Virus record (IMG/VR): IMGVR_UViG_3300047322_000556
Coordinates: 1 to 64,000 of that record
Direction: 5' to 3' (one strand)
Length of the DNA stretch: 64,000 nt
Origin: a virus
Shown here: positions 1 through 64,000 of the stretch, one piece after another
Position numbering within the stretch: the first letter of the stretch is position 1
Layout of the letters: the number at the start of each line of letters is the position of its first letter
Notes under the pieces: generated by a model
What the model was told of the DNA's origin: nothing
What the model saw: the letters and a program-made list of their open reading frames with translations, nothing else
The model's database searches: none
Position numbers and translations under genes: made by a program

Positions 1-1
1 G

Positions 2-1435
2 CAGGCAGCAGCTTCCCGCTACGGCGGCAACTTTACGGGCGCCGATCTGACGCCGTTCCTGTCCGAATCCGGCTCGGTGACGGTGTCGAAGTCCGTGCGC
101 GATGCGGCGGGCGGCTTCTCGATCACGCTGACCGATCGCCCGACGATTTTCGGCGAATCGCTCTACGCGATGATCGAGCCGATGGACATTATCGAAATTC
201 GGATGGCGCGATCGCCGTCCGAGTATCAGCAGAGCTCGCCGAGCGGCGTCGGCTACAAGCTGCCGATCGTCATGCGCGGCTTCGTCTCGCGCGTCACGCG
301 CAGTCAGAGCATCGAATCGGGCGTGCCTGAGCGTCAGGTGACGATTACCGGGCAGGACTACGGCAAGCTGCTGCGCATCATCCGCATCTTCTACAACACG
401 TTCAACGGCGGCTATGTCGCGGACGACATTATCTCGGGGCTGAAGTTCTTCCATCAGTACGCGAGCGGTGGCGCGGCAAAGATCATGAACGCGCGCGACT
501 TCCTGACGACGGTCGTCACGAGCATCGTCAATCCGTATCTGAAAAACCTCGGGCAGCTCCAGACGCCGCGCGAGCTCGACGTGACGCTCGTGAAGGAGTT
601 TTCGCCCGCCGTCTCGATCGAGTCGCTCGTCTCGCCGCTGTCTGTCTCCGGCTATGGCGAAGGCGCGATTTACGACTTCCTCGCCTCGATGCTCGACGTC
701 GGCCCGTTCAATGAGCTCTACACAGAGGACACAGAGGACGGCGTCAATCTGATTCTGCGGCCGGTGCCGTTCAAGGACTACTCGACCGGGCAGTTCCTCG
801 ATTCGAACGCGTGGGCCGAGTCGCTCGTGCTGCCGATGGGCGTCGTGCAGTCGATGGCGCTCTCGCGCTCGGACGAGAACGTCGCGAATTTCTTTTGGGT
901 GACGAATACGCGCTGGCAGCTCATCGACAACGCCACGCAGCGCATGGCGGCCAATCAGGGTTCGCCGGACTCGTTCTACAAAAAGGATTACATCAATTCG
1001 GCACTCGACGTGTTCGGCATCCGAAAGATGCAAACCGAAGTGGCGATGGCGCCGCCGGACGCGCTAAGCCCGGACTCGCCGAAAACGGATCAGGCGTCGT
1101 CTGAGTCGGCGGCCTATCTGAGCTGGCTGTCTGATCGTCGCACGCTGCTCGCGAACGCGAACAAGGACAACGTCGTGCTGGAGTCGGGAACGATCAAGGT
1201 GCGCGGCAGCGAGCGCATCAAGGCGGGCATGTACGTGACCGTCCAGAGCTTCCAGACGGAAAACGACATTCAACCGGCGGGCGAGTACTACGTGACGAGC
1301 GTCACACAAGAATTCATCCCGTTCATCGGGTTTTTCACGACGATGCAAGTCGAGCGCGGAACCAACTTCGCGAATCGCTCGCAATCGCAAGGCACGCCGT
1401 ATTACGACGAGCTTGATCTTGGGGGGATCAGCTAA
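2..1435 (+). CDS. Baseplate hub / tail protein (5'-truncated by window)
   Basis: Frame open from position 2. Lies just upstream of the spike gene. C-terminal 'GTIKVRG..IKAG..YYVTSVTQEF' is typical of hub proteins. Confidence 0.7.
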   Translation, partial: QAAASRYGGNFTGADLTPFLSESGSVTVSKSVRDAAGGFSITLTDRPTIFGESLYAMIEPMDIIEIRMARSPSEYQQSSPSGVGYKLPIVMRGFVSRVTRSQSIESGVPERQVTITGQDYGKLLRIIRIFYNTFNGGYVADDIISGLKFFHQYASGGAAKIMNARDFLTTVVTSIVNPYLKNLGQLQTPRELDVTLVKEFSPAVSIESLVSPLSVSGYGEGAIYDFLASMLDVGPFNELYTEDTEDGVNLILRPVPFKDYSTGQFLDSNAWAESLVLPMGVVQSMALSRSDENVANFFWVTNTRWQLIDNATQRMAANQGSPDSFYKKDYINSALDVFGIRKMQTEVAMAPPDALSPDSPKTDQASSESAAYLSWLSDRRTLLANANKDNVVLESGTIKVRGSERIKAGMYVTVQSFQTENDIQPAGEYYVTSVTQEFIPFIGFFTTMQVERGTNFANRSQSQGTPYYDELDLGGIS

Positions 1436-2265
1436 TGCTGTCTCTGGCTAAAGTGGTGGGCGTGCATCGCGAGTCGGGCACGGTGGATCTGGTCATGCTG
1501 CACAACGATATGCCGGTGCCGGGCGTGAAGGTCATGGTCGGCACGGCGTCGGGCAATACCGGCTTCACAGACATTCCGGTGCCGGACGTGAATAACGCCG
1601 ACGACCCGTACAAGTCGAGCAATACCGGCGGGCGCGATATGGTCGCGGTGGTCGCGGAATTCTTCGGCAAGCCGATCGTGCTCGGCTTCCTCTTTCCGAC
1701 CATCGCACAGTGCCTCTTTCCGGACGCGAACCGGATGATCTACCGGCATGCGTCGGACGTGTATCTGACGATCGATGACGCGGGCAATACGGAGCTTGCG
1801 CATCCGTCCGGCGCATATCTGCGCATCGGCAAGAGCGGCGCGCACGAGGATCTGACCGGCAAGGACTACAACGGCATGTGGAAAATCGCACGCAACACCG
1901 CGCAGGACGTGCATTTTCATATCGCGATGGGCGGCGGTGCGGCATCGCTCGATATCGCGCCGGACGGCACGATCGTCGTGAATGCGAACGGCACGGTGAC
2001 GATCAATGCGCAAGGCGCGACGACCGTAAAAGCGCCGTCGCTCACGGTTGATTCGCCGCAGAGCACATTTACGGGCGCGGTGACGGTCGAAGGCGCGTTT
2101 GTTTTCCAGTCGGGCATGACTGGATCGGCGGGCTCGGGTGGCGGCTCCACTATGACGATCAACGGCGCGGCGGATTTCAGCGGCGAAGTGAAGTCGGGTG
2201 GCATCAGCCTGCCGCATCACAGCCATAGTGACCCGCAAGGCGGCACGGTGGGGCAGCCTATCTAA
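1435..2265 (+). CDS. Baseplate central spike (gpV-like)
   Basis: Beta-helix-like Gly/Thr/Val repeats and a terminal HxH metal-binding motif (LPHHSHSD). Confidence 0.85.
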   Translation: MLSLAKVVGVHRESGTVDLVMLHNDMPVPGVKVMVGTASGNTGFTDIPVPDVNNADDPYKSSNTGGRDMVAVVAEFFGKPIVLGFLFPTIAQCLFPDANRMIYRHASDVYLTIDDAGNTELAHPSGAYLRIGKSGAHEDLTGKDYNGMWKIARNTAQDVHFHIAMGGGAASLDIAPDGTIVVNANGTVTINAQGATTVKAPSLTVDSPQSTFTGAVTVEGAFVFQSGMTGSAGSGGGSTMTINGAADFSGEVKSGGISLPHHSHSDPQGGTVGQPI

Positions 2266-2290
2266 TCGGTCGTGACGCCAAAGTGGCGTC

Positions 2291-3457
2291 ATGACTGCTC
2301 CGAGCTCCCAAAAGGCCGACGTTCGGCCGATCAGCTTCACGCTTCAGGACACTTCCAAGGGAAGTCAGCCTCTCGCGACGATTCCGCTGTTTATCCGGCC
2401 GGAAGAGCTGACGCGCACCGAAAGTTCGCGCACGACGGTGCATCAAACCTTCGGCGGCAACGGCGGATGGGCGGATTCGTTCGGGCCGGGCGTGCCGACG
2501 CTCTCCATCTCCGGGCATACCGGCTGGCGGCCGGGCGAGGATGGCAACGACGGGCTCGCGCGCATGAAGATGCTGCACGACGTCATCTTCAGCGCGTGGC
2601 ACGTCTCGCGCCAGCTCAAGACGCTGCAAGGGCTCGACCCGGATTCGATCCAGCTCATCTTCTCCGATGGCATGGACGATATCGCGTGGGTCGTCGCGCC
2701 GACGCAATTCATCCTGAAGCGCGATCGCCGCCGCCCGCTGCTCGCGCAGTACCAGATCGGCATGACGTACCTGTCGCAATACGTCGCCTCGTCCAGCTCG
2801 TCATCGGGCTCGACGTTCGGCGCGCTGCAAGCGCTCGGGCTCGATTCGCTCGCCGCGTCGCTGCAAACCGCGATGGATTTTCTGAACGGCATCAACGACG
2901 CGATCAAAAGCGCGCTCGGGCCGATCGTCAGCGCCGTGAAGAGCTTCGTGAAGGTGGTGACGACCGTTTGCACGGCCGTGAAAACCGTCGTCATGACGGG
3001 GCTGAAAGTGGTCAATTCGCTGACCTACGGGCTCATCACAATCGCGAAGGATCTCACGCGCGCCGCGTCGAGCGTCTTTTCGGTGTTCTCGACCATCGCC
3101 TCGATTCCGAACTACGTCAAGACGCAGTTCATGAAGGTGCGCTCGTCGTTCTTCAATATTTTCTGCGTGCTGTCCAACTGCTTCAAGCAGAGCCGCGTGC
3201 TGCAGGATTTTTCGGGCGTCTACGGCGCATCCAACTGCTCTTCGACGGCGGGCGGCACGTCGCTCTCGGCCTATCTGAACGTCAACACGTTCGAACAGAT
3301 TCAGGCGAAGTCGAACGCCGCGCAAGTGCAAACGACGACAGATGCGGCCAATTCGATCACGGCGCTCAAGGGCATCGACGCGGCGACGAATCCGCCGAGC
3401 CTCACTGCGATGCAAGCGCATCTGACGAACATCAATAACGGGCTGGTGGTGAACTAA
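2291..3457 (+). CDS. Tail/baseplate-associated structural protein
   Basis: 388 aa inside the baseplate cluster, preceded by the late-promoter motif. Confidence 0.6.
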   Translation: MTAPSSQKADVRPISFTLQDTSKGSQPLATIPLFIRPEELTRTESSRTTVHQTFGGNGGWADSFGPGVPTLSISGHTGWRPGEDGNDGLARMKMLHDVIFSAWHVSRQLKTLQGLDPDSIQLIFSDGMDDIAWVVAPTQFILKRDRRRPLLAQYQIGMTYLSQYVASSSSSSGSTFGALQALGLDSLAASLQTAMDFLNGINDAIKSALGPIVSAVKSFVKVVTTVCTAVKTVVMTGLKVVNSLTYGLITIAKDLTRAASSVFSVFSTIASIPNYVKTQFMKVRSSFFNIFCVLSNCFKQSRVLQDFSGVYGASNCSSTAGGTSLSAYLNVNTFEQIQAKSNAAQVQTTTDAANSITALKGIDAATNPPSLTAMQAHLTNINNGLVVN

Positions 3458-4068
3458 TGGCGGGCCAATTCAACCCCTCGGGCTATCGCCAAGTCACGGT
3501 CCTGCAAACCGACACGCTCCAGCGCATCGCACTGCGCGAGCTTGGCGACGCGGAACGCTGGCCGGACATTGCGCAATTCAACGATCTGCATCCGCCGTAT
3601 ATCTCGACCGATTCGAGCTATGCCTCGGACGCGCAAGTCGTCGCGCCCGGCGCAACGATTCTGGTCCCTACGGCCGCGAGCCAAGTGAACGCGACGGCAT
3701 CGACCGACGTGCTCGGCGCCGATCTTCGGCTCGTCAATGGCGAGCTCGTCATCGACGGCGGCGATCTCGCTGTCGTCTCCGGCATGGACAACCTTTCGCA
3801 AGCGCTGAAGGTGCGCATCGGCATCGATAAGGAAGAGCTCGTCTTTCATCCGGAATTCGGGAGCTGGATCAGAAAACTCATCGGCACTGGCGCAGGCCCG
3901 ACGACCGCGCAGCTCGCCGCGCTCTACGTGCGCTCGGCGCTCATTGAGGACGACCGCGTCCAGCAAGTCACCAGCGTGACGACCGTCGTCAACGGCGACA
4001 AATTCAACGTGACCGCGAAGGTGCAAATCGTCAGCGGGCAAACCGTTTCCCTTTCGATGGTGGTGTGA
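3457..4068 (+). CDS. LysM + gp25/DUF2634-like baseplate wedge protein
   Basis: N-terminal LysM-like 'DTLQRIALRELGDAERWPDIAQFN' and C-terminal 'HPEFGS..ALIEDDRV'. Confidence 0.75.
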   Translation: MAGQFNPSGYRQVTVLQTDTLQRIALRELGDAERWPDIAQFNDLHPPYISTDSSYASDAQVVAPGATILVPTAASQVNATASTDVLGADLRLVNGELVIDGGDLAVVSGMDNLSQALKVRIGIDKEELVFHPEFGSWIRKLIGTGAGPTTAQLAALYVRSALIEDDRVQQVTSVTTVVNGDKFNVTAKVQIVSGQTVSLSMVV

Positions 4069-5190
4069 ATGGCCTTTCAGGTAAAAGACTTCGCGAGTAT
4101 CAGCGCATCGTGCATCAACTATCTGAAGTCCATTCAGACGGCGATCACTGACTTCCGTATCGGCGCGATCGCGCGAACGATCATGGAAGCGGTTGCGATG
4201 GAGCTCGAAGAGCTCTATCAGCAAATGTTTGTCGGCTTGCGCGAGGCGATTCCGACCGCGATCTATACGTCGTTCGATTTTCCGAAGCTCGCCGCAGTCG
4301 CCGCGAGCGGCAACGTGCGCGTCACGATCACGGCGCAGGCCGCCGACGTCAAAATCCCGTCCGGCACGATCTTCACGCCGGTCGGCGCGGCGCTCACCTT
4401 CGCCTCTCGCGCGGACGTGACGGTCGCCGCAGGCGCGACGTATGCCGACGTCTACGTGACGTGCGCGACGGCGGGCACGAGCGGCAATCTCCCGGCGGCG
4501 ACGTCCTTCTCGTTGCAGCCGCAGCCAAGCGGCTATGTGTCGGCGGCCAATACCGGCGCTTTCACGACCGGGACGGACGACGAAACCGACGCGCAGCAAA
4601 AGGCGCGCTTCGTCTCGTACATCAATTCGCTTCAGCGCGGCACGGTCGCGGCAGTGAAGTACGGCTTGTCGATCGCCAATGTGACCGATGCGAACGGCAT
4701 CATCATCGAGCAAGTGGTCGCGTCGAACGTGGTCGAGCCGTGGATCACGGACAACACGCAGCCGGTCGGCTACGTGCAGGCGTACATCCACAATGGCGTG
4801 AATGGCGCCTCGGCCGATCTGCTCGCGCAGGCGAAGCAAGTCGTCTATGGCTACTACAAGACGGATGGCACGGCAGTGCCCGGCTACAAGGCCGCTGGCG
4901 CGCGCGTCGATATCACGGCCGCAACGGTGATTAGCGTCAATGTCACAGGGACGATCTTCGTCGCAAGCGGCTATGTCGCCGCAGACGTGAAAACGTCCGT
5001 CCAGAACGCCATTTCGAACTATCTCACCGAGCTCAATGTCGGCGTGCCCGCGCAATACGCGACGCTCGTGCAGCTCGCTATGGATACGCCGGGCGTCTCC
5101 GATTTCGCGCTTGCATCGCCCACGTCGAACACGAGCCTTTCGGTAAGCCAAAAGGTCATGCCGGGCACGCTCAACCTGACGACGCAATAA
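4069..5190 (+). CDS. Baseplate J-like protein
   Basis: 'GTSGNLPA..GTDDETD..RF..L.RGT' baseplate J motifs. Confidence 0.9.
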   Translation: MAFQVKDFASISASCINYLKSIQTAITDFRIGAIARTIMEAVAMELEELYQQMFVGLREAIPTAIYTSFDFPKLAAVAASGNVRVTITAQAADVKIPSGTIFTPVGAALTFASRADVTVAAGATYADVYVTCATAGTSGNLPAATSFSLQPQPSGYVSAANTGAFTTGTDDETDAQQKARFVSYINSLQRGTVAAVKYGLSIANVTDANGIIIEQVVASNVVEPWITDNTQPVGYVQAYIHNGVNGASADLLAQAKQVVYGYYKTDGTAVPGYKAAGARVDITAATVISVNVTGTIFVASGYVAADVKTSVQNAISNYLTELNVGVPAQYATLVQLAMDTPGVSDFALASPTSNTSLSVSQKVMPGTLNLTTQ

Positions 5191-5191
5191 C

Positions 5192-6193
5192 ATGAAGCTC
5201 ACGCAAAAACTGCTCGGCTCGATCTATCGCGCGTTCAACAAGGACGCGAACGCGTATCTCGCGCTGCGCATCAACTACAGCGGCGGCCCGCTCGTCTGGA
5301 CCGTCGCGGACGGCATTCTGACAGGCACGAGCGGCTCGACGCAGCTCTTCTCGCTCGATCTGTCTCAGTACACGCTCGCGACGCTCGCGGCGGCACTGGC
5401 GGCCGTTCCGGGCGTCAGTGTGCCATTTCTCACGAGTAACAACACGTCGCTTTCCGCGCGCGTGCTGATCGATGCGAGCGGCGACCAGTCGGCGAGCAAT
5501 GGCGATCACTTGATGGCCTATTCCTCGACGCTGTGGGCGCTACTGGAGCCCTTCGCGAGCGAGCTCGTCGCGGCGGCGCTGCAAATCAAGCAGGCTCTTT
5601 TGCAAATGAGCCTGAAAACCGCAAGCAACGAATGGGTTGACGAGTGGGGCGGCTACTTCAACGTGCCACGCGAGAGTGGCGAGCAAGACGCTTCCTACGC
5701 GGCGCGAATCGTCATGGAAGTGCTGCGCCCGCGCGGCAACAATGTCGCGATCGAAGCGGCGCTCTTCGAGCTGCTCGGGCAGAAAGTGACCGTGACGGAT
5801 CTGTACTTGGCGACGAATTCCATGTCGCCGCAGGTGCTCGGTCTGTTCGACGTGCAGGCGGGCTATGACTTGCTCGGCTCGGACGATCTCAACGCCTATA
5901 CGGAGATGGTCAAGGCCCGCATCGAGACGCTGCGCGACGCGGGCATGCACCTGAATTCGTTCGCGATCATCGGGAGCACGCTCACCGATTCGCCGGGCTA
6001 CACGCCAAACGACGACGGGCTGAGCGTGAAGATGAACGTCGGCACGCAGTTGGCGGACCCGGTTGCAGCGGATCCGACCGATAGCGGCTCGATTCATTGG
6101 GTGCAGGCGACTACCTATAACGGCGTGCGCAACTTCGACGGCATCATCAATTACAGCTCGGGCAGCGCGTTCGATGAAACGCTGAGCGGCTGA
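5192..6193 (+). CDS. Baseplate wedge protein (gpI-like)
   Basis: Follows J. Motif 'WVDEWGGYFNVPRESGEQDASYAARI'. Confidence 0.7.
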   Translation: MKLTQKLLGSIYRAFNKDANAYLALRINYSGGPLVWTVADGILTGTSGSTQLFSLDLSQYTLATLAAALAAVPGVSVPFLTSNNTSLSARVLIDASGDQSASNGDHLMAYSSTLWALLEPFASELVAAALQIKQALLQMSLKTASNEWVDEWGGYFNVPRESGEQDASYAARIVMEVLRPRGNNVAIEAALFELLGQKVTVTDLYLATNSMSPQVLGLFDVQAGYDLLGSDDLNAYTEMVKARIETLRDAGMHLNSFAIIGSTLTDSPGYTPNDDGLSVKMNVGTQLADPVAADPTDSGSIHWVQATTYNGVRNFDGIINYSSGSAFDETLSG

Positions 6194-6248
6194 TCCACGC
6201 GCTCAGTCGTGACGCGAAAGTGACTCCAACACTCTTTGGAGTCACCTA

Positions 6249-6692
6249 ATGCAACTTCGCGACGAAGTACGGGATGCGCCGACCGGGCATCTCATCTGCC
6301 GCGCTTACAGAAACGGTCGGCTTATCGACTTGCTCGATGACCCGAATCTCGTCGTCACGGCGTCCAAGCAGATTCAGGCCAATGCGCTCGGCAATACGTC
6401 CGGCTGGACGATCACGCAAATGGGCTATGGCACGAACGGCGCGACGCCTGTGCTGACCGATACGGCGCTCACCGGGCAATACGCGAAGGCGTTCGATTCC
6501 GTCACCTTCCCGGCGACGAATCAGGTGCAGTTCAACTTTTCGCTCGGCACGACCGAAGCGAATGGCATGTCCATTCAGGAATTCGGACTTCTCACGACCA
6601 ACGGCAAGCTCTTCGCGCGCAAGGTGCGACTCGCGGCTCTGGTGAAGCAGTCGGATATCACGATTTCCGGCTCGTGGATCATCACTTTCTGA
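6249..6692 (+). CDS. Tail collar / fibre attachment protein
   Basis: 'EANGMSIQEFGLL..LFARK' typical of collar-fibre proteins, directly before the fibre. Confidence 0.7.
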   Translation: MQLRDEVRDAPTGHLICRAYRNGRLIDLLDDPNLVVTASKQIQANALGNTSGWTITQMGYGTNGATPVLTDTALTGQYAKAFDSVTFPATNQVQFNFSLGTTEANGMSIQEFGLLTTNGKLFARKVRLAALVKQSDITISGSWIITF

Positions 6693-6701
6693 GGCGCGTA
6701 G

Positions 6702-9584
6702 ATGGCAAACATTGTTGAAACGGTCAACTACGATTCGGGCGTCTATCTCATCGCGACGACGGACGCCGTCGTCGGCGGAACGGCGGGCATTGCGAACAAG
6801 GCCGCGACGAATCTCGCGAACCGCACGGCGTATCTGAAGGCCCAGGTCGATACGATCAACGCGCTCACGCCGACGCTCGCGCCGCTGCTGTCGCCCACGC
6901 TGACCGGCACGCCAAAAACGGCCGCGCCGAGCGTCGGCGACAACACGGTCCAGATCGCGACGACCGCGTTCGTCCAGATCACGTCGAAGGGCCGCATCGC
7001 GATCAACGTCGCGGGCAGCGCGAACGTCACGCTCTCGGCCGTGCAGGCGGGCTATGCGTTCATCGAATTCACTGGCGCGCTGACGGGCAATATCACGATC
7101 ACGGTGCCCGGCTCGGCTTCGAAGTGGGCGATGAAGAATTCGACGTCCGGCTCGTACACGATCACGCTCAAGAGCGCGACGGCGGGCGGCACGACGATGG
7201 ATCTTCCGCAGACGGGCTTGCAAGACGTTCTGACGGACGGCACGAACGTCTACGGGCTCGGCTATCTGCCGCTGACCGGCGGCATGGTTTCGCCGAGCGG
7301 CTCGACCAACACCGCAAGCGGGTGGGCGGCGCTGAACACGCCGACGCTGCGCGTGGCCGATGCCTATTCGGGCACTGGCGGCGGTCTGTCGATCGAGTCG
7401 TATCAGCCGACGATTCAGCTCATCGACCAGACGGCGAACGCGAAGAACATGCGTTTGCTGATGGATAACGGCGTTCTCAAGATCGCCAATGATCCGGGCG
7501 ATAACAGCGGCGTGTGGAATACCTCGGGCTTCGCGCTCAACGCTGACGGCTACATGACCGTAGGCGGCGGGGTTACGTCGCCGTCGAACAACGTCGTGTA
7601 CTACGCGAACGGCGTGAGCCTCAGCACGTCTACGACGGCGTATGGCTTCTTCCACGCGCAAGAGTTCAACGAGACAACGACCGGCGGCGGCTACGCGTTC
7701 ACTGCGGCCCCGAAGGTGAAGGCTTCGGCTTTCACAATGGGGAACCTGATCGGCTTCTACGCCAACGTGCCGACGATCGGCGCGGGCGCGACCGTCACGA
7801 GCTATACGGGCTTCTACGTTCAAGACTTCAGCGGCGCCGGAAGCAACTACGGCTTGCGCATGCGCATGAGCTCGGGCACTGGCAAGTGGAATATCTACGC
7901 GGACGGAACCGCGTCGAACTATCTCGGCGGCACGCTTCTGATCGGCACGACGACCGATAACGGCACGGACAAGCTGCAGGTCGTGGGAACCGTCAAGTCG
8001 AGCGGCAGTATAACGACCGGCGGCGCATTTAACGTTGATGGCGCGGCAGGGGTGGGCCGGTCGGTTTATTTCAAGACGTCGGGGTCGAACCGATGGGAGC
8101 TGACGGCAAGTTCGTCGGCTGAATCGGGCAGCAATGCCGGGTCTAATCTCGTTCTGAATCGATATAGCGACGCTGGAACGTGGATCGACTCGCCTCTTTC
8201 GATCACGCGCTCAACTGGTATAGCTTCGTTTGGAGTGTCGCCGACTGCGCCGACGCCCACGGCTGGCGACTCCAGCACGACGCTCGCGACGACCGCGTTC
8301 GTCGTCAACACGAAAAACGGCGCTTCGACGGTGAGCGTCGCGGGCAGCACGAACCGCACGCTCACGGCCGCACAAGCGGGCGTCGGCATCATCATTCTGA
8401 CGGGCGCGCTGACGGGCTCCATCACGGTGTTTGTGCCCGCCGGAACCGGGCAGTACATTTTCTCGAACCGCACGACGGGCTCGTACACGCTGAACCTCGG
8501 CGTCTCGGGCGCGGGCGGCACGACGGCGATCGTCCCGCAAGGGCAGTCTGTTGTCGCGTACAGCGACGGCACCAACATCGTGCTCGCGGGCGCGGCGGCG
8601 AGCAGCTCCTTCACGCGCTATTCGTTCACGGCGACGGCCGGGCAGTCGTCTTTCCCCGCGATCTATACCGTGGGCAACGTGCTCGCGATGGTCAATGGCG
8701 CGGTGCAAGCCGCCGCCGACATTACGGCAACGGACAGCGCGACGGTGCAGCTCACCGGCTACAACGGCGGGGCGGGCTGCCTCGGCGGCGAGGACGTGAC
8801 GATCATCGCGTTCACTTCCTTCACGGTGGCGAACGCGATGACGCCTGCGGGCGGCACGTTTAGCGGCCCGATCATGCTTGCGGGTAGCGATACGGGCGTG
8901 ACGCCTGCGCAGTTCGACAACAGCACGAAGCTGGCGACGACCGGGTTTGTGCAACGGGCACTGGGCTCCTATCCGAACACGGTCGTGGTCGCATCGACGC
9001 AGTCGTATAGCGCCGCGTCCGTCGGACGGGCCGTTTCGATCAACACGGCATCGGCCAACACGCAGACGCTTCCGCAAGCAAGTACATGCGCGGCCGGTGC
9101 CGCGATTACGTTCAGCAACAGTGGCACTGGCGTCGCAACGATCGCGCCGTTCGCGGGTAATTCCCTGTATATCGCCGGCCGCGCCGGGAGTGCCAACGTT
9201 GCGCTCGCGGTGGGGGATTGGGCGGTTTTTGTTTGCGATGGATCGTCAAGTTGGACTGCGATTTATGGGTCTGCGCAAACTCAGTTCACGGCTGGATTCG
9301 GCGCGTCCCTCGCCGCGTCCGGTTATCAAAAGCTCCCCTCGGGTCTGATTATCCAGTGGGGAACGGCAGTTACGAGCGGGTCGGGAACGGTGACGGCAAC
9401 GCTACCAATAGCATTCCCAAATGCGAACTTGCGAACGGTTGGTATGTACCAGTCCGGATCGCTATCGGTGGTTATCGTGAACGTCGGAACGACCGGAACG
9501 ACGTACTCGAATTTTTGGGCCTGCAATGGCTCGGGGGCCGCTGTTTCAGGCGTGACGATCAGCTACATCGCTATCGGGTACTAG
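6702..9584 (+). CDS. Long tail fibre
   Basis: 960 aa, G/T/S/A-rich, 'LANRTAYLK', three 'D(N/S)..ATT.FV' repeats, C-terminal 'GYQKLPSGLIIQWG' tip domain. Confidence 0.9.
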   Translation: MANIVETVNYDSGVYLIATTDAVVGGTAGIANKAATNLANRTAYLKAQVDTINALTPTLAPLLSPTLTGTPKTAAPSVGDNTVQIATTAFVQITSKGRIAINVAGSANVTLSAVQAGYAFIEFTGALTGNITITVPGSASKWAMKNSTSGSYTITLKSATAGGTTMDLPQTGLQDVLTDGTNVYGLGYLPLTGGMVSPSGSTNTASGWAALNTPTLRVADAYSGTGGGLSIESYQPTIQLIDQTANAKNMRLLMDNGVLKIANDPGDNSGVWNTSGFALNADGYMTVGGGVTSPSNNVVYYANGVSLSTSTTAYGFFHAQEFNETTTGGGYAFTAAPKVKASAFTMGNLIGFYANVPTIGAGATVTSYTGFYVQDFSGAGSNYGLRMRMSSGTGKWNIYADGTASNYLGGTLLIGTTTDNGTDKLQVVGTVKSSGSITTGGAFNVDGAAGVGRSVYFKTSGSNRWELTASSSAESGSNAGSNLVLNRYSDAGTWIDSPLSITRSTGIASFGVSPTAPTPTAGDSSTTLATTAFVVNTKNGASTVSVAGSTNRTLTAAQAGVGIIILTGALTGSITVFVPAGTGQYIFSNRTTGSYTLNLGVSGAGGTTAIVPQGQSVVAYSDGTNIVLAGAAASSSFTRYSFTATAGQSSFPAIYTVGNVLAMVNGAVQAAADITATDSATVQLTGYNGGAGCLGGEDVTIIAFTSFTVANAMTPAGGTFSGPIMLAGSDTGVTPAQFDNSTKLATTGFVQRALGSYPNTVVVASTQSYSAASVGRAVSINTASANTQTLPQASTCAAGAAITFSNSGTGVATIAPFAGNSLYIAGRAGSANVALAVGDWAVFVCDGSSSWTAIYGSAQTQFTAGFGASLAASGYQKLPSGLIIQWGTAVTSGSGTVTATLPIAFPNANLRTVGMYQSGSLSVVIVNVGTTGTTYSNFWACNGSGAAVSGVTISYIAIGY

Positions 9585-9593
9585 CGATGACGA

Positions 9594-9627
9594 ATTAAAT
9601 CATGGGCCAAAAACAAGCCGCATACGA
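9594..9627 (+). repeat. 34-bp direct repeat (second copy 10443-10476) of the fibre-chaperone 5' end
   Basis: ATTAAATCATGGG[C/T]CAAAAACAAGC[C/A]GCATACGA, 32/34 identical. Confidence 0.9.
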
Positions 9628-9688
9628 GCGCGCGCATGAGATAGCCGCGCCTGTATTACTCGCGTTTCAATATTTCGGAGTCTGATTA

Positions 9689-10447
9689 ATGGGCGCTCTT
9701 TCGGCCACTCTGGCAAAGCTAGGCTCGCTTTTTTCGATCGATGGATCGAATCAAATTCTGCTTCCGGCTACGCCGCCGCAGTTTGATAACTCGCTGCTCG
9801 CAGCATCGACCGCGTTTGTAAAACGCGTGGGGCTTCAGGCTTCAGGGGTAACGGTCGTAACCGCGAGCGGTGCCATTGCGGCCGCTCAGGCGGGCGGATT
9901 GGTTATCTGTAACAGCGCGTCGGCAATAACGCTTACGCTGAATGCTGCGTCTGGATTCCCCGATGGATCTCGTATCGAGTTTCTGAACGTGGCAAATGGC
10001 GCGGTGACGATCGCCAAGCAGGCCGGAGACATTCTCGCGCCGAGCGGCAGCAACCCGAGCACGTTCACGCTGAACAACGGCGATACGTTGGTTTTGGAAT
10101 CGCGGGGTTCCGCGAACATCTGGTATGCGGTGGGCGGTTCCACGCGGCTTGCGTATGCGGGTAACTTCGGCGCGTCCCTCGCCGCTACCGGTTATCAAAA
10201 GCTGCCGAGCGGGCTGATTGTTCAGTGGGGGTTTTTTGCTGGCTCCAACGCTGGCGATACCGCGATCACTTTCCCTATCGCATTCCCGACAAATTTTCTT
10301 TGTGCAACGGTGAGCGGCTTATGCAGCGGGACGGGCGCTTGGGGTGGATACAACAGCGCAACAAAGACCGGCATGAACGGTAACTGGTGGGCCGCCGCCA
10401 GTACTCGTCAGTCGGGGACTGCAACCTATATCGCATTCGGATATTAA
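9689..10447 (+). CDS. Second (short) tail-fibre tip protein
   Basis: Paralogous to the C-terminal ~230 aa of the long fibre ('PQFDNS..AFV', 'GYQKLPSGLIVQWG'). Confidence 0.85.
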   Translation: MGALSATLAKLGSLFSIDGSNQILLPATPPQFDNSLLAASTAFVKRVGLQASGVTVVTASGAIAAAQAGGLVICNSASAITLTLNAASGFPDGSRIEFLNVANGAVTIAKQAGDILAPSGSNPSTFTLNNGDTLVLESRGSANIWYAVGGSTRLAYAGNFGASLAATGYQKLPSGLIVQWGFFAGSNAGDTAITFPIAFPTNFLCATVSGLCSGTGAWGGYNSATKTGMNGNWWAAASTRQSGTATYIAFGY

Positions 10448-10450
10448 ATC

Positions 10451-11005
10451 ATGGGTCAAAAACAAGCAGCATACGACGCAACCGGCGCAATCATTGCCTT
10501 CTACGACACTGTCGATAGCCCCGCGCCGCAAGGCGCGACGGTCATCAATATCACTGACGACGAATGGCTTTTCTGCATCAATAATCAAGGCGCGAAAGTC
10601 GTCAAGAACGGCGCGCTCGCCGATGCGCCGCCGCCGGATGCGTCCGTCTTGCTCGCGGCCGCTAAAACGTCCGTGAAGGCGGCTATCCGCGACCATCGCG
10701 ACGAGCTGCTGCTGCTCACGCCCTTCGAAGGCAAGCAGATTCAGACGGACCTTGCGAGCAAGATCCAGATCATGAACGTGGTCGATGCAGGCTCGTTGCC
10801 TGCCTACGCGACGTACTGGCGCACGGCTGACAACACGTACCTGCCGATGACGTTCGATCTGTTCGTTCAGCTCAAGACGGCGATCATGGCGCGCGAAGGC
10901 GCGGCGTTCGGCGCCTCGGCGCAGCATCAGGACGCCGTCGATGCGATCAAGACGACGGCCGCCGACGTCTACGCCTACGATTGGACGGCGAGCTGGCCCG
11001 CATGA
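10451..11005 (+). CDS. Tail fibre assembly chaperone (DUF4376-like C-terminus)
   Basis: Follows the fibres. Motifs 'MGQKQAAYD' and 'WRTADN'. Confidence 0.75.
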   Translation: MGQKQAAYDATGAIIAFYDTVDSPAPQGATVINITDDEWLFCINNQGAKVVKNGALADAPPPDASVLLAAAKTSVKAAIRDHRDELLLLTPFEGKQIQTDLASKIQIMNVVDAGSLPAYATYWRTADNTYLPMTFDLFVQLKTAIMAREGAAFGASAQHQDAVDAIKTTAADVYAYDWTASWPA

Positions 11006-11466
11006 AAGTCGCGTTTTTCAAGGGGCGTCATCCGGGCATGAAGGGCTGGCTCGGCGTCGCGACGAAGTGGTGGACGGTCGGCCCGTATTCACACTGCGAG
11101 CTCGTCATTGACGAGACGCCGGACGGAAAGGCGATCTGCTGGTCGTCGGCGTATCTGGATCATGGCGTGCGCAAGACGACGCTCGTGCTTGATGCGGCCG
11201 ATTGGGACGTCATCGACGTGCCGACGACGGCCGCTCAAGAAGCGGCGGCGGTCGCATGGTTCGAAGCGCATGCCGGGCAGCCGTATGACGTGCTCGGGCT
11301 GCTGCAATTCGTTTGGCGCCGCGAAGAGGGGGATAAGCGCAAGTGGTTCTGCTCGGAAAGCGTCGCCGAAGCCTTGGGCTTTCGCGAATCGTGGCGCTAT
11401 GACCCGAACACCTTCGCCGCCGTGCTCGCGCATTGGGGGCAGTGGGGCGAGCTTACAGTCGCCTGA
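11002..11466 (+). CDS. Permuted papain-like amidase/peptidase (YaeF/YiiX-like)
   Basis: 'YSHCELV' His precedes 'PYD' and 'WFCSE' Cys, the permuted catalytic order. Confidence 0.7.
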   Translation: MKVAFFKGRHPGMKGWLGVATKWWTVGPYSHCELVIDETPDGKAICWSSAYLDHGVRKTTLVLDAADWDVIDVPTTAAQEAAAVAWFEAHAGQPYDVLGLLQFVWRREEGDKRKWFCSESVAEALGFRESWRYDPNTFAAVLAHWGQWGELTVA

Positions 11467-11514
11467 TTCGTGACGCTATCGTGGGGGCATCTAACCGATG
11501 CCCCATTTCCATTT

Positions 11515-12054
11515 ATGCCCGATAACCTCAAATCGACTGACGCGGCTGTGATTCAAGTGCAGATGCAGCAGATTCACGTCTGGATGGAAGAGATGCGGCC
11601 GGTCATCATGACGATTCCCGCGCTGACGGAGCGCTATAACGGCTTTGAGCATCGACTCGGCGAGCTCGAAAACCGCTATGCGCAATCACTCGAGAAGGTG
11701 ACGCAATCAATGGGCCGAGTGCATGAGCGCATTGATGAAGTGCGCGACGAATTCCGCCGCACGCGCGATGAAAGCCGCGCCGAAATGGCCGCGATGATCC
11801 AGAAGGAATTGACTGAGCTGCGCAAGTCCATGAGCGAAATGGCGACCGAATCCGAGCGCACGAAAGAAAAGGTCGATGGGTGGGTCAATCGCGGCAAGGG
11901 CGCATGGTGGGCGATCGGCGCGATCGCGGTCGTATTCGGCGGGGTCTTTACCTACGTGATGAGCGATATCACGGCCGCGCACGACTGGCGCATTCGCGTG
12001 ACTGAGCAGCTTCGCAGCAAGGGCATGGGCGACTTGAATTTGCCTGTTCGATAA
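11515..12054 (+). CDS. Coiled-coil protein with C-terminal TM helix (holin/antiholin-like)
   Basis: Long heptad region, then 'AWWAIGAIAVVFGGVFTYV'. Has its own late promoter. Confidence 0.5.
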   Translation: MPDNLKSTDAAVIQVQMQQIHVWMEEMRPVIMTIPALTERYNGFEHRLGELENRYAQSLEKVTQSMGRVHERIDEVRDEFRRTRDESRAEMAAMIQKELTELRKSMSEMATESERTKEKVDGWVNRGKGAWWAIGAIAVVFGGVFTYVMSDITAAHDWRIRVTEQLRSKGMGDLNLPVR

Positions 12055-12276
12055 TCCTCGACAATGCAAAACGCCCGTCAAGCAGGCGTCCACTGTCCGT
12101 GGACCGTGGACGATGTGCTCAACGGCGATGCTTCTCCTTCTTAAGTCGCTGAGCGCGTGAGAGGGTTTCGTTCTCGCGTAGCTGCTTCATCTGATTGAGG
12201 ATGTACAGTAGCCGGTACTCGTCTTGCAGAATCTCGTAGCCGCGCAGCTTCTTAGGATCACTTGACATAATATAGA

Positions 12277-12495
12277 TTACCGAACTTTTTCTTCTAGCTT
12301 GGTGAGGCGCTCGCCGTGCTTGTCGAACGTGTCCCATTGCGCGACGACCGACTCGCCGGTAACTTGCATCTGCTTCTCAAGCGCCGTCATGCGCGCTTTG
12401 ATCTGCCGCATATCTTCGTGCAGATTGTCGAGCCGCGCCAACACCTGATCCAGCTTCACTAGCACGAGATTCTTCGGTTCTTGTGGGTCGCTCAT
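12277..12495 (-). CDS. Small coiled-coil protein downstream of rep
   Basis: 72 aa with AGGAGA RBS. Confidence 0.55.
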   Translation of the reverse strand: MSDPQEPKNLVLVKLDQVLARLDNLHEDMRQIKARMTALEKQMQVTGESVVAQWDTFDKHGERLTKLEEKVR

Positions 12496-12507
12496 GACGC
12501 ATCTCCT

Positions 12508-13362
12508 TTAGGCTGCGGCTTGCACTTCCTTGACCGGCGCACGGCGCACGAGAACCAAGTCGCCGTCGATCTTCACGTATTCGAGAAAGCCCGACGCCTT
12601 CAATCCTTCGAGCGTCTTAGCGAGCGCCTTCTTGAAGCTCCTGAGCTCCTTTGTCCGGCTGCCGCACAGCTTGTGCAACGTCTCCACGCGATAGGCGAAC
12701 GGCTTTCGGTGGGTGAAATAGAAGCTGTGCAGCCACTTCGCGAGCGGGCCGAGCTCAAGCCGATCGGCCCAATCGATGAGCGTGTATTGCTCTTCGCCGA
12801 AGAGCGCGATGACGCTTGGATCAATCCAGAGCGAAAAACGCGTGCGCGCGTGCGCGCCGATCGTCAGCATCGACGGCAACAAGCCGCCCTTGAAGTGGAA
12901 CGGCTCGCCGCCGATGGTGCCGACGATATCGAGCTTGCCGTCTGCCATGCGGTCAATATGTTCGCGCAGCCGCTTGTATTCGCGGCCGCCCGTATCCCAT
13001 CCGAGCGCTTGAAGAATCGCGTAGCCGCTCACGTTCAGCTTCTCGCCCGGCTGCAGGCTGCGCGTCATGTGGACGAGCTGCAAGAAAACGTCTTGATCGT
13101 CCTGTCTGAGCTCCGGCCCGCTGTACTTCATCGTGAAGCCTTCGACAGAAAAAATCGTGTCCTTGTTGAATTCCCTGCGCTCTTCCTTATGTCCGGCGGC
13201 AGTGAAAAGCGCGCAGCGCGCGAGCATGTTCGGGAGCCCGCGCACGCGCTCGGGCCACAGCGAAAGCTGCGTCGGAACGGGCCGAGACTTGCGCTTCTCG
13301 GCGGCTTGCTCGCGCTCCTGCGCGCGCTGGTCGAGCAACTGAAGTGCGTTCGGCTTCGTCAT
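12508..13362 (-). CDS. trfA: Plasmid replication initiator, TrfA family
   Basis: 'QLSLWPE..RGLPNMLARCALF', 'YSGPELRQDDQDVFLQLVH', 'LAKWLHSFY.TH'. Adjacent to iterons. Confidence 0.85.
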   Translation of the reverse strand: MTKPNALQLLDQRAQEREQAAEKRKSRPVPTQLSLWPERVRGLPNMLARCALFTAAGHKEERREFNKDTIFSVEGFTMKYSGPELRQDDQDVFLQLVHMTRSLQPGEKLNVSGYAILQALGWDTGGREYKRLREHIDRMADGKLDIVGTIGGEPFHFKGGLLPSMLTIGAHARTRFSLWIDPSVIALFGEEQYTLIDWADRLELGPLAKWLHSFYFTHRKPFAYRVETLHKLCGSRTKELRSFKKALAKTLEGLKASGFLEYVKIDGDLVLVRRAPVKEVQAAA

Positions 13363-13430
13363 TGGGCGGTGCTCTCCAAATCGATGACGCCGAGACTATC
13401 ACGTACCGCCTCGGCTGCGATGTGCATAAC

Positions 13431-13707
13431 TATCGGGTTTTGAGAAACATTTGCTATCGGGTTTTGAGTCCCGGCTATCGGGTTTTGAGTCACGAAGTAT
13501 CGGGTTCTGAATCCCGAAGTATCGGGTTTTGAGTCACGCGCCCCTCCCTCTTCCGCCTTGTCTGGTAAGGCTTCGTCGCCCGTCCCTTTTTATGCTAATG
13601 CCTTTCTAATGCTTTTTAATCAAAGGCGGTAGGCGGGACTCAAAACCCGAATCAGCCGAGGCGAACGGTTCGTCAAACCCCAAATATCAGCGGGACTCAA
13701 AACCCGA
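13431..13707. repeat. Plasmid origin: iterons
   Basis: Five direct copies of TATCGGGTT(T/C)TGA at 13431, 13455, 13476, 13498 and 13520 (21-24 bp period), an AT-rich tract, then two inverted copies GGGACTCAAAACCCGA at 13635 and 13692. Confidence 0.9.
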
Positions 13708-13729
13708 AAAGCAGCTTGCAAGGGGGTGG

Positions 13730-14143
13730 TCATCGAGCCTTCGGCGGCTCAATTCCGCGCTCCTTGAGCATCCGATGAATCTCCTTCATCGCGCCGCGCA
13801 TCGCGATCGAGTGCATCGAGTCGCCGAGCGCCGTCTCGCCGAGAAACCAGAGCATCGAGTACTCAACTTCGTTGAAGCGCAGATTGAACACCTTCGGGAC
13901 GCGCGCGCTCGCGTTCTCCCAAGGGTAAGGTTCGGCGCCCTTCCCTTTCGTCTGCTTTGGCGCTTTTTCGGGCGCTGGCGGGGCTGGCGGCGGCTTCGCA
14001 GTGTCGAGCGTCGTCGGCGCGGGCGTCGGCGGTTCCTGGGGCTCAACAGCGGGCTCGGCGGTGCCGCGCCGGATGATCGAGTTATTCGCCTGCAGCTCGG
14101 CAAGCACGTCGCGGCCCTTCGGTTTCATGATCGAAGCGTTCAT
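13730..14143 (-). CDS. ParA partner, putative centromere-binding protein
   Basis: Overlaps the parA stop. Disordered Pro-rich N-half and an RHH-like C-terminus 'KVFNLRFNEVEYSML'. Confidence 0.6.
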   Translation of the reverse strand: MNASIMKPKGRDVLAELQANNSIIRRGTAEPAVEPQEPPTPAPTTLDTAKPPPAPPAPEKAPKQTKGKGAEPYPWENASARVPKVFNLRFNEVEYSMLWFLGETALGDSMHSIAMRGAMKEIHRMLKERGIEPPKAR

Positions 14144-14823
14144 CGTCCAAAAATCTCCAGATACAGGTCTTTGATTTCGTGCGCTGCGGCGGCGTCGAAG
14201 CCTTGGCGCTTCGTCGGGATTTCATGCGCGGCCCAACCGCCCGCCATCGCGTATTTGAACGCGACTCGCCCGCCGATCTGCGTCTTGTACAGACCGAAAA
14301 CGTCCTCGTAGTCCTCCATGCCTTTGACGACGTCGCGCGTGAGCCTCGGCGACTCGTTGGCTTCGTTCAACACGATCGAGACGTCGAGTTTTTTGTCGAA
14401 GCTGCGCACGAGCTTTGCGAAGTCGGGCACGGTGTTGAAGTCAGCAGGCGACGGGATAATCGGCGCGACGATCTTGTCCGCGACGGTCATCGCCGCGCGC
14501 AGAAGCTCGCCGTCTTGGCCGCCCACTTCAACGAAAATATCGTCGTACTCGGGCATCATCTGATTGAGGCGAAGCCCGAAATATTCGATATCCGCCTCGA
14601 CGTCGGGCAGCTCTCTTTCCGGCAAAACGGCGACGTCAATCTGCGCGAGCTCGGGCTTCGTCTTACGCTCCACGCACCACTTGCCTGTCGTCACTTGCCG
14701 CCAATCCAGATCGAAAATCGCCGTGCGATATTTCAGCGACGCTCGCACGGCCGCGACGTTCTGGCAGAGCGTAGACTTGCCGGTACCGCCCTTCCCTACT
14801 CCGAATAGAACGATATTTGCCAT
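14140..14823 (-). CDS. parA: Partition ATPase ParA (short type Ib-like)
   Basis: Deviant Walker A 'KGGTGKST', 'FDLD..Q', 'ADKIVAPIIPS..D'. Confidence 0.9.
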   Translation of the reverse strand: MANIVLFGVGKGGTGKSTLCQNVAAVRASLKYRTAIFDLDWRQVTTGKWCVERKTKPELAQIDVAVLPERELPDVEADIEYFGLRLNQMMPEYDDIFVEVGGQDGELLRAAMTVADKIVAPIIPSPADFNTVPDFAKLVRSFDKKLDVSIVLNEANESPRLTRDVVKGMEDYEDVFGLYKTQIGGRVAFKYAMAGGWAAHEIPTKRQGFDAAAAHEIKDLYLEIFGR

Positions 14824-14894
14824 ATGGCATCTCCCGTATGAATGGCGGGAGTATATATCTATCAGGTAGATAGTATGTGTCTGTTCACACAATG

Positions 14895-15075
14895 CGTGAG
14901 ATATGGGTCATATCATGGTGCCAATATCGACACTATCGTCGGCCAAATATGGCCGATATGACTGGTTGGTATGATATGAATGAGCGGCGTGCGATGATAT
15001 GACTGAAATGATATGGGCCGCATGATGCGGCCCATTGTGGCAATACTTGGAGTATCAGCGCGACGATATGGGAAG
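14895..15075. repeat. Candidate parS: clustered (G)ATATG/CATATC short repeats
   Basis: About 8 ATATG/ATATC copies immediately upstream of parA. Confidence 0.45.
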
Positions 15076-15077
15076 CA

Positions 15078-15800
15078 TCATGCCGGTGATACGGCCGGGC
15101 TCATATCTTCGGTATCGTCGGAGAGATCGAGCTCGGCGAGATTCACGAGCGTGAGCACGCCGAGCTGCCGGAAGCAAGCGCCGGTATCGATGTAGAACAC
15201 GTTGCCGAGCCGCACGGGCTCGGTCTGCGGCGTATGCCCGACGAACACCGCGACGACGCCGAGAACCGGGCGCTGGTCGTCGTTGTCGATGCGGTCGCGA
15301 CTCCACACCATCATCTGCTTGAACGTCTCGCCGTTCTCGCTCGCAAGCGCGGGCTCGATATCGCTCCAGCGCACAAACGGGCACTCTGCATGCACGATGC
15401 CGACGAGCCCCTTGTCCGTCTCGACTTCGATTGCATACGGCAGCTTGTCGAACGCATCGACATAGGGGAATTGCTCGTTCTTGTCCTTCGCGACGAACCA
15501 TGCCCCGCCGTTCGCGAGATAGACGTCCGTGCGCATCTCGCCGGTCGCGAACAGGATCGCCATTTCCTCGTGATTGCCGCGCACGGCATGAAACCACGGC
15601 TTCGCGAGCCATTCGAGCGCGAGCTCGGACGCGGGGCCGCGATCGACCAAGTCGCCGACGCTGAAGAGCCGGTCGATCGTGCCATCGAAGCCGATCTGAT
15701 TCAGGCAATCTTCGAGCGCCTCGAAACATCCGTGGATATCGCCGACGACAAAATCGCGACCGAGAGTGTTGCGCTCGAAGCGCTTTACGTGTTTCGTCAT
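15078..15800 (-). CDS. Ser/Thr protein phosphatase (lambda NinI/PphA-like metallophosphoesterase)
   Basis: GDIHG, GDLVDRG, RGNHE, GHTP and IDTG motifs. Confidence 0.92.
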   Translation of the reverse strand: MTKHVKRFERNTLGRDFVVGDIHGCFEALEDCLNQIGFDGTIDRLFSVGDLVDRGPASELALEWLAKPWFHAVRGNHEEMAILFATGEMRTDVYLANGGAWFVAKDKNEQFPYVDAFDKLPYAIEVETDKGLVGIVHAECPFVRWSDIEPALASENGETFKQMMVWSRDRIDNDDQRPVLGVVAVFVGHTPQTEPVRLGNVFYIDTGACFRQLGVLTLVNLAELDLSDDTEDMSPAVSPA

Positions 15801-15994
15801 TGAGAGGGGGTAGGGTAGGGGAAAGAGCCCGGCGCGACGGCCGCGCGTCGCACGGTGTTCACGCCGGATGGATCACGCCTCACGGCCGAGCCGCAGCGCG
15901 GGCACTGGTAGACGGAAGCGGTCGGCGTTTCGAAAACCGTTGTATGCCTGTCCGGGCGCCGATGCCCGAACAGACGGCATTTCGCCTGACTCAT
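15797..15994 (-). CDS. Small Zn-finger phage protein (DUF1660-like)
   Basis: 'CRLFGH...CPRCG'. Confidence 0.55.
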   Translation of the reverse strand: MSQAKCRLFGHRRPDRHTTVFETPTASVYQCPRCGSAVRRDPSGVNTVRRAAVAPGSFPYPTPSQ

Positions 15995-16779
15995 TCGGCC
16001 GATCCGCCGATCATCAAGACTTCCGGCGCGCGCAGGACGAGCGCCTTGCCGTCGAGCTCGATCTTGATGCCGCCGGGCAGCGTCAGGCCGGTGAGCTCTG
16101 CGATGATCGCGAGCATCTCGCCGAACGTCCCTTCGCGAAGGCAAAGCGATTCCGCGAATGCTTCGCCGGTATCTTCGTTGCCGGACACTTTCAGGTGATA
16201 GGCGCTCGCCTGCTCATTGGTCGAGATTTCGAGCTTCGTGCCGTTCTTCAGGCGCTTCGTCGCGGTGACGGTGAAGTGCGTGAGCTCGCGGCCGTCCATC
16301 GCAGTAAGGGGCGCGGGCGCGGCGGCGTATGCCTTCAGGAAGTAGTCGGAGATGATCGGCGCGACGCGGTGGCCGATTTCGGCACCGAATTCTTCGCGGT
16401 TCGCGAGAACGTGCTCGATTGCCGGGCGAATATCTTCGAGCACCCTGTCGAGATCGTTCGACAGCCTGCGGCGGTGTTCGGCCGCGCGCTCCAGATTGCG
16501 CTGAGCGCCTGCGTAATGAAAGCCCTTCAGCCAGAAGTCAGAAAGCCAGTGCATAGACGAGTCGGGCGCCGACTTGCTCAACGCGCCATCGCTCATCGCT
16601 TGCGTAATCATGGCGGCCGCTTTCTGGCGCTCATCGAGCCTGACCGCCTTTTCGCTATTGCGGGCTTGGATCAGGTCGCGCTGCGTGGCCGCGAGCTGCT
16701 CTTCGAGCTCGGAGATGCGGGCGTGCTGCGCGCGCAGCTCGTCAATGGCCGTCAGGTGCTCGCTGTACGTGAGACTCAT
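15991..16779 (-). CDS. Hypothetical coiled-coil protein
   Basis: GAGGA RBS, coupled within the operon. Confidence 0.55.
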   Translation of the reverse strand: MSLTYSEHLTAIDELRAQHARISELEEQLAATQRDLIQARNSEKAVRLDERQKAAAMITQAMSDGALSKSAPDSSMHWLSDFWLKGFHYAGAQRNLERAAEHRRRLSNDLDRVLEDIRPAIEHVLANREEFGAEIGHRVAPIISDYFLKAYAAAPAPLTAMDGRELTHFTVTATKRLKNGTKLEISTNEQASAYHLKVSGNEDTGEAFAESLCLREGTFGEMLAIIAELTGLTLPGGIKIELDGKALVLRAPEVLMIGGSAE

Positions 16780-16908
16780 GATTTTCCTCGTCTGTGCGCT
16801 GTGCGCTATTGATTTGACGAGGGAAATTCTAGGCGCATCAGGTAAAAAACTCAACCTGCGAGATAAAGTTTTTGCGTTGTTTCTTTACCTCAAAATGTGC
16901 GCTATGCC

Positions 16909-17169
16909 TCAGTCGATCGGCATGTTTTTGCACGCCGCGCAGCGTGGATCGGTGGCCGCGCGGTCGTATCGGCAGTCGAGACTCATGACGTGCGGGACTT
17001 CGACATATTTCGCGCCCTTGAACCAGACGCCGAATCCGTCTTGGCACGGCTCACCGTAGCCGTCTTGCGCGAGATAGGTCTTGGGCTCGCGCGGCTTGTT
17101 GTGGCAGCCGTAGACGGCGATCGCCGACTTAGAGGATGGGTACTTGGTCAACGTAGTGGTATCGGTCAA
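16909..17169 (-). CDS. Hypothetical Cys-containing phage protein
   Basis: 'YGCHN..DCRYD..DPRCAAC'. Confidence 0.55.
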   Translation of the reverse strand: MTDTTTLTKYPSSKSAIAVYGCHNKPREPKTYLAQDGYGEPCQDGFGVWFKGAKYVEVPHVMSLDCRYDRAATDPRCAACKNMPID

Positions 17170-17479
17170 GCCAATCTCGCTCGGTGGTTCCGTTGGTGTA
17201 ATAGATCATGACGCCGCCTTTCCCCTGTGCGTCGGCCTTCCAGCAGCCGCGCCGCGCGCGCGTGCCGTTCACATATTCGACTGCGACGCGCCGATCCGCG
17301 TATTGCGGCGGTTGACAGGGTATGAGCGTCAGATAAACCCCTGTGCCGCCCGTTTCCAAGCCGCTCATGCGGCTGAAATACCCGATGTAGTGGCCGTTTG
17401 CGTCCTGTCGAATGGCAATCTTCTCGGCGGGCGCAGCGAGCGGTACAGCAAGCAAAAGGGCGATCAGGAGCTTTTTCAT
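17129..17479 (-). CDS. Secreted/periplasmic hypothetical protein
   Basis: Signal peptide 'MKKLLIALLLAVPLAAPA'. Confidence 0.6.
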   Translation of the reverse strand: MKKLLIALLLAVPLAAPAEKIAIRQDANGHYIGYFSRMSGLETGGTGVYLTLIPCQPPQYADRRVAVEYVNGTRARRGCWKADAQGKGGVMIYYTNGTTERDWLDRYHYVDQVPIL

Positions 17480-17485
17480 TTTTTG

Positions 17486-18028
17486 TCAGTGTGTGAGCTG
17501 CCGCGCGTCGAGCTCCACTTTGATCTGCGTCGATCGAAGGAAGCCTGACATTTGCGCGGGTGTGAGCGGCAGCGTGAATTCCCGCATCCAGCGCAGCGAT
17601 TCTAGCGCAGCGTCCGTGTCGCGCTTCTCCAGCGGCATGCCGTAGTGCAGCTTCTTGATGAGCTGCTGCACGCCGTCGATCTGCGGCTCGACGCCAAGGC
17701 TGCGCCCGGCGATTTCGAATGTCGTACACATATCGCGCAGCGTCGGCGCGATGGGAAACCATATGCCTTCTTTCTCGTGAAAGAAAACCGGGTCGCCTTG
17801 ATGCGTATGCACTTCGCCCGTTTCCTCGATGCCCCTGACGATCGCTTCAACCGGGCCGAACACCTGATCCATCGCGAACGCGTTGAACGGGTGCGAAAAC
17901 GGCAGGGTGTTGCGCTTCTGGTCGTGCGCCATCTGGCGCTGTGCTTTCGCCATGACGTACTTGTGGATCGCGGCGCCGGGGGTACGCTTACCGGGTTTGC
18001 TGCTGCTGCGTTTCTTGCTGGCGGGCAT
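17486..18028 (-). CDS. Hypothetical phage protein
   Basis: 180-aa ORF in the leftward operon. Confidence 0.6.
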   Translation of the reverse strand: MPASKKRSSSKPGKRTPGAAIHKYVMAKAQRQMAHDQKRNTLPFSHPFNAFAMDQVFGPVEAIVRGIEETGEVHTHQGDPVFFHEKEGIWFPIAPTLRDMCTTFEIAGRSLGVEPQIDGVQQLIKKLHYGMPLEKRDTDAALESLRWMREFTLPLTPAQMSGFLRSTQIKVELDARQLTH

Positions 18029-18073
18029 TTCTGACTCTGGTGCGGTGTAGACCGGCGCGGCCGGTCCTGACTA

Positions 18074-18430
18074 TCAGTGTTTTGTGGCTGCGCGCTCTTC
18101 CTCGCGCATCTCTTTCCATCGCTCAAGCGTGTCGATCGCTTCCTGCACGTCCTTCTCGATGCTCTTGTGGCGTCGGCCGCCCGCGAGCGCGATTTTCTTG
18201 AAGGCGTGCTGCAGGCATGGGTCGATGATTTCGAAAATCAGGATCATGCGGTAGATATCGACTTCATCGAACGGGCACGCCTTGAAGTAGTGGCTATGCT
18301 TGCGTTCCTTCTTCACCTTGAAGCCGGTAATCGGCCCGGCGGCCGCGACTTCCGGCGTAGTCATCACTGTGACCGGCCCGGCGATCGCGACGTCATTCAC
18401 CGTGACGCCGCCAATGAAGTTGCTTGTCAT
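18074..18430 (-). CDS. Conserved phage protein (DUF3310-like)
   Basis: 'HSHYFK..VDIYR..F...DPCLQHAFKK..AGGR..K...D'. Confidence 0.6.
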   Translation of the reverse strand: MTSNFIGGVTVNDVAIAGPVTVMTTPEVAAAGPITGFKVKKERKHSHYFKACPFDEVDIYRMILIFEIIDPCLQHAFKKIALAGGRRHKSIEKDVQEAIDTLERWKEMREEERAATKH

Positions 18431-18732
18431 TCTGCTTTCCCATGTACGACGACGAAGCCGCAGTTTTTCAGCAGCACGATCGCCTTTTCAATCTCTTCGG
18501 TGGTGCTACCGGCAAACTTCGCCGCGCGCGTGCGGCGACGCTCTTTCAGTAGCGTTTGAACTTGCGCCCGCGATGCGTCTACTCGGGCCTTCATTTCGTC
18601 AAACTCTGCCGCTTCAAGAAGCGGCTTGCCTTCGCGAGCTCCGCGCAGCGCATCATTGAATTGCGCGACGAGCGGGTCTTGCACGTCATATGCGGCTCTT
18701 AGCTCGCGCTCGATTACGTCCAGCGATCGCAT
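18427..18732 (-). CDS. Hypothetical protein
   Basis: Coupled ORF. Confidence 0.55.
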   Translation of the reverse strand: MRSLDVIERELRAAYDVQDPLVAQFNDALRGAREGKPLLEAAEFDEMKARVDASRAQVQTLLKERRRTRAAKFAGSTTEEIEKAIVLLKNCGFVVVHGKAE

Positions 18733-18741
18733 TTTGCTTCC

Positions 18742-19017
18742 TCAAAACTTCAATCGTCCAAGCTCTACGAGCCGAATATGGGTGTCTGCGATCCACTGGT
18801 GCGTGAGCGCCTCGGCTTCTTCGCTGGCGACGCCGCCTTGGTCGAAGTGCGTATGGCACGGTCTGCAAAGCGGGAAAGTCGCCGCGTCGCTCGCCTTGAT
18901 GCTGCGGCCCTTACCGTGGATCAGCAGGTTCGAATGTGCCGCCTCTGAGGGCTTCGCGCCGCACTGCGCACACGGCAGGCTGCGTACGAGCGCGAGATAC
19001 GCCTCAGAGCGGTACAC
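18742..19017 (-). CDS. Zn-binding HNH-like nuclease (DUF968-like)
   Basis: 'YLALVRSLPCAQCG..AAH..K..D..PLCRPCH..FD'. Confidence 0.75.
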   Translation of the reverse strand: MYRSEAYLALVRSLPCAQCGAKPSEAAHSNLLIHGKGRSIKASDAATFPLCRPCHTHFDQGGVASEEAEALTHQWIADTHIRLVELGRLKF

Positions 19018-19022
19018 GGCGC

Positions 19023-19469
19023 TTACTTGACGGCTGCGAGCGCGGCCTTAGCCGGACGGCCGGGGCGCTTCTGAACGGCCGGGGCGAGCGGGGCTGCTTT
19101 CTTCGCGGCCGGTGCCTTATTGGCGGCTGCTGCCTGCTTTTCCTGCTCGGCGAGCTGAGCTTGCACTTGCGGCGGGAGCTGAACCGGCACGAGCTCAACG
19201 AACAAGCCCTTGGGCGTGTTTTCGAGCTTGAAGTCGAAGCCGTCGAGCTTCGCGCCTTGCTTGACCAGATCTTCGGTGACGTGCTTCTTCGCGATCTGCG
19301 CGACGTTATCTTCGATCTTGTTGAACTGATCGATCGCTTCGCCGAACGAGCGCGCGCCGTTCACGAGAATGCCCTTGTACTGCTGCGCGGCGGTCATGAA
19401 ACCGGCGGCGTATGCCGCTTGTGCCGAAACGATCGTGAAACGCTTTGCTGCCTTTGTTGCTCGTGCCAT
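19023..19469 (-). CDS. Hypothetical protein with basic histone-like/AT-hook tail
   Basis: C-terminal 'PAAKKAAP..KRPGRPAK'. Confidence 0.6.
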   Translation of the reverse strand: MARATKAAKRFTIVSAQAAYAAGFMTAAQQYKGILVNGARSFGEAIDQFNKIEDNVAQIAKKHVTEDLVKQGAKLDGFDFKLENTPKGLFVELVPVQLPPQVQAQLAEQEKQAAAANKAPAAKKAAPLAPAVQKRPGRPAKAALAAVK

Positions 19470-19515
19470 CTTTGGGCTCCGTCAGGGTAGGTAAAAAATC
19501 TATTCGTACTACGAA

Positions 19516-19986
19516 TCAGAAGGGAATGTCGTCGTCCATCTGATCGAAGCTGCCGCCGCTCGGGGCGCGCTGCTGATTGCGCGGCTGGCCGCCGCCTTGG
19601 CCTTGCTGTTGGCGCGGCGAGCGTTCGTAGCCATCGCTGTCGCCGCCTTCGCGCTTGCCGCCGAGCATTTGCATTTGATCCGCGACGATTTCGGTCGAGT
19701 AGCGGTCTTGTCCGCTCTGGTCTTGCCACTTGCGCGTACGGATGCGGCCTTCGATGTAGATCGATGCGCCTTTCTTCAGATACTCGTTGACGATCTCAGC
19801 GAGGCGGCCGAAAAACGAGACGCGGTGCCATTCGGTGAGTTCTTTCATCTCGCCGGTAGCCTTGTCCTTGTATTTGTCGGTCGTCGCGAGGCGAACGTTT
19901 GCGACGGCGTCGCCGCTCGGCAGATAGCGCGTTTCCGGGTCGGCTCCCAAGTTGCCGACGAGTATCACTTTGTTGACTGATGCCAT
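19516..19986 (-). CDS. ssb: Single-stranded DNA-binding protein
   Basis: '[24 protein letters not shown]', C-terminal DDDIPF. Confidence 0.97.
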
Positions 19987-20031
19987 GATGTTTCTCGAGG
20001 AAGTGCGGCCCGCGAACGGGCCGCGTGTTGA

Positions 20032-20781
20032 TTAGCTGCGACGCACGGCCAAGCCGACTTTTTCCACTGCCTTGACGCCGGGGATCTGCATCGCGCCCTT
20101 CAGCGACTTCGCCTGAGCGTTGAGCGCGGTCGTGTTCGCCGCCAGCAGGCCGATGAATTGCGGATTGGCCGCGACGTACTTCACGAGCTCGTGCAGGTTC
20201 TCGACTTCGGCGCTCCACGTCGAGCGCGAGCTCGTGCCGGTGCCCTTCGTGGTGACGCTCGATTGCACGACGGGGGCGACCATGACTTCGGCCGCGACGG
20301 CGAGCGCGGAAGCCGTTTCGACGTCGCCGGTCTGCTCTGCGGCCTTCGCCTGCTCTTCGAGCTTGCGGCGCTCGGCGGCGGCGGCTTCGTTCGCCTTGCG
20401 CTGCTCGGCCGCGACGCGGGCGGCTTCTTCGCGCTGGAACGTGAGAATCTTCGGCTCCAGAATGGCGCGCGCTTGCGTCAGCCCGGCGGTGTAGGGGCGG
20501 AACAGGTCATTGATGATCTTGACTTCATCGTTGAGCGGCTTCACGAACGTCGTGCGCAGCGCATCCATGTCCTTGACGGCGGTCGCGATCGCGCGCAGAT
20601 CGTCGTTCGCAAGCGCGAGCACTTCGACGCAATCGATCGTGTAGCTCTCGGCCGTCGCGACGGCCGAATCGACTTGCGCCTGAAGCGCTTGCTCGTCCGG
20701 CAGATTGACGGTAATCGTCTTGCCGTTAAACGGCTCGACTGCGTTGACTGCCTTCACTTCGGTTTCATTGATGTTCGTCAT
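20032..20781 (-). CDS. Coiled-coil recombination-module protein (Gam/Gp157-like)
   Basis: Between ssb and the exonuclease. C-terminal 'IPGVK'. Confidence 0.55.
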   Translation of the reverse strand: MTNINETEVKAVNAVEPFNGKTITVNLPDEQALQAQVDSAVATAESYTIDCVEVLALANDDLRAIATAVKDMDALRTTFVKPLNDEVKIINDLFRPYTAGLTQARAILEPKILTFQREEAARVAAEQRKANEAAAAERRKLEEQAKAAEQTGDVETASALAVAAEVMVAPVVQSSVTTKGTGTSSRSTWSAEVENLHELVKYVAANPQFIGLLAANTTALNAQAKSLKGAMQIPGVKAVEKVGLAVRRS

Positions 20782-21388
20782 TTTTTTTGTCCAGTCCGTT
20801 TCGTTGGTTCCATGCGTACACGGTTTTAAGCGAGAGGAAAGTCGGCCAATCGGTCGGCTCCCTGTATTCCTTCAATCGATACTTCCCGTCCGGTCGAAGC
20901 TGCAATGCGAAGCGCTTCTGAGGCATCGGGTGTTCGAAGGTGTCGCCTTCGGCTTCGAGCGCGCCCTTGTAGGCTGCCGTCTGCACGCCCGTTGCCGGGC
21001 TCAACTGCGCGACGCACTTCAGATCCAGCAGGGCGGGCTCGTCGTACATGAGGCCCGTCCGGTCGAGCGTTCCGGCATACAGGTGCGTCGGATGCAGCAC
21101 GCGGCGCTCGATCGCATGCGGCACGAACCGCGTATCGACCTTGAACTGCGCGTAAGACTCGACGTAGGGCAGCATCTCGGGGGCGACTGAGCTCCAATCC
21201 AGATCGTCTTGATCGAGCAACTCGCACGCAAAGTGAACCGCGCTGCCGAGCGCCGCTTTACGAGCCAGCACTTCGGCCTTGATGAAGGAAAAGTCCACCA
21301 AGGGCGCAAGAATCGACGTGACGCCGGGCACTTTGCGATCGCCGAGCCAATATGTGTGAGTCTCGGCATCGAATCGCAGCGCGATCAT
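20765..21388 (-). CDS. PD-(D/E)XK exonuclease
   Basis: 'VPGVTSIL', 'GSAVH', 'YAGTLD..LLDLK..QTAAY'. Confidence 0.85.
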   Translation of the reverse strand: MIALRFDAETHTYWLGDRKVPGVTSILAPLVDFSFIKAEVLARKAALGSAVHFACELLDQDDLDWSSVAPEMLPYVESYAQFKVDTRFVPHAIERRVLHPTHLYAGTLDRTGLMYDEPALLDLKCVAQLSPATGVQTAAYKGALEAEGDTFEHPMPQKRFALQLRPDGKYRLKEYREPTDWPTFLSLKTVYAWNQRNGLDKKNDEHQ

Positions 21389-22434
21389 TGCTTGTTCGCC
21401 TTCGCCCAAGCGATGATCTTGTTCGCGGTCGCCGTGCTCATGCCGTCGTAGCTCTTCAGACCGTTTGCGGCGAGTGCGGCGTCGTCGGTCAAACCGGCGG
21501 CCGCGACTTTGCTTTGCGCGACTTTGATGAGTCCGGCCGAGGCGGGCGGGCTGCTCGTGTCTTGCGGCTCACTCATGTCGTCGTCCTCGCCGGGCTCGCG
21601 CGAGCGCTGCGCGGGCTGCGCCTGCTGTTGCGCCGCCGGTTCTGCGGGCTCGCTCGGCTGAATGATTTCGCCGGTTTCGCCGTCGATCACTTCGGACGCG
21701 GTGCCGCTCGGCTTTTGCGTGGCTTGCTGCTGCGTGGCTTGCTTCTCGCCGTCCGACTTGCGCTTGATGCCGTGCTGCGGCTGTGCTTGCTGCGCACCGC
21801 CGACTTCATCGGCCGCGCCCATGTCGTGTTCGGCGTGGCGGCCTTCCATCTCTTCGGCCGTGGGTGCCGAGCCGACGCTTTCGGGGAATGCCTTGCGAAG
21901 CGCCTGCGCTTCTGCGCACTTGGCAAGCTGGCCGTAGGGGCGCTTCTTCCACATTGCGTTCGGCTGGAGCGTGTCGCGCTTGGCCGTCGCGTAGTTTTCC
22001 TTCCAGTATTCCTTCGCGGAAAACTCGGCGATGGTGCCGTTCGGCAAGAGCTTCTTGACGACGACGCGCGCCCACTGCGGATAGGTGACAGTGGTACCCG
22101 CGAGATTTTCGGTTACGTCCGGGCCGAATTCAGCTTCGGTCATACCTGCATAGAGGCCCGAACGAGCCGCCTGCGTGCGATACAGGCCGACGCCGGGCAT
22201 GATGACGTCACGCATCTTGCCTGCGCCCTTATCCCAAATCGGCACGATATGAACGGGCTTTTGCATCGGGTCGAGATTCGACGCCTTGCAATAGCCGATC
22301 GCGAGCTTGATGCTGTTGTGCGATGCGCCCGGATACAGCGAGCCTTCGAGCGTCTCGATCAGCTCGTTTTGCTCGATGTTGAATGCTTGAATCGCGTTAT
22401 TGCTGAACGCGACGACTTCGTTATTTGCGCCCAT
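21385..22434 (-). CDS. bet: Single-strand annealing recombinase Bet/RecT
   Basis: 'YC....LDPMQKPVHIVP', 'YRTQAARSG.YAG', 'MWKKRPYGQLAKCAEAQALRKAFP'. Confidence 0.9.
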   Translation of the reverse strand: MGANNEVVAFSNNAIQAFNIEQNELIETLEGSLYPGASHNSIKLAIGYCKASNLDPMQKPVHIVPIWDKGAGKMRDVIMPGVGLYRTQAARSGLYAGMTEAEFGPDVTENLAGTTVTYPQWARVVVKKLLPNGTIAEFSAKEYWKENYATAKRDTLQPNAMWKKRPYGQLAKCAEAQALRKAFPESVGSAPTAEEMEGRHAEHDMGAADEVGGAQQAQPQHGIKRKSDGEKQATQQQATQKPSGTASEVIDGETGEIIQPSEPAEPAAQQQAQPAQRSREPGEDDDMSEPQDTSSPPASAGLIKVAQSKVAAAGLTDDAALAANGLKSYDGMSTATANKIIAWAKANKQ

Positions 22435-22457
22435 GATGGGTTGTCCTCGTGCGGGAT

Positions 22458-22769
22458 TCAGATAGCGGCGCGAATGGCTTCGGCGCGGCGGAAGGCGGGG
22501 TTACGCTCGCGATCGACGCGCGCGCAGTAGGCAATGCGATTCAGGAAGTCTTGACGTGCAGGGACGTAAATGTCCGGATTGAAGCTATGCCGCGCCTTGG
22601 GCACATAGTCGGGGTGTCCTACCCAATTCACGCCGAGCAGCTCATACATGCGCTTGTGCGCTTCGGACGGTGCGAATTTGGACGTGCGAATGATCGGGCG
22701 GGAAAGGGATTGAGCGGCGTCGATTGCTTCGCGCTCGGGAACGACTGACAGGCTGCGTGCGGTTTTCAT
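22458..22769 (-). CDS. Hypothetical protein (first gene of leftward operon)
   Basis: ORF downstream of an operator-containing promoter region. Confidence 0.5.
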   Translation of the reverse strand: MKTARSLSVVPEREAIDAAQSLSRPIIRTSKFAPSEAHKRMYELLGVNWVGHPDYVPKARHSFNPDIYVPARQDFLNRIAYCARVDRERNPAFRRAEAIRAAI

Positions 22770-23017
22770 AGCTCTTCTTCTCCGGTAGCGGGACTTTACC
22801 TTGTGTTAATCCCTGAGCTAAATTCTACCATCGACTTTACCTGTTGGGTCAATAGCAATTGCCCAATTTTTTTCACCCTCTAGGTGTATTTGTACAACAG
22901 TCAGCGTTGAGTCAGGCAAGGCGGGGCGGGGTGCGCGCGCAGCGGGGCGATGCAATGATATGGGTGATATGGTATGAAACCGGGGCGCCCTGACGAACGC
23001 AGGGTGGAAGGGAGTGC

Positions 23018-23284
23018 TTAGTACGGCTGGTAGTCGTGCGCGATGCGGGTGCGATGAAGGGCGTCCATATAGGCTTGGGCGTCCTCTCGGGTGGCTACTG
23101 GATGAATCGACTGCCCCCCTTTGCGGGGATCACTCTCCGAGCCCCATAGTGCAATGATCGACCAATTCCCGAACAAGTCTTTCTGAATGGTCGCGGCATA
23201 GCATCTGCCATCTGATCTTCGCCATCGCGCCCACACTTCTTTAAGAGCAGGCTGTTCTTCTATTTGAGTGGTGCTCTCTGTCAT
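23018..23284 (-). CDS. WGR-domain protein
   Basis: 'RCYAATIQKDLFGNWSIIALWGS'. GGAGG RBS. Confidence 0.7.
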   Translation of the reverse strand: MTESTTQIEEQPALKEVWARWRRSDGRCYAATIQKDLFGNWSIIALWGSESDPRKGGQSIHPVATREDAQAYMDALHRTRIAHDYQPY

Positions 23285-23298
23285 AGAGCCTCCACGGT

Positions 23299-23745
23299 TT
23301 AGGCTGTTGCGCGCGCTCTGGCAGGGGTGGACGATTCATCGTCATCTGCTGTTGGCTCTTGCTTCTTTCGAGCGGGGCTTCGGCTTGAACCATGAGTAGA
23401 TTGGGGGCGGCTCGCATATTCGGCAGCGAGACTATAGACAAGGGTCTTGATGTTTTGTCGTACTGCATCAGGGAGGCTTGCCAATGCGTAGACAACACCA
23501 AGGTCGTCGGAGGGAAGTTTAGTTGGCTGGACGGGTTGGTCGTGTTGGGTATCCATCCAACCACGAGGCAACGCAAGCGCTTCTTCTATTTGTCGCGCCC
23601 GGTCGTCCCCGATCGCCTTTTGTCCACGCTTCACCTGACTGAAATAGCTCGGGGCCATCTGTACCGCTTCGCAAAACTCGATGATCTTCGAGTACCCACT
23701 TGCGAGGGTTAGGAAGTTCGCCAGTCTAGTGTCTTTGATTTCCAT
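23299..23745 (-). CDS. CI-like phage repressor (XRE HTH)
   Basis: 'FCEAVQMAPSYFSQVKRGQKAIGDDRARQIEEALALPRGWMD'. Divergent from the cro-like gene. Confidence 0.85.
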   Translation of the reverse strand: MEIKDTRLANFLTLASGYSKIIEFCEAVQMAPSYFSQVKRGQKAIGDDRARQIEEALALPRGWMDTQHDQPVQPTKLPSDDLGVVYALASLPDAVRQNIKTLVYSLAAEYASRPQSTHGSSRSPARKKQEPTADDDESSTPARARATA

Positions 23746-23889
23746 TTCTTGCTCTGAATCCCGCTAAGGGTGGTGGTCTTTTTATTTGTGAAAATTTTCC
23801 CGCAAAGGCAATCATCGGCTGCGCGCGAGGCTTTCGCAAGTATCTGAGCGGGCTTTACTTTTGTTTATCTGACGGGTAAAGTTCGCCGC

Positions 23890-24099
23890 ATGACTCTTTA
23901 CGAATACTACCTAGCCCACGGTACTGACGGGCTCGCCGCTCTGGCGCAAAAAGCCGGTACCAAGCTCTCGTACATCCGCCAGCTCATCTACGAACCGCAG
24001 AAGCGTCCGAGCGCCGACATGGCTCTCGCGATCATCGAAGCGTCGAACGGTGACGTGACGCTGCGCGGCCTGTGCAATCCGTCAGTGCTTGCTGACTGA
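23890..24099 (+). CDS. Cro-like regulator (YdaS type)
   Basis: 69 aa, 'LAQKAGTKLSYIRQL...RPS..ALAI.EAS.G.VT'. Confidence 0.85.
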   Translation: MTLYEYYLAHGTDGLAALAQKAGTKLSYIRQLIYEPQKRPSADMALAIIEASNGDVTLRGLCNPSVLAD

Positions 24100-24184
24100 T
24101 GGAAATTGTACCTAGCAGGTAACACCTTTGGGGAAAGTGGCGGTGACTTTTGCGAATTGTCAAGACAAAAAATTGCCGGGTCCG

Positions 24185-24616
24185 GTGATTCAGTTTGTCG
24201 CCCGTGTCGCGCCTGAGCCCAAGCTCCGGCCGCGCTTCAGCCGCGCGCGCATTGGCGGCCGGGAAGTGGTTCGCACGTACACGCCGAAAAACACGGTCGA
24301 TTTCGAGATGCTGGTGCGCGTGGCGGCGCTGCGCGCAATGGTCGGAAAGAAGCCGTTTTCCGGGGCGCTGTTCGCCCGCGTCGATTGTTACCTGCCGATT
24401 CCGAAGAGCTGGACAAAAGCTGAGCGCGAGGCTGCGCGCGCTGGCACGCGGTATCCGGTGAGCAAACCGGACTTGGACAATTTCAAAAAAGCCGTGCTCG
24501 ACGCGATGAACGGCGTCGTCTATCTGGACGACTCCCAAATCGTGGACGACGCGGGAAAAAAGCGCTACGCCGACGAACCGCGCGTGGAAGTGTTTATTCA
24601 GGAGCTTGACCAGTAA
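24185..24616 (+). CDS. rusA: Holliday junction resolvase RusA
   Basis: 'KPDLDNFKKAVLDAMNGVVYLDDSQI'. Start codon uncertain. Confidence 0.9.
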   Translation: MIQFVARVAPEPKLRPRFSRARIGGREVVRTYTPKNTVDFEMLVRVAALRAMVGKKPFSGALFARVDCYLPIPKSWTKAEREAARAGTRYPVSKPDLDNFKKAVLDAMNGVVYLDDSQIVDDAGKKRYADEPRVEVFIQELDQ

Positions 24617-25494
24617 TGGCGATTATTCGTGCTGCCCGTCCGGACAGTAATTTCTATGTGCTCGACAAGCGCATCAGCGAGGACAAGCGCCTCTCGTGGG
24701 CCGCTCGCGGGATGCTCGTTTTCCTCCTCGGCAAGCCGGACCATTGGACCGTGTCGCCTGCTGCGCTCGTGAACGAGACGGCGGGCGCGGCTAAGCAGTC
24801 GGGCCGCGACGCAGTGTACGGCGTGCTGAAAGAGTTGCTGACGGTCGGCTATCTCCAGCGCGTGCAGTCAAAGAAGGGTGACGGCACTTTCGGCGGGACG
24901 GATTACATGGTGTCCGAGTTCCCTATCGCTCCGGTGGAACAAACGGCTTCACCGCTTCCGGAAAATCCGGATTCGGGCGTTCCGCATACGGTTCAGCCGC
25001 ATACGGCTTTTCCGCATACGGCAAATCCGACACAAGCAAGTACTGACTTTAAGCAAGGACTGACTCTTAGCAAGGATTCATTGTTTCCCGACGCCGCTGC
25101 CGCGACGCCGGTCGCGACGAAAAAAGAGGCGGTCGAGAAAAAGGCGAAAGAGCCCGCTCCGACGTCGGCACCGTGGGATGCCTACAAAGCCGCTTACCTG
25201 AAGCTCTACGGCATTGAGCCGCTGCGCAGCGCGAAGGTCAATGCCGCGCTGAGCACGATCGTAAAAACGGTCGGTGCAGAAAAGGCGCCGCAGCTCGTCG
25301 CGCATTACCTGACGCTCGACGGCTTCTACAAGCAGTGCCAGCACGATATCGGCGTGCTGCTGAAGGACATTCAAAAGGTCTGGAATCACATGCACAAGGC
25401 GGCGACGCCGGGCGCTGTCGGCAAGCCGCAGACGATGGCTGACTACGACGCAATCGACTATCACAAGGGGATTAAGGCTGATGGCACGTTCTGA
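24616..25494 (+). CDS. Phage lytic replication initiator (O-like)
   Basis: 'LSWAARGMLVFLL.KPD.W' wHTH with internal iterons, upstream of the DnaC-like loader. Confidence 0.8.
   Translation: MAIIRAARPDSNFYVLDKRISEDKRLSWAARGMLVFLLGKPDHWTVSPAALVNETAGAAKQSGRDAVYGVLKELLTVGYLQRVQSKKGDGTFGGTDYMVSEFPIAPVEQTASPLPENPDSGVPHTVQPHTAFPHTANPTQASTDFKQGLTLSKDSLFPDAAAATPVATKKEAVEKKAKEPAPTSAPWDAYKAAYLKLYGIEPLRSAKVNAALSTIVKTVGAEKAPQLVAHYLTLDGFYKQCQHDIGVLLKDIQKVWNHMHKAATPGAVGKPQTMADYDAIDYHKGIKADGTF
24952..25077 (+). repeat. Putative lytic origin inside the initiator gene
   Basis: CCG-N4-CGG x5 at 15-bp period (24952, 24967, 24982, 24997, 25012; last three CCGCATACGG), then AGCAAG(T/G)ACTGACT repeats. Confidence 0.7.
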
Positions 25495-26284
25495 CGATTT
25501 TCAGCCGGTGGCTGCGATGCTTGGCAAAGTCGAGATGGAGCGCCGCGACGCGGTGTGCGCGACGCATGGCGCGTATGTCGAGCTCGCCTCGACGTTCGGT
25601 GGCGTCAAGCGATGGGCTGGCTGCATGAAGTGCATGGAAGAGCGAGAAGCGCAGTCGGCAGCGGCCGAAGTCGCCGAGACGATGCGCACCGCGCGCCGCA
25701 CGAACCTGCTGAGCGGCTGGCAAGGCGCGGAGATTCCGAAGCGCTTCGCCGACGCGTCGCTCAAGTCGTATGTAGTCGAGACGCCTGCGCAGAAGGCCGC
25801 GCTCGACGTGTGCGCCGACTATGCGGCGTCGTGGGAGACGGTGCGCGAGACGGGCAAGAACTTGATTCTTTGCGGCAAGCCCGGCACTGGCAAAACGCAT
25901 CTGGCGGTGTCGATCGCCCGGCAGATCGCGCGCATGGGCGCTCTGCCGTTCTTCGCCCGGACGTATGAAGCGGTGCAATTCGTGCGCGAGTCGTATCGGC
26001 CGGGCTCGAAGCTCTCCGAGCGCGAGTCGATCGCGAAGTTTGTCGAGCCCGATCTGCTGATTCTGGACGAAGTCGGCATTCAGGGCGGCGGCGACAACGA
26101 GCAAATGATCCTGTTCGCGATTCTCAACGGCCGCTATGACGCGTGCAAGCCGACGATCGTGATTTCGAATGAGTCGCTCGAAGGCATCGAGAAATACCTG
26201 ACGCCGCGCGTGGTCGATCGGCTGCGCGAAGGCGGCGGCCGCGTGCATGTGTTCGATTGGGATTCGTACCGGAGCCGCGCATGA
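25481..26284 (+). CDS. DnaC/IstB-like helicase loader ATPase
   Basis: GKPGTGKTH, LLILDE, 'PTIVISN', 'RVVDRL'. Confidence 0.9.
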   Translation: MARSDDFQPVAAMLGKVEMERRDAVCATHGAYVELASTFGGVKRWAGCMKCMEEREAQSAAAEVAETMRTARRTNLLSGWQGAEIPKRFADASLKSYVVETPAQKAALDVCADYAASWETVRETGKNLILCGKPGTGKTHLAVSIARQIARMGALPFFARTYEAVQFVRESYRPGSKLSERESIAKFVEPDLLILDEVGIQGGGDNEQMILFAILNGRYDACKPTIVISNESLEGIEKYLTPRVVDRLREGGGRVHVFDWDSYRSRA

Positions 26285-26667
26285 GCGCATCCGATCTCGT
26301 CACGCTGCGCTTTCAGTCGGGCGGTGGTTTGTCCGGTCTGAAGGGCGCGGCGGTGCGCAAGGGGATCTACTGGACGGACGCCGACGAGTCGGTCTATCAG
26401 GCCGCCGCCGCACAGCAGGAGTTCGAAGGGAAGAAGCCGCGCGACGAGGCCGAGCGCGTGGCGCGCGAGTTCGCGATTGCCTGCGCGTGCGGCCGTCGCT
26501 TGAAGGCGGAATTCGAGCGCGCCGCGAAGTGCAAGACGCCGAACGACAAGCGCGCGCTCTATCAGGAGTGGGCCTATCTGCTCGGCAAGGCCGCCGCCGA
26601 CAGGATCGCCGCCGGGTTCAAGGATGAAGCTGAACGGGCGCGCGTGCTCGCGAAGGAGTTCGCATGA
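26281..26667 (+). CDS. Hypothetical protein
   Basis: ATGA-coupled ORF. Confidence 0.55.
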   Translation: MSASDLVTLRFQSGGGLSGLKGAAVRKGIYWTDADESVYQAAAAQQEFEGKKPRDEAERVAREFAIACACGRRLKAEFERAAKCKTPNDKRALYQEWAYLLGKAAADRIAAGFKDEAERARVLAKEFA

Positions 26668-27134
26668 AGGCGATGTTTCAGAAGGTTAAGGGCGGGCTGC
26701 TCGCGCCGGTCTGCGAGCAAGCCGAGAAGCTCATGAAGTCGCTCAAGGTGGGCGATGGCGCGGCGGTCGAAGCGACGAAGATGCGGAATTACAAGTTCCA
26801 CAAGAAGTTCTTCAAGCTCATCGAGCTCGCCTTCGATGTGTGGGAACCGGCGGACGAACACGAGTATCGCGGCGAAAAGCTCTCGAAAAACATCGAGACA
26901 TTCCGCCGCGACATTCTGATTCTCGCCGGGCATTGCACCGCGAGCTACGGCATCGATGGATCGGTGCGGCTCGAAGCGAAGTCGATCAGCTTCGCGAAGT
27001 GCGACGAGTTCGAATTCAACGACGTCTACGCCTCGGTGCTGCGCGTCGTGTGGGAAAAGATTCTGCGCCATGCGCACTTCGCGAGCGAGCAAGAGGTCGA
27101 GCTCGTGGTCAATCAACTTTTGGCGTTCGAATGA
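26664..27134 (+). CDS. DUF1367 family protein
   Basis: 'RNYKFHKKFF.L..LAF..WEP', 'AKSISFA'. Confidence 0.75.
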   Translation: MKAMFQKVKGGLLAPVCEQAEKLMKSLKVGDGAAVEATKMRNYKFHKKFFKLIELAFDVWEPADEHEYRGEKLSKNIETFRRDILILAGHCTASYGIDGSVRLEAKSISFAKCDEFEFNDVYASVLRVVWEKILRHAHFASEQEVELVVNQLLAFE

Positions 27135-27643
27135 GTCAAGTCGAGTATTTCACGTATCCGGGCGTCGAAGGCCAGTACTTCGAATGCGCCAAGCTGCGCG
27201 CGTCGCTGTCCGTGGATCGGTGCGTCACGCAGTTTCAGGGCTCGCAAAAGGGCGGCGGTTATCTCGCCTGCGCGGGCTGCCCGATCGGCGCCAAGCACGC
27301 GCACGTCGAAATCAAGGTCACGGCGATCAAGCGCCGGACGTGCGCGCGGTGCCTGACGGGTGCGACGCGGCTGATCGGCGATCGCATCTGCGTGAGCTGC
27401 TACAACCGCACGCTCGAAACGAAGCGCGGCCGCAACGCGAAGGGCGGCCGGCCGCGCAAGCTCGCGCGCATCGGCACGGCGTCGGTGACGTGCGTATCCG
27501 GCGGCCGGGGTGTCGTGCGCAGCGTCGATGACGTCGCGACGAGCATTGAGGCGCTTGTCTCGATCGCGCGCAGTGATTCGACGTCGATCGTGTTCGGCTG
27601 CGCGATTCCGCATCCGGTGTGCGTCCTGCAGGAGCGTGCATGA
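27131..27643 (+). CDS. Cys-rich Zn-finger protein
   Basis: CxxC motifs: CAGC, CARC, CVSC. Confidence 0.6.
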   Translation: MSQVEYFTYPGVEGQYFECAKLRASLSVDRCVTQFQGSQKGGGYLACAGCPIGAKHAHVEIKVTAIKRRTCARCLTGATRLIGDRICVSCYNRTLETKRGRNAKGGRPRKLARIGTASVTCVSGGRGVVRSVDDVATSIEALVSIARSDSTSIVFGCAIPHPVCVLQERA

Positions 27644-28017
27644 CGCAGCAGCTCTTCCTGTTCGGCGAAGTGTCGGTCGATGGACCGGTGAATCCGCTGC
27701 CCAAGCCGCCCAAGGCGGAACGGTGGGTGCTCGTGGATCACGCGTGCCGCCATTGCTTCGGGCGGCTGCTCGCGACGGGAAAGGGCAAGACGGCGGCCGT
27801 GCAGTGCTCGCAGTGCGGTCGGCGCGAAGAGGGCCAGGTCGAAGCGCTCTGCGCGTGCGGCGTGACGACGCCGAACGGCCGTCATCTGCTGGAGTGCTAT
27901 CGCAATGCCGAGAAAACGCTCGAAGTGCCGCACGAGATCCTCGTGCGCGTGCGCGAGCTCGAAGAGCGCGCGAGCGAGATACCGAGCGCGCGCCGCGTGG
28001 CAATACCCGGATTTTGA
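27640..28017 (+). CDS. Cys-rich Zn-finger protein
   Basis: 'HACRHCFGR..CSQCG..LCACG'. Confidence 0.6.
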   Translation: MTQQLFLFGEVSVDGPVNPLPKPPKAERWVLVDHACRHCFGRLLATGKGKTAAVQCSQCGRREEGQVEALCACGVTTPNGRHLLECYRNAEKTLEVPHEILVRVRELEERASEIPSARRVAIPGF

Positions 28018-28097
28018 CGCTCGCAGCGTCATTCTTTCGGTCGTGACGCCATCGTGAGGGTGCGGGATAGACCCGCGCAACTCATGAAGGTAGATCC

Positions 28098-28376
28098 ATG
28101 CGTAAGGACATGTTCGTGCAAGTGCTCGCCGATCGCGCGGGCGTGAAGCGTGCCGAAGCCGGTGCGGTGCTCGATGCGCTGACCGGGCTTATCTCGGCGG
28201 CAAGCGGCGGCGTCGGCCGCATCCGCGTGCCGGGGCTCGGCAGTTTCGAAGTGACGCAGCGCGCCGCGCGCCGTGGCGTCAATCCGCGCACGCTCACGCC
28301 GATCGATATTCCGGCCCGCCGCAAGGTGCTTTTCAAGCCCGCAATCGAGCTCGTGCGCGCCGCTGGAGCCGAGTAA
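28098..28376 (+). CDS. HU-family DNA-binding protein
   Basis: 'GLGSFEV..RAARRGVNPRT..IDIPA..KVLFKP'. Confidence 0.9.
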   Translation: MRKDMFVQVLADRAGVKRAEAGAVLDALTGLISAASGGVGRIRVPGLGSFEVTQRAARRGVNPRTLTPIDIPARRKVLFKPAIELVRAAGAE

Positions 28377-28984
28377 TGGCGAAGCTGACTGACGCCGAAT
28401 GGGCACAGGCCCGCGCGGTATGGGAAGCGGACCCGAAGGTCAACTTCGTGCATATCGCGGCCGAATTCAACGTCACGAAGCAGGCCGTCGCACTGCGCGC
28501 GAAAAAGGACGGCTGGCAAAAGCAAGCCGACATGCCGCATATCGTGCGCGAGGCGCATCGCGCGGCTGACGCGAAGAGCAAGCCGCCGACGCCGATCGGC
28601 AAGAAGGGCGCGGCGGCCGAGCCCGCCGAGAAGCCGAAGATCGAGCGCACGGCGCCCGCTATGCTGCCGACGCCGCAGGACCGCGCCGAAGCCGTCAATC
28701 GCGCTGTCGATCATCGCGCCGAGCTGCTGAGCCGTCATCGCGCCGAGTGGGAGGACGTTCGGCGGATTGTGCAGGCCGCCGTCGATCTGGAGGATTTCGA
28801 CAAGGCCAAGCTCGGCAAGATCACGAGCGAGGCGACGAAGATCATTCAGGAAGGCGAGCGCAAGGCGTGGGGTATCGATCAGGACCAAGGCGACGATAAG
28901 AGCAAGACGACTATCGTCATCGAGCGCCGCGACGAGAGTACTTCACGGCACGCGCCGCGCGCTGATCCACAAGCGCCGTCGTGA
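28376..28984 (+). CDS. Putative terminase small subunit
   Basis: N-terminal HTH 'W..ARAVWE..IAAEFNVTKQAV..RAKKDGW' and C-terminal 'GERKAWGI'. Confidence 0.6.
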   Translation: MAKLTDAEWAQARAVWEADPKVNFVHIAAEFNVTKQAVALRAKKDGWQKQADMPHIVREAHRAADAKSKPPTPIGKKGAAAEPAEKPKIERTAPAMLPTPQDRAEAVNRAVDHRAELLSRHRAEWEDVRRIVQAAVDLEDFDKAKLGKITSEATKIIQEGERKAWGIDQDQGDDKSKTTIVIERRDESTSRHAPRADPQAPS

Positions 28985-29022
28985 CGCGACGATGCCCCTC
29001 AGACCGTTACTGAGGGGCGTCT

Positions 29023-32000
29023 GTGACTGCTCGCATCATTTTCTTCGTCAATCCCGAGATTGACTTGCTCAAGGCCACTTTCAAGAAAGAAATGTGGATT
29101 CCGGGCTATACGAAACACGACGGCACTTCCGTCGAAGGCCATTACAAGCACGTCAACGTCGCCGACGATCACGACGATGCGAAGGTGCTGAGCGGCAACG
29201 GTTCCGCGACGCAGAAGGACGCGCACAAGCTGCTCACGAAGCACGGCTTTTACGGGCTGCCGCAAGAGCATCATCTGCCGGTGCTGCTCGCGCACGCGAC
29301 CGATATGCAGGACGCCGCCGGTATCCGCGCGCGCGCCGCGAAGTTCCGCGTCGCCATTCTCGGCGGCGCAATGCCGATTCCCTCTCAGACGAAAGCGTAT
29401 CTGCTGCTCGACGCGGACAAGCAGGCGAAGTACAAAGCCGAGTTCGAAAAGGCGGGCAAGCTCGATCTGTTCGAACAGGCGATCGCCGAAGGCAAGGCCG
29501 CGCCGGACGAACCGGGCGAAGCGCCGCAGAAGCCCGCAGAAGCCGCCGCCGCGCCCGCGCCCGAAGCGGTGCAGCCGGAAGCGCCAGCGAGCGCGCCCGA
29601 GGCCGCGCAGGAGCCCGCATTCAAGCCGCTCGATCACGGCGAGCTGAACATTCCCGGCAAGACGAAGAACATCGACGCCGAGCTCGACAAGTACAAAAAG
29701 CAGCAGGCCGCCGACGCGAAGGCGAAGGCAAAAACCGCCAGCGCCGAGAAGAAGGAAAACAAGGCGAAGGCGAAGGCGCTTTTTGACGAGTACATCGACG
29801 CGATCAAGGCCAAGCATGGCGCGAAGTACGGCGCGAAGGAAGTCGAGAACATGCTCGACGGTTGGGTGAAGTGGGAGCCGAAGAAGGCGATCCAGTTCAT
29901 CGAGCAATTCGTGAAAGAACAGGGTGCCACCTATGAGGCTGCGGCGCCTGAAGTTGCGCCCGAGCCGACGCCAGTGCAGCAGGCCGCGCCGAAGAGCGAC
30001 GAGGCGAAGGAAAAAGCCGAGAAGCTCACGTCGATGGTGGCCGATCTCAAGGGCATGGAGTTCCCTGCAATGGACGAGCTCGCGGACTCGCTGCCGGGCA
30101 AGGCGTCGTGGTTCATGTCGGGCATCGCGCAGGCGAATGACGACTGGATCAAGGAAGGTCAGGCCGCGTGGGACGCGCTCGCGCCCGAGCAAAAAGCCGC
30201 GTCGCTGTCGCTGCTCGAAGCGTCGATCAAGCACGATGCGGAATACGACGCCAAGCACGCCGAGAAGCTGACCGATGACAAGCTCACGGCAGTCGCGCAC
30301 AAACTCTCGATTCTCAACGGGCTCAAGAAGCAGTGGCTTGTCCCTGCAATCACGAAAGAGACGATTGACGATGCGGCCGCCAATGGCGACGTTCAAACGC
30401 TTCAGCAGCTCGCGAGCATCTTCGAAGGCAAGGAACAGCTCGGCTCATTGAGCTACGTCAAGCAGGCGCTCGCGCAAGCGCAGGCCGGGAAGGAAGAGCC
30501 GAAAGCCGAAGTGCCCGCTGCCGCATCGAGCGAGCCGGTCAAGCCCGTTCTGCCGGGCAACGCGCACCATCTCTGGTTCGATGAGGTTGAGGAAGCATAC
30601 AAGGCCGGTGACGCCGAGAGTCTGGAGAATCTGGCGCATGCCTTCGGTGTCGATGACGAGGCGGCGGCTAAAGCGATCACAGGCTACGCGAAGGCGTGCA
30701 TCGCTGCGCTCGAAGCGAAGAGTGCGCCCACTGCGGCGTCGAGCGCGTCGGTCAAGCCGACTATGCCCGACTTCGGCGGCTCGCTCGTCTCTGGTGGCAT
30801 CGCGAAGAAGATTGCGGCCGAGATGGAGGCTGGCAACGTCCAAGGGCTTCAGGATCAGCTCTACATGATCGGCAATCCCAATCCGGGGTCGCAGTTTGCC
30901 ACGCTGAAGAAGTATGCCGAGGATGCGCTCGCCTATGTGAATGGCGGTGGCGCTGCTGCCGATGACGGCCCGAAAGAAGGCGACACGAAGGTTATCGACG
31001 GCGTCACCTATGAGCTCAAGGGCGGCCGCTGGCACAAGGTCGGCGGCGCTGAAACGGCGTCCGATACGGTCGGCATGCCGGTGTTTGCTGGCAAGACGAT
31101 CGAGTATTACAGCAAGGTCGCGGCGAAGCTCAAGGCGCTCTTCGACAAGGGCGATTGGGACGGCATTCAGAAGATGATGGACGGCGACGGCAAGACGTGG
31201 GCGGGCACGTCGCCGAATAGCAAGCTGCTGATCCAGTACGGCAAGGAATTGCTCGGCGCGCACGCCGCGCATGGTGACGCCGCGCCGGTCGAGCAAGCGG
31301 CGCCCGAGCCCGCGCTGCAAGCCGCGCCGGAACCGGACGCCGACGAGCCTGAAGCTGATCCGAGCAAGCCTGAGTCGATCGACGGCTGGCATCAAACCGG
31401 CGGCCAGAAGGGTTCGAACGCGGGCGGCGAATTCACGGACGAGCACGGCCAGAAGTGGTACTGCAAATTCCCGGCATCCGAGTCGCACACGAAAAACGAG
31501 ATGCTCGCGGCGAAGCTCTATGAGGCCGCAGGCATCGAAGTGCCGCATCTGAAGCTCGTCACGCAAGGCGGAAAGGTCGGCATCGCCTCGAAGATCATCG
31601 ACGGCGTCAAGAAGGATTCGTCGGCGCTCGCGGCCGGTGTGCCGGGCGTGGCCGATGGCTTCGCGGTCGATGCGTGGCTCGCGAATTGGGACGTCGTCGG
31701 CACTGGCTACGACAACATGCAGATCAAGCCGAACGGGCATGCTGTACGCCTCGACGTCGGCGGCTCGCTGCTGTATCGCGCGCAAGGCACGCCGAAGGGC
31801 GACGAGTTCGGCAACACGGTCGGCGAGCTCCAGACGCTCAAGAACGGCAAGAACGGCTATGCCGCGCACGCCTTCGGCAAGCTGACCGACGCGCAGATCG
31901 CGGAGTCGGCGAAAAAGGTGTCGGCGGTGTCGCCCGAGACGATCCAAAAGCTCGTCATGGAGTACGGGCCGGGCAGCCATGACGCGAAGCTGACGTTGGC

Positions 32001-33549
32001 GGCGAAGCTCATCGCGCGGCGCGAGGACGTGCTCAAGCAAACCGGCGCAAGCGCGCCGAAGCCGGGCATCGCGTCGGCTGTCGAAAAGCCCGCCGAGTCC
32101 GCTCCGCAACCGGCGGCGGCCGCGCCCGCACCGAGCGGCGAGCTGGCGATTCCGGAATTCGACGGGCCGAAGGCGGCCGGTTACGCGTCGGCCGCGAAAA
32201 AGCTCATGGAGACGGCGGCCGCGCAAGGCAACACGAAGCATCTGCACAAGCTCATGGGCGGCAAAAAGCATCTGCTCTACGGCCCGAGTCTGTACTCGCC
32301 GGGCAAGTACGTGAAGATCGCTACGATCATGGAGCCCGCCAAGACGCCGAACGGCGCGAAGCTGCTCGAATTCTGGCAGCAGCTCGAAGCGAAGTACGCA
32401 GGCCCGAACAAGAAGAAGTCGCCGCCGAAGGTCGTCGCCGCGAAGGAAACGAGCGCCGCGCCCGCTCCAGCGCAGGCTGCGCCCGCCGAGCCCGCGAAAC
32501 CCGATCTGCGCAATCTCGCGATCGACACGAACAAGTTGCCGAAGCTGACCGACTTCCACGGCGGCAACGGTGGCAGTGGCATTTCGAGCAAGGCGCACGT
32601 CAACGACGCGAACGCGAAGGATCAGAAGGACGTGCTCAACTTCGCGCTCAAGGGCGACTTGATCGCGCTGCGCAAGTACGAATACGAGGCGTTCGACAAG
32701 CAAACCGGCGCGTCGCTCGGCATGAAGCCGATCACGGATCACCCTTCGAAGCACGTCAAGGAATTTTGGGAGGCATGCTGCTCGACGCTGGAGTTGGTCG
32801 CATTCCCGCCCGCGCCGCTCAAGGCGTTCGATGAGCATGTATCCGATGACGTCAAGGCGCTCTCGGACTCGTTCAAGCCGCATCTGTACGGCAAGTCAGT
32901 CCACAATGTCGCGGCGAATGAGAAGCTCGGATTCTGGATCGCGCTCGGCGTCGAATCGGGCTGGAAGAAGTTCAAACCGCAGCAGATGCAAAACGCCGTC
33001 GATGTGCCGGGCATCAAAGAGAAGGGGCATGCTCTTTTCGCGAAGTACACTGCGAACGTGAAGCACTTCATCAAGAGCGTTCAGGCAACCGGGTCGTACA
33101 ATAATGCTTACCGTGAAGGTAAGGACGTCGATTCATACGGCAAGGCGACGCGCCCGATTCTTTATGATCTGTACGGTGCCGCTCAGACAAAGCCCGCCGG
33201 GACGACGATTACGAAGTGGATGTCAATGCCGGATGAGATGATCGATCAGTTCATGAGCGCGCCGGACGGGCTCGTGTTCCAGAATCCGGGCTCGATGTGC
33301 TGCTCGATGCACCCGACCGGCACGAAGGGCTTCGGCAGTAACAAGATGACGATCCACTACGCGCCGGGCGCGAAGGCGATCGATACCTTCGGCTCTGGCG
33401 GTTTCGCGGGCGAGATGGAAATTACGACGTTGCCGGGCACGCGGTTCATGGTGCTGAGCAAGAAGAAAACTTCGGACGGCAATCTGCATCTCGAAGTGCT
33501 TATGCTCCCGCCGGACCAGACGTATATCGACAACATTCTGACTAAGTGA
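29023..33549 (+). CDS. Large polyvalent protein: HipA/PI3K-like kinase domain + C-terminal ADP-ribosyltransferase-like domain
   Basis: Kinase region ~31380-32040: 'GSNAGG..WYCK..NE.LA..LY..AG..VP..FAVDAWLANWDVVG..DN..RLDVGGSL'. C-terminal 'GEMEITTLPGTRFMV' ExE motif. Confidence 0.7.
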   Translation: MTARIIFFVNPEIDLLKATFKKEMWIPGYTKHDGTSVEGHYKHVNVADDHDDAKVLSGNGSATQKDAHKLLTKHGFYGLPQEHHLPVLLAHATDMQDAAGIRARAAKFRVAILGGAMPIPSQTKAYLLLDADKQAKYKAEFEKAGKLDLFEQAIAEGKAAPDEPGEAPQKPAEAAAAPAPEAVQPEAPASAPEAAQEPAFKPLDHGELNIPGKTKNIDAELDKYKKQQAADAKAKAKTASAEKKENKAKAKALFDEYIDAIKAKHGAKYGAKEVENMLDGWVKWEPKKAIQFIEQFVKEQGATYEAAAPEVAPEPTPVQQAAPKSDEAKEKAEKLTSMVADLKGMEFPAMDELADSLPGKASWFMSGIAQANDDWIKEGQAAWDALAPEQKAASLSLLEASIKHDAEYDAKHAEKLTDDKLTAVAHKLSILNGLKKQWLVPAITKETIDDAAANGDVQTLQQLASIFEGKEQLGSLSYVKQALAQAQAGKEEPKAEVPAAASSEPVKPVLPGNAHHLWFDEVEEAYKAGDAESLENLAHAFGVDDEAAAKAITGYAKACIAALEAKSAPTAASSASVKPTMPDFGGSLVSGGIAKKIAAEMEAGNVQGLQDQLYMIGNPNPGSQFATLKKYAEDALAYVNGGGAAADDGPKEGDTKVIDGVTYELKGGRWHKVGGAETASDTVGMPVFAGKTIEYYSKVAAKLKALFDKGDWDGIQKMMDGDGKTWAGTSPNSKLLIQYGKELLGAHAAHGDAAPVEQAAPEPALQAAPEPDADEPEADPSKPESIDGWHQTGGQKGSNAGGEFTDEHGQKWYCKFPASESHTKNEMLAAKLYEAAGIEVPHLKLVTQGGKVGIASKIIDGVKKDSSALAAGVPGVADGFAVDAWLANWDVVGTGYDNMQIKPNGHAVRLDVGGSLLYRAQGTPKGDEFGNTVGELQTLKNGKNGYAAHAFGKLTDAQIAESAKKVSAVSPETIQKLVMEYGPGSHDAKLTLAAKLIARREDVLKQTGASAPKPGIASAVEKPAESAPQPAAAAPAPSGELAIPEFDGPKAAGYASAAKKLMETAAAQGNTKHLHKLMGGKKHLLYGPSLYSPGKYVKIATIMEPAKTPNGAKLLEFWQQLEAKYAGPNKKKSPPKVVAAKETSAAPAPAQAAPAEPAKPDLRNLAIDTNKLPKLTDFHGGNGGSGISSKAHVNDANAKDQKDVLNFALKGDLIALRKYEYEAFDKQTGASLGMKPITDHPSKHVKEFWEACCSTLELVAFPPAPLKAFDEHVSDDVKALSDSFKPHLYGKSVHNVAANEKLGFWIALGVESGWKKFKPQQMQNAVDVPGIKEKGHALFAKYTANVKHFIKSVQATGSYNNAYREGKDVDSYGKATRPILYDLYGAAQTKPAGTTITKWMSMPDEMIDQFMSAPDGLVFQNPGSMCCSMHPTGTKGFGSNKMTIHYAPGAKAIDTFGSGGFAGEMEITTLPGTRFMVLSKKKTSDGNLHLEVLMLPPDQTYIDNILTK

Positions 33550-33557
33550 GGCAGCGA

Positions 33558-34010
33558 ATGAATCCGCTGGCAGGACTCAAATTCGACGGGGCGCCCGATG
33601 GGCGTCCGTCGCTTGGCGACTATGAGGTCGTCGATCGGCTCGTGACGGGTTTCGCGCAGGACGTGCTCAACGTGCGAAAGGACTTCCACGCGGGCAAGCC
33701 CGGCGGCGATAAGCCGGTCGAGCGCATCGAAGCGCTCGCGCAGCACTTCGGCGACATTTTCATGGGCCGCAACGACGCCTATCAGGCGCAGCCGTGGAAT
33801 AACCCGATTCGGCTCGGCTCGAAAATCCGCGTGCTGCTCAACGGCACGAGCGATCCGGACGAAGGCAAGTCGCTGTTCGTGTGGGTCGCGAGCAACGTCG
33901 TGCGATCGTCCGAGGCGGTCGAAAGCGGCAGCATGACGGACGAGGCAGCGGGCAAGAAGCTGCGCGAGGTTCTAGACAGCGTCGTCGCGATGCTGCTCGG
34001 TATTCGCTAA
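33558..34010 (+). CDS. Hypothetical protein directly downstream of the kinase/ART gene
   Basis: 150 aa. Alternative GTG start at 33546 overlaps the upstream stop. Confidence 0.6.
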   Translation: MNPLAGLKFDGAPDGRPSLGDYEVVDRLVTGFAQDVLNVRKDFHAGKPGGDKPVERIEALAQHFGDIFMGRNDAYQAQPWNNPIRLGSKIRVLLNGTSDPDEGKSLFVWVASNVVRSSEAVESGSMTDEAAGKKLREVLDSVVAMLLGIR

Positions 34011-34077
34011 AGAAATTTACCCAAAAGGTAAAACATGGGGTAAAGTGTAGCCACTAACACGAACAAAGGAAAAAACC

Positions 34078-34527
34078 ATGTGGCTCACCTTCTCTGACGC
34101 ATTCCTCTCCATCGTTTCGATTCCGGGCGACGCCGCGAACCTGAAGGTGCGCGCGCGCCGCAAGGGCGATATCGAGCGCATCTTCAAGCACTGCGGCGCG
34201 GCCGTGAAGGTCGAACGCACGCCGGGCCGTGACTATCTGTATCGCGCGGTGATTCCGCGTGACGTCGTCGGCGCGGTCGTGGCCGAGCACGTCGCGGGCA
34301 TCAGCTATCCGAATTTCAAGAACTCGGTGCGCGACGATCGTCTGCACACGGCATGCAATCGCGTGTGGCACGTCATGGCCGATCTGCAGGAGATTCCGCC
34401 GTATGCGCGCGATCGCCGCCGTGGTCTGTCGCTGTTCGATGAGGCGGATGAATCGACGGGCTTCGACCCGGTGCCGGTGGTGACGAAGCCGCCGGTCAAG
34501 CGCCGCGCGCCCGCACGCAAGTCGTGA
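34078..34527 (+). CDS. Conserved hypothetical phage protein
   Basis: 'MW..FLSIV..VRARR.GDI..F..DY.YRA..I.Y.NFK.SV'. AAGGA RBS and upstream operator. Confidence 0.65.
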   Translation: MWLTFSDAFLSIVSIPGDAANLKVRARRKGDIERIFKHCGAAVKVERTPGRDYLYRAVIPRDVVGAVVAEHVAGISYPNFKNSVRDDRLHTACNRVWHVMADLQEIPPYARDRRRGLSLFDEADESTGFDPVPVVTKPPVKRRAPARKS

Positions 34528-34561
34528 ATCGATACTGATCCCGCATAACTACAAGGCAATC

Positions 34562-35458
34562 ATGGGACTCATTCTCTTCCTCAAGTCGCACATTCCGGGC
34601 TACACCAAGAAGGACGGCACTTTCGTCAAGCCGCACGACGACAAGCGCCAGAAGGCCGCGCAGCCCGCGAAGTGGTCCGGCGCGAAGGCCGCCGAGCACG
34701 CGTATTTCGCCGGGGAAGAGAAGGGGCCGAAGGGCTGGCCGTATGCGTCGCAAAAGCCGATCGCCTCGAAGCCGAGCGAAGGCGCGAACGCGCATTGGCA
34801 TCCGAAGCTCGATGACAAGGGCAAACAGGTGCGCGTGCGCTATCCGCATAAGGCGACGGACACGGCGAGCATGCGTCATCCGGACGCGATCGCGACGTTC
34901 ACGCCGGGCATGGAAAGCATGCCGCACTCGCTCAACGGCGTGCCGTTCAAGGCGTGGATGAACGCGCCGACGACGACGGAAGAGTGGGCGAACGTCGCGG
35001 GTCAGGTCGATATCGAAGAGCCGCAAATGCAACTGCCCGCGAAAAAGACGGCGGCGTCAGGCGTGGTCATTGTCGAGCCGGACGGCCGTTACTGGCTCAT
35101 GGCGCCGACGAATCGCTTCGGTGGGTACCATCAAACCTTTCCGAAGGGCCAAGCCGAGCCCGAGCTCTCATTGCAGGCGAATGCCATCAAGGAAGCCTAC
35201 GAAGAGACGGGGCTCAAGGTCGAGATCCTCGGCTTTCTCGGCGACTTCGAAAAGACGACCAGCGTCGCGCGCTACTACATGGCGAAGCGCGTCGGCGGCA
35301 CGCCTGCTGATATGGGATGGGAAGCGCAGGCACTTTGCCTCGCGCCGACTGACAAGCTCTATTCGCTGCTCAACATGAGCGGCGATCACGCCGTCGCTGA
35401 GGCGCTCGGTGCGGGTCCGGCTCCAAAGCCCAAGGCCGCGCCCGGCAAGCTCTTCTGA
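34562..35458 (+). CDS. Nudix hydrolase with N-terminal leader
   Basis: Nudix box variant 'FPKGQAEPELSLQANAIKEAYEETGL'. Confidence 0.88.
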   Translation: MGLILFLKSHIPGYTKKDGTFVKPHDDKRQKAAQPAKWSGAKAAEHAYFAGEEKGPKGWPYASQKPIASKPSEGANAHWHPKLDDKGKQVRVRYPHKATDTASMRHPDAIATFTPGMESMPHSLNGVPFKAWMNAPTTTEEWANVAGQVDIEEPQMQLPAKKTAASGVVIVEPDGRYWLMAPTNRFGGYHQTFPKGQAEPELSLQANAIKEAYEETGLKVEILGFLGDFEKTTSVARYYMAKRVGGTPADMGWEAQALCLAPTDKLYSLLNMSGDHAVAEALGAGPAPKPKAAPGKLF

Positions 35459-35465
35459 TACACCG

Positions 35466-35489
35466 CGCCGCTCACTGAGCGGCGTTTTT
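35466..35489 (+). terminator. Rho-independent terminator
   Basis: CGCCGCTC-act-GAGCGGCG-TTTTT. Confidence 0.8.
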
Positions 35490-35517
35490 CATTGCGTCGT
35501 GACGCCACCGTGACGTC

Positions 35518-36936
35518 ATGGCCTATACCGTAACACTCCCGATCCTCCACGCCGGGCAGCAGCAGCTCATGCACGAGTCGCGCCGCTATAACACGGCGTC
35601 GTGCGGCCGCCGCTTCGGCAAGACGTTTCTCGCGCAAGAAGTGCTGCTCGATGGGCCGCGCCAGAAAGGCGCGCTCAACGGCTATCCCGTCGCGCTCTAC
35701 GCGCCGACGTATCAGACGATGCTCGAAAGCTGGCGCACGCTCTGTCGCACGCTCAAGGACGTCACTGACACGAAGAGCGAACAGAACAAGCGCATCGACT
35801 TGATAACCGGCGGCTCGGTCGAGTGCTACTCGCTCGATGATCCAGACGCCTCGCGGGGCCGCAAATTTGCCGTCGCCGTCATCGATGAGGCCGCGATGAT
35901 TAAGCGGCTCGAAGAGGCGTGGGAACAGACGATCCAGCCGCTTCTGCTCGACTTTCAGGGTGAGGCGTGGTTTTTCTCGACGCCCAAGGGCGACAACTAC
36001 TTCAAGAAGCTCTTCGACAAGGGCAACCCCGCCAATCCGAACCGCGATGACGAGTGGCAGAGCTGGCAGCTCCCGACGATCACGAACCCGCATATCAGCA
36101 AGCGCGACGTCGAGAAGATGAAAGAGGGGCTGCCGCGCCTCGTCGCACTTCAAGAATTCGACGCCCAATTTGTCAGTTTTGCCGGTACCTTCGTCAAGGC
36201 CGAGCATATCCGCGTCGGTCAGGCGCCGCGCGGCATGCGCCTGTATCAAGGCGTCGATCTGGCAATCTCGATGAAGCAAAACGCCGACTACACGGCGATT
36301 GTGACGGTCGGGGTGGACGATCAGGGGCGCGTGTGGATCGTGGACGCCGAGCGCCGCCGGGTGGGTTTCCGCGACGCGCTCTCGTTCATCAAAGAGAAGG
36401 CCGCCAGATACAAGCCGCAGGAAATCGCGATCGAAGCGGTCCAGTATCAGGCGGCCGTGGTCGAAGAGCTGCTGCGCTCGACGGATCTGCCAGTTCGGCA
36501 AGTCAAGCCGGATAAGGATAAATTCACGCGTGCGCAGGGGCTCATCACGCGCTACGAAAACGGGCTCGTGTGGCACAACGAGACGCTGCCGTCGTACTTT
36601 GTCGAGGAAATGCTCGCGTTCGGCCCGGACTGCGAACACGACGACTTGCTCGACGCGGCGGTCTACGCTTACGCGCTATGCGGCGACTTCGGGCGCACGC
36701 AGTTCATCCTGCCCGAGCATCAGGTGTATGAGTCGAAGATCGAGATCGTTCGCTCGATGCACGGTCTGCCGTCGCAGGTCGCGCAGATGGTCGATACGGG
36801 CATGGAGCAGCTCGCCGCAAAGCTCAACGGCGATGCCGGGACGTGCGGCGCGTGCTCGGCGTTCGATGGGCGAGGGTGTACGTTGCGCGGATTTTCGGTC
36901 AACCGTACTGATCCGGGGTGCGAGTTCTACGCGTGA
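35518..36936 (+). CDS. terL: Terminase large subunit
   Basis: 'GRRFGKT', 'VIDEAA', 'STPKG', RNase H-like 'GVDLA..ADYTA' and 'HDDLLDA'. Confidence 0.93.
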   Translation: MAYTVTLPILHAGQQQLMHESRRYNTASCGRRFGKTFLAQEVLLDGPRQKGALNGYPVALYAPTYQTMLESWRTLCRTLKDVTDTKSEQNKRIDLITGGSVECYSLDDPDASRGRKFAVAVIDEAAMIKRLEEAWEQTIQPLLLDFQGEAWFFSTPKGDNYFKKLFDKGNPANPNRDDEWQSWQLPTITNPHISKRDVEKMKEGLPRLVALQEFDAQFVSFAGTFVKAEHIRVGQAPRGMRLYQGVDLAISMKQNADYTAIVTVGVDDQGRVWIVDAERRRVGFRDALSFIKEKAARYKPQEIAIEAVQYQAAVVEELLRSTDLPVRQVKPDKDKFTRAQGLITRYENGLVWHNETLPSYFVEEMLAFGPDCEHDDLLDAAVYAYALCGDFGRTQFILPEHQVYESKIEIVRSMHGLPSQVAQMVDTGMEQLAAKLNGDAGTCGACSAFDGRGCTLRGFSVNRTDPGCEFYA

Positions 36937-37178
36937 AGAAAGGAGACAGTAAACGTCCGATTTTATCCGTATGATGGAATTTAATTGCTTAATACAAGCT
37001 ACGCAAACGGTCAACATTGCGGCGGGAATTTTTCGAAAAAAATGTTTCCGGTTGAAACAGTGGTTTTTCCCACAGTTCGCTTGTATTATCCACCCAACGG
37101 ATAAAGTTTCATACGAAATGACAAGGAACTTTTACCGCGCTCCCACTACGTCACAACCAGCACGCCCCGCTTAAAAAG

Positions 37179-37409
37179 ATGCCCCACGCACGCATGGATT
37201 CGCCTGAAGTCCTCAACGAAGAAGTCGAGCTGCTGCTCGGCGAAATGGAAGTCATGAAGGCGACGCACAAGGCGGAACTCTCCGCTACTAAAGCGATCGC
37301 GCGCCGTGAGGCGATCTCGGAAGTTCGTCGCCTGTTGCTGGAAGGTGACGGAAATCGCGACTCGATTCTGCTCGTGCTCGATGAATTGCAGAGCAAGGCC
37401 ATTCATTGA
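37179..37409 (+). CDS. Hypothetical protein
   Basis: 76-aa ORF after an AT-rich spacer. Confidence 0.45.
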   Translation: MPHARMDSPEVLNEEVELLLGEMEVMKATHKAELSATKAIARREAISEVRRLLLEGDGNRDSILLVLDELQSKAIH

Positions 37410-37493
37410 TGCGTCAAGTAAAGATTGCGAACGTCCGTTCGCGATTCGTCGGACGAAAAGCAGCGCCAAGTAAAATAAATTTTATCTCTGAGG

Positions 37494-37522
37494 TTGACAT
37501 TTATCCCGTTAGTGCCTAACAT
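37494..37522 (+). promoter_or_regulatory. sigma70 promoter with overlapping palindromic operator
   Basis: TTGACA-17bp-TAACAT, with GTTAGTGCCTAAC at 37508-37520. Confidence 0.75.
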
Positions 37523-37629
37523 TCAGTCTTGTGCAGTGCGGTAGACGCACAAGCGAGTGTTACCAGTCAAGGCGTTACGTTTTGAGGGTTTCCACTAACG
37601 CCGGGGAAATCGGTTTACCTGAGAGAGAT

Positions 37630-37968
37630 ATGGCAATCACGTTCAATACCCAAGTGTCACAGGTGCGCATCGACGCGATCCTCGAAGCGCTGTCGGAAGG
37701 CCCGATGACGACGATCCAGATCGCCGGGGCGGCCGACTGCTCGGAGACGACTGTGCGCCGCTATATCCCGTATCTGACGGGCGAAGTGAAGCTGGTTCGC
37801 GAATGCGCCTTCGTGGACGGCAAGCAGGCGTATGCGCTGCGCGACGGCTTCGAGATCGCGCCGCGCGTAACCGGTGGTCGCATCTATTCGCAGTTCGCGC
37901 GCCATGACGTGCCGCAGCCGGTCATCCGGCGCGATCCGATGGTCGCGGCGTTCTTCGGGGGTGTGTGA
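37630..37968 (+). CDS. wHTH DNA-binding protein
   Basis: 'ILEALSEGPMTTIQIA..CSETTVRRYI..L', C-terminal 'RDPMVAAFFG'. Confidence 0.65.
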   Translation: MAITFNTQVSQVRIDAILEALSEGPMTTIQIAGAADCSETTVRRYIPYLTGEVKLVRECAFVDGKQAYALRDGFEIAPRVTGGRIYSQFARHDVPQPVIRRDPMVAAFFGGV

Positions 37969-38089
37969 TGCGCGCGCTGCGTCTGGTGCTGTGGTCTGTG
38001 CGCGCCGCGCTCACCGCGCCGCTCATGCTGGTCGTGTGGATCGCGGCGAAGCTCGTGCGCACGCTTGCGCGCCTGCTCGGGAGTGCCGC

Positions 38090-38305
38090 ATGAAGCCTGC
38101 CGCCTTCCTTGTGACGTGGGCTAATGGCGAGCGCTCGCTGAAGTTCGCCGAGACGTTTGGACCGTATTTGCGCGCTGGCGCGATCTCGCGCGGCGCAGTG
38201 GTGACACCGCTCGGGGCTATCGACTATGTCGAGCCGAAGAGCCTGCCGCATCGAATTGAAGTCGGAATGGCCGATCCCTACGCGTTCTATCGGCCGACCG
38301 CGTAA
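38090..38305 (+). CDS. Hypothetical protein
   Basis: GGAG RBS, small ORF. Confidence 0.4.
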   Translation: MKPAAFLVTWANGERSLKFAETFGPYLRAGAISRGAVVTPLGAIDYVEPKSLPHRIEVGMADPYAFYRPTA

Positions 38306-38442
38306 CACTCGTTGGAGTTGGAAGTGAACGATCAAGTTTTTGTCGCGCTCGCCTGTCTCGTGGGCGCGGTGCCGGTGGTGTGGGTCGCGGCGCGCATGGT
38401 GTTGCGCGATGCGTCTGCAATTCGTTCGATGATGGAAACACA

Positions 38443-38886
38443 ATGAAAACAAAATTCAAGAAGGTTCATCCGCTCGCGGTCGCGCCGCTCTACGCGACGC
38501 CGGGCGCGGCATGCTTCGATCTGGTGGCAGTCGATCACGGCACGCAGCACAAGCGCGATTCGCTCGCGATCGTGTACCGAACCGGGCTCGCCTTCGAGAT
38601 TCCGGCGGGGCACGTCATGCTCGTCTACTCGCGCAGCGGCCACGGCTTCAATCAGGGCATCCGGCTCTCGAATTGCGTCGGCGTCATCGACTCGGACTAT
38701 CGCGGCGAAGTCATGGTCGCGCTGCGCGACGACGGCGCGCGTGGGGCAATGATTCCGATTCCGAAGGCGGGCGATCGCGTCGCGCAGGCGATGATCGTGC
38801 CGGTCGATCGCGTAGAATTCGAAGAGGCCGACGAGCTCAGTGAAACGGCGCGTGGTGCGGGAGGTTTCGGCTCGACGGGGAACTAG
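38443..38886 (+). CDS. dut: dUTPase (trimeric)
   Basis: 'ACFDL', 'SRSG', 'GVIDSDYRGE', 'RVAQ', 'RGAGGFGSTG'. Confidence 0.95.
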   Translation: MKTKFKKVHPLAVAPLYATPGAACFDLVAVDHGTQHKRDSLAIVYRTGLAFEIPAGHVMLVYSRSGHGFNQGIRLSNCVGVIDSDYRGEVMVALRDDGARGAMIPIPKAGDRVAQAMIVPVDRVEFEEADELSETARGAGGFGSTGN

Positions 38887-38888
38887 GG

Positions 38889-39113
38889 ATGATGATGGTC
38901 GAACGGGAAAGGGAGCGCGTGAGTGGCGCGGATCGCGTCGCGAAGCATCGTGACAAGGTGATACGGGAGGGCGGCAAGCGCACGACCGTCACGATACAGC
39001 CCGACGCGGTGCGAGCGTCCGACGAGCTGATCGAGCTCGGTTACGCGGACAATCTCACTGAAGCCATCAACAAGTCGCTGCTCGAAGCGCGACGAAAACA
39101 CCGCCAAGCCTGA
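38889..39113 (+). CDS. Small RHH-like DNA-binding protein
   Basis: 'ADRVAKHR....GGKRTTVTI'. Paralog of 47047-47247. Confidence 0.6.
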   Translation: MMMVERERERVSGADRVAKHRDKVIREGGKRTTVTIQPDAVRASDELIELGYADNLTEAINKSLLEARRKHRQA

Positions 39114-39117
39114 TCCA

Positions 39118-39141
39118 AAGCCCGCCGCGTGCGGGCTTTTT
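39118..39141 (+). terminator. Rho-independent terminator
   Basis: AAGCCCGC-cgcgt-GCGGGCTTTTT. Confidence 0.8.
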
Positions 39142-39187
39142 GCTATCCGGTCGTGACGCAAGGATTCCTCTATCAAGGAGGAATTCG

Positions 39188-41062
39188 ATGAGCAAAGCCG
39201 AAAATGTGGCGTTCGACGCCAGCGCGCCCGCCGACGAGCGCGGGGATGCGCTCGGGCAGCTACAGAAGGCTCATGCGCCGACTGCACTCTCTAGCCTGCT
39301 GCCGAACGACGCCGTGCGCGACGTCATCTCGTTCATTCAGGACGGCTTCGAAGAGGCCGCCATGAACAAGGCGATCAACCCGAACATCGTGCCTTTCCCG
39401 TCCAAGCGCTCGCGCGACGGCGAGCCGGGCGTGCAGTCGGTCACGCTCGATGAATGGCAAGTGCAGGTTCAAGGCCAGTATTGGGACCGGCCCGGCGCGC
39501 TCTCGTTCGATTCGCTGCGCGCGATGGTCGATCAGACGCCGATTCTGAACGCTGTCATCCTCACGCGCATTCGCCAAGTGCAGCGCTTTTGCCGCGTGGC
39601 CGAGTCGGGCGACGACAAGCCCGGTTTCGAGATCCGCCACGTCGATAAACACCACAAGCTGACGGAAAGCGAGCGCGAGTCGATCCAGTTGCTCAACCGT
39701 TTCATCGGCAACTGTGGGTGGGAGTTCAAGCCGCGCCGACGCAAGGCGCTGCGCCGCGACGCCTTCAGTCAGTTCATGGCGAAGTGGGTGCGCGATACGC
39801 TCTCGATGGACTCCGCGCCGATCGAGCTCGAATGGAAGCGCGACAAGGCGCTCGGCATCGACGGCTTCTACAGCGTGGACGGTGCGACCATTCGCCTCTG
39901 TACAGAGGACGGATACGAAGGCGACGACGAGGTTTTCGCGCTTCAGGTCGTGCAGGGCCGCATCTCGACGGCATATACCTTCGATGACTTGATCTACGAG
40001 CCGCGCAACCCGCGCACGGACGTGAGCGCTTCGGGCTACGGCATCTCCGAGACGGAGCTGCTCATTCGCATCGTGACGGGCTTCCTGAATGCGCTGACCT
40101 ACAACATCAAGGGCTTCGATTCGAACGCGATTCCGAAGGGCATGCTGCATCTGAGCGGCAACTACACGCAAGACGATATCGCCAGCTTCAAGCGATATTG
40201 GAATTCGATGGTGAAGGGCATCAACAATGCATGGGCGCTGCCCGTCATGGTGTCCAAGGATCAGGAGTCGCGCGCGGGCTTCGAGAAGTTCGGCGTTGAA
40301 TACAACGAAATGTACTTCGCCAAGTGGATGACCTTCTTGACCAGCATCATTTGCGCGGTCTACGGCATGAGCCCGGCGGAAATCAACTTCGACGCCTTCA
40401 GTGGCGGCGCTACGTCGGCGCTCTCGGGCTCGGATACGGGTGAGAAGCTCGCCGCGTCGAGGGACTCGGGGCTCATGCCGCTGCTTTCGCATGCCGAAGG
40501 CATCATCACTGACTACATCATCGGCGACTTTTCCGACAAGTTCGCGTTCCGCTGGACGGGCCGCGATCCGGAGGACGCCGACCGCAAGCAGAAGAAAAAG
40601 GAGCTCATTCTCACGGTCGATGAGATGCGCTCGGAAGAGAGTTACGACCCGCATCCGGACCCGCTTATCGGTGGTGCGCCGCTCAACGGCCAGCTCGTCG
40701 CGCTCTACACGCAATCGAAGCAGCCGCAGCAGCAGGAGGACTTCGGTGCGCCGGGCGGCGGTGCGCCGGGTGAAGGCGGTGAGGCGCCGGGCGACGGCGA
40801 CTTCGGCGGGCAAGGCCCGAATGGCGACTTCGGCAAGGGCGATGATCCACAGCCGGACTTTGGCAAGCCTGACGCCGTGGGCGACGCGGGCAAGCCGGGC
40901 GACGTCGCGAACGCGCCCGCTGATCCAGCGCTCGGCGACGACGCGACGGGCGACGAAATTCCTGGAGACGGCACGCCCGACGAGCCCGCCGACTTCGGCA
41001 AGCAGGCCGGTGAAGAGGACTTCGGCAAGGCGCTGCCGACCATCTACTCGCTGGAGGACTGA
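39188..41062 (+). CDS. Portal protein
   Basis: 'YEPRNPRTD..GYGISETE', 'F..NAIPKG.L', 'ICAVYGMSPAEINF'. Acidic DFG-repeat tail. Confidence 0.85.
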   Translation: MSKAENVAFDASAPADERGDALGQLQKAHAPTALSSLLPNDAVRDVISFIQDGFEEAAMNKAINPNIVPFPSKRSRDGEPGVQSVTLDEWQVQVQGQYWDRPGALSFDSLRAMVDQTPILNAVILTRIRQVQRFCRVAESGDDKPGFEIRHVDKHHKLTESERESIQLLNRFIGNCGWEFKPRRRKALRRDAFSQFMAKWVRDTLSMDSAPIELEWKRDKALGIDGFYSVDGATIRLCTEDGYEGDDEVFALQVVQGRISTAYTFDDLIYEPRNPRTDVSASGYGISETELLIRIVTGFLNALTYNIKGFDSNAIPKGMLHLSGNYTQDDIASFKRYWNSMVKGINNAWALPVMVSKDQESRAGFEKFGVEYNEMYFAKWMTFLTSIICAVYGMSPAEINFDAFSGGATSALSGSDTGEKLAASRDSGLMPLLSHAEGIITDYIIGDFSDKFAFRWTGRDPEDADRKQKKKELILTVDEMRSEESYDPHPDPLIGGAPLNGQLVALYTQSKQPQQQEDFGAPGGGAPGEGGEAPGDGDFGGQGPNGDFGKGDDPQPDFGKPDAVGDAGKPGDVANAPADPALGDDATGDEIPGDGTPDEPADFGKQAGEEDFGKALPTIYSLED

Positions 41063-41580
41063 TGACGCGCGAATTCAACGTGAAGCAGCCGCATAGCGTC
41101 ATCGAAGGCGACGAGCTCTACTTCCAGCATCCGACGCGCGGCGTGAGCTGCGCGGCCGTGCGCTCGGTGGGCAAGCACGGCGTGCGCGTGAGCGATGACG
41201 AGGCGCCTGACGGTCTGCCGGTGCGGTGGGAGCATGTACTTGGGCACAAGGCGCGCGCGCAGCGCAAGCTCGTTGTCGTGGACAAGGGCGAGGACGGCTC
41301 GATCGCCGAGGACGAAAGCGGCAAGCGCGTCTATATCAACGGGCGCATTCCGGGCGAGGCGCCGAGCGCGCCGCTCGCGAAGTCATTCGAGCTCGGTGCG
41401 GTCGCGACGCCGGACGATATCGAGCCGGTTCTGCTCGCCGCGCTTGAGGCCGGGCGCGGTTCCGCCGAGCTCGCCGCACTGATCCATCAACTCATCGAAC
41501 GCACCGCGCGCACTGAGGCGCTGCTGCTGGCGCTCGTCGCGAAGTTCGGCATTCAAACTGACACTGGAGTATCCGCATGA
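41062..41580 (+). CDS. Head-module hypothetical protein
   Basis: Coupled to portal. Confidence 0.55.
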   Translation: MTREFNVKQPHSVIEGDELYFQHPTRGVSCAAVRSVGKHGVRVSDDEAPDGLPVRWEHVLGHKARAQRKLVVVDKGEDGSIAEDESGKRVYINGRIPGEAPSAPLAKSFELGAVATPDDIEPVLLAALEAGRGSAELAALIHQLIERTARTEALLLALVAKFGIQTDTGVSA

Positions 41581-41990
41581 CCACGATCGTGTTTTTCAAG
41601 TCGATTCGTCCGGCTGACGACAAAGAGCAGCTCGGCGCGAAGCCGGGCGAAAAGCCGCAGGAGCCCGCAGGCGACGCCGCTGCTGCCGCACAGAAGCCCG
41701 CGCCCAAGGAAGCGCCGCAAGCCGCGCAGAAGCCGCAGGGTGAGCCGCGCGAAGGTGGTGAAGGTGAGGAAGGCGGCGAAGGCTTCGGCCCGCACAACGT
41801 CGAAGCCGGGCATCACGTCGCGTTTCACGCGGGCGAGTTCAAGGGCGCGGGCAAGGTGACGGCTTCGGGTGAGGACGGCTGCACGGTCGCGGATAAGAGC
41901 GGGCGCGAGCATCGCGTGCATTGGCACGAGGTCAAGGGTCATCACGACGGCGCGGCTGAAGGTGCGGCCGAGAAGGGTTCGGCCGAGTAA
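41577..41990 (+). CDS. Head-module hypothetical protein with 'IVFFKS' leader
   Basis: Low-complexity linker plus small C-terminal domain. Confidence 0.55.
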   Translation: MTTIVFFKSIRPADDKEQLGAKPGEKPQEPAGDAAAAAQKPAPKEAPQAAQKPQGEPREGGEGEEGGEGFGPHNVEAGHHVAFHAGEFKGAGKVTASGEDGCTVADKSGREHRVHWHEVKGHHDGAAEGAAEKGSAE

Positions 41991-43153
41991 TGGCGCTCCT
42001 GCTCGACATTGGTCCGATCTCGTGTGGCTGCACGAATCACGCGCTGGAGCTCTTTTCGAAGGCAATGAGCGGTGAGGACGGCTCGGACGAAGGCATCTGG
42101 AAGCCGCACGATTCGCCGTTCGTGCGGTATCTGATCGAGCTCTTCACGTCGAAGGGCTTGACGATGCTGTCCGACGTGCAGGCCGAGCTCAATGCGTGGA
42201 TCGAAGGGCAGCGCTATCAGCCGAGCCCGCAGCCGGTCGAGAAGCCGCAGCCGCAGCTCTATGCGCAGTGGACGCCCGCCGAAATGGATCTTGTCGAGCT
42301 CTACCTATCGAGCCTCTCGCGCATGCAGTTCACGCTCGAAGATTGGGGCTTGCTGATCGACTTCCTGATTCAGCGCTATATGCCGCTGTCCGATCTTCAG
42401 AAGCAGGCGACGGCGCTCGCCGTGCGCGCCGCGCTCATGGGCAAGGCGCAAAAGATCATCGAGACGATTCCGGATGATGCGGCCGCGAAGGTGGTCGAGT
42501 CCATGCCGCAGAGCTACGCGGAAGCGCGCGAGCTCTTCGGCGGCCAGAAGCTCTTCGACTCGGTCATGGAATACGGCACGCTGCGCGCGTGCGAGAACGT
42601 GCAGCAGTTGAGCGACGAAGTACGCCATCGTATGAAAAGCACGGTGCTCGCGTCGGTGTCGCAAGCGCAGCAGGGCGACGTGTGGGCGGTCAGTGCGCTC
42701 CAGCAAAAGCTGCTCGATGACTTCGCGACGATGAACAGGGATTGGCGTCGCATCGCCGTGACCGAAGCCGGTGAGTGCGCGAATCAGGGCTTCATCGCGT
42801 CGCTGCCGCTCGGCACGAAGGTCAAGCGCATGGAGATTTATCACGGCGCGTGCTCCTACTGCCGAAAGATCAACGGTCGTGTGATGACGGTCGTCGCGGC
42901 GAACGACCCGAACAAGGACGGCGACACGGACGTGTGGCCGGGCAAGACGAACGTCGGGCGATCCAGCGCGCGGCGCAAGCGCGTCGGCGACGAGCTCATC
43001 GAGCGCACGCCTGAAGAAATGTGGTGGGTACCGGCGGGCACGGTGCATCCGCATTGCCGGGGCATCTGGCATGTGCTGCGCAAGATTCAGACGGCGGGCG
43101 ACGAGAAGTTTACGGCGTGGCTCGCGCAGCATTTGGCGGGTCCGGATAAATAA
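41990..43153 (+). CDS. Head morphogenesis protein (MuF/SPP1 gp7-like)
   Basis: 'RDWRRIAVTE', 'ACSYC...NG', 'HPHCRG'. Confidence 0.8.
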   Translation: MALLLDIGPISCGCTNHALELFSKAMSGEDGSDEGIWKPHDSPFVRYLIELFTSKGLTMLSDVQAELNAWIEGQRYQPSPQPVEKPQPQLYAQWTPAEMDLVELYLSSLSRMQFTLEDWGLLIDFLIQRYMPLSDLQKQATALAVRAALMGKAQKIIETIPDDAAAKVVESMPQSYAEARELFGGQKLFDSVMEYGTLRACENVQQLSDEVRHRMKSTVLASVSQAQQGDVWAVSALQQKLLDDFATMNRDWRRIAVTEAGECANQGFIASLPLGTKVKRMEIYHGACSYCRKINGRVMTVVAANDPNKDGDTDVWPGKTNVGRSSARRKRVGDELIERTPEEMWWVPAGTVHPHCRGIWHVLRKIQTAGDEKFTAWLAQHLAGPDK

Positions 43154-43413
43154 AAACTACCTACCGGATAAAAAGCACTTGTATCTCCGAGATAAAGTGT
43201 TTTAAGATTGCTCCCACTGAGACGCAGCAAACAACACAGGGGAACGAGATGAAAAACGCAGACTTCGGATTCGCGCATCGCAAGGCTTTTCTGGCTGAAA
43301 CGGCGCGCAGCGTGGCTTCGCGTGTGTTTGGCGCGGCGCTCGGAATCATCATCTGCGGCTCGATCACTGGTGCGATGCTGGCGGCTCGGGGATAAATCTA
43401 CCGGGTAAAGTCG

Positions 43414-43863
43414 GTGCAACTCCATCTCTTCACGAAGGAAATTAGTCGCATGGGTTTCGTTTCTGCAATTGAGCTGCAAAAGCCGATCGTTCGCAATCGC
43501 ATCAAGAAGGGCGTCGCGATTTCGACCATCCGCAACAATGACGAGGCGTATCTTCAGGTGCGCATCGACAACGAGACGCTGAAGGAAGCGCGCTTGTTCG
43601 TCGGCGATCGCCTCGATGTGCTGTTCGATAAGGAAGGCCGCCTCGGGCTCGTCAAGCGCGTGAAAGAGGGCGGCTGGCAGTTGACGACGGCAGGCGATAA
43701 GGCGGGCCGTGTTCGCGTGCGTTGGGCTCCGGGTCTGCCGCATACGAGCGAGTTTGTCGAAATTTTTGACGTGACGGCCGATGAAACTGAGGGCGTCATG
43801 TTCCAGTTGCCCGAAGCTGTGACTTTCGTCGGCTCGCCGAAGTTTTCGGAAGCCAAGGCATGA
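43414..43863 (+). CDS. Hypothetical protein
   Basis: 149 aa, preceded by operators. Confidence 0.55.
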   Translation: MQLHLFTKEISRMGFVSAIELQKPIVRNRIKKGVAISTIRNNDEAYLQVRIDNETLKEARLFVGDRLDVLFDKEGRLGLVKRVKEGGWQLTTAGDKAGRVRVRWAPGLPHTSEFVEIFDVTADETEGVMFQLPEAVTFVGSPKFSEAKA

Positions 43864-44126
43864 AGCGCATGGCTGTTGCGGCGATTCTCGCGATCGTTAC
43901 TGCGACTGCGCTTGCGAAGGGCGGCGGCGGCGGTGGTCACGGTGGTGGTGGCGGTCATGCGAGCGCAAGCGCGCATCCTTCCGCCTCGGCGCATCCGGTG
44001 ACGTCCGCGCACGCTGTCGAGTCGCCCGCGCCGCATGCTTCGACGTCGTCGGGCAGTCGTCCTTTCTCTTGGTTCTTCGGTGGATCAAGAGGCTGCGACA
44101 AGTCGAAGCAGCAGGATTGCAAGTGA
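43860..44126 (+). CDS. Small secreted Gly/His-rich protein
   Basis: Signal peptide followed by 'KGGGGGGHGGGGGH'. Confidence 0.55.
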   Translation: MKRMAVAAILAIVTATALAKGGGGGGHGGGGGHASASAHPSASAHPVTSAHAVESPAPHASTSSGSRPFSWFFGGSRGCDKSKQQDCK

Positions 44127-44129
44127 TTC

Positions 44130-45140
44130 CTGTGAAGAGGGAGAGTCGCCGGACTTAAATCGGGGAGTGGCTCGCCTAACGAGCCGCCTCAGAAGAGCGG
44201 CCCGCCGTCGTCGCGCCGACGTAAAAGTGGCCGTAGCTCCGTATGTCGATAGGCAAGGGTCTTTAGCTCGCGTTTGAGCCCTTTCCGTACACAGGGCCGC
44301 TCTTCTGAGGTTGCGCGTGGTGTGCAAAGCCGCGCGCGAGCTTCGAATGACTGGCGTAACCAGTTGGGCCGCCGACCGGCGGTGAGGGGCGCAAGTCGCT
44401 TCACCGTCAGCCCGGCAACGAATTCTTCCTACGGGTACTCGCGCGAGCGAGTTTGGAATGCTGGCAGATATCCCGTTGAATGATCCAGCCCCCGGCGATG
44501 CGGGTGTAATCATCAGGTGGCCGTCACCATGAGCATCGTTAATCCTCGGCCGCGTGGCTCCCGTAAGGAGCCGCCCGCAAAGCGCATTCGCTGAGTGCTC
44601 TTTGCGGGTCTGGATGACTACCTTTCAAGACGGACCCTGTAAATGTCCACGAAGGCGCGATCAGCTCTGCGTTACATGCGACGACTGACTGCCGTAAGCA
44701 GTCATCTCACGCGAAGCATTTGGGTCGGTGCCACCAGCAGTATGCCGATCTCCCCGACCGATCAGCGCGAACACGTCATCGGTTCAAATGCTTCGACGTG
44801 AGATTAAGCGGTCGCAGCCGCTCGGAAACGTCGCGAGACGCTCCTGACTGCCGGGAAAGTACCGGCCCAATTTTGTGTGACCCGCGATGTTGGGAACTAC
44901 GACCGTAGCCTCGGCGGCCCTTTCGGGGGATAAACGAGGACGAGGATTAGCAGGCGAGTGCCTCGGCAGCAAAACCCTTGCAGCACAGCACGACTATCCT
45001 AACCGCCGTTTCGCTCTAGCTTCGAGCGCGGTCGTCGGGGCTGATCGACGCGAGAGACGAGAACGGCGTCGCGCGTTCGTTTGCCGAGTGGCTCCCGTAA
45101 GGGGCCATGCCCGACTTGCCGCCGTAAGTGGCAGCCCTTC
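44130..45140 (+). ncRNA. Candidate large structured ncRNA or ncRNA cluster
   Basis: ~1 kb with no convincing ORF, long perfect helices, six C(G/C)TAA-loop hairpins and long-range complementarity. Abuts a tRNA. Confidence 0.6.
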
Positions 45141-45227
45141 GCGTGGGTAGTCCCGTAACGGTATCGGGGGGAGACTGTAAATCTCTTGCCTTCGGCCTTG
45201 GTGGTTCGAATCCATCGCCACGCACCA
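45141..45227 (+). tRNA. tRNA-Tyr(GUA), atypical
   Basis: GGAGA-CTGTAAA-TCTCT anticodon arm, long variable arm, GGTGG-TTCGAAT-CCATC T-arm, A73 and encoded CCA. Confidence 0.85.
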
Positions 45228-45243
45228 TATTTTCGGAGTCTGA

Positions 45244-45732
45244 ATGTCTCGTCGCGTCAAGCTGGTGCTGCTCGGTGTGGTCGTGTTCATCGCGATCGCG
45301 ATTCTCTTCTCGTCGTGCAGCTCGCGCGAGTACTCGACGGCATACGCGCCGCAATATGCGCCGCCGGTCGTCGCGCAAGCGCCGATCATTCAGCCCGCGC
45401 CGATCGTCCAAGCTGCGCCGGTCGTCGTGCAGCAAAACGACGGCTTCATTCATGGCCTTCTGCTCGGGCACATGATGAGCGGCGGCGGCAGTCATTCGGT
45501 CGTCCATCACTACGATGCGCCGCGCCCGGCATACGTCGCGCCGCGCACGACAGTCGTCAATAACACGACCGTCATCAATCGCCCGGCCGCGCCCGCATAC
45601 GTGCCGCCAAAGCCCGCTTACGTCTCTCCGAGGCCCGCATACGTCGCGCCGCGCGCAACGTCCTACGCGGGCTCCTATGCGTCGCGATCGAGCTATTCGT
45701 CCGTGACGTCGCGCGCAGTCTCACGCCGGTAA
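45244..45732 (+). CDS. Membrane-anchored low-complexity protein (possible lipoprotein)
   Basis: Hydrophobic N-terminus ending 'LFSSC', with PAYV repeats. Confidence 0.6.
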   Translation: MSRRVKLVLLGVVVFIAIAILFSSCSSREYSTAYAPQYAPPVVAQAPIIQPAPIVQAAPVVVQQNDGFIHGLLLGHMMSGGGSHSVVHHYDAPRPAYVAPRTTVVNNTTVINRPAAPAYVPPKPAYVSPRPAYVAPRATSYAGSYASRSSYSSVTSRAVSRR

Positions 45733-46031
45733 CGCTCAAGGGGCATCGCATGTACATGACCGATCTATTCGAAAGCCTGAGCATGTGTATGAACGCCTAC
45801 GCGCGCGCCGCGTGGCTGTGGTCGATCGAACTGGATCGGCTTTCGGCGATGTGCTCGACGCGCAAGTAGGGCTCTGACGTATCGCGCCGGGTGTCGTTCA
45901 GCGCGTAACAGGGGTGGACTTCAGTGATGACCCGACCCGGCGCGATACGCGAGAGTCCAATGCAAGGGTAAGAGCGGGTGAGTGCATCAATATCCCGCCG
46001 CTCTCAACCCAATTTCAACGAAGGAGCCGAT

Positions 46032-46430
46032 ATGTCGGACGTGCAAGACAACACCGCAGCGCAAGACGCTGATATCGAACAAGCCGCGCAAGCCGTGGAT
46101 CAAGCCGCCGCGACGGAAGTGTCCGCAAGCGACGAACCGGCTGTGACGGCTGACGCATCGGCTGAAGTGCCGGTCGATACGGCGCCGGACGCTCAAGCGC
46201 CCGCGACCGATGCTGACGTCGGCGAAGCTGCCGATGCGGCGAAGGACGATGGCGACGCCCTGGCGGGCGATGTGCTCGACGCGGCCGAAGAGCTGATCCA
46301 TCCGGCAGTCGGCGAGCTGAACACGCTGCGCGCGACGATCCGCGCCGAGCTCAATGCGATTCTGACGGGCATCAAGACGCGCGTGCATAACGGCGAAGCG
46401 CATCTCGAAGCGCTGATCTCGCGCCTGTGA
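46032..46430 (+). CDS. Highly acidic Ala/Asp-rich protein
   Basis: AAGGAG RBS, followed by a terminator at 46522-46545. Confidence 0.65.
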   Translation: MSDVQDNTAAQDADIEQAAQAVDQAAATEVSASDEPAVTADASAEVPVDTAPDAQAPATDADVGEAADAAKDDGDALAGDVLDAAEELIHPAVGELNTLRATIRAELNAILTGIKTRVHNGEAHLEALISRL

Positions 46431-46521
46431 AGCGTTTAGACGTCCAGCGATGGGCGTCTCTCAAGTCTCTGTCCGCTTCGGCGTGATGGAGCTGGTTGCC
46501 GATCCACAAACGCGGCGGACT

Positions 46522-46545
46522 GGCCGCCCTAAGCGGCCTTTTTTT
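46522..46545 (+). terminator. Rho-independent terminator
   Basis: GGCCGC-cctaa-GCGGCC-TTTTTTT. Confidence 0.8.
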
Positions 46546-46562
46546 ACGACTATGGGGTGACG

Positions 46563-47042
46563 ATGTTTATTCGAAGTGTGCTCGCCGAGATAGGCGCGTA
46601 TTACGGCACTCGGCGCGGCGTGGGGCATACGACGTGCGCTCTGCGCGGCATGGGCGAGCGTGTCGAGGCGGCGACGATCAAGCCGCTCATGGTGGTCGGC
46701 ACGCATCAGCACGGCCGCATCATGGCCGGTCAGATCGGCCGCAATTTCACGACGCTCGGAAATATTGAAGGCGGGGCGCTGCGCGGTATCGACCGGCCGC
46801 TCGTGTGGGATAACCATGCGATCGCGCTGCTGGCGATGAATTCGTCGCAGGAGATTGAGCGCGCCGAGCGGGAAAAGTTGGACGCGCTCGCGATGGCCGA
46901 GCGAACGCGCATGGATCTAGTTTCGGCGCGTCGTGAGCTCGTGGCCGTCGAACAGAAGTGCGCCGAGCTGCGCGACGAACTCGCGACGGCGCGCGCGAAC
47001 GCGGCGAAAGCCACGTTCACGAAAAAGCGCGGAAAGCGCTGA
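46563..47042 (+). CDS. Hypothetical protein
   Basis: 159 aa with coiled-coil C-terminus. Confidence 0.5.
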   Translation: MFIRSVLAEIGAYYGTRRGVGHTTCALRGMGERVEAATIKPLMVVGTHQHGRIMAGQIGRNFTTLGNIEGGALRGIDRPLVWDNHAIALLAMNSSQEIERAEREKLDALAMAERTRMDLVSARRELVAVEQKCAELRDELATARANAAKATFTKKRGKR

Positions 47043-47046
47043 TCCA

Positions 47047-47247
47047 TCAGCCCTTCGCGCTGTTAATCAGCCATTCGATGACACTCGTCGCGGTTGACGA
47101 GTGCTTCTCGATTAGCCGATTGAGCTTGTCGTTCGTCTCGGGCTGCAGGACGATCGTGAGGCGGCGGCCGCCAGCGGCAAGCGTTTTCTCGCGGCTCTTG
47201 GCGACGCGCTCGGCGTTCGTGGTGGTGCGTTCAGTCTTTGCGGGCAT
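47047..47247 (-). CDS. Small RHH-like DNA-binding protein
   Basis: 'AERVAKSR....GGRRLTIVL'. Last gene of the leftward early operon. Confidence 0.6.
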   Translation of the reverse strand: MPAKTERTTTNAERVAKSREKTLAAGGRRLTIVLQPETNDKLNRLIEKHSSTATSVIEWLINSAKG

Positions 47248-47551
47248 GCGTTGATCCATCGGTGATAGGTAAGTCGTAGTGGGCGATCGCGCGGCGCAGC
47301 TCCGCAAGCGTGAAGCCGAGCATCTGGCCTTCGTTCAGTATCTCGCGCATGACGATGCTCGCGTTGCGGTTGATGAGGCCCATCTCGCGCGGCGTCGCGG
47401 GCAGGATGCCGTCGCGCCCGATCGGGCCGGTGCATACCGTGCGGTCGTAGGCTTCGGTGCGCTCGTGATACGCGCGCGCCAGTGAGAAAAGCCGCGCATC
47501 AGGCGGCGGAAATTCGCACTTAAACATGGATCGAAGTTCGCCGGGCGTCAC
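47231..47551 (-). CDS. Hypothetical protein
   Basis: Coupled ORF. Confidence 0.5.
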   Translation of the reverse strand: MTPGELRSMFKCEFPPPDARLFSLARAYHERTEAYDRTVCTGPIGRDGILPATPREMGLINRNASIVMREILNEGQMLGFTLAELRRAIAHYDLPITDGSTHARKD

Positions 47552-47922
47552 GGTTTCGCCTTGGCGATGAGCGTGTCGATTTCGTGCTCTTCGACTCGGT
47601 TGATGTAGCGATGCTTGCGAGCCATGCGATAGCGCGCCGCGTCGCGCGCATCAGCTTGCGCGGCATGGTGTCCGATCTGAAACGCTGCGCGCATTCCATC
47701 GAAGCCGAACGATGCGCGCCTCGCTGCCTGCTCATTCAGCCCGTATTCCGACGTCATCCACGCGTCGAATGTGCCGAACTCGGACGTCTGCTTAGCGGCG
47801 CTCGCCGCCTGCGCGCGCAAGACTGCTTCGATCGCCTCGGGCGACACAAATTGCATTTCACGCGGCGTCAGTTCGTTCCAGATCGCCGCCTCGGCGTCCG
47901 TCATCTCGTTTTGTTCGGTCAT
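47548..47922 (-). CDS. Hypothetical protein
   Basis: 'DAARYR' motif common in Burkholderia phage early proteins. Confidence 0.5.
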   Translation of the reverse strand: MTEQNEMTDAEAAIWNELTPREMQFVSPEAIEAVLRAQAASAAKQTSEFGTFDAWMTSEYGLNEQAARRASFGFDGMRAAFQIGHHAAQADARDAARYRMARKHRYINRVEEHEIDTLIAKAKP

Positions 47923-47976
47923 TGCGTTGATCCAAGGTGAGAAAGTACGGGAGCCGCATCGCACGGCTCCGGGTCG

Positions 47977-48780
47977 TCATCGCACTTCGGACGCTATCGC
48001 GTTCGGGTAGTGCTTCGCGAGGATGAGATTCATCTTATCGACTAGCTCGGGCCGCTTGAACGTCAAGTGCCCGTTGCCGTTCTTAAACCATTTGACCGTG
48101 AAGTACTCCAGCTCGATCGTGTGGTTGCGCTCCGTCGCGGCGCGGCTCAGGTGGTGATACATGCCGTTGCGGTGGTCGGGCTCGGGCTTTCCGTCGAGAA
48201 CGCTGAAAACCCGCACGAGGTCGTCCAGCTCGTTCGCGTTGCTGTGGTTGACGTGCTGCATCCAGTTGCCAGTCGCCTTGTGATACAGGAACGAGACGAC
48301 TAACCGCTTGCCGAACTTGAAGGGCTGGTTCGTCTTATAGCTCCAGCTTAGGCGCCTGAAGCAATGGATCACGCCGCGTTCGAACAGCTCGCCGCGCCCG
48401 TCGCGAAGCATCGTGAACGTCGAAGTCACGTTCGCCGCCGTAAGCTCGGGGGTCTTGAACTCGTGAACGCCATTGGCCCATTCGTCGCGGGCCTTCGCAT
48501 CCATCAGGGAGCGCAGACCCGATTCCTTCATCAGGTGATTCCAGCCGGTCGCGTCGATGCGCTTGCGCATGGATTCGATGAAGTCCGGGGCGCCGATCGG
48601 GGCGCCGCTTGAGCGGCCGTACTTGTCGCCGATGTGGCCGCTGACCGTGCCTAGTCCGGCGGCGGCGCCGATCGCGTCCGCCTCGTCAATCAGCGCCTTC
48701 GCTTGCGTGATGCGCTCGATAACCGCGTCGCGCTGACGCAGCATGTTCTCGACGCTGATGCTTTTCACGAGCTCGTTCAT
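47977..48780 (-). CDS. DUF4942-domain protein
   Basis: 'FERGVI..FR.LSW.YKTN.PF.FGK', 'F.NGNGHL.F.RP.LV'. Confidence 0.75.
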   Translation of the reverse strand: MNELVKSISVENMLRQRDAVIERITQAKALIDEADAIGAAAGLGTVSGHIGDKYGRSSGAPIGAPDFIESMRKRIDATGWNHLMKESGLRSLMDAKARDEWANGVHEFKTPELTAANVTSTFTMLRDGRGELFERGVIHCFRRLSWSYKTNQPFKFGKRLVVSFLYHKATGNWMQHVNHSNANELDDLVRVFSVLDGKPEPDHRNGMYHHLSRAATERNHTIELEYFTVKWFKNGNGHLTFKRPELVDKMNLILAKHYPNAIASEVR

Positions 48781-48986
48781 TGTGCGCCGCCTTTCTTCTT
48801 CTGGAAGTCGATCGCGGTCTGTGCGCGAATCCGCTGGAGCACGAGCAAGCCCGCGACGTCGGCGAACTGGCGGCACATATCGCGATCGCCGAATTCGAGC
48901 GCGTTGCGGATGGTGCGCGCGCTGCGATTGTGCGCCTTGCAAAGCGCGCCGATCGTGACGATGCGGGTAACTTCGTTGTGGGTCAT
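48777..48986 (-). CDS. Small early protein
   Basis: AAGGAG RBS. Confidence 0.5.
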   Translation of the reverse strand: MTHNEVTRIVTIGALCKAHNRSARTIRNALEFGDRDMCRQFADVAGLLVLQRIRAQTAIDFQKKKGGAQ

Positions 48987-48996
48987 GGCGGGCTCC

Positions 48997-49338
48997 TTAG
49001 ACGTTGCGGTAGCTGTAGACCAGCGCCGAGAATTCACGGCCCTTCGTGCGCGTCACGTTGCTCGCGCTGCCTTGCCAGTGGCCGCAGCAGTCGTATGAGC
49101 AAGTGCAGCCGAAGCGCGACGCGTCGTAGATCGCATCGACCGCGTCCTGCTCGCTCACGCCGCGCGGCGCGACGAACGTCACGCGCTGCTCTGCGTGATC
49201 GCCGTACTGGTCATACACGGCCGGGCGGTTCGATTCGAGCCGCTTGAACACGCCGACATACTGGCGCTCGTCGTGCTGCTTCGCGCCGTCGCGATACTTG
49301 AACGTCTTGCGCGCGTAACCGTGAAATTTCGTCGCCAT
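48997..49338 (-). CDS. Small early protein with 'CTCSYDCCGH' motif
   Basis: GGGAG RBS, first gene after the promoter at 49372-49400. Confidence 0.6.
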   Translation of the reverse strand: MATKFHGYARKTFKYRDGAKQHDERQYVGVFKRLESNRPAVYDQYGDHAEQRVTFVAPRGVSEQDAVDAIYDASRFGCTCSYDCCGHWQGSASNVTRTKGREFSALVYSYRNV

Positions 49339-49371
49339 CTTCGTGCTCCCGTTGTGTTTGTCGATGGAGCT

Positions 49372-49400
49372 ATATTAGTCGCCTAACGACGAACGCGCAA
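49372..49400 (-). promoter_or_regulatory. Repeated early promoter with TTAGGCGACTAA operator (copy 1)
   Basis: TTGCGC-17bp-TAATAT on the minus strand. Confidence 0.8.
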
Positions 49401-49465
49401 GGGGTAGATGCAAAAAAAGTTACCCGCCAGATAAACAAAAAGCCCGGCGCGGGGCCGGGCTCGGA

Positions 49466-49705
49466 TTAGGCGTTTCGCCGCGCGGTGACTGACGCATTGG
49501 GCCGCACCTTCGTCTTGCGCTGGATCGCCGCGTAGAACATATCGGCGGGTGCCGCGCTGGCGTTCTTCGGCGGCCGATAGCCGCTCTTCTTTGCCTGCTC
49601 GGCGACGATTCCGACTTGCGACTCGCTCAGCGAATTGAAATTCGCCTTCAAGTCGATGCCTTGGATCTGCAACGTGTCTGCGGCGTGTTTCCAGTTGACG
49701 GCCAT
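49466..49705 (-). CDS. Small early protein
   Basis: GGAG RBS behind a UUCG hairpin. Confidence 0.5.
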   Translation of the reverse strand: MAVNWKHAADTLQIQGIDLKANFNSLSESQVGIVAEQAKKSGYRPPKNASAAPADMFYAAIQRKTKVRPNASVTARRNA

Positions 49706-49754
49706 GCTCTTGTGCTCCGTTATTGAGCCCGCCGAAGCGGGCTGGGTGGATCTG

Positions 49755-49946
49755 TTACTTGCTCGCCTTCTGACTGGCTTCAACGACCGAAAATAGGGTA
49801 TCGCCCCATCGCATCAAGCCGTTCCAGTTGCAGTACTCCGAGAAGAACTCACGCGCCGTCATTGCGCGGATATCGTCGTCAGAGTAGCCGCGCTTACGCA
49901 CGTCCTGCAGCGCGTGCGCCGGGATTTTTGACAGGTCAAGTGCCAT
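49755..49946 (-). CDS. Small early protein
   Basis: GGAG RBS behind an identical UUCG hairpin. Confidence 0.55.
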   Translation of the reverse strand: MALDLSKIPAHALQDVRKRGYSDDDIRAMTAREFFSEYCNWNGLMRWGDTLFSVVEASQKASK

Positions 49947-49986
49947 TGCTTTGCTCCATTGAGCCCGCCGAAGCGGGCCGGGGTGG

Positions 49987-50277
49987 TTATTGTGCGCGCG
50001 GCTCGATCGCGACGATGTGGCGGCGGTTGCCTTGGAAAAACCAGTCGCGTTCGGGGCCGAAGTAACCCTCGACCACTTCGCCGCCGAGCCAGCGGCCGCG
50101 CGGCATAGCGACGGGCGACGGGCCGACGAAGTCGTTGAAAGAGTTGTTGTACGCTGCCACGCCGTCGATGTGCCCGCGCGATTCGCCAGTGGACACAATT
50201 TCGAATTGCGCGCCGTGGAACAGGGCGACGTCGCCCGCGTGAAGCTCGGTGACGGAGACGTATTGGACGTTTTTCAT
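49987..50277 (-). CDS. Small early protein
   Basis: 96 aa. Confidence 0.55.
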   Translation of the reverse strand: MKNVQYVSVTELHAGDVALFHGAQFEIVSTGESRGHIDGVAAYNNSFNDFVGPSPVAMPRGRWLGGEVVEGYFGPERDWFFQGNRRHIVAIEPRAQ

Positions 50278-50322
50278 GGCTTGCCCTTGTGAAGAGGAAG
50301 CCCGGCGGGCCGGGCGTGTCGG

Positions 50323-50529
50323 TTAGATTGCGATGATGGTCTGAATGCCGCGCTTGCTCGCGAGGGTGACGGCGATCGTGTTCTTGATCTGCTGGAGGTC
50401 GCCGCAGCCCGCGCCGAACTTGCCGTTGAAGCGGTAGCCGACTTTGCCGCTCGCGAAGGTGGTGCGGAACACTTCGAAGCCGATTTGGCCGCTCTTCGTC
50501 AGATACTTCGCGATCAGTTCCGTTTTCAT
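50323..50529 (-). CDS. Small early protein
   Basis: GGAG RBS, first gene after promoter copy 2. Confidence 0.55.
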   Translation of the reverse strand: MKTELIAKYLTKSGQIGFEVFRTTFASGKVGYRFNGKFGAGCGDLQQIKNTIAVTLASKRGIQTIIAI

Positions 50530-50562
50530 CTCTGCGTCTCCGCGTGCGTTGTCGATGTAGAG

Positions 50563-50591
50563 ATATTAGTCGCCTAATACATGGAGCGCAA
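50563..50591 (-). promoter_or_regulatory. Repeated early promoter (copy 2)
   Basis: TTGCGC-17bp-TAATAT with operator at 50566-50577. Confidence 0.8.
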
Positions 50592-50655
50592 TAGGGAATC
50601 GAAAAGAATTTAGCGGGCCGGTAGAAAAGCAAAACCCGGCGCGGGGCCGGGTCGG

Positions 50656-50805
50656 TTACTGGCGGTTGAGGCTTTGCAGGTATTCGAGTATCGGAACGGC
50701 TTCATATCGCGCCGTGTTGAGCGCGTCAACCGTGCGCCGCTCGAATGTCTCGCATATCACGCGGCCGGTGGCTTTCTCGCGGATGATCCAGCTCGCCGTT
50801 CTCAT
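50656..50805 (-). CDS. Small conserved phage protein
   Basis: 'SWII..KATG.V..ETF..V.ALNT..YEAVPILEYL.SLN'. Confidence 0.55.
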   Translation of the reverse strand: MRTASWIIREKATGRVICETFERRTVDALNTARYEAVPILEYLQSLNRQ

Positions 50806-51803
50806 GCGCGCGCCTCGGCTGCGACGCGCGCGCTGAGAGTGTCGATTCCGTGCTGAGAGGCCCGCCACGCAGAAAGGACGTCCAGCGTGAAAACTTCGGT
50901 CCAGCCGTTCAGCATAAAGGCGTCGCCGTCGTAGCATTCATCCCAAGCATCGCTTTTGTAGGCTCGTTTGATGTGCGCCTCTGCCTCAAAACATGCGCGG
51001 CCGTCATCAAATCGATATTCCGCAAGCACGGTCGCGGTCCACTCTGGATCGAGCCCATACTCCTTCGCGCGCTCGGCGGCGGCTCTGTTCGTGATGCCCG
51101 CCTTCCAAGCGCGTTTCCCGTTTGGGCCGCTGAACTCTACGAAATAGAGCGTGCCGGGTCTATCGGGATTGAAGCCGCCATTGCCGCGATCCATGTGGGC
51201 GCAAATAGATTCGAAAAAGTCGCTTCCACGGTTTTTCGCCGTAACGTATTCAGTTTTGCGGGCCTTCGCAAACTCGCCTCGCCTAGTGAACTGAGCCGCG
51301 CACGCGCGCAGGCAGTCGTCTGTATAGGCGGTTTTAAGGGTCGCCATATGCGAGCAGATATCTTCAAAAAACGCCTTGCCGCGCTTCCGGGCGGCGTTGT
51401 GCGCTCCTGACGCGCGCGCCTTGAATTCCCATCGTGTAGCGAAGCCTTTTGCGATCGCTCGAAGCTCATCATCGGAAAAGGCGAGAGACTCCATGTGCGC
51501 GCAAATGGAGGCCATGAATGGTTGCCCCCGATTGACGGCGACAGAGTATGCGCCGCGATTGCCCCGCTCGAATGCCTTCCGGGTAGCGTAGCTGCTGGCG
51601 ATCACGCGAAGCTCGTCGTCGGCGTATGGATCATGCTTGATGATTTCCATGTGCGCGCAGATATCGGCCATGAATGCTTTCCCGCGCCTGCACGCGCACT
51701 GATACGCGCCTGAATTGCTCGCTTTGAACTCGCGGCGCGTTTGGTATTTTGCTGCCTCCGCGCGAAGGGATCCTTCGGTATGACGTTGGTAAGGTGCGCG
51801 CAT
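50802..51803 (-). CDS. Free-standing GIY-YIG-like homing endonuclease with four N-terminal repeats
   Basis: 4x ~45-aa 'DDELR..A..Y.TR.EF...AY..A..RG..F...ICAHM'. C-terminal 'LYFVEF..WKAGIT..R..AE..GWTE.F'. Confidence 0.7.
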   Translation of the reverse strand: MRAPYQRHTEGSLRAEAAKYQTRREFKASNSGAYQCACRRGKAFMADICAHMEIIKHDPYADDELRVIASSYATRKAFERGNRGAYSVAVNRGQPFMASICAHMESLAFSDDELRAIAKGFATRWEFKARASGAHNAARKRGKAFFEDICSHMATLKTAYTDDCLRACAAQFTRRGEFAKARKTEYVTAKNRGSDFFESICAHMDRGNGGFNPDRPGTLYFVEFSGPNGKRAWKAGITNRAAAERAKEYGLDPEWTATVLAEYRFDDGRACFEAEAHIKRAYKSDAWDECYDGDAFMLNGWTEVFTLDVLSAWRASQHGIDTLSARVAAEARA

Positions 51804-51879
51804 CGTAAGCCGGAATGGTCTGGTGCGGCGATGATACTACCCCACAGATAAAAAAGTTCGCTTATCTGTGGGGATTCGC

Positions 51880-52410
51880 TCAGCCTTCGATGGCTTTGTG
51901 AAGCTCCGTTCGCTCGATGCCGCGCATCATGCGCCGGATGGCGGCGAGTTCCGCCTCGCTGCGCTGCTTGGCAGGCTTGGCGTCGTCGTCCTCGCGCGCG
52001 GGGCCGGTTATGTCGTTCTTGTGGATGAAGGCGACGAAGAGATGATCCATCTGCTGCGCGAGCTCGCGCCGATAGACGGCATATCGCATCTCGACTTCAA
52101 GATGCTGCGCCTTCGTCATCTCGACGTCGAAGCCGCGCTTGCCTCGCGTATGCCATACGGTGAGGTTTCCGGTCTGGAGCACGCTGAATAGGATCTGATT
52201 GAGCAGGCGGTGCTCGACGTCGGTCTTGTACGTGAATTTGAAGCGCTGCGTCGCGCTCGCGGCGTCGTCCAAGTCGGCGATCGTCATGCCGTGTTTGGCG
52301 AGCTGCTTCTCGAGGAAGCGCTGCGCGTTCTCGCGCTCGCCGTGCTCGCCGCGTTTCGCCAGCTCGTACAGCTTCATCAGGCGGGCGTGGATCTTGTCGT
52401 TGTCGGTCAT
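51880..52410 (-). CDS. DUF2786-like protein
   Basis: 'RL.KL..LA.RG..GE.ENA...L.K...KHGM...DL'. Confidence 0.65.
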   Translation of the reverse strand: MTDNDKIHARLMKLYELAKRGEHGERENAQRFLEKQLAKHGMTIADLDDAASATQRFKFTYKTDVEHRLLNQILFSVLQTGNLTVWHTRGKRGFDVEMTKAQHLEVEMRYAVYRRELAQQMDHLFVAFIHKNDITGPAREDDDAKPAKQRSEAELAAIRRMMRGIERTELHKAIEG

Positions 52411-52412
52411 GG

Positions 52413-52715
52413 TCAGGCTGCGTATGCGGTGGTGGTCTTGCGCTTCTTGTCGGGCTCGCCAAGCGCTTGTCGGGCTTGGTCAAGTGCTGCGGTCCATTCG
52501 GCGCGCGGGGCGCGCTCAGCGGCGATCAGGCGCATCAGCGCGGCGCGCAGCTTGTCGTGCTCATTCCAGCGGCGCGCGAGCTCGGCGGCGTCGGCGGCGT
52601 CTGTCGCCGCGCGCATGTGGCCGCACAGGATATGCGTGCCGACGATCGCGAAGGAAATGCCGAGCTCGGGCTTCCAGCGCGCGCGCGGCATGGCGGTGAG
52701 GGTGGCTTTGGTCAT
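52413..52715 (-). CDS. Small early protein
   Basis: GGGGA RBS with upstream operator. Confidence 0.5.
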   Translation of the reverse strand: MTKATLTAMPRARWKPELGISFAIVGTHILCGHMRAATDAADAAELARRWNEHDKLRAALMRLIAAERAPRAEWTAALDQARQALGEPDKKRKTTTAYAA

Positions 52716-52809
52716 GGGTTCCCCGTTGAGATGCGCGGCGCGTGCCGGGCGATTTGTGGTGAAGCGTATTATGTATCTTGCAGGTTGATTCATCCGCTAG
52801 ATATGCGAA

Positions 52810-53025
52810 TTAAATGCCAGCGAGCTTCTTGCGGAAGAGCGTCTCGGCGTCCATGTGCGCGCGGTGCAGCGCGTCGCAAATGATCCGGACTTCGGCTTGC
52901 GCCGCCGGTAGCGTCGTCGCGCCCATGATGGCGCGCTCAAGCTGCTTGATCGTCGCGCGTTGCAGCTTGCGCATGCTCTCGCAGTGCTGAAGCGTAAGAG
53001 CGGCTCGGGTGGTCGCTTTAGACAT
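52810..53025 (-). CDS. Small early protein
   Basis: GGGAG RBS. Confidence 0.5.
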   Translation of the reverse strand: MSKATTRAALTLQHCESMRKLQRATIKQLERAIMGATTLPAAQAEVRIICDALHRAHMDAETLFRKKLAGI

Positions 53026-53060
53026 GGTGGGGCTCCCTGTTCTTGTTGTGGATCGGCGGG

Positions 53061-53261
53061 CTATCGGTCGGCGCGGTAGATGCGGCAATGTGCGTTGAGT
53101 GTGGCGCTTCCGATGTGGATTGCGCCGTCGCGCCGCGTGACGGTCACGCGCAGCTCGGGCTTCGCGCGCCGGTTGCCGCGAATGATCTTTGCTGCGATGT
53201 GGCGATCCATCGGCATCGCGGCACCGTCGCGCCACTGAAACATGATTGCGGGCTTGGTCAT
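53061..53261 (-). CDS. Small early protein
   Basis: GAGGA RBS. Confidence 0.45.
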   Translation of the reverse strand: MTKPAIMFQWRDGAAMPMDRHIAAKIIRGNRRAKPELRVTVTRRDGAIHIGSATLNAHCRIYRADR

Positions 53262-53274
53262 ATCGGCGTCCTCG

Positions 53275-53673
53275 TTAGTGGCTGCGAAACGCTGCGCGCT
53301 CGCTGAAACGGTTGAAGCGATCCACAAAGCGCCGGGCGCGGCGAAGGTTCGCGTAGTGGCGAACGGGCGGCCGGTCGTCCAGCTCCACGCTCACGATGTA
53401 GCCGCGCTTGTGGTTGTGGCCTTCGATGTAGAGGCGCTTGGGCTCGACGTGGACTTGCACGGTGTCGGCAATGCGTGCGGTCGTGCTGAAGCGGCGGCAT
53501 ACGCTCACGCCGACGACGGCGGGCTCGCCGATGATCGTCTTGAGCTTGACGGCCTCGAAAACCGTCGTGTTGCCGAGCAGGCGGAACTTGTCGCCGATCG
53601 CGAGCTTGTCGTTGAGGATCAGCGGGGGCAGCGCGCGCCCGGTGCGGGCGTCAGTGCGGGGGATGGTCTGCAT
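53275..53673 (-). CDS. Early hypothetical protein
   Basis: AAGGAG RBS. Confidence 0.5.
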   Translation of the reverse strand: MQTIPRTDARTGRALPPLILNDKLAIGDKFRLLGNTTVFEAVKLKTIIGEPAVVGVSVCRRFSTTARIADTVQVHVEPKRLYIEGHNHKRGYIVSVELDDRPPVRHYANLRRARRFVDRFNRFSERAAFRSH

Positions 53674-53683
53674 GGCTGGCTCC

Positions 53684-53842
53684 TTACTTCGGTTTGCGGG
53701 CGCTGACGACGAACGTCTCTTCGGGCTCGTCGCGGCGAAAGATGGCGAGCCATTGCTCGGCCGTCTCGGGCGTGACGTCGCGCGCGATGCGCCACAGGCC
53801 GCTCGTGCGGCTCTTGCGCCAAAGGTGAAGAGGTTTCGTCAT
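53684..53842 (-). CDS. Small early protein (52 aa, not in ORF track)
   Basis: MTKPLHLWRKSRTSGLW..., GGAG RBS. Confidence 0.5.
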   Translation of the reverse strand: MTKPLHLWRKSRTSGLWRIARDVTPETAEQWLAIFRRDEPEETFVVSARKPK

Positions 53843-53855
53843 GGTGGGCTCCGGG

Positions 53856-54152
53856 TTAGGCGGCGGCGCTCATGGCCGCTTCGATCTTGTGGGCTGCCTT
53901 CGCGGCTCCATCGAGAGTCGCGAACGCGCTGCGATAGGTGCGCATGCCGGTATGGCGGCTGTAGACGACGAAGGGACGCTCGCGCACGTTGCGATAATCG
54001 GCGGTGTACTTCTCATACGAGATGACGACCGTCGCGTCATTGGCGGTGATGCCGGTGCGGTTGATGGCGATGCCGAGCGCCTTCGCGCGTTCGTCTTGCT
54101 GCTGGCGAGCGTCGTCGGTCTTTGCTGCGCGCGGGTGGAAGTAGATCGTCAT
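53856..54152 (-). CDS. Small early protein
   Basis: GGAG RBS. Confidence 0.55.
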   Translation of the reverse strand: MTIYFHPRAAKTDDARQQQDERAKALGIAINRTGITANDATVVISYEKYTADYRNVRERPFVVYSRHTGMRTYRSAFATLDGAAKAAHKIEAAMSAAA

Positions 54153-54203
54153 GTTCGGCTCCGGTGTCTGGTACCGACAAAGCCCGCTTGCGCGGGCTAC
54201 TGC

Positions 54204-54428
54204 TTACTGGAGCGTCTCGATCACGGTGTCGAGACGGTTGAATCGATCGCCGCCGGGGTGCGTCAGGCGCACGCGCTCGCCGTCCTCGTGGTTGTGGTGA
54301 ATCAGGGTGAACGCGACCGAGTAGGCGGTGAGCTCGCTCGCGTCTCGCACGATGGCTCGGCCCGCCTCGGTGACGGTGTATGTGCCGCGCGTTGCGTTCT
54401 CTTTGATCTCGATTCGGGTCGATGCCAT
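54204..54428 (-). CDS. Small early protein
   Basis: GGAG RBS, first gene after promoter copy 3. Confidence 0.55.
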   Translation of the reverse strand: MASTRIEIKENATRGTYTVTEAGRAIVRDASELTAYSVAFTLIHHNHEDGERVRLTHPGGDRFNRLDTVIETLQ

Positions 54429-54468
54429 GTTTTTGCTCCGGTTTGTTAGTGGTTGCGTCGATGTAGTG

Positions 54469-54497
54469 ATATTAGGCGACTAACCAGACGAACGCAA
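54469..54497 (-). promoter_or_regulatory. Repeated early promoter (copy 3)
   Basis: TTGCGT-17bp-TAATAT with the operator in flipped orientation at 54472-54483. Confidence 0.8.
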
Positions 54498-54592
54498 GGG
54501 GTTAGAGCAACTTTATTTTACCCCATAGGTATAACTATTGACCCGGCGGAAAGTCGTGATACGGGCTCGGTCGTGACTCGAAAATGGACGTC

Positions 54593-57500
54593 ATGACCTA
54601 TCAAACCGATTCCGCCTATCAGCTCCGCGACGGTGCGCTCGCGTTCTCGTTCGCTGTGTCATTAACCAATCAGTTAAAAAGCTCAGACGTCGCGCGCGTG
54701 CTGGCGAATGCCGATGCGTGCGGGTGGCTCCATAAGAGTGAGCCGGGTGCCTTCTGTGCGCGGTTGGTGGTGGCGGCGGGGGATGAGGCCGTCGAGCTCA
54801 TGCCGGTGCCCACGGTGGGAGAGATTGCCCATAGGCGGGTGAATCACTTCGAGCCGGTGCGAATGCTCGCGAAGGCTGAGGCGGGCGAATTGCCAGCGCT
54901 CACGCCGTATAAGGGAAGCGATGCGGACACGCCGCACATTGGCATTCCCTTCGATTGGTCAGTCCTCGCGCCGAAATATCCGGATATGGCCGTACAGCCG
55001 CGTCAAGCCGTCGAGCCGCGCTTCGTGGTGGATGACGCCGGGCGGATTCGGCTAGGGTCAAATTTGACGCCTGAGGCCGAAGAGGGCCATTCCCACAGGG
55101 GGGAGATACTCCAGAAGGCAGAGGGGGGCACAGAGGCGATTCCGGCGGGGGCTCGCTGGATCACAGTCCATCCAAACGGCGAAGGCTCCAAGGGTGTGCC
55201 GGTGCTCGTGCAGGAGACTCACCACGGCTCGGGGGTGATGCACGTTATCGGTGGTGCGGGTGGGAAGCTCAACTACCTGAAGCTCAAGGGCGTCAAGTCC
55301 GAAAGCGAATATCGACAAGAAAGCGCTGAACGACAAGCCGCCAATAGGGAGGCGCGACAAGCTCAGGTCAAGCAGGACAAGCTCAACGGCACGCACGACG
55401 CCAAGCAGCTTGCTCGCCAGTCGATAAAGGATCAGAAGCGCCAAGCGGAAAACGACTTCATCTCGACTGTTGCTGAAGCAATGGGATGGGACGCGGGCGC
55501 GCTGTCACTGCCTGCTGCTCAGTTGCAAGGCTTGTCCGACAAGGCGGTAAAAAAGGCGTCGGAGGCTTATCACGCCGAGCTTCTGGCGAAAGCGAAGGCC
55601 GCTGTCGGTCTCCAGAGACAAGCGCTGTTGGCTGATCCAGAGCAAATCGACAAGGCATTCGGGCCGGACGTGCCGCTTGTCAGTGACGACGCGGCGGTCT
55701 TGTCGGTGGCTGATCTTGATCCAGTCAAACCGGTGAACGAGAACGGGCTCGCGCCGGATTTCAAGGTGCGCGCGGAAAAAGCCGGGCTGACCGATGAGGC
55801 GCTCGCTGACGAGGTCAAGGAGATTCAGGGCAAGGACGACGTACAGGCGGCCGCCGAACAGAGCGCGCAGGATTCCAAGCAGCTCCAAGCCGAGAAAATC
55901 GACGCGGAGATTGCAGCCGCGCAGCTCCAGAAGCCCGATCTGAAGCCGCAAGTCGTCCAGGCGAAACAGGCGGCGGCGCTGCTGGTCGCGCAGAAGAAGT
56001 ACCAGGCGGTCGTCGCGGCCGCGCGCAAGGCATCGCGTGACGTGGATCAGGCGCGCGACGTCGAGCCGCAGGCGTATGTGCTCGAAGTGCATCCGGCGAC
56101 GGCTCAGCAGGCGCAAGACGCGCTCAAGGATGAGCTCGCGACGCTGTCCACGCGCTCATTCCTCGCGGAAGTGAGCAAATCGACCGAAGAGACGCTCGGC
56201 ACGCACGCGGCGGCGGGTGCCTTCAATTCGCTCAATGCGCTGTCTCAGGCGGCCGCAGGCGCGTCGCTCGTGGATCGCTCGGTCGTGGACGTGCTCGGCA
56301 TGGCCGGGGCCGCTCAGGTGCTCGCGCGTCGCTTGCGGGCGGATCTCGGCGACGATCGCGCCGATGAGATGGCGGAACAGTTCGCCGATTTCCACAAGCA
56401 GCGCTATATGACGGTCGCGGGCGCGGCGCTCGATCAGGTCAAGCAGCTTCACGAAGAGGCCGCCAAGCTCGAAATGCAGGCCGCTGACGGGCCGGACGAC
56501 GTCGTGACGAAGGTCGGCATCAACAAGCGGCGCACAGAGGCGCTCGCGGCCGCCGACAAGGTGCTCGGCATGTCGCTCGGCGAGATGGAAGCCAATGCCG
56601 CGCTCGTGGCGGCGATGAAAGAGCGCCAGCGCAACACGCTTACGGTGTCGCTCGGTCGCGCGCCGCTGGAGTCGGCCGTGCGTCAGGTGCGCGCGCTCGG
56701 CATGGTGCCGGGCGACTACAAGCTCGAAAGAACCGGCGTGAACGTGTTCCTGTCGCTCAATGCGTCGGGGCTCGACAAGCTCGCGCGCAACGTGGATCAG
56801 GAAGGCATCGCGCGGGTGAGGCGCAATCTCGACATCATGGAAGGCAAGCACGACGAGGCGAATTGGTTGCCGCAGGGCTTCGCCGATCGCGCCGATCTGG
56901 CGCTCAAGTCCGAGCCGGGCGTCGCGCAACGGCTCGCGCAGCCGTTTGACGGGCACGCGAACGATCTGCAGGCGGCGCTGCGTGACTACATCGGCGGCCG
57001 ATACGCGGACGGTGACGCGCCCGCCGATATCCTGTCGGACGTCCAATCGGCCGCGTTTTACGACAAGGTCGGGGCCGCGCGCAGCGAAGAGTATCGCGCC
57101 GCGCTCGATGCGGTCGCGCCGAACAAGCTCGAAGGCAAGCAGCTCCAGCGCGCCGAGCAGCTCGCACCGCTCTTCGATGGCTACGCTGACGCGTTCGTCG
57201 CGTCGCATTGGGGCGGGCAGCGCTCCACGTTGAACGCTCAGACGTTCGACGCCAGCGACAAGGCGCAAGATGCGGCGCACAGGGCGCTCGCGGCGATTCC
57301 TGAAGGTGTTGTCGCCTACAAGGCGATCGGCAGCCTCACGCGCGCGGATCGGGCCGCGCTGCGCTCATGGTTTCACAAGAACATCGCGCACGATTCGCCG
57401 GAACGCGCCGCGATGCTCGCGCAGTACGACAAGCTCATGCAGGACGAGCCCGAAAAGACGGTCGCGGATATGTTCGGCGAAGAGTCGGAAAATCCGAGCT

Positions 57501-59641
57501 GGTCGGCGTGGACGTCGGCGCGCGACGAGCTCGCGGGCAACATCAAGGCCGCCGGGCTGACGTGGGACGACTACGCCAAGCAGCTTCGCAGTCAACCGAA
57601 GGCGTATGAGGCGGTGCAAGACTTGATCCGCTCGCGCGTGACGGACGAATTCGCGAAGGCATACAACACGCTGCACGCCGACGCGCCGCTCAAGGTCGGC
57701 CGCACGGTCATCCGCAACAATCTGAACCATCTTGACGCGGTCGATCCAGCGGCGCGCGAAGAGCGCATCGCGAAGGAAAAGTCGCTCATGGCCGGGCTCC
57801 AGAAGGGCGCAGACGGCAAATTCCAGTCGGGCAGCGTGAAGGACAAGCTCGACGCGGTGAAGGAACAGAAGGCCGCGTTCGAACAGGCGCAGATGGGCTT
57901 TTTCAGCTCCGACGACGAGCCGGAAGCGCACGAGGACAAGCCGCTCGCGGCCGATGAGCGGCGCACGATCGGGCACGCAGCCGAGAACAAGCTCGCGAGC
58001 GTCATTCAGGCGATCGGCGGCGGCTTCAAGCCGGGGCAGCCGGTGAAGCTCTTCCACGCGTCGATGAGCGGGCCGGAAGGCGCCAAGCGGCAGCGCGCTA
58101 TCAAGATGGTCGGCGCGAACAAGCGCGTCGCGCTCGGCTTCGGTGTCGGCTCGGGCAAGACGGGCATCGGGCTCGGTGCGTTCGCGCAGCTCCACGGCGA
58201 AGGCAAGGTCAAGAAGGGGCTATTCGCGGTCCCGTCGATCGTTCAGGGTCAATTCGGCGCTGAAGCGCTGCGCTTTCTGAAGGCGGGCGCGTTCAAGTGG
58301 CATTGCGAGCCCGGCGGGTCGCGCGAAAGCCGCATGGCCGCCTACAAGGACGCGGGCAATCACTTCACGGTCGTCACGCATCAGGCGCTTCGCGATGACG
58401 TGCTGCACATGGCCGCCGAGCATGACGGCATCACGCCGGAAGCGGCCGCCGAGAAAATGCGCGGCATGGATCGCGCCGAGCGGGCCGCCTACGTGCGCGG
58501 CGCGCTCGCAAAGCACGGCATCGACTTCGACTTCATCATGGCCGATGAGGCGCACGGTCTGCTCGATCGCGAGGGGAAAGAGGATTCGACGCTGTCGCAC
58601 ACGGTCGCGGCGCTGACCGATAAGCACGGCGACGCCGAGCCGTATTACGTCCACGCGACGGGCGATCCAGTCAAGAATGACGCGTCCGAGATTTTCAGCC
58701 TGCTTCAGAAGATGGACCCGGCGCGCTACAACGATCGCGGCGCCTTCATGCGCATGTATGGCGGCGATACGATCGCGGCGAAGGACGGGCTCAAGCGCGA
58801 GATGGCGCGGCATCTCTACACGGCAAGCATCAAGCCGGACGTGCCGGTCACGCGCAGCGAGGCGCACACGGACCTATCCGACGCGCAGCACGCCGCGCTC
58901 AAGACGCTCGACTCGAATCTCGGCAAGGTGAAAATCAGCCGCCTCATGGGCGATCTGGACGTCGGCGCGGTCAAGGCGCTCGCGCCGCACATGTTCGACG
59001 GCGTGCCGGACGATCAGCACGAGGCGATCGCGCGCGAGCTCGGCAAGTCCGCCGGTCTGCTGCGCAATGCCGCCGAGCGATCCATCATCTACGATCATCC
59101 GCAAGCCGCCGGTCTGGATCGCGTCGCGCAAGAGGCGGCGAAGCGTAAGGGCAAGCCGGGCGTCGTGTTCGCCACGTCGCGCCGCGCCGTCGAGAATCTG
59201 CGCAAGCGGCTCGAAGCGGAAGGGCATCGCGTGGTGACGATTACGGGCTCGGATTCGAGCGCGGACAAGGCCGCCAAGATTCAGGCGTTCAATCCGGATA
59301 GCGGCGAGCGCAAGGCCGATATCGTGGTCTGTTCGGACGCGGCCGCCACTGGCGCGAATCTCCAGTCGGGTAACTGGCTCGTTAATTACGACACGCCCGA
59401 CACGGCGATGGTGCACGCGCAGCGGCAGGGACGGATTAACCGAATCGGACAGAAGAACGCGATCGAGCTGATCGACCATGTGCCGCGCCATGCGTCGGTG
59501 TCGAAGGCGCGCGAGCGGCTGGCGAAGAAATACGTCTTGCGCGAGCTCATGACGTCGCCGCTCGAAGGCATGGACGATACCGGGCTCGCGTCGTTCCTGC
59601 ACGCGAAGAAGGTAGACGAAGAGCAAGCGTCGCTCTTCTGA
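54593..59641 (+). CDS. Large SNF2/SF2 helicase-domain protein (DarB-like putative virion protein)
   Basis: 'GVGSGKT', 'IMADEAH', 'ATGDP', 'GANLQ', 'QRQGRINRIGQ'. Late-promoter motif upstream. Confidence 0.8.
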   Translation: MTYQTDSAYQLRDGALAFSFAVSLTNQLKSSDVARVLANADACGWLHKSEPGAFCARLVVAAGDEAVELMPVPTVGEIAHRRVNHFEPVRMLAKAEAGELPALTPYKGSDADTPHIGIPFDWSVLAPKYPDMAVQPRQAVEPRFVVDDAGRIRLGSNLTPEAEEGHSHRGEILQKAEGGTEAIPAGARWITVHPNGEGSKGVPVLVQETHHGSGVMHVIGGAGGKLNYLKLKGVKSESEYRQESAERQAANREARQAQVKQDKLNGTHDAKQLARQSIKDQKRQAENDFISTVAEAMGWDAGALSLPAAQLQGLSDKAVKKASEAYHAELLAKAKAAVGLQRQALLADPEQIDKAFGPDVPLVSDDAAVLSVADLDPVKPVNENGLAPDFKVRAEKAGLTDEALADEVKEIQGKDDVQAAAEQSAQDSKQLQAEKIDAEIAAAQLQKPDLKPQVVQAKQAAALLVAQKKYQAVVAAARKASRDVDQARDVEPQAYVLEVHPATAQQAQDALKDELATLSTRSFLAEVSKSTEETLGTHAAAGAFNSLNALSQAAAGASLVDRSVVDVLGMAGAAQVLARRLRADLGDDRADEMAEQFADFHKQRYMTVAGAALDQVKQLHEEAAKLEMQAADGPDDVVTKVGINKRRTEALAAADKVLGMSLGEMEANAALVAAMKERQRNTLTVSLGRAPLESAVRQVRALGMVPGDYKLERTGVNVFLSLNASGLDKLARNVDQEGIARVRRNLDIMEGKHDEANWLPQGFADRADLALKSEPGVAQRLAQPFDGHANDLQAALRDYIGGRYADGDAPADILSDVQSAAFYDKVGAARSEEYRAALDAVAPNKLEGKQLQRAEQLAPLFDGYADAFVASHWGGQRSTLNAQTFDASDKAQDAAHRALAAIPEGVVAYKAIGSLTRADRAALRSWFHKNIAHDSPERAAMLAQYDKLMQDEPEKTVADMFGEESENPSWSAWTSARDELAGNIKAAGLTWDDYAKQLRSQPKAYEAVQDLIRSRVTDEFAKAYNTLHADAPLKVGRTVIRNNLNHLDAVDPAAREERIAKEKSLMAGLQKGADGKFQSGSVKDKLDAVKEQKAAFEQAQMGFFSSDDEPEAHEDKPLAADERRTIGHAAENKLASVIQAIGGGFKPGQPVKLFHASMSGPEGAKRQRAIKMVGANKRVALGFGVGSGKTGIGLGAFAQLHGEGKVKKGLFAVPSIVQGQFGAEALRFLKAGAFKWHCEPGGSRESRMAAYKDAGNHFTVVTHQALRDDVLHMAAEHDGITPEAAAEKMRGMDRAERAAYVRGALAKHGIDFDFIMADEAHGLLDREGKEDSTLSHTVAALTDKHGDAEPYYVHATGDPVKNDASEIFSLLQKMDPARYNDRGAFMRMYGGDTIAAKDGLKREMARHLYTASIKPDVPVTRSEAHTDLSDAQHAALKTLDSNLGKVKISRLMGDLDVGAVKALAPHMFDGVPDDQHEAIARELGKSAGLLRNAAERSIIYDHPQAAGLDRVAQEAAKRKGKPGVVFATSRRAVENLRKRLEAEGHRVVTITGSDSSADKAAKIQAFNPDSGERKADIVVCSDAAATGANLQSGNWLVNYDTPDTAMVHAQRQGRINRIGQKNAIELIDHVPRHASVSKARERLAKKYVLRELMTSPLEGMDDTGLASFLHAKKVDEEQASLF

Positions 59642-59683
59642 TTCACTTTACCGGCACTTTACCTATCAGGTAAAATGCCGGGC

Positions 59684-60814
59684 ATGAAAGCTATCACATT
59701 CGGCTCGGTGTGCAGCGGCATCGAAGCCGCTTCTGTGGCGTGGCATCCGATCGGCTGGCGGGCATCGTGGCTCAGTGAGATTGAGCCGTTTCCGAGCGCG
59801 GTGCTCGCGCACCATTACCCGAACGTGCCGAACCTTGGCGATATGACCAAGATCGCGGCGCGCGTCGCATCAGGCGAGCTCCACGCGCCCGATGTGCTAG
59901 TCGGTGGCACGCCATGCCAAGCATTCAGCGTCGCCGGTCTGCGCAAGGGTCTATCCGACGCGCGCGGTCAACTCACCCTGTCTTACGTCCATCTCGCCAA
60001 TGCCATTGATTCAGCTCGATCTGTTCGCGGAGAGCAGCCCGCCGTCCTCGTATGGGAAAACGTGCCCGGCGTCCTCAATAGCGCCGACAATGCCTTCGGG
60101 TGCTTTTTGGGAGCGCTTGCCGGGGAAGATTGCGAGCTCGTCCCGTCAGGGCGCAAATGGTCGAACGCTGGTTGTGTGTATGGACCCGAAAGAACAGTCG
60201 CGTGGCGAATCATCGACGCCCAATATTCAGGAGTGGCCCAACGACGCCGCCGTGTGTTCGTTGTCGCAAGTGCTCGAAAAGGATTCGATCCATCCACGGT
60301 ACTTTTTGAGTTCGACGGTGTGCGCCGGGATACTGCGCCGCGCCGAGACGCGCGGCAAGGCGCTGCCGGAACCGCTGCGAATGGCGCTGGAGCGGGGGAC
60401 TCAGTAGTTTGCGTATTCGATCCGAACCAAGTAACGAACGTCCACAACCGCAGCAAGCCGACGCCTGAGCTTGCACACACTTTGCCCGCTTCCGTCAAGC
60501 CTCCGGTCGCATACTCGGTCGCGCTGCGCGGGCGAGAAGGCGGCGCTACTGCCGAGCTTGGCGGCGACATAGCCGGGTGCCTTCGAGCGTCAACCGGCGG
60601 CGGCGACAAGCCGCATGTGCTGTCGAGCATGGCCGTGCGCCGCCTCACGCCGATCGAATGCGAGCGGCTGCAGGGCTTCCCGGATGGCTATACGGCGATT
60701 CTGGTGAGGGGCAAGCCCGCTGCCGATGGTCCGCGCTACAAGGCGCTCGGCAATAGCATGGCGGTGCCGGTTATGGCGTGGATCGGTCGGCGGATATATG
60801 CCGCATTGACTTGA
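59684..60814 (+). CDS. DNA (cytosine-5) methyltransferase
   Basis: 'VCSGIEA', 'GGTPCQAFS', 'WENVPG', 'QRRRRVF', 'RRLTP.ECERLQGFP', 'LGNSM'. Confidence 0.95.
   Translation: MKAITFGSVCSGIEAASVAWHPIGWRASWLSEIEPFPSAVLAHHYPNVPNLGDMTKIAARVASGELHAPDVLVGGTPCQAFSVAGLRKGLSDARGQLTLSYVHLANAIDSARSVRGEQPAVLVWENVPGVLNSADNAFGCFLGALAGEDCELVPSGRKWSNAGCVYGPERTVAWRIIDAQYSGVAQRRRRVFVVASARKGFDPSTVLFEFDGVRRDTAPRRDARQGAAGTAANGAGAGDSVVCVFDPNQVTNVHNRSKPTPELAHTLPASVKPPVAYSVALRGREGGATAELGGDIAGCLRASTGGGDKPHVLSSMAVRRLTPIECERLQGFPDGYTAILVRGKPAADGPRYKALGNSMAVPVMAWIGRRIYAALT
60000..60407 (+). CDS. Nested out-of-frame ORF, putative MTase beta subunit
   Basis: Alternative frame inside the MTase: 'CSLSQVLE..PRYFLS...CAGILRRA..RGK.LP..L..AL'. 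Confidence 0.65.
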   Translation: MPLIQLDLFAESSPPSSYGKTCPASSIAPTMPSGAFWERLPGKIASSSRQGANGRTLVVCMDPKEQSRGESSTPNIQEWPNDAAVCSLSQVLEKDSIHPRYFLSSTVCAGILRRAETRGKALPEPLRMALERGTQ

Positions 60815-60890
60815 CAAACCGGGCCGCCTCAGTGCGGCCCGTTCGCTATTCGCGAATCACGAATTGTCGTCTCAGAGCGGCAAGACGTTG

Positions 60891-61358
60891 TCAAGCGTCG
60901 GGCACAGTATCGCCGAATTTAGACGCGACGAACGCGCGCATGGCGGCGATGAGAAGCGTCGGTCCTACCTGAACGTGATTCATCTCGGGATTGCCGCCTT
61001 CGGGGCCGTCGTCGCAATACCACGCCTCCCACGGCTGATCCTCCCATGAGGAAAGCCCTTTGTGCACGCCTACGTGCGCATTGCGCCCGCGATCGCGCCA
61101 GCCGATTGCAGCGCGCTCGATGATTGGGCCGCCGTCGCTCCATGTAGTCGAAGGCGAAAACACGCCGTACAGGTCCGGTCCCCAACGAATCAGCTTGCGC
61201 GGCTCGCTGCCGGGTTCGTCGCCGATCCATTTGTCGTCGGTGAGCCATGCCGTGTTTTCGCGCGCCTTCGCGAATTCGGCCGCTGGCACAATAGTCGCAC
61301 CGTCTGCCTTCGCGACCCATAGATCCAGCATGACGCCGGTAAGCTCAGAGACTTTCAT
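60891..61358 (-). CDS. NinX/DUF2591 family protein
   Basis: 'LTG.MLD.WVAKA.G..FSPST.W..GGPIIE..GPT.LIAAMRA.V.S..G'. Confidence 0.8.
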   Translation of the reverse strand: MKVSELTGVMLDLWVAKADGATIVPAAEFAKARENTAWLTDDKWIGDEPGSEPRKLIRWGPDLYGVFSPSTTWSDGGPIIERAAIGWRDRGRNAHVGVHKGLSSWEDQPWEAWYCDDGPEGGNPEMNHVQVGPTLLIAAMRAFVASKFGDTVPDA

Positions 61359-61728
61359 CGGGAACCTTCGGGCCGTATTTGTGGGAAACAATCATGCGCA
61401 TGGCGGCTTCGAGATGCGTCTTGCCGCTTTGCATATCGGTGCGGTCCCACACGAACGCCCTGTAGAAGCGTCCGACGTAGGGCTGGCCGGGCGTGCCTCT
61501 CGGCGAGTCGCAAAGCACGAAGCCGATTTCATGCTTCTCGATCAGCGGGCCGCCGTCATGCCAGCGCGCCGAAGGAATATAGCTCTCGTGATACAGGCGC
61601 GGGATAGGGCCGCCGTGCGATCGCGTGATGATCGCGTGCGTCTTATCTTCGCTCAGCCGCACGGTCAAGCCTTCGGCCTTCGCGACCCAATAGTCGAGCA
61701 TTGCGCCCGAAATTTCATCGACTCTCAC
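61345..61728 (-). CDS. NinX/DUF2591 family protein (tandem paralog)
   Basis: 'SGAMLDYWVAKAEG..YIPS..W.DGGPLIE..G.T.LEAAMR.IV'. Confidence 0.8.
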   Translation of the reverse strand: MRVDEISGAMLDYWVAKAEGLTVRLSEDKTHAIITRSHGGPIPRLYHESYIPSARWHDGGPLIEKHEIGFVLCDSPRGTPGQPYVGRFYRAFVWDRTDMQSGKTHLEAAMRMIVSHKYGPKVPDESL

Positions 61729-61943
61729 CACTGTCCTCCCAATCCGTTGAGTTTGTGAAGCACGCCGCGCGCGTTGAAGTTGCACGCGTAGGCGCCGTGT
61801 TCGTTGCCTTGCGCGCGGTATCGATGCACGTCGCGCGCGAGATTCGTGAGATAGGCGCGCTGCGTGACGCGCGTCCATGCGTCGAGCTCGGGCTGCGTGG
61901 CCGGAATCTCGACTTCCTCGATCGCGAAGAGGTCGCCTGTCAT
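61725..61943 (-). CDS. Hypothetical protein
   Basis: Coupled ORF. Confidence 0.5.
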   Translation of the reverse strand: MTGDLFAIEEVEIPATQPELDAWTRVTQRAYLTNLARDVHRYRAQGNEHGAYACNFNARGVLHKLNGLGGQW

Positions 61944-62350
61944 GCCTTCTTCGCCTCGCGCCGACGCAGTGCGATCGCCTTGTTGACGAGCCCGCGCCCG
62001 AATCCGTCAGTCGGGAAAATCGCCTCGCTGCAATGCGGGCAGTAGGGAACCATCGTGCGGCTTCGCCACGCCTTTTCGACGTCCTGCGCGGCCTTCGTAT
62101 GGATCGACTTTTCGGCGGCTTCCTTGAGCGCTTCCTCGCGGCGTATGAGGGTGTCGCGCTCGCGGCGGAATGCGTCGAGATAGTGATTCAGCGTCCACCA
62201 TGCGCTGAGCTGCTTCTTGCAGTCGTCGCAATGGATCGTCTCGCCGTTGCTGTCGAGCGTGATGCGCATATGTCTGCACTCGGGCGACGGCCGATAGGCG
62301 CGCGTGTCGCGCGTTATGCGCATCTCTTCGATGTTGATGACGTTGTTCAA
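61940..62350 (-). CDS. Zn-finger hypothetical protein
   Basis: 'CRH..CDDC..CPHC'. Confidence 0.6.
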   Translation of the reverse strand: MNNVINIEEMRITRDTRAYRPSPECRHMRITLDSNGETIHCDDCKKQLSAWWTLNHYLDAFRRERDTLIRREEALKEAAEKSIHTKAAQDVEKAWRSRTMVPYCPHCSEAIFPTDGFGRGLVNKAIALRRREAKKA

Positions 62351-62556
62351 TCCTTCTCCCACTTGCGCGAGTGCGTGACGAACTTCACTTCTTTGACGTT
62401 CAACAGGCTTACGGGCACGCCCTTCGTGCGCATGTTGCCGAGAATCTGCTTTCCCTCGCGCACGGCTTGCGCTGCAAGCGCGTCGAACGTCGATCCCGAA
62501 TCCCACGTATCGACGGTGACTTCGACTTCGCATATGAGTCGGACGGTCGTGCTCAT
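62347..62556 (-). CDS. Hypothetical protein
   Basis: Coupled ORF. Confidence 0.5.
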   Translation of the reverse strand: MSTTVRLICEVEVTVDTWDSGSTFDALAAQAVREGKQILGNMRTKGVPVSLLNVKEVKFVTHSRKWEKD

Positions 62557-63002
62557 GCGTGGATCTCCGTCAGCTCGGCGATCGCCGCGCGCAGCACGAG
62601 CGAGCCGCTCGGAATGTTCTCGCACAGATAGTCGGCGGGGTCGCGCGTTTTGCCTTCCCTCACGTAGCATCGTTCAATGTCGGCGGCCGTCGCCTCGCGC
62701 AGCTTGAGCGTCACGCCGGGGCAGACGTCATGCCACCATCCCAAGCTCTCGCGCGGAATGTCGAACTCCATCTGCTCGCGCGTTTTGAGCGTCGCGCGGT
62801 AGAGCTTCGGCTTCGGCGCCTCGAAGCGCTGCCAGTGCGTGATCGACACGTTTTGAAGGCCCGTATGCGCCTCAATGAATTGCTCCATCTCCTTGACGTG
62901 CTCGACGTGAGTGAGAGGGCCGTCACGGCTGATCTGAGCGTTTCCGTGCGTCAGTATTGCGTCGTCGGCGGCGACGTAGGATACGAAATAGTCGATGCTC
63001 AT
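62553..63002 (-). CDS. Hypothetical protein
   Basis: Coupled ORF. Confidence 0.5.
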   Translation of the reverse strand: MSIDYFVSYVAADDAILTHGNAQISRDGPLTHVEHVKEMEQFIEAHTGLQNVSITHWQRFEAPKPKLYRATLKTREQMEFDIPRESLGWWHDVCPGVTLKLREATAADIERCYVREGKTRDPADYLCENIPSGSLVLRAAIAELTEIHA

Positions 63003-63649
63003 AGTGCGCGAGTCTCCAGTGCTTTAAGCGCGCGGGCGCGCATGGTTTCGACTTCTCCGACCGTGGGGCGTCGCGAGTCGGCGAAGTGCAGATTGCCGTT
63101 CTCGCGCGCCGGGATATAGACGTCTGATTGCGTGCGCGTGTCGGCGAATTGAACGAGCCCAAGCATGACCGGCTCGCGCGGGATGATGAGCGTATGCACT
63201 TCGTCGGGCTCAACCCAATACGATTCGCGGATATAGTTGCCCGCCTCATGCAAGCGGCTGCTGCGCACGGCGATTTCGCAGTCGTCCTCGTTGTGCATCG
63301 CGCGCGTCTCTGCCTTGTAGCTCCAGCGCTCCCATGCGCCGAACGCGTTGCGCTCGACGTGGAATCGCGCATGCCGTAGTTCGCCCGCGAGCACGATCGT
63401 ATTGAACGCATAGCGGTGCGAATGCGGCGCGACGAGAAACTCGCCGGGCTGCTTGCCGGTGCGCGCCGGGTCGATGAAATAGAGCTTGGCGGTGAGCGCG
63501 TCCGTGCGGTGCAGGCACAGATAATCGAGCCCTTCGACGTGGTGATTGATGGTCGAGTGCGGCACGGCGGCGGCCGCGTCGAGCTCGGTCAAGAGCTGCT
63601 TGAAGAAGCGTTCGTTCATGGGCGGGTTTATTGTTGTGAACCCGTCCAT
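62999..63649 (-). CDS. Cupin-fold-like protein
   Basis: 'PHSHRYAF.T.VL.G.L.H' ... 'EVHTL'. Confidence 0.55.
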   Translation of the reverse strand: MDGFTTINPPMNERFFKQLLTELDAAAAVPHSTINHHVEGLDYLCLHRTDALTAKLYFIDPARTGKQPGEFLVAPHSHRYAFNTIVLAGELRHARFHVERNAFGAWERWSYKAETRAMHNEDDCEIAVRSSRLHEAGNYIRESYWVEPDEVHTLIIPREPVMLGLVQFADTRTQSDVYIPARENGNLHFADSRRPTVGEVETMRARALKALETRAL

Positions 63650-63666
63650 TTTACCTAAGAGGTAAA

Positions 63667-63903
63667 TTATTTACCAGTGGAGCCGCGTTGCTTTTCCATC
63701 GCATCGGCGAGCGCGATCACGTCCTTCATCTGCTTCGCGTCGATGCGCATGCGCAGCTCCACGTCCACGCCGAGCATGTCGCTGAAAACCTGCGCGAGCG
63801 CGTTCGATGCCTCGTGAATGTCGTCCAGACCGGCGTTCGTGCGGTGGATCAGGCGCGCGACTGCGACCGAAAGCCGCCGCTTGTTGGCGATTGCGTTGCT
63901 CAT
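63667..63903 (-). CDS. Hypothetical protein
   Basis: GGAGGG RBS. Confidence 0.5.
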   Translation of the reverse strand: MSNAIANKRRLSVAVARLIHRTNAGLDDIHEASNALAQVFSDMLGVDVELRMRIDAKQMKDVIALADAMEKQRGSTGK

Positions 63904-64000
63904 GCTGTCCCTCCGGTGGCCTTGGCGATTGCGGCGCGGGCTTTCTCTTTGAATTCGTATCCGTACACGTCGGATACGAGACGATCGCCAATCATGAAAA

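Follow-up and report, generated by a model that had tools for sequence, protein, structure and literature searches.

A candidate cargo cassette with a shared N-terminal leader between the terminase genes of an uncultured contractile-tailed phage

Four same-direction genes, for a giant protein, a small partner, a 149-aa ORF, and a Nudix protein, sit between terS and terL in an uncultured contractile-tailed phage of ∼90 kb (genome 89,361 bp). We read this stretch as the late-region cargo cassette of such a phage, and the whole explanation (domains, late loading, delivery, leader tag, and partner role) strikes us as somewhat better founded than not. The kit is probably carried in the virion for host takeover. 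The first minutes of infection are decided by phage-injected proteins, few of which, to our knowledge, have been investigated apart from T4 Alt, P1 Dar, and N4 vRNAP. The window analyzed here covers 64,000 nucleotides (positions 1 to 64,000 of IMG/VR record IMGVR_UViG_3300047322_000556), and the genes at issue are as follows.

28376..28984, + strand: terminase small subunit gene, the left border of the cassette (phrog_1206, E 5e-6)
29023..33549, + strand: polyvalent protein of 1508 aa (leader, helical/low-complexity N-terminal half, kinase, linker, pre-ART domain, ART)
33558..34010, + strand: partner, 150 aa, acidic (pI 5.4); its ATG lies 9 nt past the stop of the giant gene, with GAGG 7 nt upstream
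34078..34527, + strand: basic ORF of 149 aa (pI 9.9), a viral hypothetical family and fourth member of the conserved block
34562..35458, + strand: Nudix protein, 298 aa (PF00293, 41.6 bits against a cut-off of 21.1)
35518..36936, + strand: terminase large subunit gene, the right border (PF17289 1.2e-15; phrog_2 4.4e-33)
39140-41062: portal gene

The same genome carries a major head gene and one for a head maturation protease. The initial annotation had proposed that the packaging-gene region holds a cassette of several effector enzymes, and this reading is supported, including by the closest cultured relative with labels of this kind, all three of whose homologues are marked “particle associated.” Both large ORFs that it named (1508 and 298 aa) are present on the + strand with high GC3. 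Its list of cassette genes stands, save that the 149-aa gene inside its coordinates had been overlooked. A megablast search of the phage collection with the cassette gave no match. Further along, the 387-aa ORF at 41990-43153, with H-P-H-C-R-G near its end, was considered as MuF-like and dropped, as neither Pfam nor PHROGs supported it.

The giant protein has no PHROG or NCBIfam match, neither sequence nor profile search links it to a solved structure, and its N-terminal 759 residues match no Pfam family. The AlphaFold2 model (mean pLDDT 81.3) covers the protein beyond those 759 residues, and three domains can be placed on it.

31366..32052, + strand: CtkA/HipA-like kinase domain, residues 782-1010 (fold match, conserved motif columns)
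32497..32958, + strand: domain before the ART, residues about 1159-1312 (pLDDT about 85-95; family-conserved)
32959..33534, + strand: C3/VIP2-like ADP-ribosyltransferase (ART), residues 1313-1504 (fold match, column counts)

A HipA/PI3K-like kinase domain had been suggested from the sequence, and the fold is borne out on the model: the domain aligns with CtkA (3akk_A) at VIA Z 16.2 and rmsd 3.2 over 212 residues with 16% identity, and with PI4KII-alpha (4hnd_A) at Z 12.4. In an alignment of its own family, the W-Y-C-K-F-P, D-A-W-L-A-N-W-D-V-V-G, D-N, and D-x-G-G-S columns are 80-99% conserved. The likeness to the Helicobacter pylori CtkA/HipA kinases thus lies in the fold and in a weak Pfam match, the only one on the giant protein (HipA_C, residues 806-850, E 0.009); it differs from them in that this match stays below the cut-off (16.1 against 30.5 bits), that no structure is matched at sequence level, and that the domain forms part of a phage protein of 1508 aa. 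For residues about 1159-1312, no fold match appears among the matches listed; we do not propose a new fold, since a missing match does not count as evidence for one.

The family of the giant protein is very large, with 4523 representative proteins at E≤1e-3, and it joins three enzyme activities. One member (P0226) carries the Pfam “Large polyvalent protein-associated domain 3” (LPD3), and WGR is found in 11 of 36 members. Relatives also carry PF18823, PF18796, PF18812, and PF18760, which we take to be polyvalent-protein domains. With two effector domains (kinase and ART) in one ORF of a phage with a portal-terminase system, the protein itself qualifies as polyvalent.

The C-terminal domain had been described as ART-like with an ExE motif, with K-W and C-C-S where R and S-T-S are expected. 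A Foldseek check bears out the fold (2c89_D, E 2e-7), the VIA match of the model to C3 (3bw8_A) has Z 14.6 and rmsd 3.0 over 177 aligned residues, and both the ExE motif and the unusual residues are confirmed. The motif residues are K1398, C1426-C1427-S1428, and E1464-x-E1466. We counted columns in a family alignment of 145 rows, this phage's protein included, with the Arg column assigned from sequence pattern and the secondary structure of the model. In the strand-1 Arg column, R stands in 98 of 145 rows and K in 45; K1398 departs from the R-S-E pattern. The first position of S-T-S is C in 141/145 and S in only 2, C-C-S here departing again, and the third is S in 141/145. E1464 and E1466 are each kept in 143/145, in agreement with the pattern. 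The K and C are therefore common variants across the family, not a private oddity of this gene. A C-x-S site, often with Lys in place of Arg, poses a defined biochemical question.

The Nudix protein comprises the leader (residues 1-33), a disordered linker (33-70), a conserved N-terminal extension (76-160), and the Nudix fold (162-286). K210, E211, E214, and E215 (K-E-x-x-E-E) are invariant in 30 aligned rows, the Nudix box having K at a position that is usually R, and the hydrolase is probably active. Its nearest fold relatives are diadenosine-polyphosphate hydrolases (9cxx_B, Z 14.4; 1vc8_A, Z 14.1), and the sequence profile finds the Ap4A hydrolase 3i7u (E 1.6e-8); ADP-ribose enzymes rank below these ApnA hydrolases, in an order of folds that does not fix the substrate. 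A write/erase toolkit against NAD signaling, as had been envisaged, is not borne out by these relatives, which do not single out ADP-ribose.

What ties the two enzymes together is their beginning, and this shared leader is the least explored part of the cassette.

29023..29157, + strand: leader of the giant protein, residues 1-45, in the order hydrophobic run, L-L-K-A, hairpin motif I-P-G-Y-T-K-x-D-G-T-x-V-x-x-H, and acidic D-D-H-D-D
34562..34660, + strand: leader of the Nudix protein
30964..31047, + strand: internal related hairpin motif, D-G-x-x-Y-x-L-x-G-G-R-W-H-K-V, giant-protein residues 648-675

That the same peptide opens both proteins had been noticed from the sequence, and BLASTP of the first 100 residues agrees (11/15 identities, E 2e-5), as does the DNA under the motif, where 25 of 30 positions are identical between 29098-29127 and about 34592-34621. 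With a leader profile run over the 89,361-bp genome, no ORF but these two reaches E<1e-10; the next match stands at E 0.003. In the 30 aligned Nudix rows, and in many of 150 giant-protein homologues, the leader is kept at the N-terminus; in relatives it is also found on further ORFs of 140-550 aa in the same cassette, and many Pfam cargo types carry it. Of 96 proteins, 88 have its start among their first 60 residues and 8 have it beyond residue 60. It is predicted to form a small hairpin, followed by a disordered linker that, in both the giant and the Nudix protein, separates it from the folded enzyme. The internal hairpin of the giant protein resembles the “type B” leader of relatives.

The leader is real and modular, and it is a candidate capsid-targeting tag. 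In small bacterial proteins the hairpin core is also found, at times as tandem copies, behind N-termini that resemble signal peptides. Its presence in ordinary secreted bacterial proteins leaves the loading role unproven, and because the core has non-phage and non-terminal copies, and a related hairpin is internal to the giant protein, the leader may be a general binding module instead of a loading signal. Another candidate, the hydrophobic F-F-K-S start of a 137-aa ORF beside the portal gene (41577-41990), was set aside as a general head-protein tag, being kept only in the three closest loci.

The block of giant protein, partner, 149-aa ORF, and Nudix protein is conserved in ∼90-kb myophages. 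We surveyed 62 IMG/VR loci whose upstream sequence extends to 4.8 kb or more, in counts that ignore shared ancestry: kinase, ART, and partner lie directly before the Nudix gene in 43 of them and after it in 18. All 35 leader-bearing Nudix genes have a kinase gene upstream (co-occurrence 35/0/9/18; Fisher p 2.5e-9, a descriptive value that ignores the relatedness of the loci). Fusions of Nudix with kinase, or of kinase with ART, are seen in 22 reading frames, which argues that the three activities act on one pathway. The trio is also found in Aeromonas phage ST4 and Yersinia phage fHe-Yen8-01, and cultured family members are phages of Pseudomonas, Aeromonas, Yersinia, Escherichia, and Morganella. 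The cassette is widespread, and across relatives the block adjoins terminase and portal genes.

In the mechanism that we propose, the giant and Nudix proteins would be made late and then loaded into the procapsid, with the leader acting as the loading tag, as capsid-targeting sequences do for T4 internal proteins and P1 DarB. The T4 sequence is removed by the head protease. Both proteins would leave the virion together with the DNA. In the next host, the kinase would phosphorylate and the ART ADP-ribosylate host targets, while the Nudix enzyme would hydrolyze a nucleotide-type substrate. The partner may bind the giant protein at its ART end, whether as a travelling chaperone or adaptor or as an inhibitor in the producing cell.

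This kind of cassette has already been predicted in print, both as polyvalent proteins and as packaged ARTs and Nudix enzymes. Iyer, Burroughs, Anand, de Souza, and Aravind (2017, PMC5512222) described the polyvalent proteins of phages and conjugative elements, with packaging and injection as their predicted fate. In the parts of that paper drawn on here, these proteins are likewise large, multidomain, host-directed proteins of portal-terminase phages, with ART and kinase among the classes listed. The kinase there is of a truncated Ser/Thr/Tyr type from Verrucomicrobia and Bacteroidetes phages, whereas the fold of ours is CtkA/HipA-like. No shared N-terminal tag is described in the main text of the paper, from which the words “leader” and “WGR” are absent.

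Packaged ARTs and Nudix enzymes near myovirus terminase genes were predicted by Iyer et al. in 2022 (PMC9503650). As far as the portions of that paper used here go, the Alt/VIP2 ARTs and our cassette share an R-S-E-clade, C3/VIP2-like ART beside terminase and portal genes in a contractile-tailed phage, and a Nudix enzyme in the same late context; they differ in that S-T-S reads C-x-S in 141/145 sequences of the giant-protein family. In the same portions, packaging is argued from MuF, portal, or protease fusions or from a T4-like context, where here there is a short leader instead. [quoted passage not shown] 2022 (PMC9024508). From the sections of this work that we cite, the likeness to the T4 and P1 capsid-targeting sequences is that of a short N-terminal peptide on a large enzyme in a myophage with a head maturation protease. 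The P1 Dar N-termini have no consensus according to these sections, whereas one consensus leader here heads different cargo in many phages; here, too, the core is also found outside phages and the loading role is putative. A further parallel is the Pseudomonas syringae effector HopAG1, which, by its domain description in the part of Hulin et al. 2023 (PMC9963460) considered, combines ART and Nudix in one delivered protein and so resembles the 22 fused phage frames; HopAG1 enters plant cells through the type III secretion system, whereas the cassette is phage encoded.

How well does carriage in the virion stand against other readings? All three fHe-Yen8-01 homologues are annotated as “particle associated.” This label is unspecific, because it is attached to 52 of 136 genes of that phage, including primase, methyltransferases, and terminase, and a limited literature search found no paper behind it. 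For fHe-Yen8-01, Dolphis, and other cultured relatives, the one paper that a limited search turned up is that on Mecenats66; it contains neither proteomics nor any mention of these genes. The enzymes could instead be late intracellular proteins that act in the producing cell, for example by shutting down host functions or abortive-infection signaling during assembly, the leader being a protein- or nucleic-acid-binding hairpin with another job. The unspecific Yersinia label speaks for this, as do the hairpin cores at internal positions and in secreted proteins of bacteria that are unrelated, and no MuF or portal packaging domain is fused to the cassette proteins. We nevertheless think it unlikely, given that the block keeps its place beside terminase and portal genes across relatives, that relatives carry polyvalent-protein domains for which the published reading, in the part of the source used here, is delivery with the DNA (PMC5512222), and that the leader lies mostly at the extreme N-terminus and is common to several cargo genes per cassette.

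Two further readings concern parts of the cassette. The ART, with or without the kinase, and the acidic partner could form a toxin-immunity or addiction pair that serves a phage-plasmid lifestyle or excludes other phages, with the Nudix enzyme as detoxifier and virion delivery beside the point. The partner is indeed tightly and translationally coupled to the giant gene at a gap of 9 nt, accompanies the kinase-ART in 43 of 44 loci with a kinase upstream of the Nudix gene, and is acidic beside a basic ART domain (pI 9.1); ART toxin-immunity pairs (6drh_B and 8za7_B) are among the fold matches. Against this, the genes lie in a late packaging region behind terS and not in a lysogeny region, and the partner stays homologous (22% identity, E 2e-11, in fHe-Yen8-01) even though the ART of the Yersinia phage keeps canonical R/S-T-S and is only ∼25% identical, so that one partner family spans canonical and C-x-S ARTs. 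That Yersinia homologue is itself labeled particle associated, which also tells against the earlier idea of an immunity protein left out of the virion. As for co-variation of partner and ART, the only locus lacking an ART is at a contig edge; the partner has no Atlas match. We regard this pair as decidedly unlikely. Least probable to us, though close behind, is that the ART of this phage is dead, or merely an NAD-binding or NAD-cleaving module, and that kinase and Nudix do the work. K1398 and C1426 do replace the expected R and S of the R-S-E triad, but both substitutions recur in the family at the counts given above, and the conservation of ExE and of the neighboring columns points to purifying selection on a working site.

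Within the cargo reading, a more far-reaching suggestion about the leader may be offered tentatively, with somewhat more doubt than belief: the ∼35-residue leader could be a natural, portable consensus capsid-loading tag across a lineage of ∼90-kb myophages. Such a tag would open with hydrophobic residues up to a final K-A or K-S, continue with the hairpin G-Y-T-[KR]-x-D-G-T-x-V-x-x-H, and load interchangeable kinase-ART giants, Nudix, InPase-type, and nuclease-type enzymes, and many small proteins, without fusion to MuF or portal. The leader types G-Y-x-L-x-N-G-R-W-H-K and R-W-P-x-G...G-G-Q-F would then be exchangeable forms of one docking device. If true, a conserved leader on different cargo would make capsid loading directly testable and injected proteins predictable from sequence. 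Reporter fusions of the kind used for P1 DarB offer a route to such a test.

Alongside the coding sequences, two hairpins flank the cassette.

28995..29017, + strand: hairpin with an 8-bp stem, read from the sequence; it lies past the terS stop and ahead of the GTG that starts the giant gene
35465..35485, + strand: terminator-like hairpin (9 pairs, 7 of them G-C) with TTTTT behind it, at the end of the cassette ahead of terL

A late promoter of its own had been assigned to each large gene. Our scan finds no sigma-70-like site upstream of the giant or the Nudix gene, and no promoter was identified for either. Upstream of the leader motif the two genes share only ...TCGTGA, and the shared heptamer is the stop-codon end of the preceding genes, terS and orf149. 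The first hairpin was ruled out as a terminator, as the terminator scan shows no T run after its stem; its 3' arm, GAGGGG, is likely to be the ribosome-binding site of the giant gene.

The window covers the opening 64 kb of one contig measuring 89,361 bp. Since genes for a head maturation protease, a major head protein and a tail sheath lie farther along that contig, its gene content identifies the source as a phage with a contractile tail and a genome of about 90 kb. In the window, lambda-like replication and recombination genes are followed by an HU/IHF-like gene and terS, and a dUTPase gene comes next after terL, before the portal gene. The cassette and its surroundings are laid out as follows.

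Features of the cassette and flanking genes
28376-28984, terS, left of the cassette
29023-33549 (+), giant protein, 1508 aa: leader, kinase and ADP-ribosyltransferase (ART) domain
33558-34010 (+), partner, 150 aa
34078-34527 (+), 149-aa ORF
34562-35458 (+), Nudix protein, 298 aa
35465-35485, terminator-like hairpin with a T run, after the Nudix stop
35518-36936, terL, right of the cassette
39140-41062, portal gene

Both the giant and the Nudix ORF hold up as real, and both show high third-position GC. The initial annotation gave each its own late-promoter motif; a consensus scan found no promoter-like site ahead of either, and the upstream similarity is limited to TCGTGA, which is simply the end of the preceding genes. 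Because a terminator-like hairpin follows the Nudix gene, the four cassette genes seem to form the end of a single transcription unit beginning at or before terS. A perfect 8-bp-stem hairpin (28995-29017) also occupies the gap that separates the stop codon of terS from the GTG with which the giant gene begins; its 3' arm is likely the Shine-Dalgarno sequence of that gene, and the hairpin might couple or throttle its translation.

Sequence libraries leave the giant protein nearly nameless. It is a member of a large family, with 4523 representative proteins, mostly of 1000-2000 residues, matching residues 760-1508 at E≤1e-3 in an exhaustive HMMER search. A structure model built from an alignment of 36 of these (mean pLDDT 81.3) bears out the kinase and ART folds that had been proposed. 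Predicted residues 782-1010 resemble the Helicobacter pylori kinase CtkA (3akk_A, Z 16.2, rmsd 3.2, 212 aligned), with PI4KII-alpha a weaker match (Z 12.4), and predicted residues ~1313-1504 resemble C3 exoenzymes, VIP2, iota/CDTa and related toxins (Z 12-14.6; Foldseek E ~1e-7). Kinase motif columns are 80-99% conserved among relatives. A WGR domain occurs in 11 of 36 relatives and the Pfam "Large polyvalent protein-associated domain 3" in one (P0226), and these domains link the giant family to the class of polyvalent proteins already described in print.

The ART residues had been called atypical. Lysine at the expected arginine and C-C-S in place of S-T-S are truly there, but they are frequent in the family and the site is conserved. 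When C-terminal domains were aligned in 145 rows, the window's own among them, the arginine column holds R in 98 rows and K in 45; the first serine of S-T-S is C in 141 and S in 2, its third position is S in 141, and each glutamate of E-x-E is kept in 143. As K, C and their K/C-C-S combination (35 rows) recur in this way, we judge the window to carry common variants of a site that is conserved and presumably functional. In the homologue from Yersinia phage fHe-Yen8-01 the residues are canonical: R, S-T-S and E-D-E.

The Nudix protein passes the Pfam cut-off, and its 265 homologues in a word-indexed search (E≤1e-3) come in many cases from contigs measuring 85-97 kb; K-E-x-x-E-E is invariant across a 30-row alignment. 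In its model (pLDDT 82.4), confidence stays under 50 over residues 1-11, a small hairpin is predicted at ~12-32 (confidence 60-65), disorder extends up to residue 70, and residues 76-298 are predicted to be well folded. The modelled Nudix fold (162-286) is closest to diadenosine-polyphosphate hydrolases (9cxx_B, Z 14.4; 1vc8_A, Z 14.1), and the profile match is 3i7u (E 1.6e-8). Because these nearest relatives do not single out ADP-ribose, the proposed role of an ADP-ribose "eraser" is still a guess. At the C-terminus, [LIM][FW] falls within the last five residues of 59 of 120 Nudix homologues (P0001-P0120; 35400-35458 in the window), with Q three residues ahead of it in 24 of the 120, a pattern that resembles a sliding-clamp-binding pentapeptide.

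By tblastn, giant and Nudix proteins occur together in Aeromonas phage ST4, Pseudomonas phages Jeremy, Dolphis and Touem01, Yersinia phage fHe-Yen8-01, Morganella phage Mecenats66 (a myovirus; PMC9503643) and two enterobacterial phages, all with genomes of 86-96 kb. ST4 and fHe-Yen8-01 share the order giant protein, 159-165-aa protein, Nudix, and the small Yersinia protein aligns along its entire length with the partner in the window (22% identity, E 2e-11). We surveyed the surroundings of 80 IMG/VR Nudix loci by iterative profile search; 62 of them offer 4.8 kb or more of upstream sequence. Of these 62, 43 have kinase, ART and partner immediately before Nudix and one has the kinase alone there; the remaining 18 have none of the three upstream and carry all of them downstream of Nudix. 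The Nudix domain shares one stop-to-stop frame with the kinase, and often with the ART too, in 22 cases (loci L046, L050, L052, L054, L055, L059, L060, L062, L066-L071, L076-L082 and L084). Many of these fused giants begin with a third N-terminal motif, R-W-P-x-G...G-G-Q-F-x-P. Such in-frame fusions are strong evidence that the Nudix, kinase and ART activities work together.

Translation of the partner most likely begins with the ATG at 33558, 9 nt past the giant stop and with GAGG 7 nt upstream. The ART domain is basic (pI 9.1) and the partner acidic (pI 5.4), and 43 of 44 loci pair the partner with the kinase-ART gene. This profile fits an immunity protein or a chaperone alike.

The 149-aa ORF, which the initial annotation passed over, is basic and falls within a family of hypothetical viral proteins. 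It is preceded by an AT-rich 67-nt spacer and contains R-G-L-S-L-F-D-E. In 40 of 70 loci (those with 2 kb downstream) it lies downstream of the Nudix gene, and it is upstream only in the window's own clade. An Atlas structure search aligned its predicted residues 1-111 with the N-terminal portion of a bacterial Nudix cluster of 279 aa (query-normalised TM 0.66), which we treat as a lead only.

The peptide said to begin both the giant and the Nudix protein is indeed shared: 11 of 15 residues are identical (E 2e-5), as are 25 of 30 nucleotides beneath it (our count), and on the whole contig the leader profile strongly matches these two ORFs only (4.6e-22 and 1.3e-14; next match 0.003). Two parts make up the leader: a brief hydrophobic stretch that closes with K-A or K-S, then a hairpin motif whose D-G-T turn is followed by a His. 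A search of longer proteins with a profile from 12 leaders gave 165 proteins at E≤0.01; in 96 scored for position (P0272-P0367, from the best 120), the leader starts at or before residue 30 in 80, at 31-60 in eight and later in eight. Among the matches listed, the cargo includes WGR giants, ARTs of PF03496 and PF01129, PF18823, PF18796, PF18798, PF18812, PF18760, Nudix, PF00565, PF01471, PF00684, PF21841 and many small Pfam-less proteins. Across the 80 loci plus the window, 0, 1, 2, 3 and 4 ORFs matched in 37, 25, 14, 3 and 2 cases, the extra leader-bearing ORFs being of 140-550 aa and in the same cassette. A kinase gene lies upstream of all 35 Nudix genes that bear the leader versus 9 of 27 that lack it (raw counts, uncorrected for shared descent).

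[quoted passage not shown] Giant relatives carry alternative motifs at the same place: sorted by regular expression, 150 homologues comprise 46 with the window type or a close variant, 41 with G-Y-x-L-x-N-G-R-W-H-K (also in the Yersinia protein), 10 with R-W-P-x-G...G-G-Q-F and 53, many of them fragments, with no type given. A simple "loading signal" is harder to reconcile with the hairpin core, V-x-V-x-G-Y-x-[RK]-K-D-G-T-Y-V-x-P-H-x-R, which is a widespread short module. It stands directly behind signal-peptide-like N-termini in small bacterial proteins, in tandem in some (P0353, P0367, P0297, P0327, P0308, P0359, P0336, P0341, P0343, P0363 and P0365), and a related hairpin lies inside the giant protein, with three copies inside the Yersinia protein. 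Both the bacterial and the internal copies count against the loading-signal reading, and because of them the hairpin may be a general small binding unit recruited by phages.

As for packaging itself, the fHe-Yen8-01 record labels the giant protein, partner and Nudix all "particle associated", which argues against the idea that the partner is left out of the virion. The label is carried by 52 of its 136 genes, including primase, methyltransferases and terminase, and our literature search found no publication on this phage. It is the sole direct hint of virion association; the case is otherwise contextual, and the mechanism of the cassette is mostly inferred. The context matches published predictions that phages package polyvalent proteins and inject them (PMC5512222) and that myovirus ARTs and Nudix proteins near terminase/portal genes are head cargo (PMC9503650). 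HopAG1 of P. syringae, an ART-plus-Nudix effector, offers a secretion-system parallel (PMC9963460). A virion-delivered multi-enzyme phage effector, with ART and associated Nudix, is already known as a prediction; the papers examined yielded no description of a CtkA-like kinase joined to a C-x-S ART, of the four-gene block and its fused forms, or of a consensus leader common to several cargo proteins.

Other ORFs in the window deserve a brief mention. Two small ORFs after the portal gene (41062-41990) both show G-x-V...W-x-x-V patterns of an SH3-like kind. The second, of 137 aa, has a hydrophobic F-F-K-S start like the first half of the leader, a start that no loci beyond the three closest retain. 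The 387-aa ORF at 41990-43153, which has no Pfam or PHROGs match, ends in Cys/His motifs (C-S-Y-C ... H-P-H-C-R-G) reminiscent of MuF-type head proteins. Finally, the 1685-aa ORF at 54584-59641 matches phrog_62 "DNA helicase" from almost one end to the other (E 5.7e-128) and could be a second large multidomain protein, polyvalent or DarB-like.

Follow-up and report, generated by a model that had tools for sequence, protein, structure and literature searches.

A putative array of small structured RNAs and recurrent pentaloop hairpins upstream of a phage tRNA-Tyr gene

We hold, with moderate confidence, that a densely structured stretch of about 1.1 kb in a phage genome consists of at least five independent small structured RNAs and a tRNA-Tyr that are transcribed together as an array, in which a recurrent hairpin with a conserved pentaloop acts as a cis-acting boundary element. 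The stretch (44127-45227) lies in the window, i.e., the whole 64,000-nucleotide stretch of DNA that was analysed, which is the first 64 kb of a 97%-complete genome of 89,361 bases. The initial annotation of this DNA, made from the sequence alone, had offered two readings, a single large RNA of the GOLLD/ROOL class or a polycistronic set of small RNAs bearing the hairpin as a tag; the second is favoured here, since the modules occur alone or reordered in other phages and the hairpin is a stand-alone motif.

Noncoding RNA structure on the + strand

The stretch is noncoding and forms RNA structure on the + strand, which bears out the paired, gene-free region perceived in the initial annotation. 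No credible protein gene is present over the approximately 1.1 kb, and none of eight ORFs of the region (62-142 aa) that were compared with Pfam matched a family; with 20 shuffles per strand, the z-scores of the folding energy are -6.42 (+ strand) and -2.58 (- strand). The alignment to the relative L004, which extends up to 44424, where the alignable stretch between the two ends, contains gaps of 2, 6, 10, 5, 24, and 4 bases; most of these are not multiples of three, as would suit a noncoding region. Compensatory changes are seen in the pairwise alignments with both L004 and Burkholderia phage Mica. A look-up of sequencing runs gave no RNA run containing the stretch. When the contigs of four DNA runs were aligned to it, their pieces were identical to it, without variation, apart from four unrelated short matches, three at about 44180-44218 and one at 45026-45065.

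The array sits after a portal-led block of + strand genes and beside a single tRNA (Table 1). No terminator-like or sigma-70-like site was detected on the + strand between 39000 and 44200; the nearest upstream copy of a promoter-like motif is at 39150, and the first strong terminator after the array, at 46522-46538, is likely the end of the transcription unit. The array would thus belong to a + strand operon read through from the promoter-like motif to this terminator. The 387-aa protein encoded upstream was found at four loci, one identical, one close (L004), and two distant and devoid of the RNA. Between the window and L004 the leader hardly varies, and it is better conserved there than the last part of the ORF before it. 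In blastn searches the array had no match among plasmids, and among phages it matched only Mica, the core of Schitoviridae, and tRNA-Tyr look-alikes.

Table 1. Positions of the structured elements of the array and of the downstream terminator
Feature	Positions	Strand	Remarks
Leader	44127-44166	+	follows the stop of an upstream 88-aa ORF (43860-44126)
H1	44167-44187	+	8-bp stem; loop CCUAA, 44175-44179; invariant in L004
Module A	44187-44341	+	17-bp closing helix, branched interior, then hairpin 44311-44341
H2	44348-44366	+	loop CGUAA, 44355-44359
Module B	44367-44553	+	branched domain; conserved with L004 only to about 44424
H3	44554-44574	+	loop CGUAA, 44562-44566
Long hairpin	44574-44608	+	16 bp, one conserved mismatch, triloop
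Core motif	44606-44655	+	H-type pseudoknot, about 55 nt
H4	44686-44704	+	canonical CGAC-UGACUGC-CGUAA-GCAGUCA; loop from 44693
Module D	44705-44804	+	closing helix around a variable interior
Hairpin GCCGG-GAAAGUA-CCGGC, then CCAAUUUUGU	44850-44875	+	weakly terminator-like
Proteo-phage-1 (Rfam RF03044)	44903-44985	+	cmscan, full length
Module E	44986-45087	+	structured by fold; no relative found
H5	45088-45108	+	loop CGUAA from 45096; U-G pair in stem; near-copy of H3
H6	45116-45134	+	loop CGUAA from 45123; G-U pairs in stem
tRNA-Tyr	45141-45227	+	anticodon GUA, long variable arm, encoded CCA end
Intrinsic terminator	46522-46538	+	GGCCGC-CCUAA-GCGGCC plus U7

The three long helices singled out in the initial annotation were all recovered. 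The perfect 17-bp helix closing module A (44187-44203/44294-44310) lies inside the inverted repeat 44179-44203/44294-44318, and in L004 it carries three compensatory double changes (GAA to AGU with UUC to ACU). The long hairpin was returned by the inverted-repeat scan as 44574-44589/44593-44608, and the 19-bp helix with one bulge at the base of module D (44704-44722/44785-44804) was obtained with RNAfold, which extends the scanned repeat 44712-44722/44785-44795. The base of the latter module is conserved (CUCACGC.../...GUGAG), its upper stem changes compensatorily, and the module folds alike in six phages, i.e., that of the window, Mica, L013, L058, L076, and L091. For modules A and B a single close relative is known, L004, the contig of which stops within module B; for module E the homologue searches gave no match besides the identical contig L003. 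These three are therefore only presumptively independent.

In the core motif, positions 44606-44610 pair with 44633-44637 (stem S1) and 44622-44625 with 44652-44655 (S2), and the loops UGGAUGA, CAAGACG, and UAAAUGUCCA are invariant. The motif was found in 25 further sequences, with 26 columns invariant among the 26; the contigs harboring it are titled or annotated as Burkholderia phage Mica, as Schitoviridae, or as phage-like contigs in Acidobacteria assemblies. Both stems covary, 4/5 pairs of S1 and 5/6 of S2 changing on both sides, a score that none of 500 shuffles reached, and the core had no match in Rfam at E up to 10. A first model of the core, consisting of a GUCU/AGAC pseudoknot and a GGAC/GUCC hairpin, was discarded, as it showed no compensatory change and was broken by L083. 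According to the pair count across seven sequences, the long hairpin is 99% paired, with double-sided changes in five pairs; the three C-G pairs at its base, which compete with S1, never vary. In hairpin H3, 3/7 stem pairs change on both sides in the seven sequences. When H3, the long hairpin, and the core are taken together, 97.5% of the cells are paired, vs 34-51% in slid controls, and 11 pairs are changed on both sides, a value as high as this being found in 0/500 shuffles; these counts support the initial annotation in its call of a noncoding structured RNA.

The surroundings of the core differ from phage to phage. A tRNA lies within 1.5 kb of it in 13 of the 25 sequences examined; it is located 56-72 nt upstream of a tRNA-Met (CAU) in four of the 25, and within tRNA clusters in Piffle, PB119, and L014. 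In L102 it is on the strand opposite to the tRNAs, which counts against the array reading, and in L010 it is a solitary element with a gene on its 5' side and a terminator on its 3' side. In L009 it is followed by a hairpin near-identical to the GCCGG-type one at 44850-44866, which the terminator scan listed in the window and which is unrelated to the CGUAA type.

Proteo-phage-1 is the sole Rfam family found in the array, the other modules matching no catalogued family. Its score was 57.6 bits vs a gathering score of 42, and the alignment spans the entire model (positions 1-82 of 82), including the two consensus hairpins. Novelty is thereby removed for 83 of about 1,100 bases. Further members were detected in L013 and in L025, where the element, embedded in the array in this phage, stands alone between a phage gene and a terminator; a strict pattern search added one new locus. 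A literature search for Proteo-phage-1 and four sequence strings, supplementary tables being outside its reach, retrieved nothing relevant, and CGUAA returned only unrelated papers. These motifs may be listed in the supplement that is the source of the family, or in the supplementary tables of a catalogue of viral structured RNAs (PMC10690425).

The tRNA-Tyr starts at 45145 according to ARAGORN and at 45141 in the Rfam alignment, and it ends at 45227. Over it, Rfam gives only the clan model tRNA-Sec, with 29.8 bits, below the 47-bit gathering score; the annotated tRNA-Tyr of phage Piffle likewise scores just 29.2 bits. No c4 antisense RNA, group I/II intron, or known self-cleaving ribozyme matched in 43500-45800 at E up to 10, and no tmRNA, standard or two-piece, was found in the window by ARAGORN or Rfam. 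A two-piece tmRNA is present in the related islands of Bordetella phage PHB04 and L021. In PHB04, an RtcB gene lies beside the RNA island, and for the adjoining 492-aa protein neither Pfam nor PDB contains a relative. In the islands of relatives, T-arm-like hairpins and pieces resembling tRNA also occur.

As judged from sequence comparison, the modules exist separately, in other orders, and in unrelated phages. Their order and content differ among L013, L022, L023, Mica, and L083; Proteo-phage-1 is upstream of the core in L013 vs downstream of it in the window, and between L022 and L023 the same modules are reordered, the junction falling on the hairpin. All that Mica has in common with this phage is SSB, a VRR-NUC nuclease, and the RNA modules.

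The pentaloop hairpin as a widespread viral motif

The six hairpins with a C(G/C)TAA loop that had been listed in the array were all recovered at the same coordinates by the stem-loop scan. Hairpins with a C[GC]T[AT]A loop and a stem of at least 5 bp number seven on the + strand and none on the - strand (64-kb window; 89,361-base genome), the seventh being the intrinsic terminator at 46522-46538, which is followed by seven T. CGTAA is the loop of 5/16 of all the pentaloop hairpins in the region; among the 654 such hairpins elsewhere, it does not rank with the ten most frequent loops. Three observations speak for an RNA rather than a DNA palindrome: all seven copies are on the + strand, the stems of H5 and H6 include G-U pairs, and the loop is asymmetric and, at most loci, co-oriented with the stronger coding strand.

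Within the array, one conserved hairpin type precedes module A, module B, the long hairpin with the core, module D, and the tRNA. H1 begins 41 nt past the upstream stop codon; in L004, the stem of H2 shows G-C changed to C-G and U-A to U-G; at the place of H4, a hairpin after the core is also found in Mica and L083. H6, which is separated by 6 nt from the tRNA (Rfam-aligned start), is 96% identical, together with its 5' flank, to a copy in a Caballeronia prophage contig. None of the six was listed by the terminator scan as a G+C-rich hairpin with a U-tract.

The extended 24-nt motif can be written as C-GAC-UGRCYGC-CGUWA-GCRGYCA, and the pattern matches 63 IMG/VR viral-contig loci. In 52/52 distinct contexts a C immediately precedes the searched pattern, and the free stem positions are paired in 48/52. 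The orientation of the hairpin is that of the stronger coding strand in 41/51 non-redundant loci, with the loop asymmetric. Termination fails as a general explanation, because only 6/52 copies have a U-rich tail; the same hairpin type is a true terminator in L070. The settings comprise positions 5' of tRNAs, of RNA modules, and of ribosome-binding sites; within operons, copies follow stop codons and stand ahead of ribosome-binding sites. Most loci carry a single copy, which may also precede an ordinary gene; three copies are present in L013, two in Mica and in L023, and three in tandem in L035 and L052, where they are promoter-proximal, in the 5' UTR of scaffold-like genes and before ribosome-binding sites, the promoter-like hexamers ahead of them having been read by eye rather than in a promoter scan. 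The phages bearing the hairpin span 46-71% G+C and have no evident common protein.

Other identities of the hairpin were considered and set aside. A host REP-type repeat was rejected, as the hairpin was found in none of the other 200 genomes searched in the family to which the Herbaspirillum assembly belongs. Of the ideas of a type I-F CRISPR repeat mimic and of a phage-polymerase promoter, the former was dropped, as the stems vary while the loop is kept, and the latter is unsupported, given six copies within 1 kb and the annotation of Mica, which includes a 72-aa RNAP alpha-like ORF but no RNA polymerase gene of the phage type. It might be speculated that the hairpin is a decoy of the tRNA-Tyr anticodon loop, CCGUAAG resembling CUGUAAA; its commonness at loci without tRNA-Tyr counts against this idea. 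The hairpin is not known to be recognised by any nuclease or protein, which weighs against the array reading.

Possible roles of the hairpin and of the modules

In an array of separate small RNAs, the hairpin would act in cis on the precursor, either marking or protecting RNA ends after cleavage by a host RNase, or insulating the folding of neighbouring units. It would probably be absent from the mature products, because a tRNA directly follows it in three phages (this one, PHB04, and L049), which places it in the leader that RNase P removes. The released modules may act in trans, most probably on the host translation or RNA-processing machinery, given their company elsewhere, i.e., tRNA clusters, two-piece tmRNA, and the RtcB ligase. 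Against a boundary role stands the strict sequence conservation of the hairpin, which exceeds the needs of an end-protecting stem.

A bolder reading, which we put forward only tentatively, is that two undescribed RNA elements are present, the hairpin being a portable handle read by a conserved host factor and the core a new class of small RNA. Phages could, by means of such a handle, string tRNAs, tmRNA, small RNAs, and mRNAs as exchangeable cassettes jointed at the hairpins, and the core could be a new catalytic or ligand- or protein-binding RNA class acting on the host tRNA or translation apparatus.

It is unlikely, in our opinion, that the hairpin is instead a tag of the nut/boxB kind, through which a factor of the phage or the host would be loaded on the transcribing polymerase to prevent Rho-dependent or intrinsic termination in the long untranslated, structured stretch; the array would in that case be, for the most part, a protected leader of tRNA-Tyr and of the genes that follow. 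Antitermination in lambda and in rrn operons offers the analogy, and the shape of the hairpin (a short G+C stem topped by a pentaloop, its 5' flank being conserved), the promoter-proximal triple tandems in the 5' UTRs of L035 and L052, the copies within operons between stop codons and ribosome-binding sites, and about 1.1 kb of untranslated RNA in the middle of an operon are all in keeping with it. However, six copies per 1 kb exceed the need, several copies themselves carry U-tracts, and a common candidate for an N-like protein is lacking, Mica and this phage having only SSB and VRR-NUC in common.

The other proposal of the initial annotation, a single large RNA in the manner of GOLLD and ROOL, is very unlikely; in such an RNA, given a tertiary fold of the whole, the hairpins would serve as GNRA-like docking loops and the long helices as struts. 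The locus does resemble those RNAs in being large, densely structured, phage-borne, and close to a tRNA gene (an adjacency stated in that annotation), its fold is dense and strand-specific over about 1 kb, and the loop consists of C plus GUAA, a classic docking tetraloop. In addition, the core of L009 belongs to a comparable unit of about 1 kb that is delimited by a promoter-like site and a terminator, and whose longest fully contained + strand ORF is 70 aa; this arrangement, which also fits a single long transcript as the functional form, speaks against the array. But neither GOLLD nor ROOL was found by Rfam cmscan, whether in the window at gathering scores or in 43500-45800 at E up to 10; module order and content are unlike between every pair of relatives, so that no global architecture is conserved; and the hairpin also stands singly ahead of ordinary genes.

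The long-range pairings that had been proposed bear on the same point: the complementarity exists in both cases, and comparative support in neither. The pairing of 44538 with 44941 comprises 11 bp, one of them G-U, and corresponds to a 23-nt, 78% complementary repeat in the inverted-repeat scan, its 5' arm (44538-44548) lying within module B; that of 44962 with 45082 comprises 7 bp. The minimum-energy fold uses the former, thus tying the middle of the array together, as a large RNA would have it, so that a larger fold may form in this phage. The same pairing is in competition with the second, conserved hairpin of Proteo-phage-1, and at two other loci of that family its partner sequence is absent.

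There is similarly little probability that the array is mostly debris left where recombination is frequent, in which the tRNA alone, or the tRNA and Proteo-phage-1, would have a function, and decayed tRNA or terminator remnants and linkers would merely mark mosaic joints. Stems kept by compensatory change across distant phages, 26 invariant core columns among 26 sequences from contigs titled or annotated as Acidobacteria assemblies, Burkholderia phage, and Schitoviridae, and a strong folding z-score on one strand only are at odds with it, despite the coincidence of module joints with the hairpin, the true terminators of the same type at 46522 and in L070, and the T-arm-like hairpins and tRNA-like pieces in the islands of relatives. 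Least probable of all is a sponge that would titrate an RNA-binding protein of the host in the way of CsrB/RsmZ with their GGA loops. A copy number varying among relatives would suit it, as would the presence, within 1 kb, of six stems that differ but bear one type of loop; but most loci are single-copy and one copy cannot titrate, the hairpin keeps to the 5' edge of modules and tRNAs instead of being scattered, and the intervening modules are conserved and covarying.

Relation to known systems and significance

It is known that phage tRNA regions carry extra stable RNAs of unknown function. The species 1 and 2 RNAs of phage T4 (rnaC/rnaD) are small stable RNAs co-transcribed with a tRNA cluster, and the array would likewise put structured non-tRNA RNAs in one unit with a phage tRNA; the likeness is one of position, and the array differs in lying beside a single tRNA rather than in a cluster, in having a shared boundary hairpin, and in the exchange of its modules between unrelated phages. 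The RNase III sites of T7 and the nut boxB of lambda are processing and antitermination hairpins of phage operons, and, as compared by position and shape, the hairpin is like them short, conserved, co-oriented, and placed between polycistronic units, sometimes promoter-proximal and in tandem. Unlike them, it keeps one sequence across phages of 46-71% G+C; moreover, a classic RNase III site would need a stem longer than its 7 bp, and its loop is CGUWA, not GNRA-like GAAAA.

Y RNAs (YrlA/YrlB) accompany Ro60 in bacteria and phages (Chen et al. 2014, PMC4201824). Module D resembles them in the long stem formed from its two ends around a variable interior, which in L058 and L091 contains a T-arm-like GGUUCGAA hairpin, and the RtcB of PHB04 is a further likeness; the module D of the window, in contrast, has no T-arm. 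The YrlA covariance model had no match in the window, L058, L076, L091, or L049, the sole weak match (22.5 bits) being over tRNAs in PB119. A TROVE search of the 97%-complete genome gave no match, its controls being positive in 2/14; a DUF2828 search of this phage also gave none, with controls that gave no response either; and no RtcB gene was found in this phage.

The analysis provides a parts list for the extra RNAs of phages, namely a 24-nt boundary hairpin, a covarying pseudoknot, and a module with a closing helix, all of which are found in cultured phages, Mica having all three, as hairpin, core, hairpin, and module D, and PHB04 the hairpin. Should the modules be inert, the locus would be an ordinary mosaic joint. 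If the hairpin is indeed a processing or loading signal, it would represent a general rule of punctuation in phage operons, and it would be useful wherever a single transcript is to yield several RNAs; a core that acts on host tRNA or translation would be an RNA-level player in phage takeover or counter-defence.

Structure and setting of the RNA array

The gene-free stretch at 44127-45227 is an array of strand-specific, non-coding, covarying RNA modules accompanied by one conserved boundary hairpin. It lies on the + strand of an 89,361-base IMG/VR virus genome rated as 97% complete, the initial 64 kb of which form the window. Standard tools call just two RNA genes at the locus, a tRNA-Tyr and a member of the Rfam family Proteo-phage-1; the latter accounts for 83 bases of the array.

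Features of the array and of its surroundings
Feature	Position	Strand	Remarks
Portal gene	39140-41062		upstream of the array
Several ORFs			between portal gene and array; without family matches
88-aa ORF	end 44126		directly upstream of the array
Module A	44187-44341	+
Module B	44367-44553	+
H3	44554-44574	+	boundary hairpin
Long hairpin	44574-44608	+
Core	44606-44655	+	pseudoknot
H4	44686-44704	+	boundary hairpin
Module D	44705-44804	+	conserved CUCACGC/GUGAG base; small internal loop; covarying upper stem; variable interior
Proteo-phage-1	44903-44985	+	57.6 bits (gathering score 42)
Module E	44986-45087	+
H5	45088-45108	+	boundary hairpin
H6	45116-45134	+	boundary hairpin
tRNA-Tyr (GTA)	45145-45227	+	called by standard tools
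162-aa ORF	start 45244		downstream of the array
Intrinsic terminator	46522-46538	+	first strong one past the array; GGCCGC-CCUAA-GCGGCC and seven U; same hairpin type as H1-H6

All the helices and hairpins listed in the initial annotation are present; an inverted-repeat scan recovered the 17-bp helix, the 44574/44608 hairpin and the 44712/44795 helix, the last of which was extended by RNAfold to 19 bp with one bulge. When both strands of the whole genome were searched for C[GC]T[AT]A pentaloops enclosed by a stem of 5 bp or more, seven hairpins emerged, all of them on the + strand. Six of them (H1-H6) fall within 44167-45134, and the seventh, followed by seven T, is the intrinsic terminator. 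The folding z-score was -6.42 for the + strand and -2.58 for the - strand (20 shuffles each), and none of the eight tested ORFs of the region (62-142 aa) matched Pfam.

The comparison with related loci revealed compensatory changes. In L004, a close relative (about 80% identity over 44100-44424), three neighbouring compensatory double changes are found in the 17-bp helix and others in H2; the alignment gaps (2, 6, 10, 5, 24 and 4 bases) are incompatible with a reading frame. Burkholderia phage Mica matches 44555-44805, in an unannotated gap between its integrase and a tRNA-like gene; H3, H4, the long hairpin and helix D all show compensatory changes there. When H3, the long hairpin and the core were considered together in seven sequences, 97.5% of the cells were paired vs 34-51% with the partners slid, and 11 pairs had changed on both sides, values reached by none of 500 shuffles.

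The closest upstream copy of the promoter-like motif GTCGTGAC (13 matches in the window vs 5.75 expected) is located at 39150, no terminator-like site was found on the + strand between 39000 and 44200, and the terminator past the array is probably the end of the transcription unit holding it. This context suggests that the array would be transcribed within a long + strand unit. Two further inverted repeats flank the array. The first (43575-43596/43966-43987; 22 nt, 86% complementarity, arms separated by 369 nt) encloses the two small ORFs that precede the array; the second (45869-45958; 24-nt arms, 88% complementary, 42 nt between them) falls between an ORF ending at 45732 and one starting at 45978, and may represent another structured RNA, past the tRNA.

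Modularity of the array

A single large RNA of the GOLLD/ROOL class, one of the two alternatives in the initial annotation, found no support: a permissive Rfam scan of 43500-45800 (E up to 10) returned no GOLLD, ROOL, c4, intron, ribozyme, Y RNA or tmRNA, and the order of the modules varies among phages. Checked for membership of GOLLD/ROOL, Y RNAs, tmRNAs and intrinsic terminators, the array fell outside all of these classes.

Five comparative results weigh against a single large RNA of fixed form. In a Caballeronia prophage contig (L013), Proteo-phage-1 precedes the core by about 600 nt; in the window it follows the core at a distance of 250 nt. Two contigs of a Herbaspirillum assembly (L022 and L023) have two long modules in common, in opposite order relative to the core, with one module junction exactly at the hairpin. 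Module D keeps the same fold in six phages, its interior containing a T-arm-like hairpin in L058 and L091. Besides RNA, the sole proteins shared by Mica and the window phage in a translated search are SSB and a VRR-NUC nuclease, and Bordetella phage PHB04 has essentially nothing in common with the window phage within the compared region. Lastly, the second hairpin of Proteo-phage-1, which is conserved, is in competition with the long-range pairing 44538/44941, and neither L013 nor L025 has an equivalent of that pairing. Relatives of modules A and B are known from L004 alone and of module E from none, and the independence of these three modules is putative.

Other small elements are found in the array and its relatives. 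A GCCGG-GAAAG(U)A-CCGGC hairpin with CUGAC in front of it occurs in almost the same form in the window (44850-44875, with a short U-run after it) and in L009 (~9910-9935). At the end of the L004 contig (~8500-8603), where the similarity to module B stops, a GCGC-GUAA-GCGC hairpin and a perfect T-arm GCGGGUUCGAAUCCCGC occur, with no tRNA call by ARAGORN.

Boundary hairpin and core pseudoknot

The consensus of the compared hairpin copies is C-GAC, a 7-bp stem (UGRCYGC with GCRGYCA) and the loop CGUWA. Scanning IMG/VR with the hairpin pattern yielded 63 loci, with a G+C content of 46-71%. Among 52 distinct 90-nt contexts, the base 5' of the searched pattern is always C; 41 have a CGUAA loop and 11 a CGUUA loop, 48 show pairing at the four free stem positions, and only six have at least five T in the next eight bases. 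A host repeat was rejected: within the family of the Herbaspirillum assembly, the hairpin was absent from all 200 other genomes searched, the assembly itself having three copies, in its two core-bearing contigs.

Modules A, B and D, and the unit formed by long hairpin and core, each have the hairpin immediately on their 5' side; the same holds for a tRNA in the window (6 nt away), in PHB04 (8 nt) and in L049 (4 nt). In many loci the hairpin lies a few bases past a stop codon and 16-42 nt ahead of a ribosome-binding site and start codon; the upstream ORF, tested in 20 cases, encodes a major head protein in seven and an integrase in one. In L035 and L052 it is present in triple tandem ahead of acidic scaffold-like genes, behind promoter-like hexamers (read by eye). 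In the L070 group, with A+T-rich flanks, a U-tract follows the hairpin, which resembles a terminator placed behind the capsid gene. The 320-nt gap between the capsid-like gene and the hairpin-terminator of L070 (~5620-5945, hairpin orientation) harbors three hairpins with GGAGAGAC-type loops and differing stems; hairpins of the form GCCG-GAGAG-NA-CGGC are met again in L016 and in L023, and GGGAGAGUC is found in the window leader (44145-44153).

In 41 of 51 loci the hairpin has the orientation of the stronger coding strand, and all seven copies here share one strand. Together with the asymmetric loop and the G-U pairs of H5 and H6, this strand bias favours a hairpin that acts as RNA rather than as a DNA palindrome.

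The core is the best conserved piece of the array, initially recognized as a 50-nt match to the Schitoviridae phages Piffle, Paxi and PB119, where it is located within tRNA clusters. Pattern scans retrieved 10 viral-contig loci (8 further sequences), 6 genome-contig loci and 16 metagenome loci; once duplicates, a coding false positive (L099) and a contig-edge match (L109) had been removed, 25 distinct sequences remained, including the window. The 5' element GGUCUGGAUG is present in all nine metagenome sequences kept, though absent from the metagenome search pattern. A covariance model added a 26th, divergent copy in L083 (39 bits).

Judging from these alignments, the best-supported fold is a predicted H-type pseudoknot with stems S1 and S2. 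S1 pairs N-GGUC with GACC-N, the terminal pair being G-C in 17 sequences, A-U in eight and unpaired in one; in L083 the entire stem is swapped for AACCC/GGGUU. In S2, five of the six pairs changed on both sides, a covariation reached by 0/500 shuffles. An alternative fold, tried first, was rejected, showing no compensatory change. Little or no variation is seen in the loops UGGAUGA, CAAGACG and UAAAUGUCCA, a constancy that is partly ascertainment, two of the loops being in the search patterns. The first three bases of the core (44606-44608), all G, can pair with CCC of the long-hairpin base (44574-44576) or of S1 (44635-44637), never with both, which makes a possible conformational switch in Burkholderiales-type versions.

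A tRNA lies within 1.5 kb of the core in 13 of the 25 sequences examined for tRNAs; in six it starts 54-102 nt downstream, four of these being tRNA-Met (CAU). In L021, L100, L101 and L113 the core is 56-72 nt upstream of tRNA-Met (CAU), often with tRNA-Tyr further upstream, and Met-like sequences occur also in L014 and L013; this suggests that Tyr-core-Met is a conserved arrangement in one group of tRNA-rich phages. In L102 core and tRNAs are on opposite strands, and solitary cores are found in L010, between a gene and a terminator, and in L083, directly 3' of a stop codon.

Proposed working of the array

An array of modules with a boundary hairpin is the preferred reading, held with moderate confidence. 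The hairpin would act on the precursor RNA, since in three phages it sits in the tRNA 5' leader, which is removed by RNase P. So strict a sequence suggests that a conserved factor recognizes it, probably a host-encoded one because the hairpin-bearing phages have no obvious protein in common. The hairpin might mark or protect the ends made by host RNases, so that modules and tRNA would be freed as separate stable RNAs. The T4 species 1 and 2 RNAs are stable RNAs co-transcribed with phage tRNA genes; the array may be likened to them in its working, by analogy, any kinship being putative.

Related RNA islands contain tRNA clusters, two-piece tmRNAs (PHB04, tag ANDDYIRAAA; L021) and RtcB ligase, a company that points to translation or RNA repair and defence as possible module targets. 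About 2.7 kb of PHB04 (L097, MF663786; 531-1724 and 4600-6900), downstream of the RtcB ligase gene, are almost unannotated and hold three unannotated tRNAs, the hairpin, a module common with the Caballeronia prophage and the tmRNA. The tRNA island of L021, an Acidiferrales assembly contig (448-6930), includes the core, the tmRNA (tag AEVNALPMAA) and two CUA-anticodon tRNAs, labelled Pyl by ARAGORN and resembling amber suppressors.

No family in Rfam 15 matches the core, module D or the boundary hairpin; a literature search for the Proteo-phage-1 name and the motif strings found nothing relevant, and supplementary catalogues outside that search may list the motifs. The locus is a real, strand-specific, modular RNA locus, partly catalogued (Proteo-phage-1 and tRNA-Tyr) and mostly uncatalogued, and is no new giant RNA. 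What makes it interesting is a pair of elements that are sharply defined and open to experiment, namely the boundary hairpin and the core pseudoknot.
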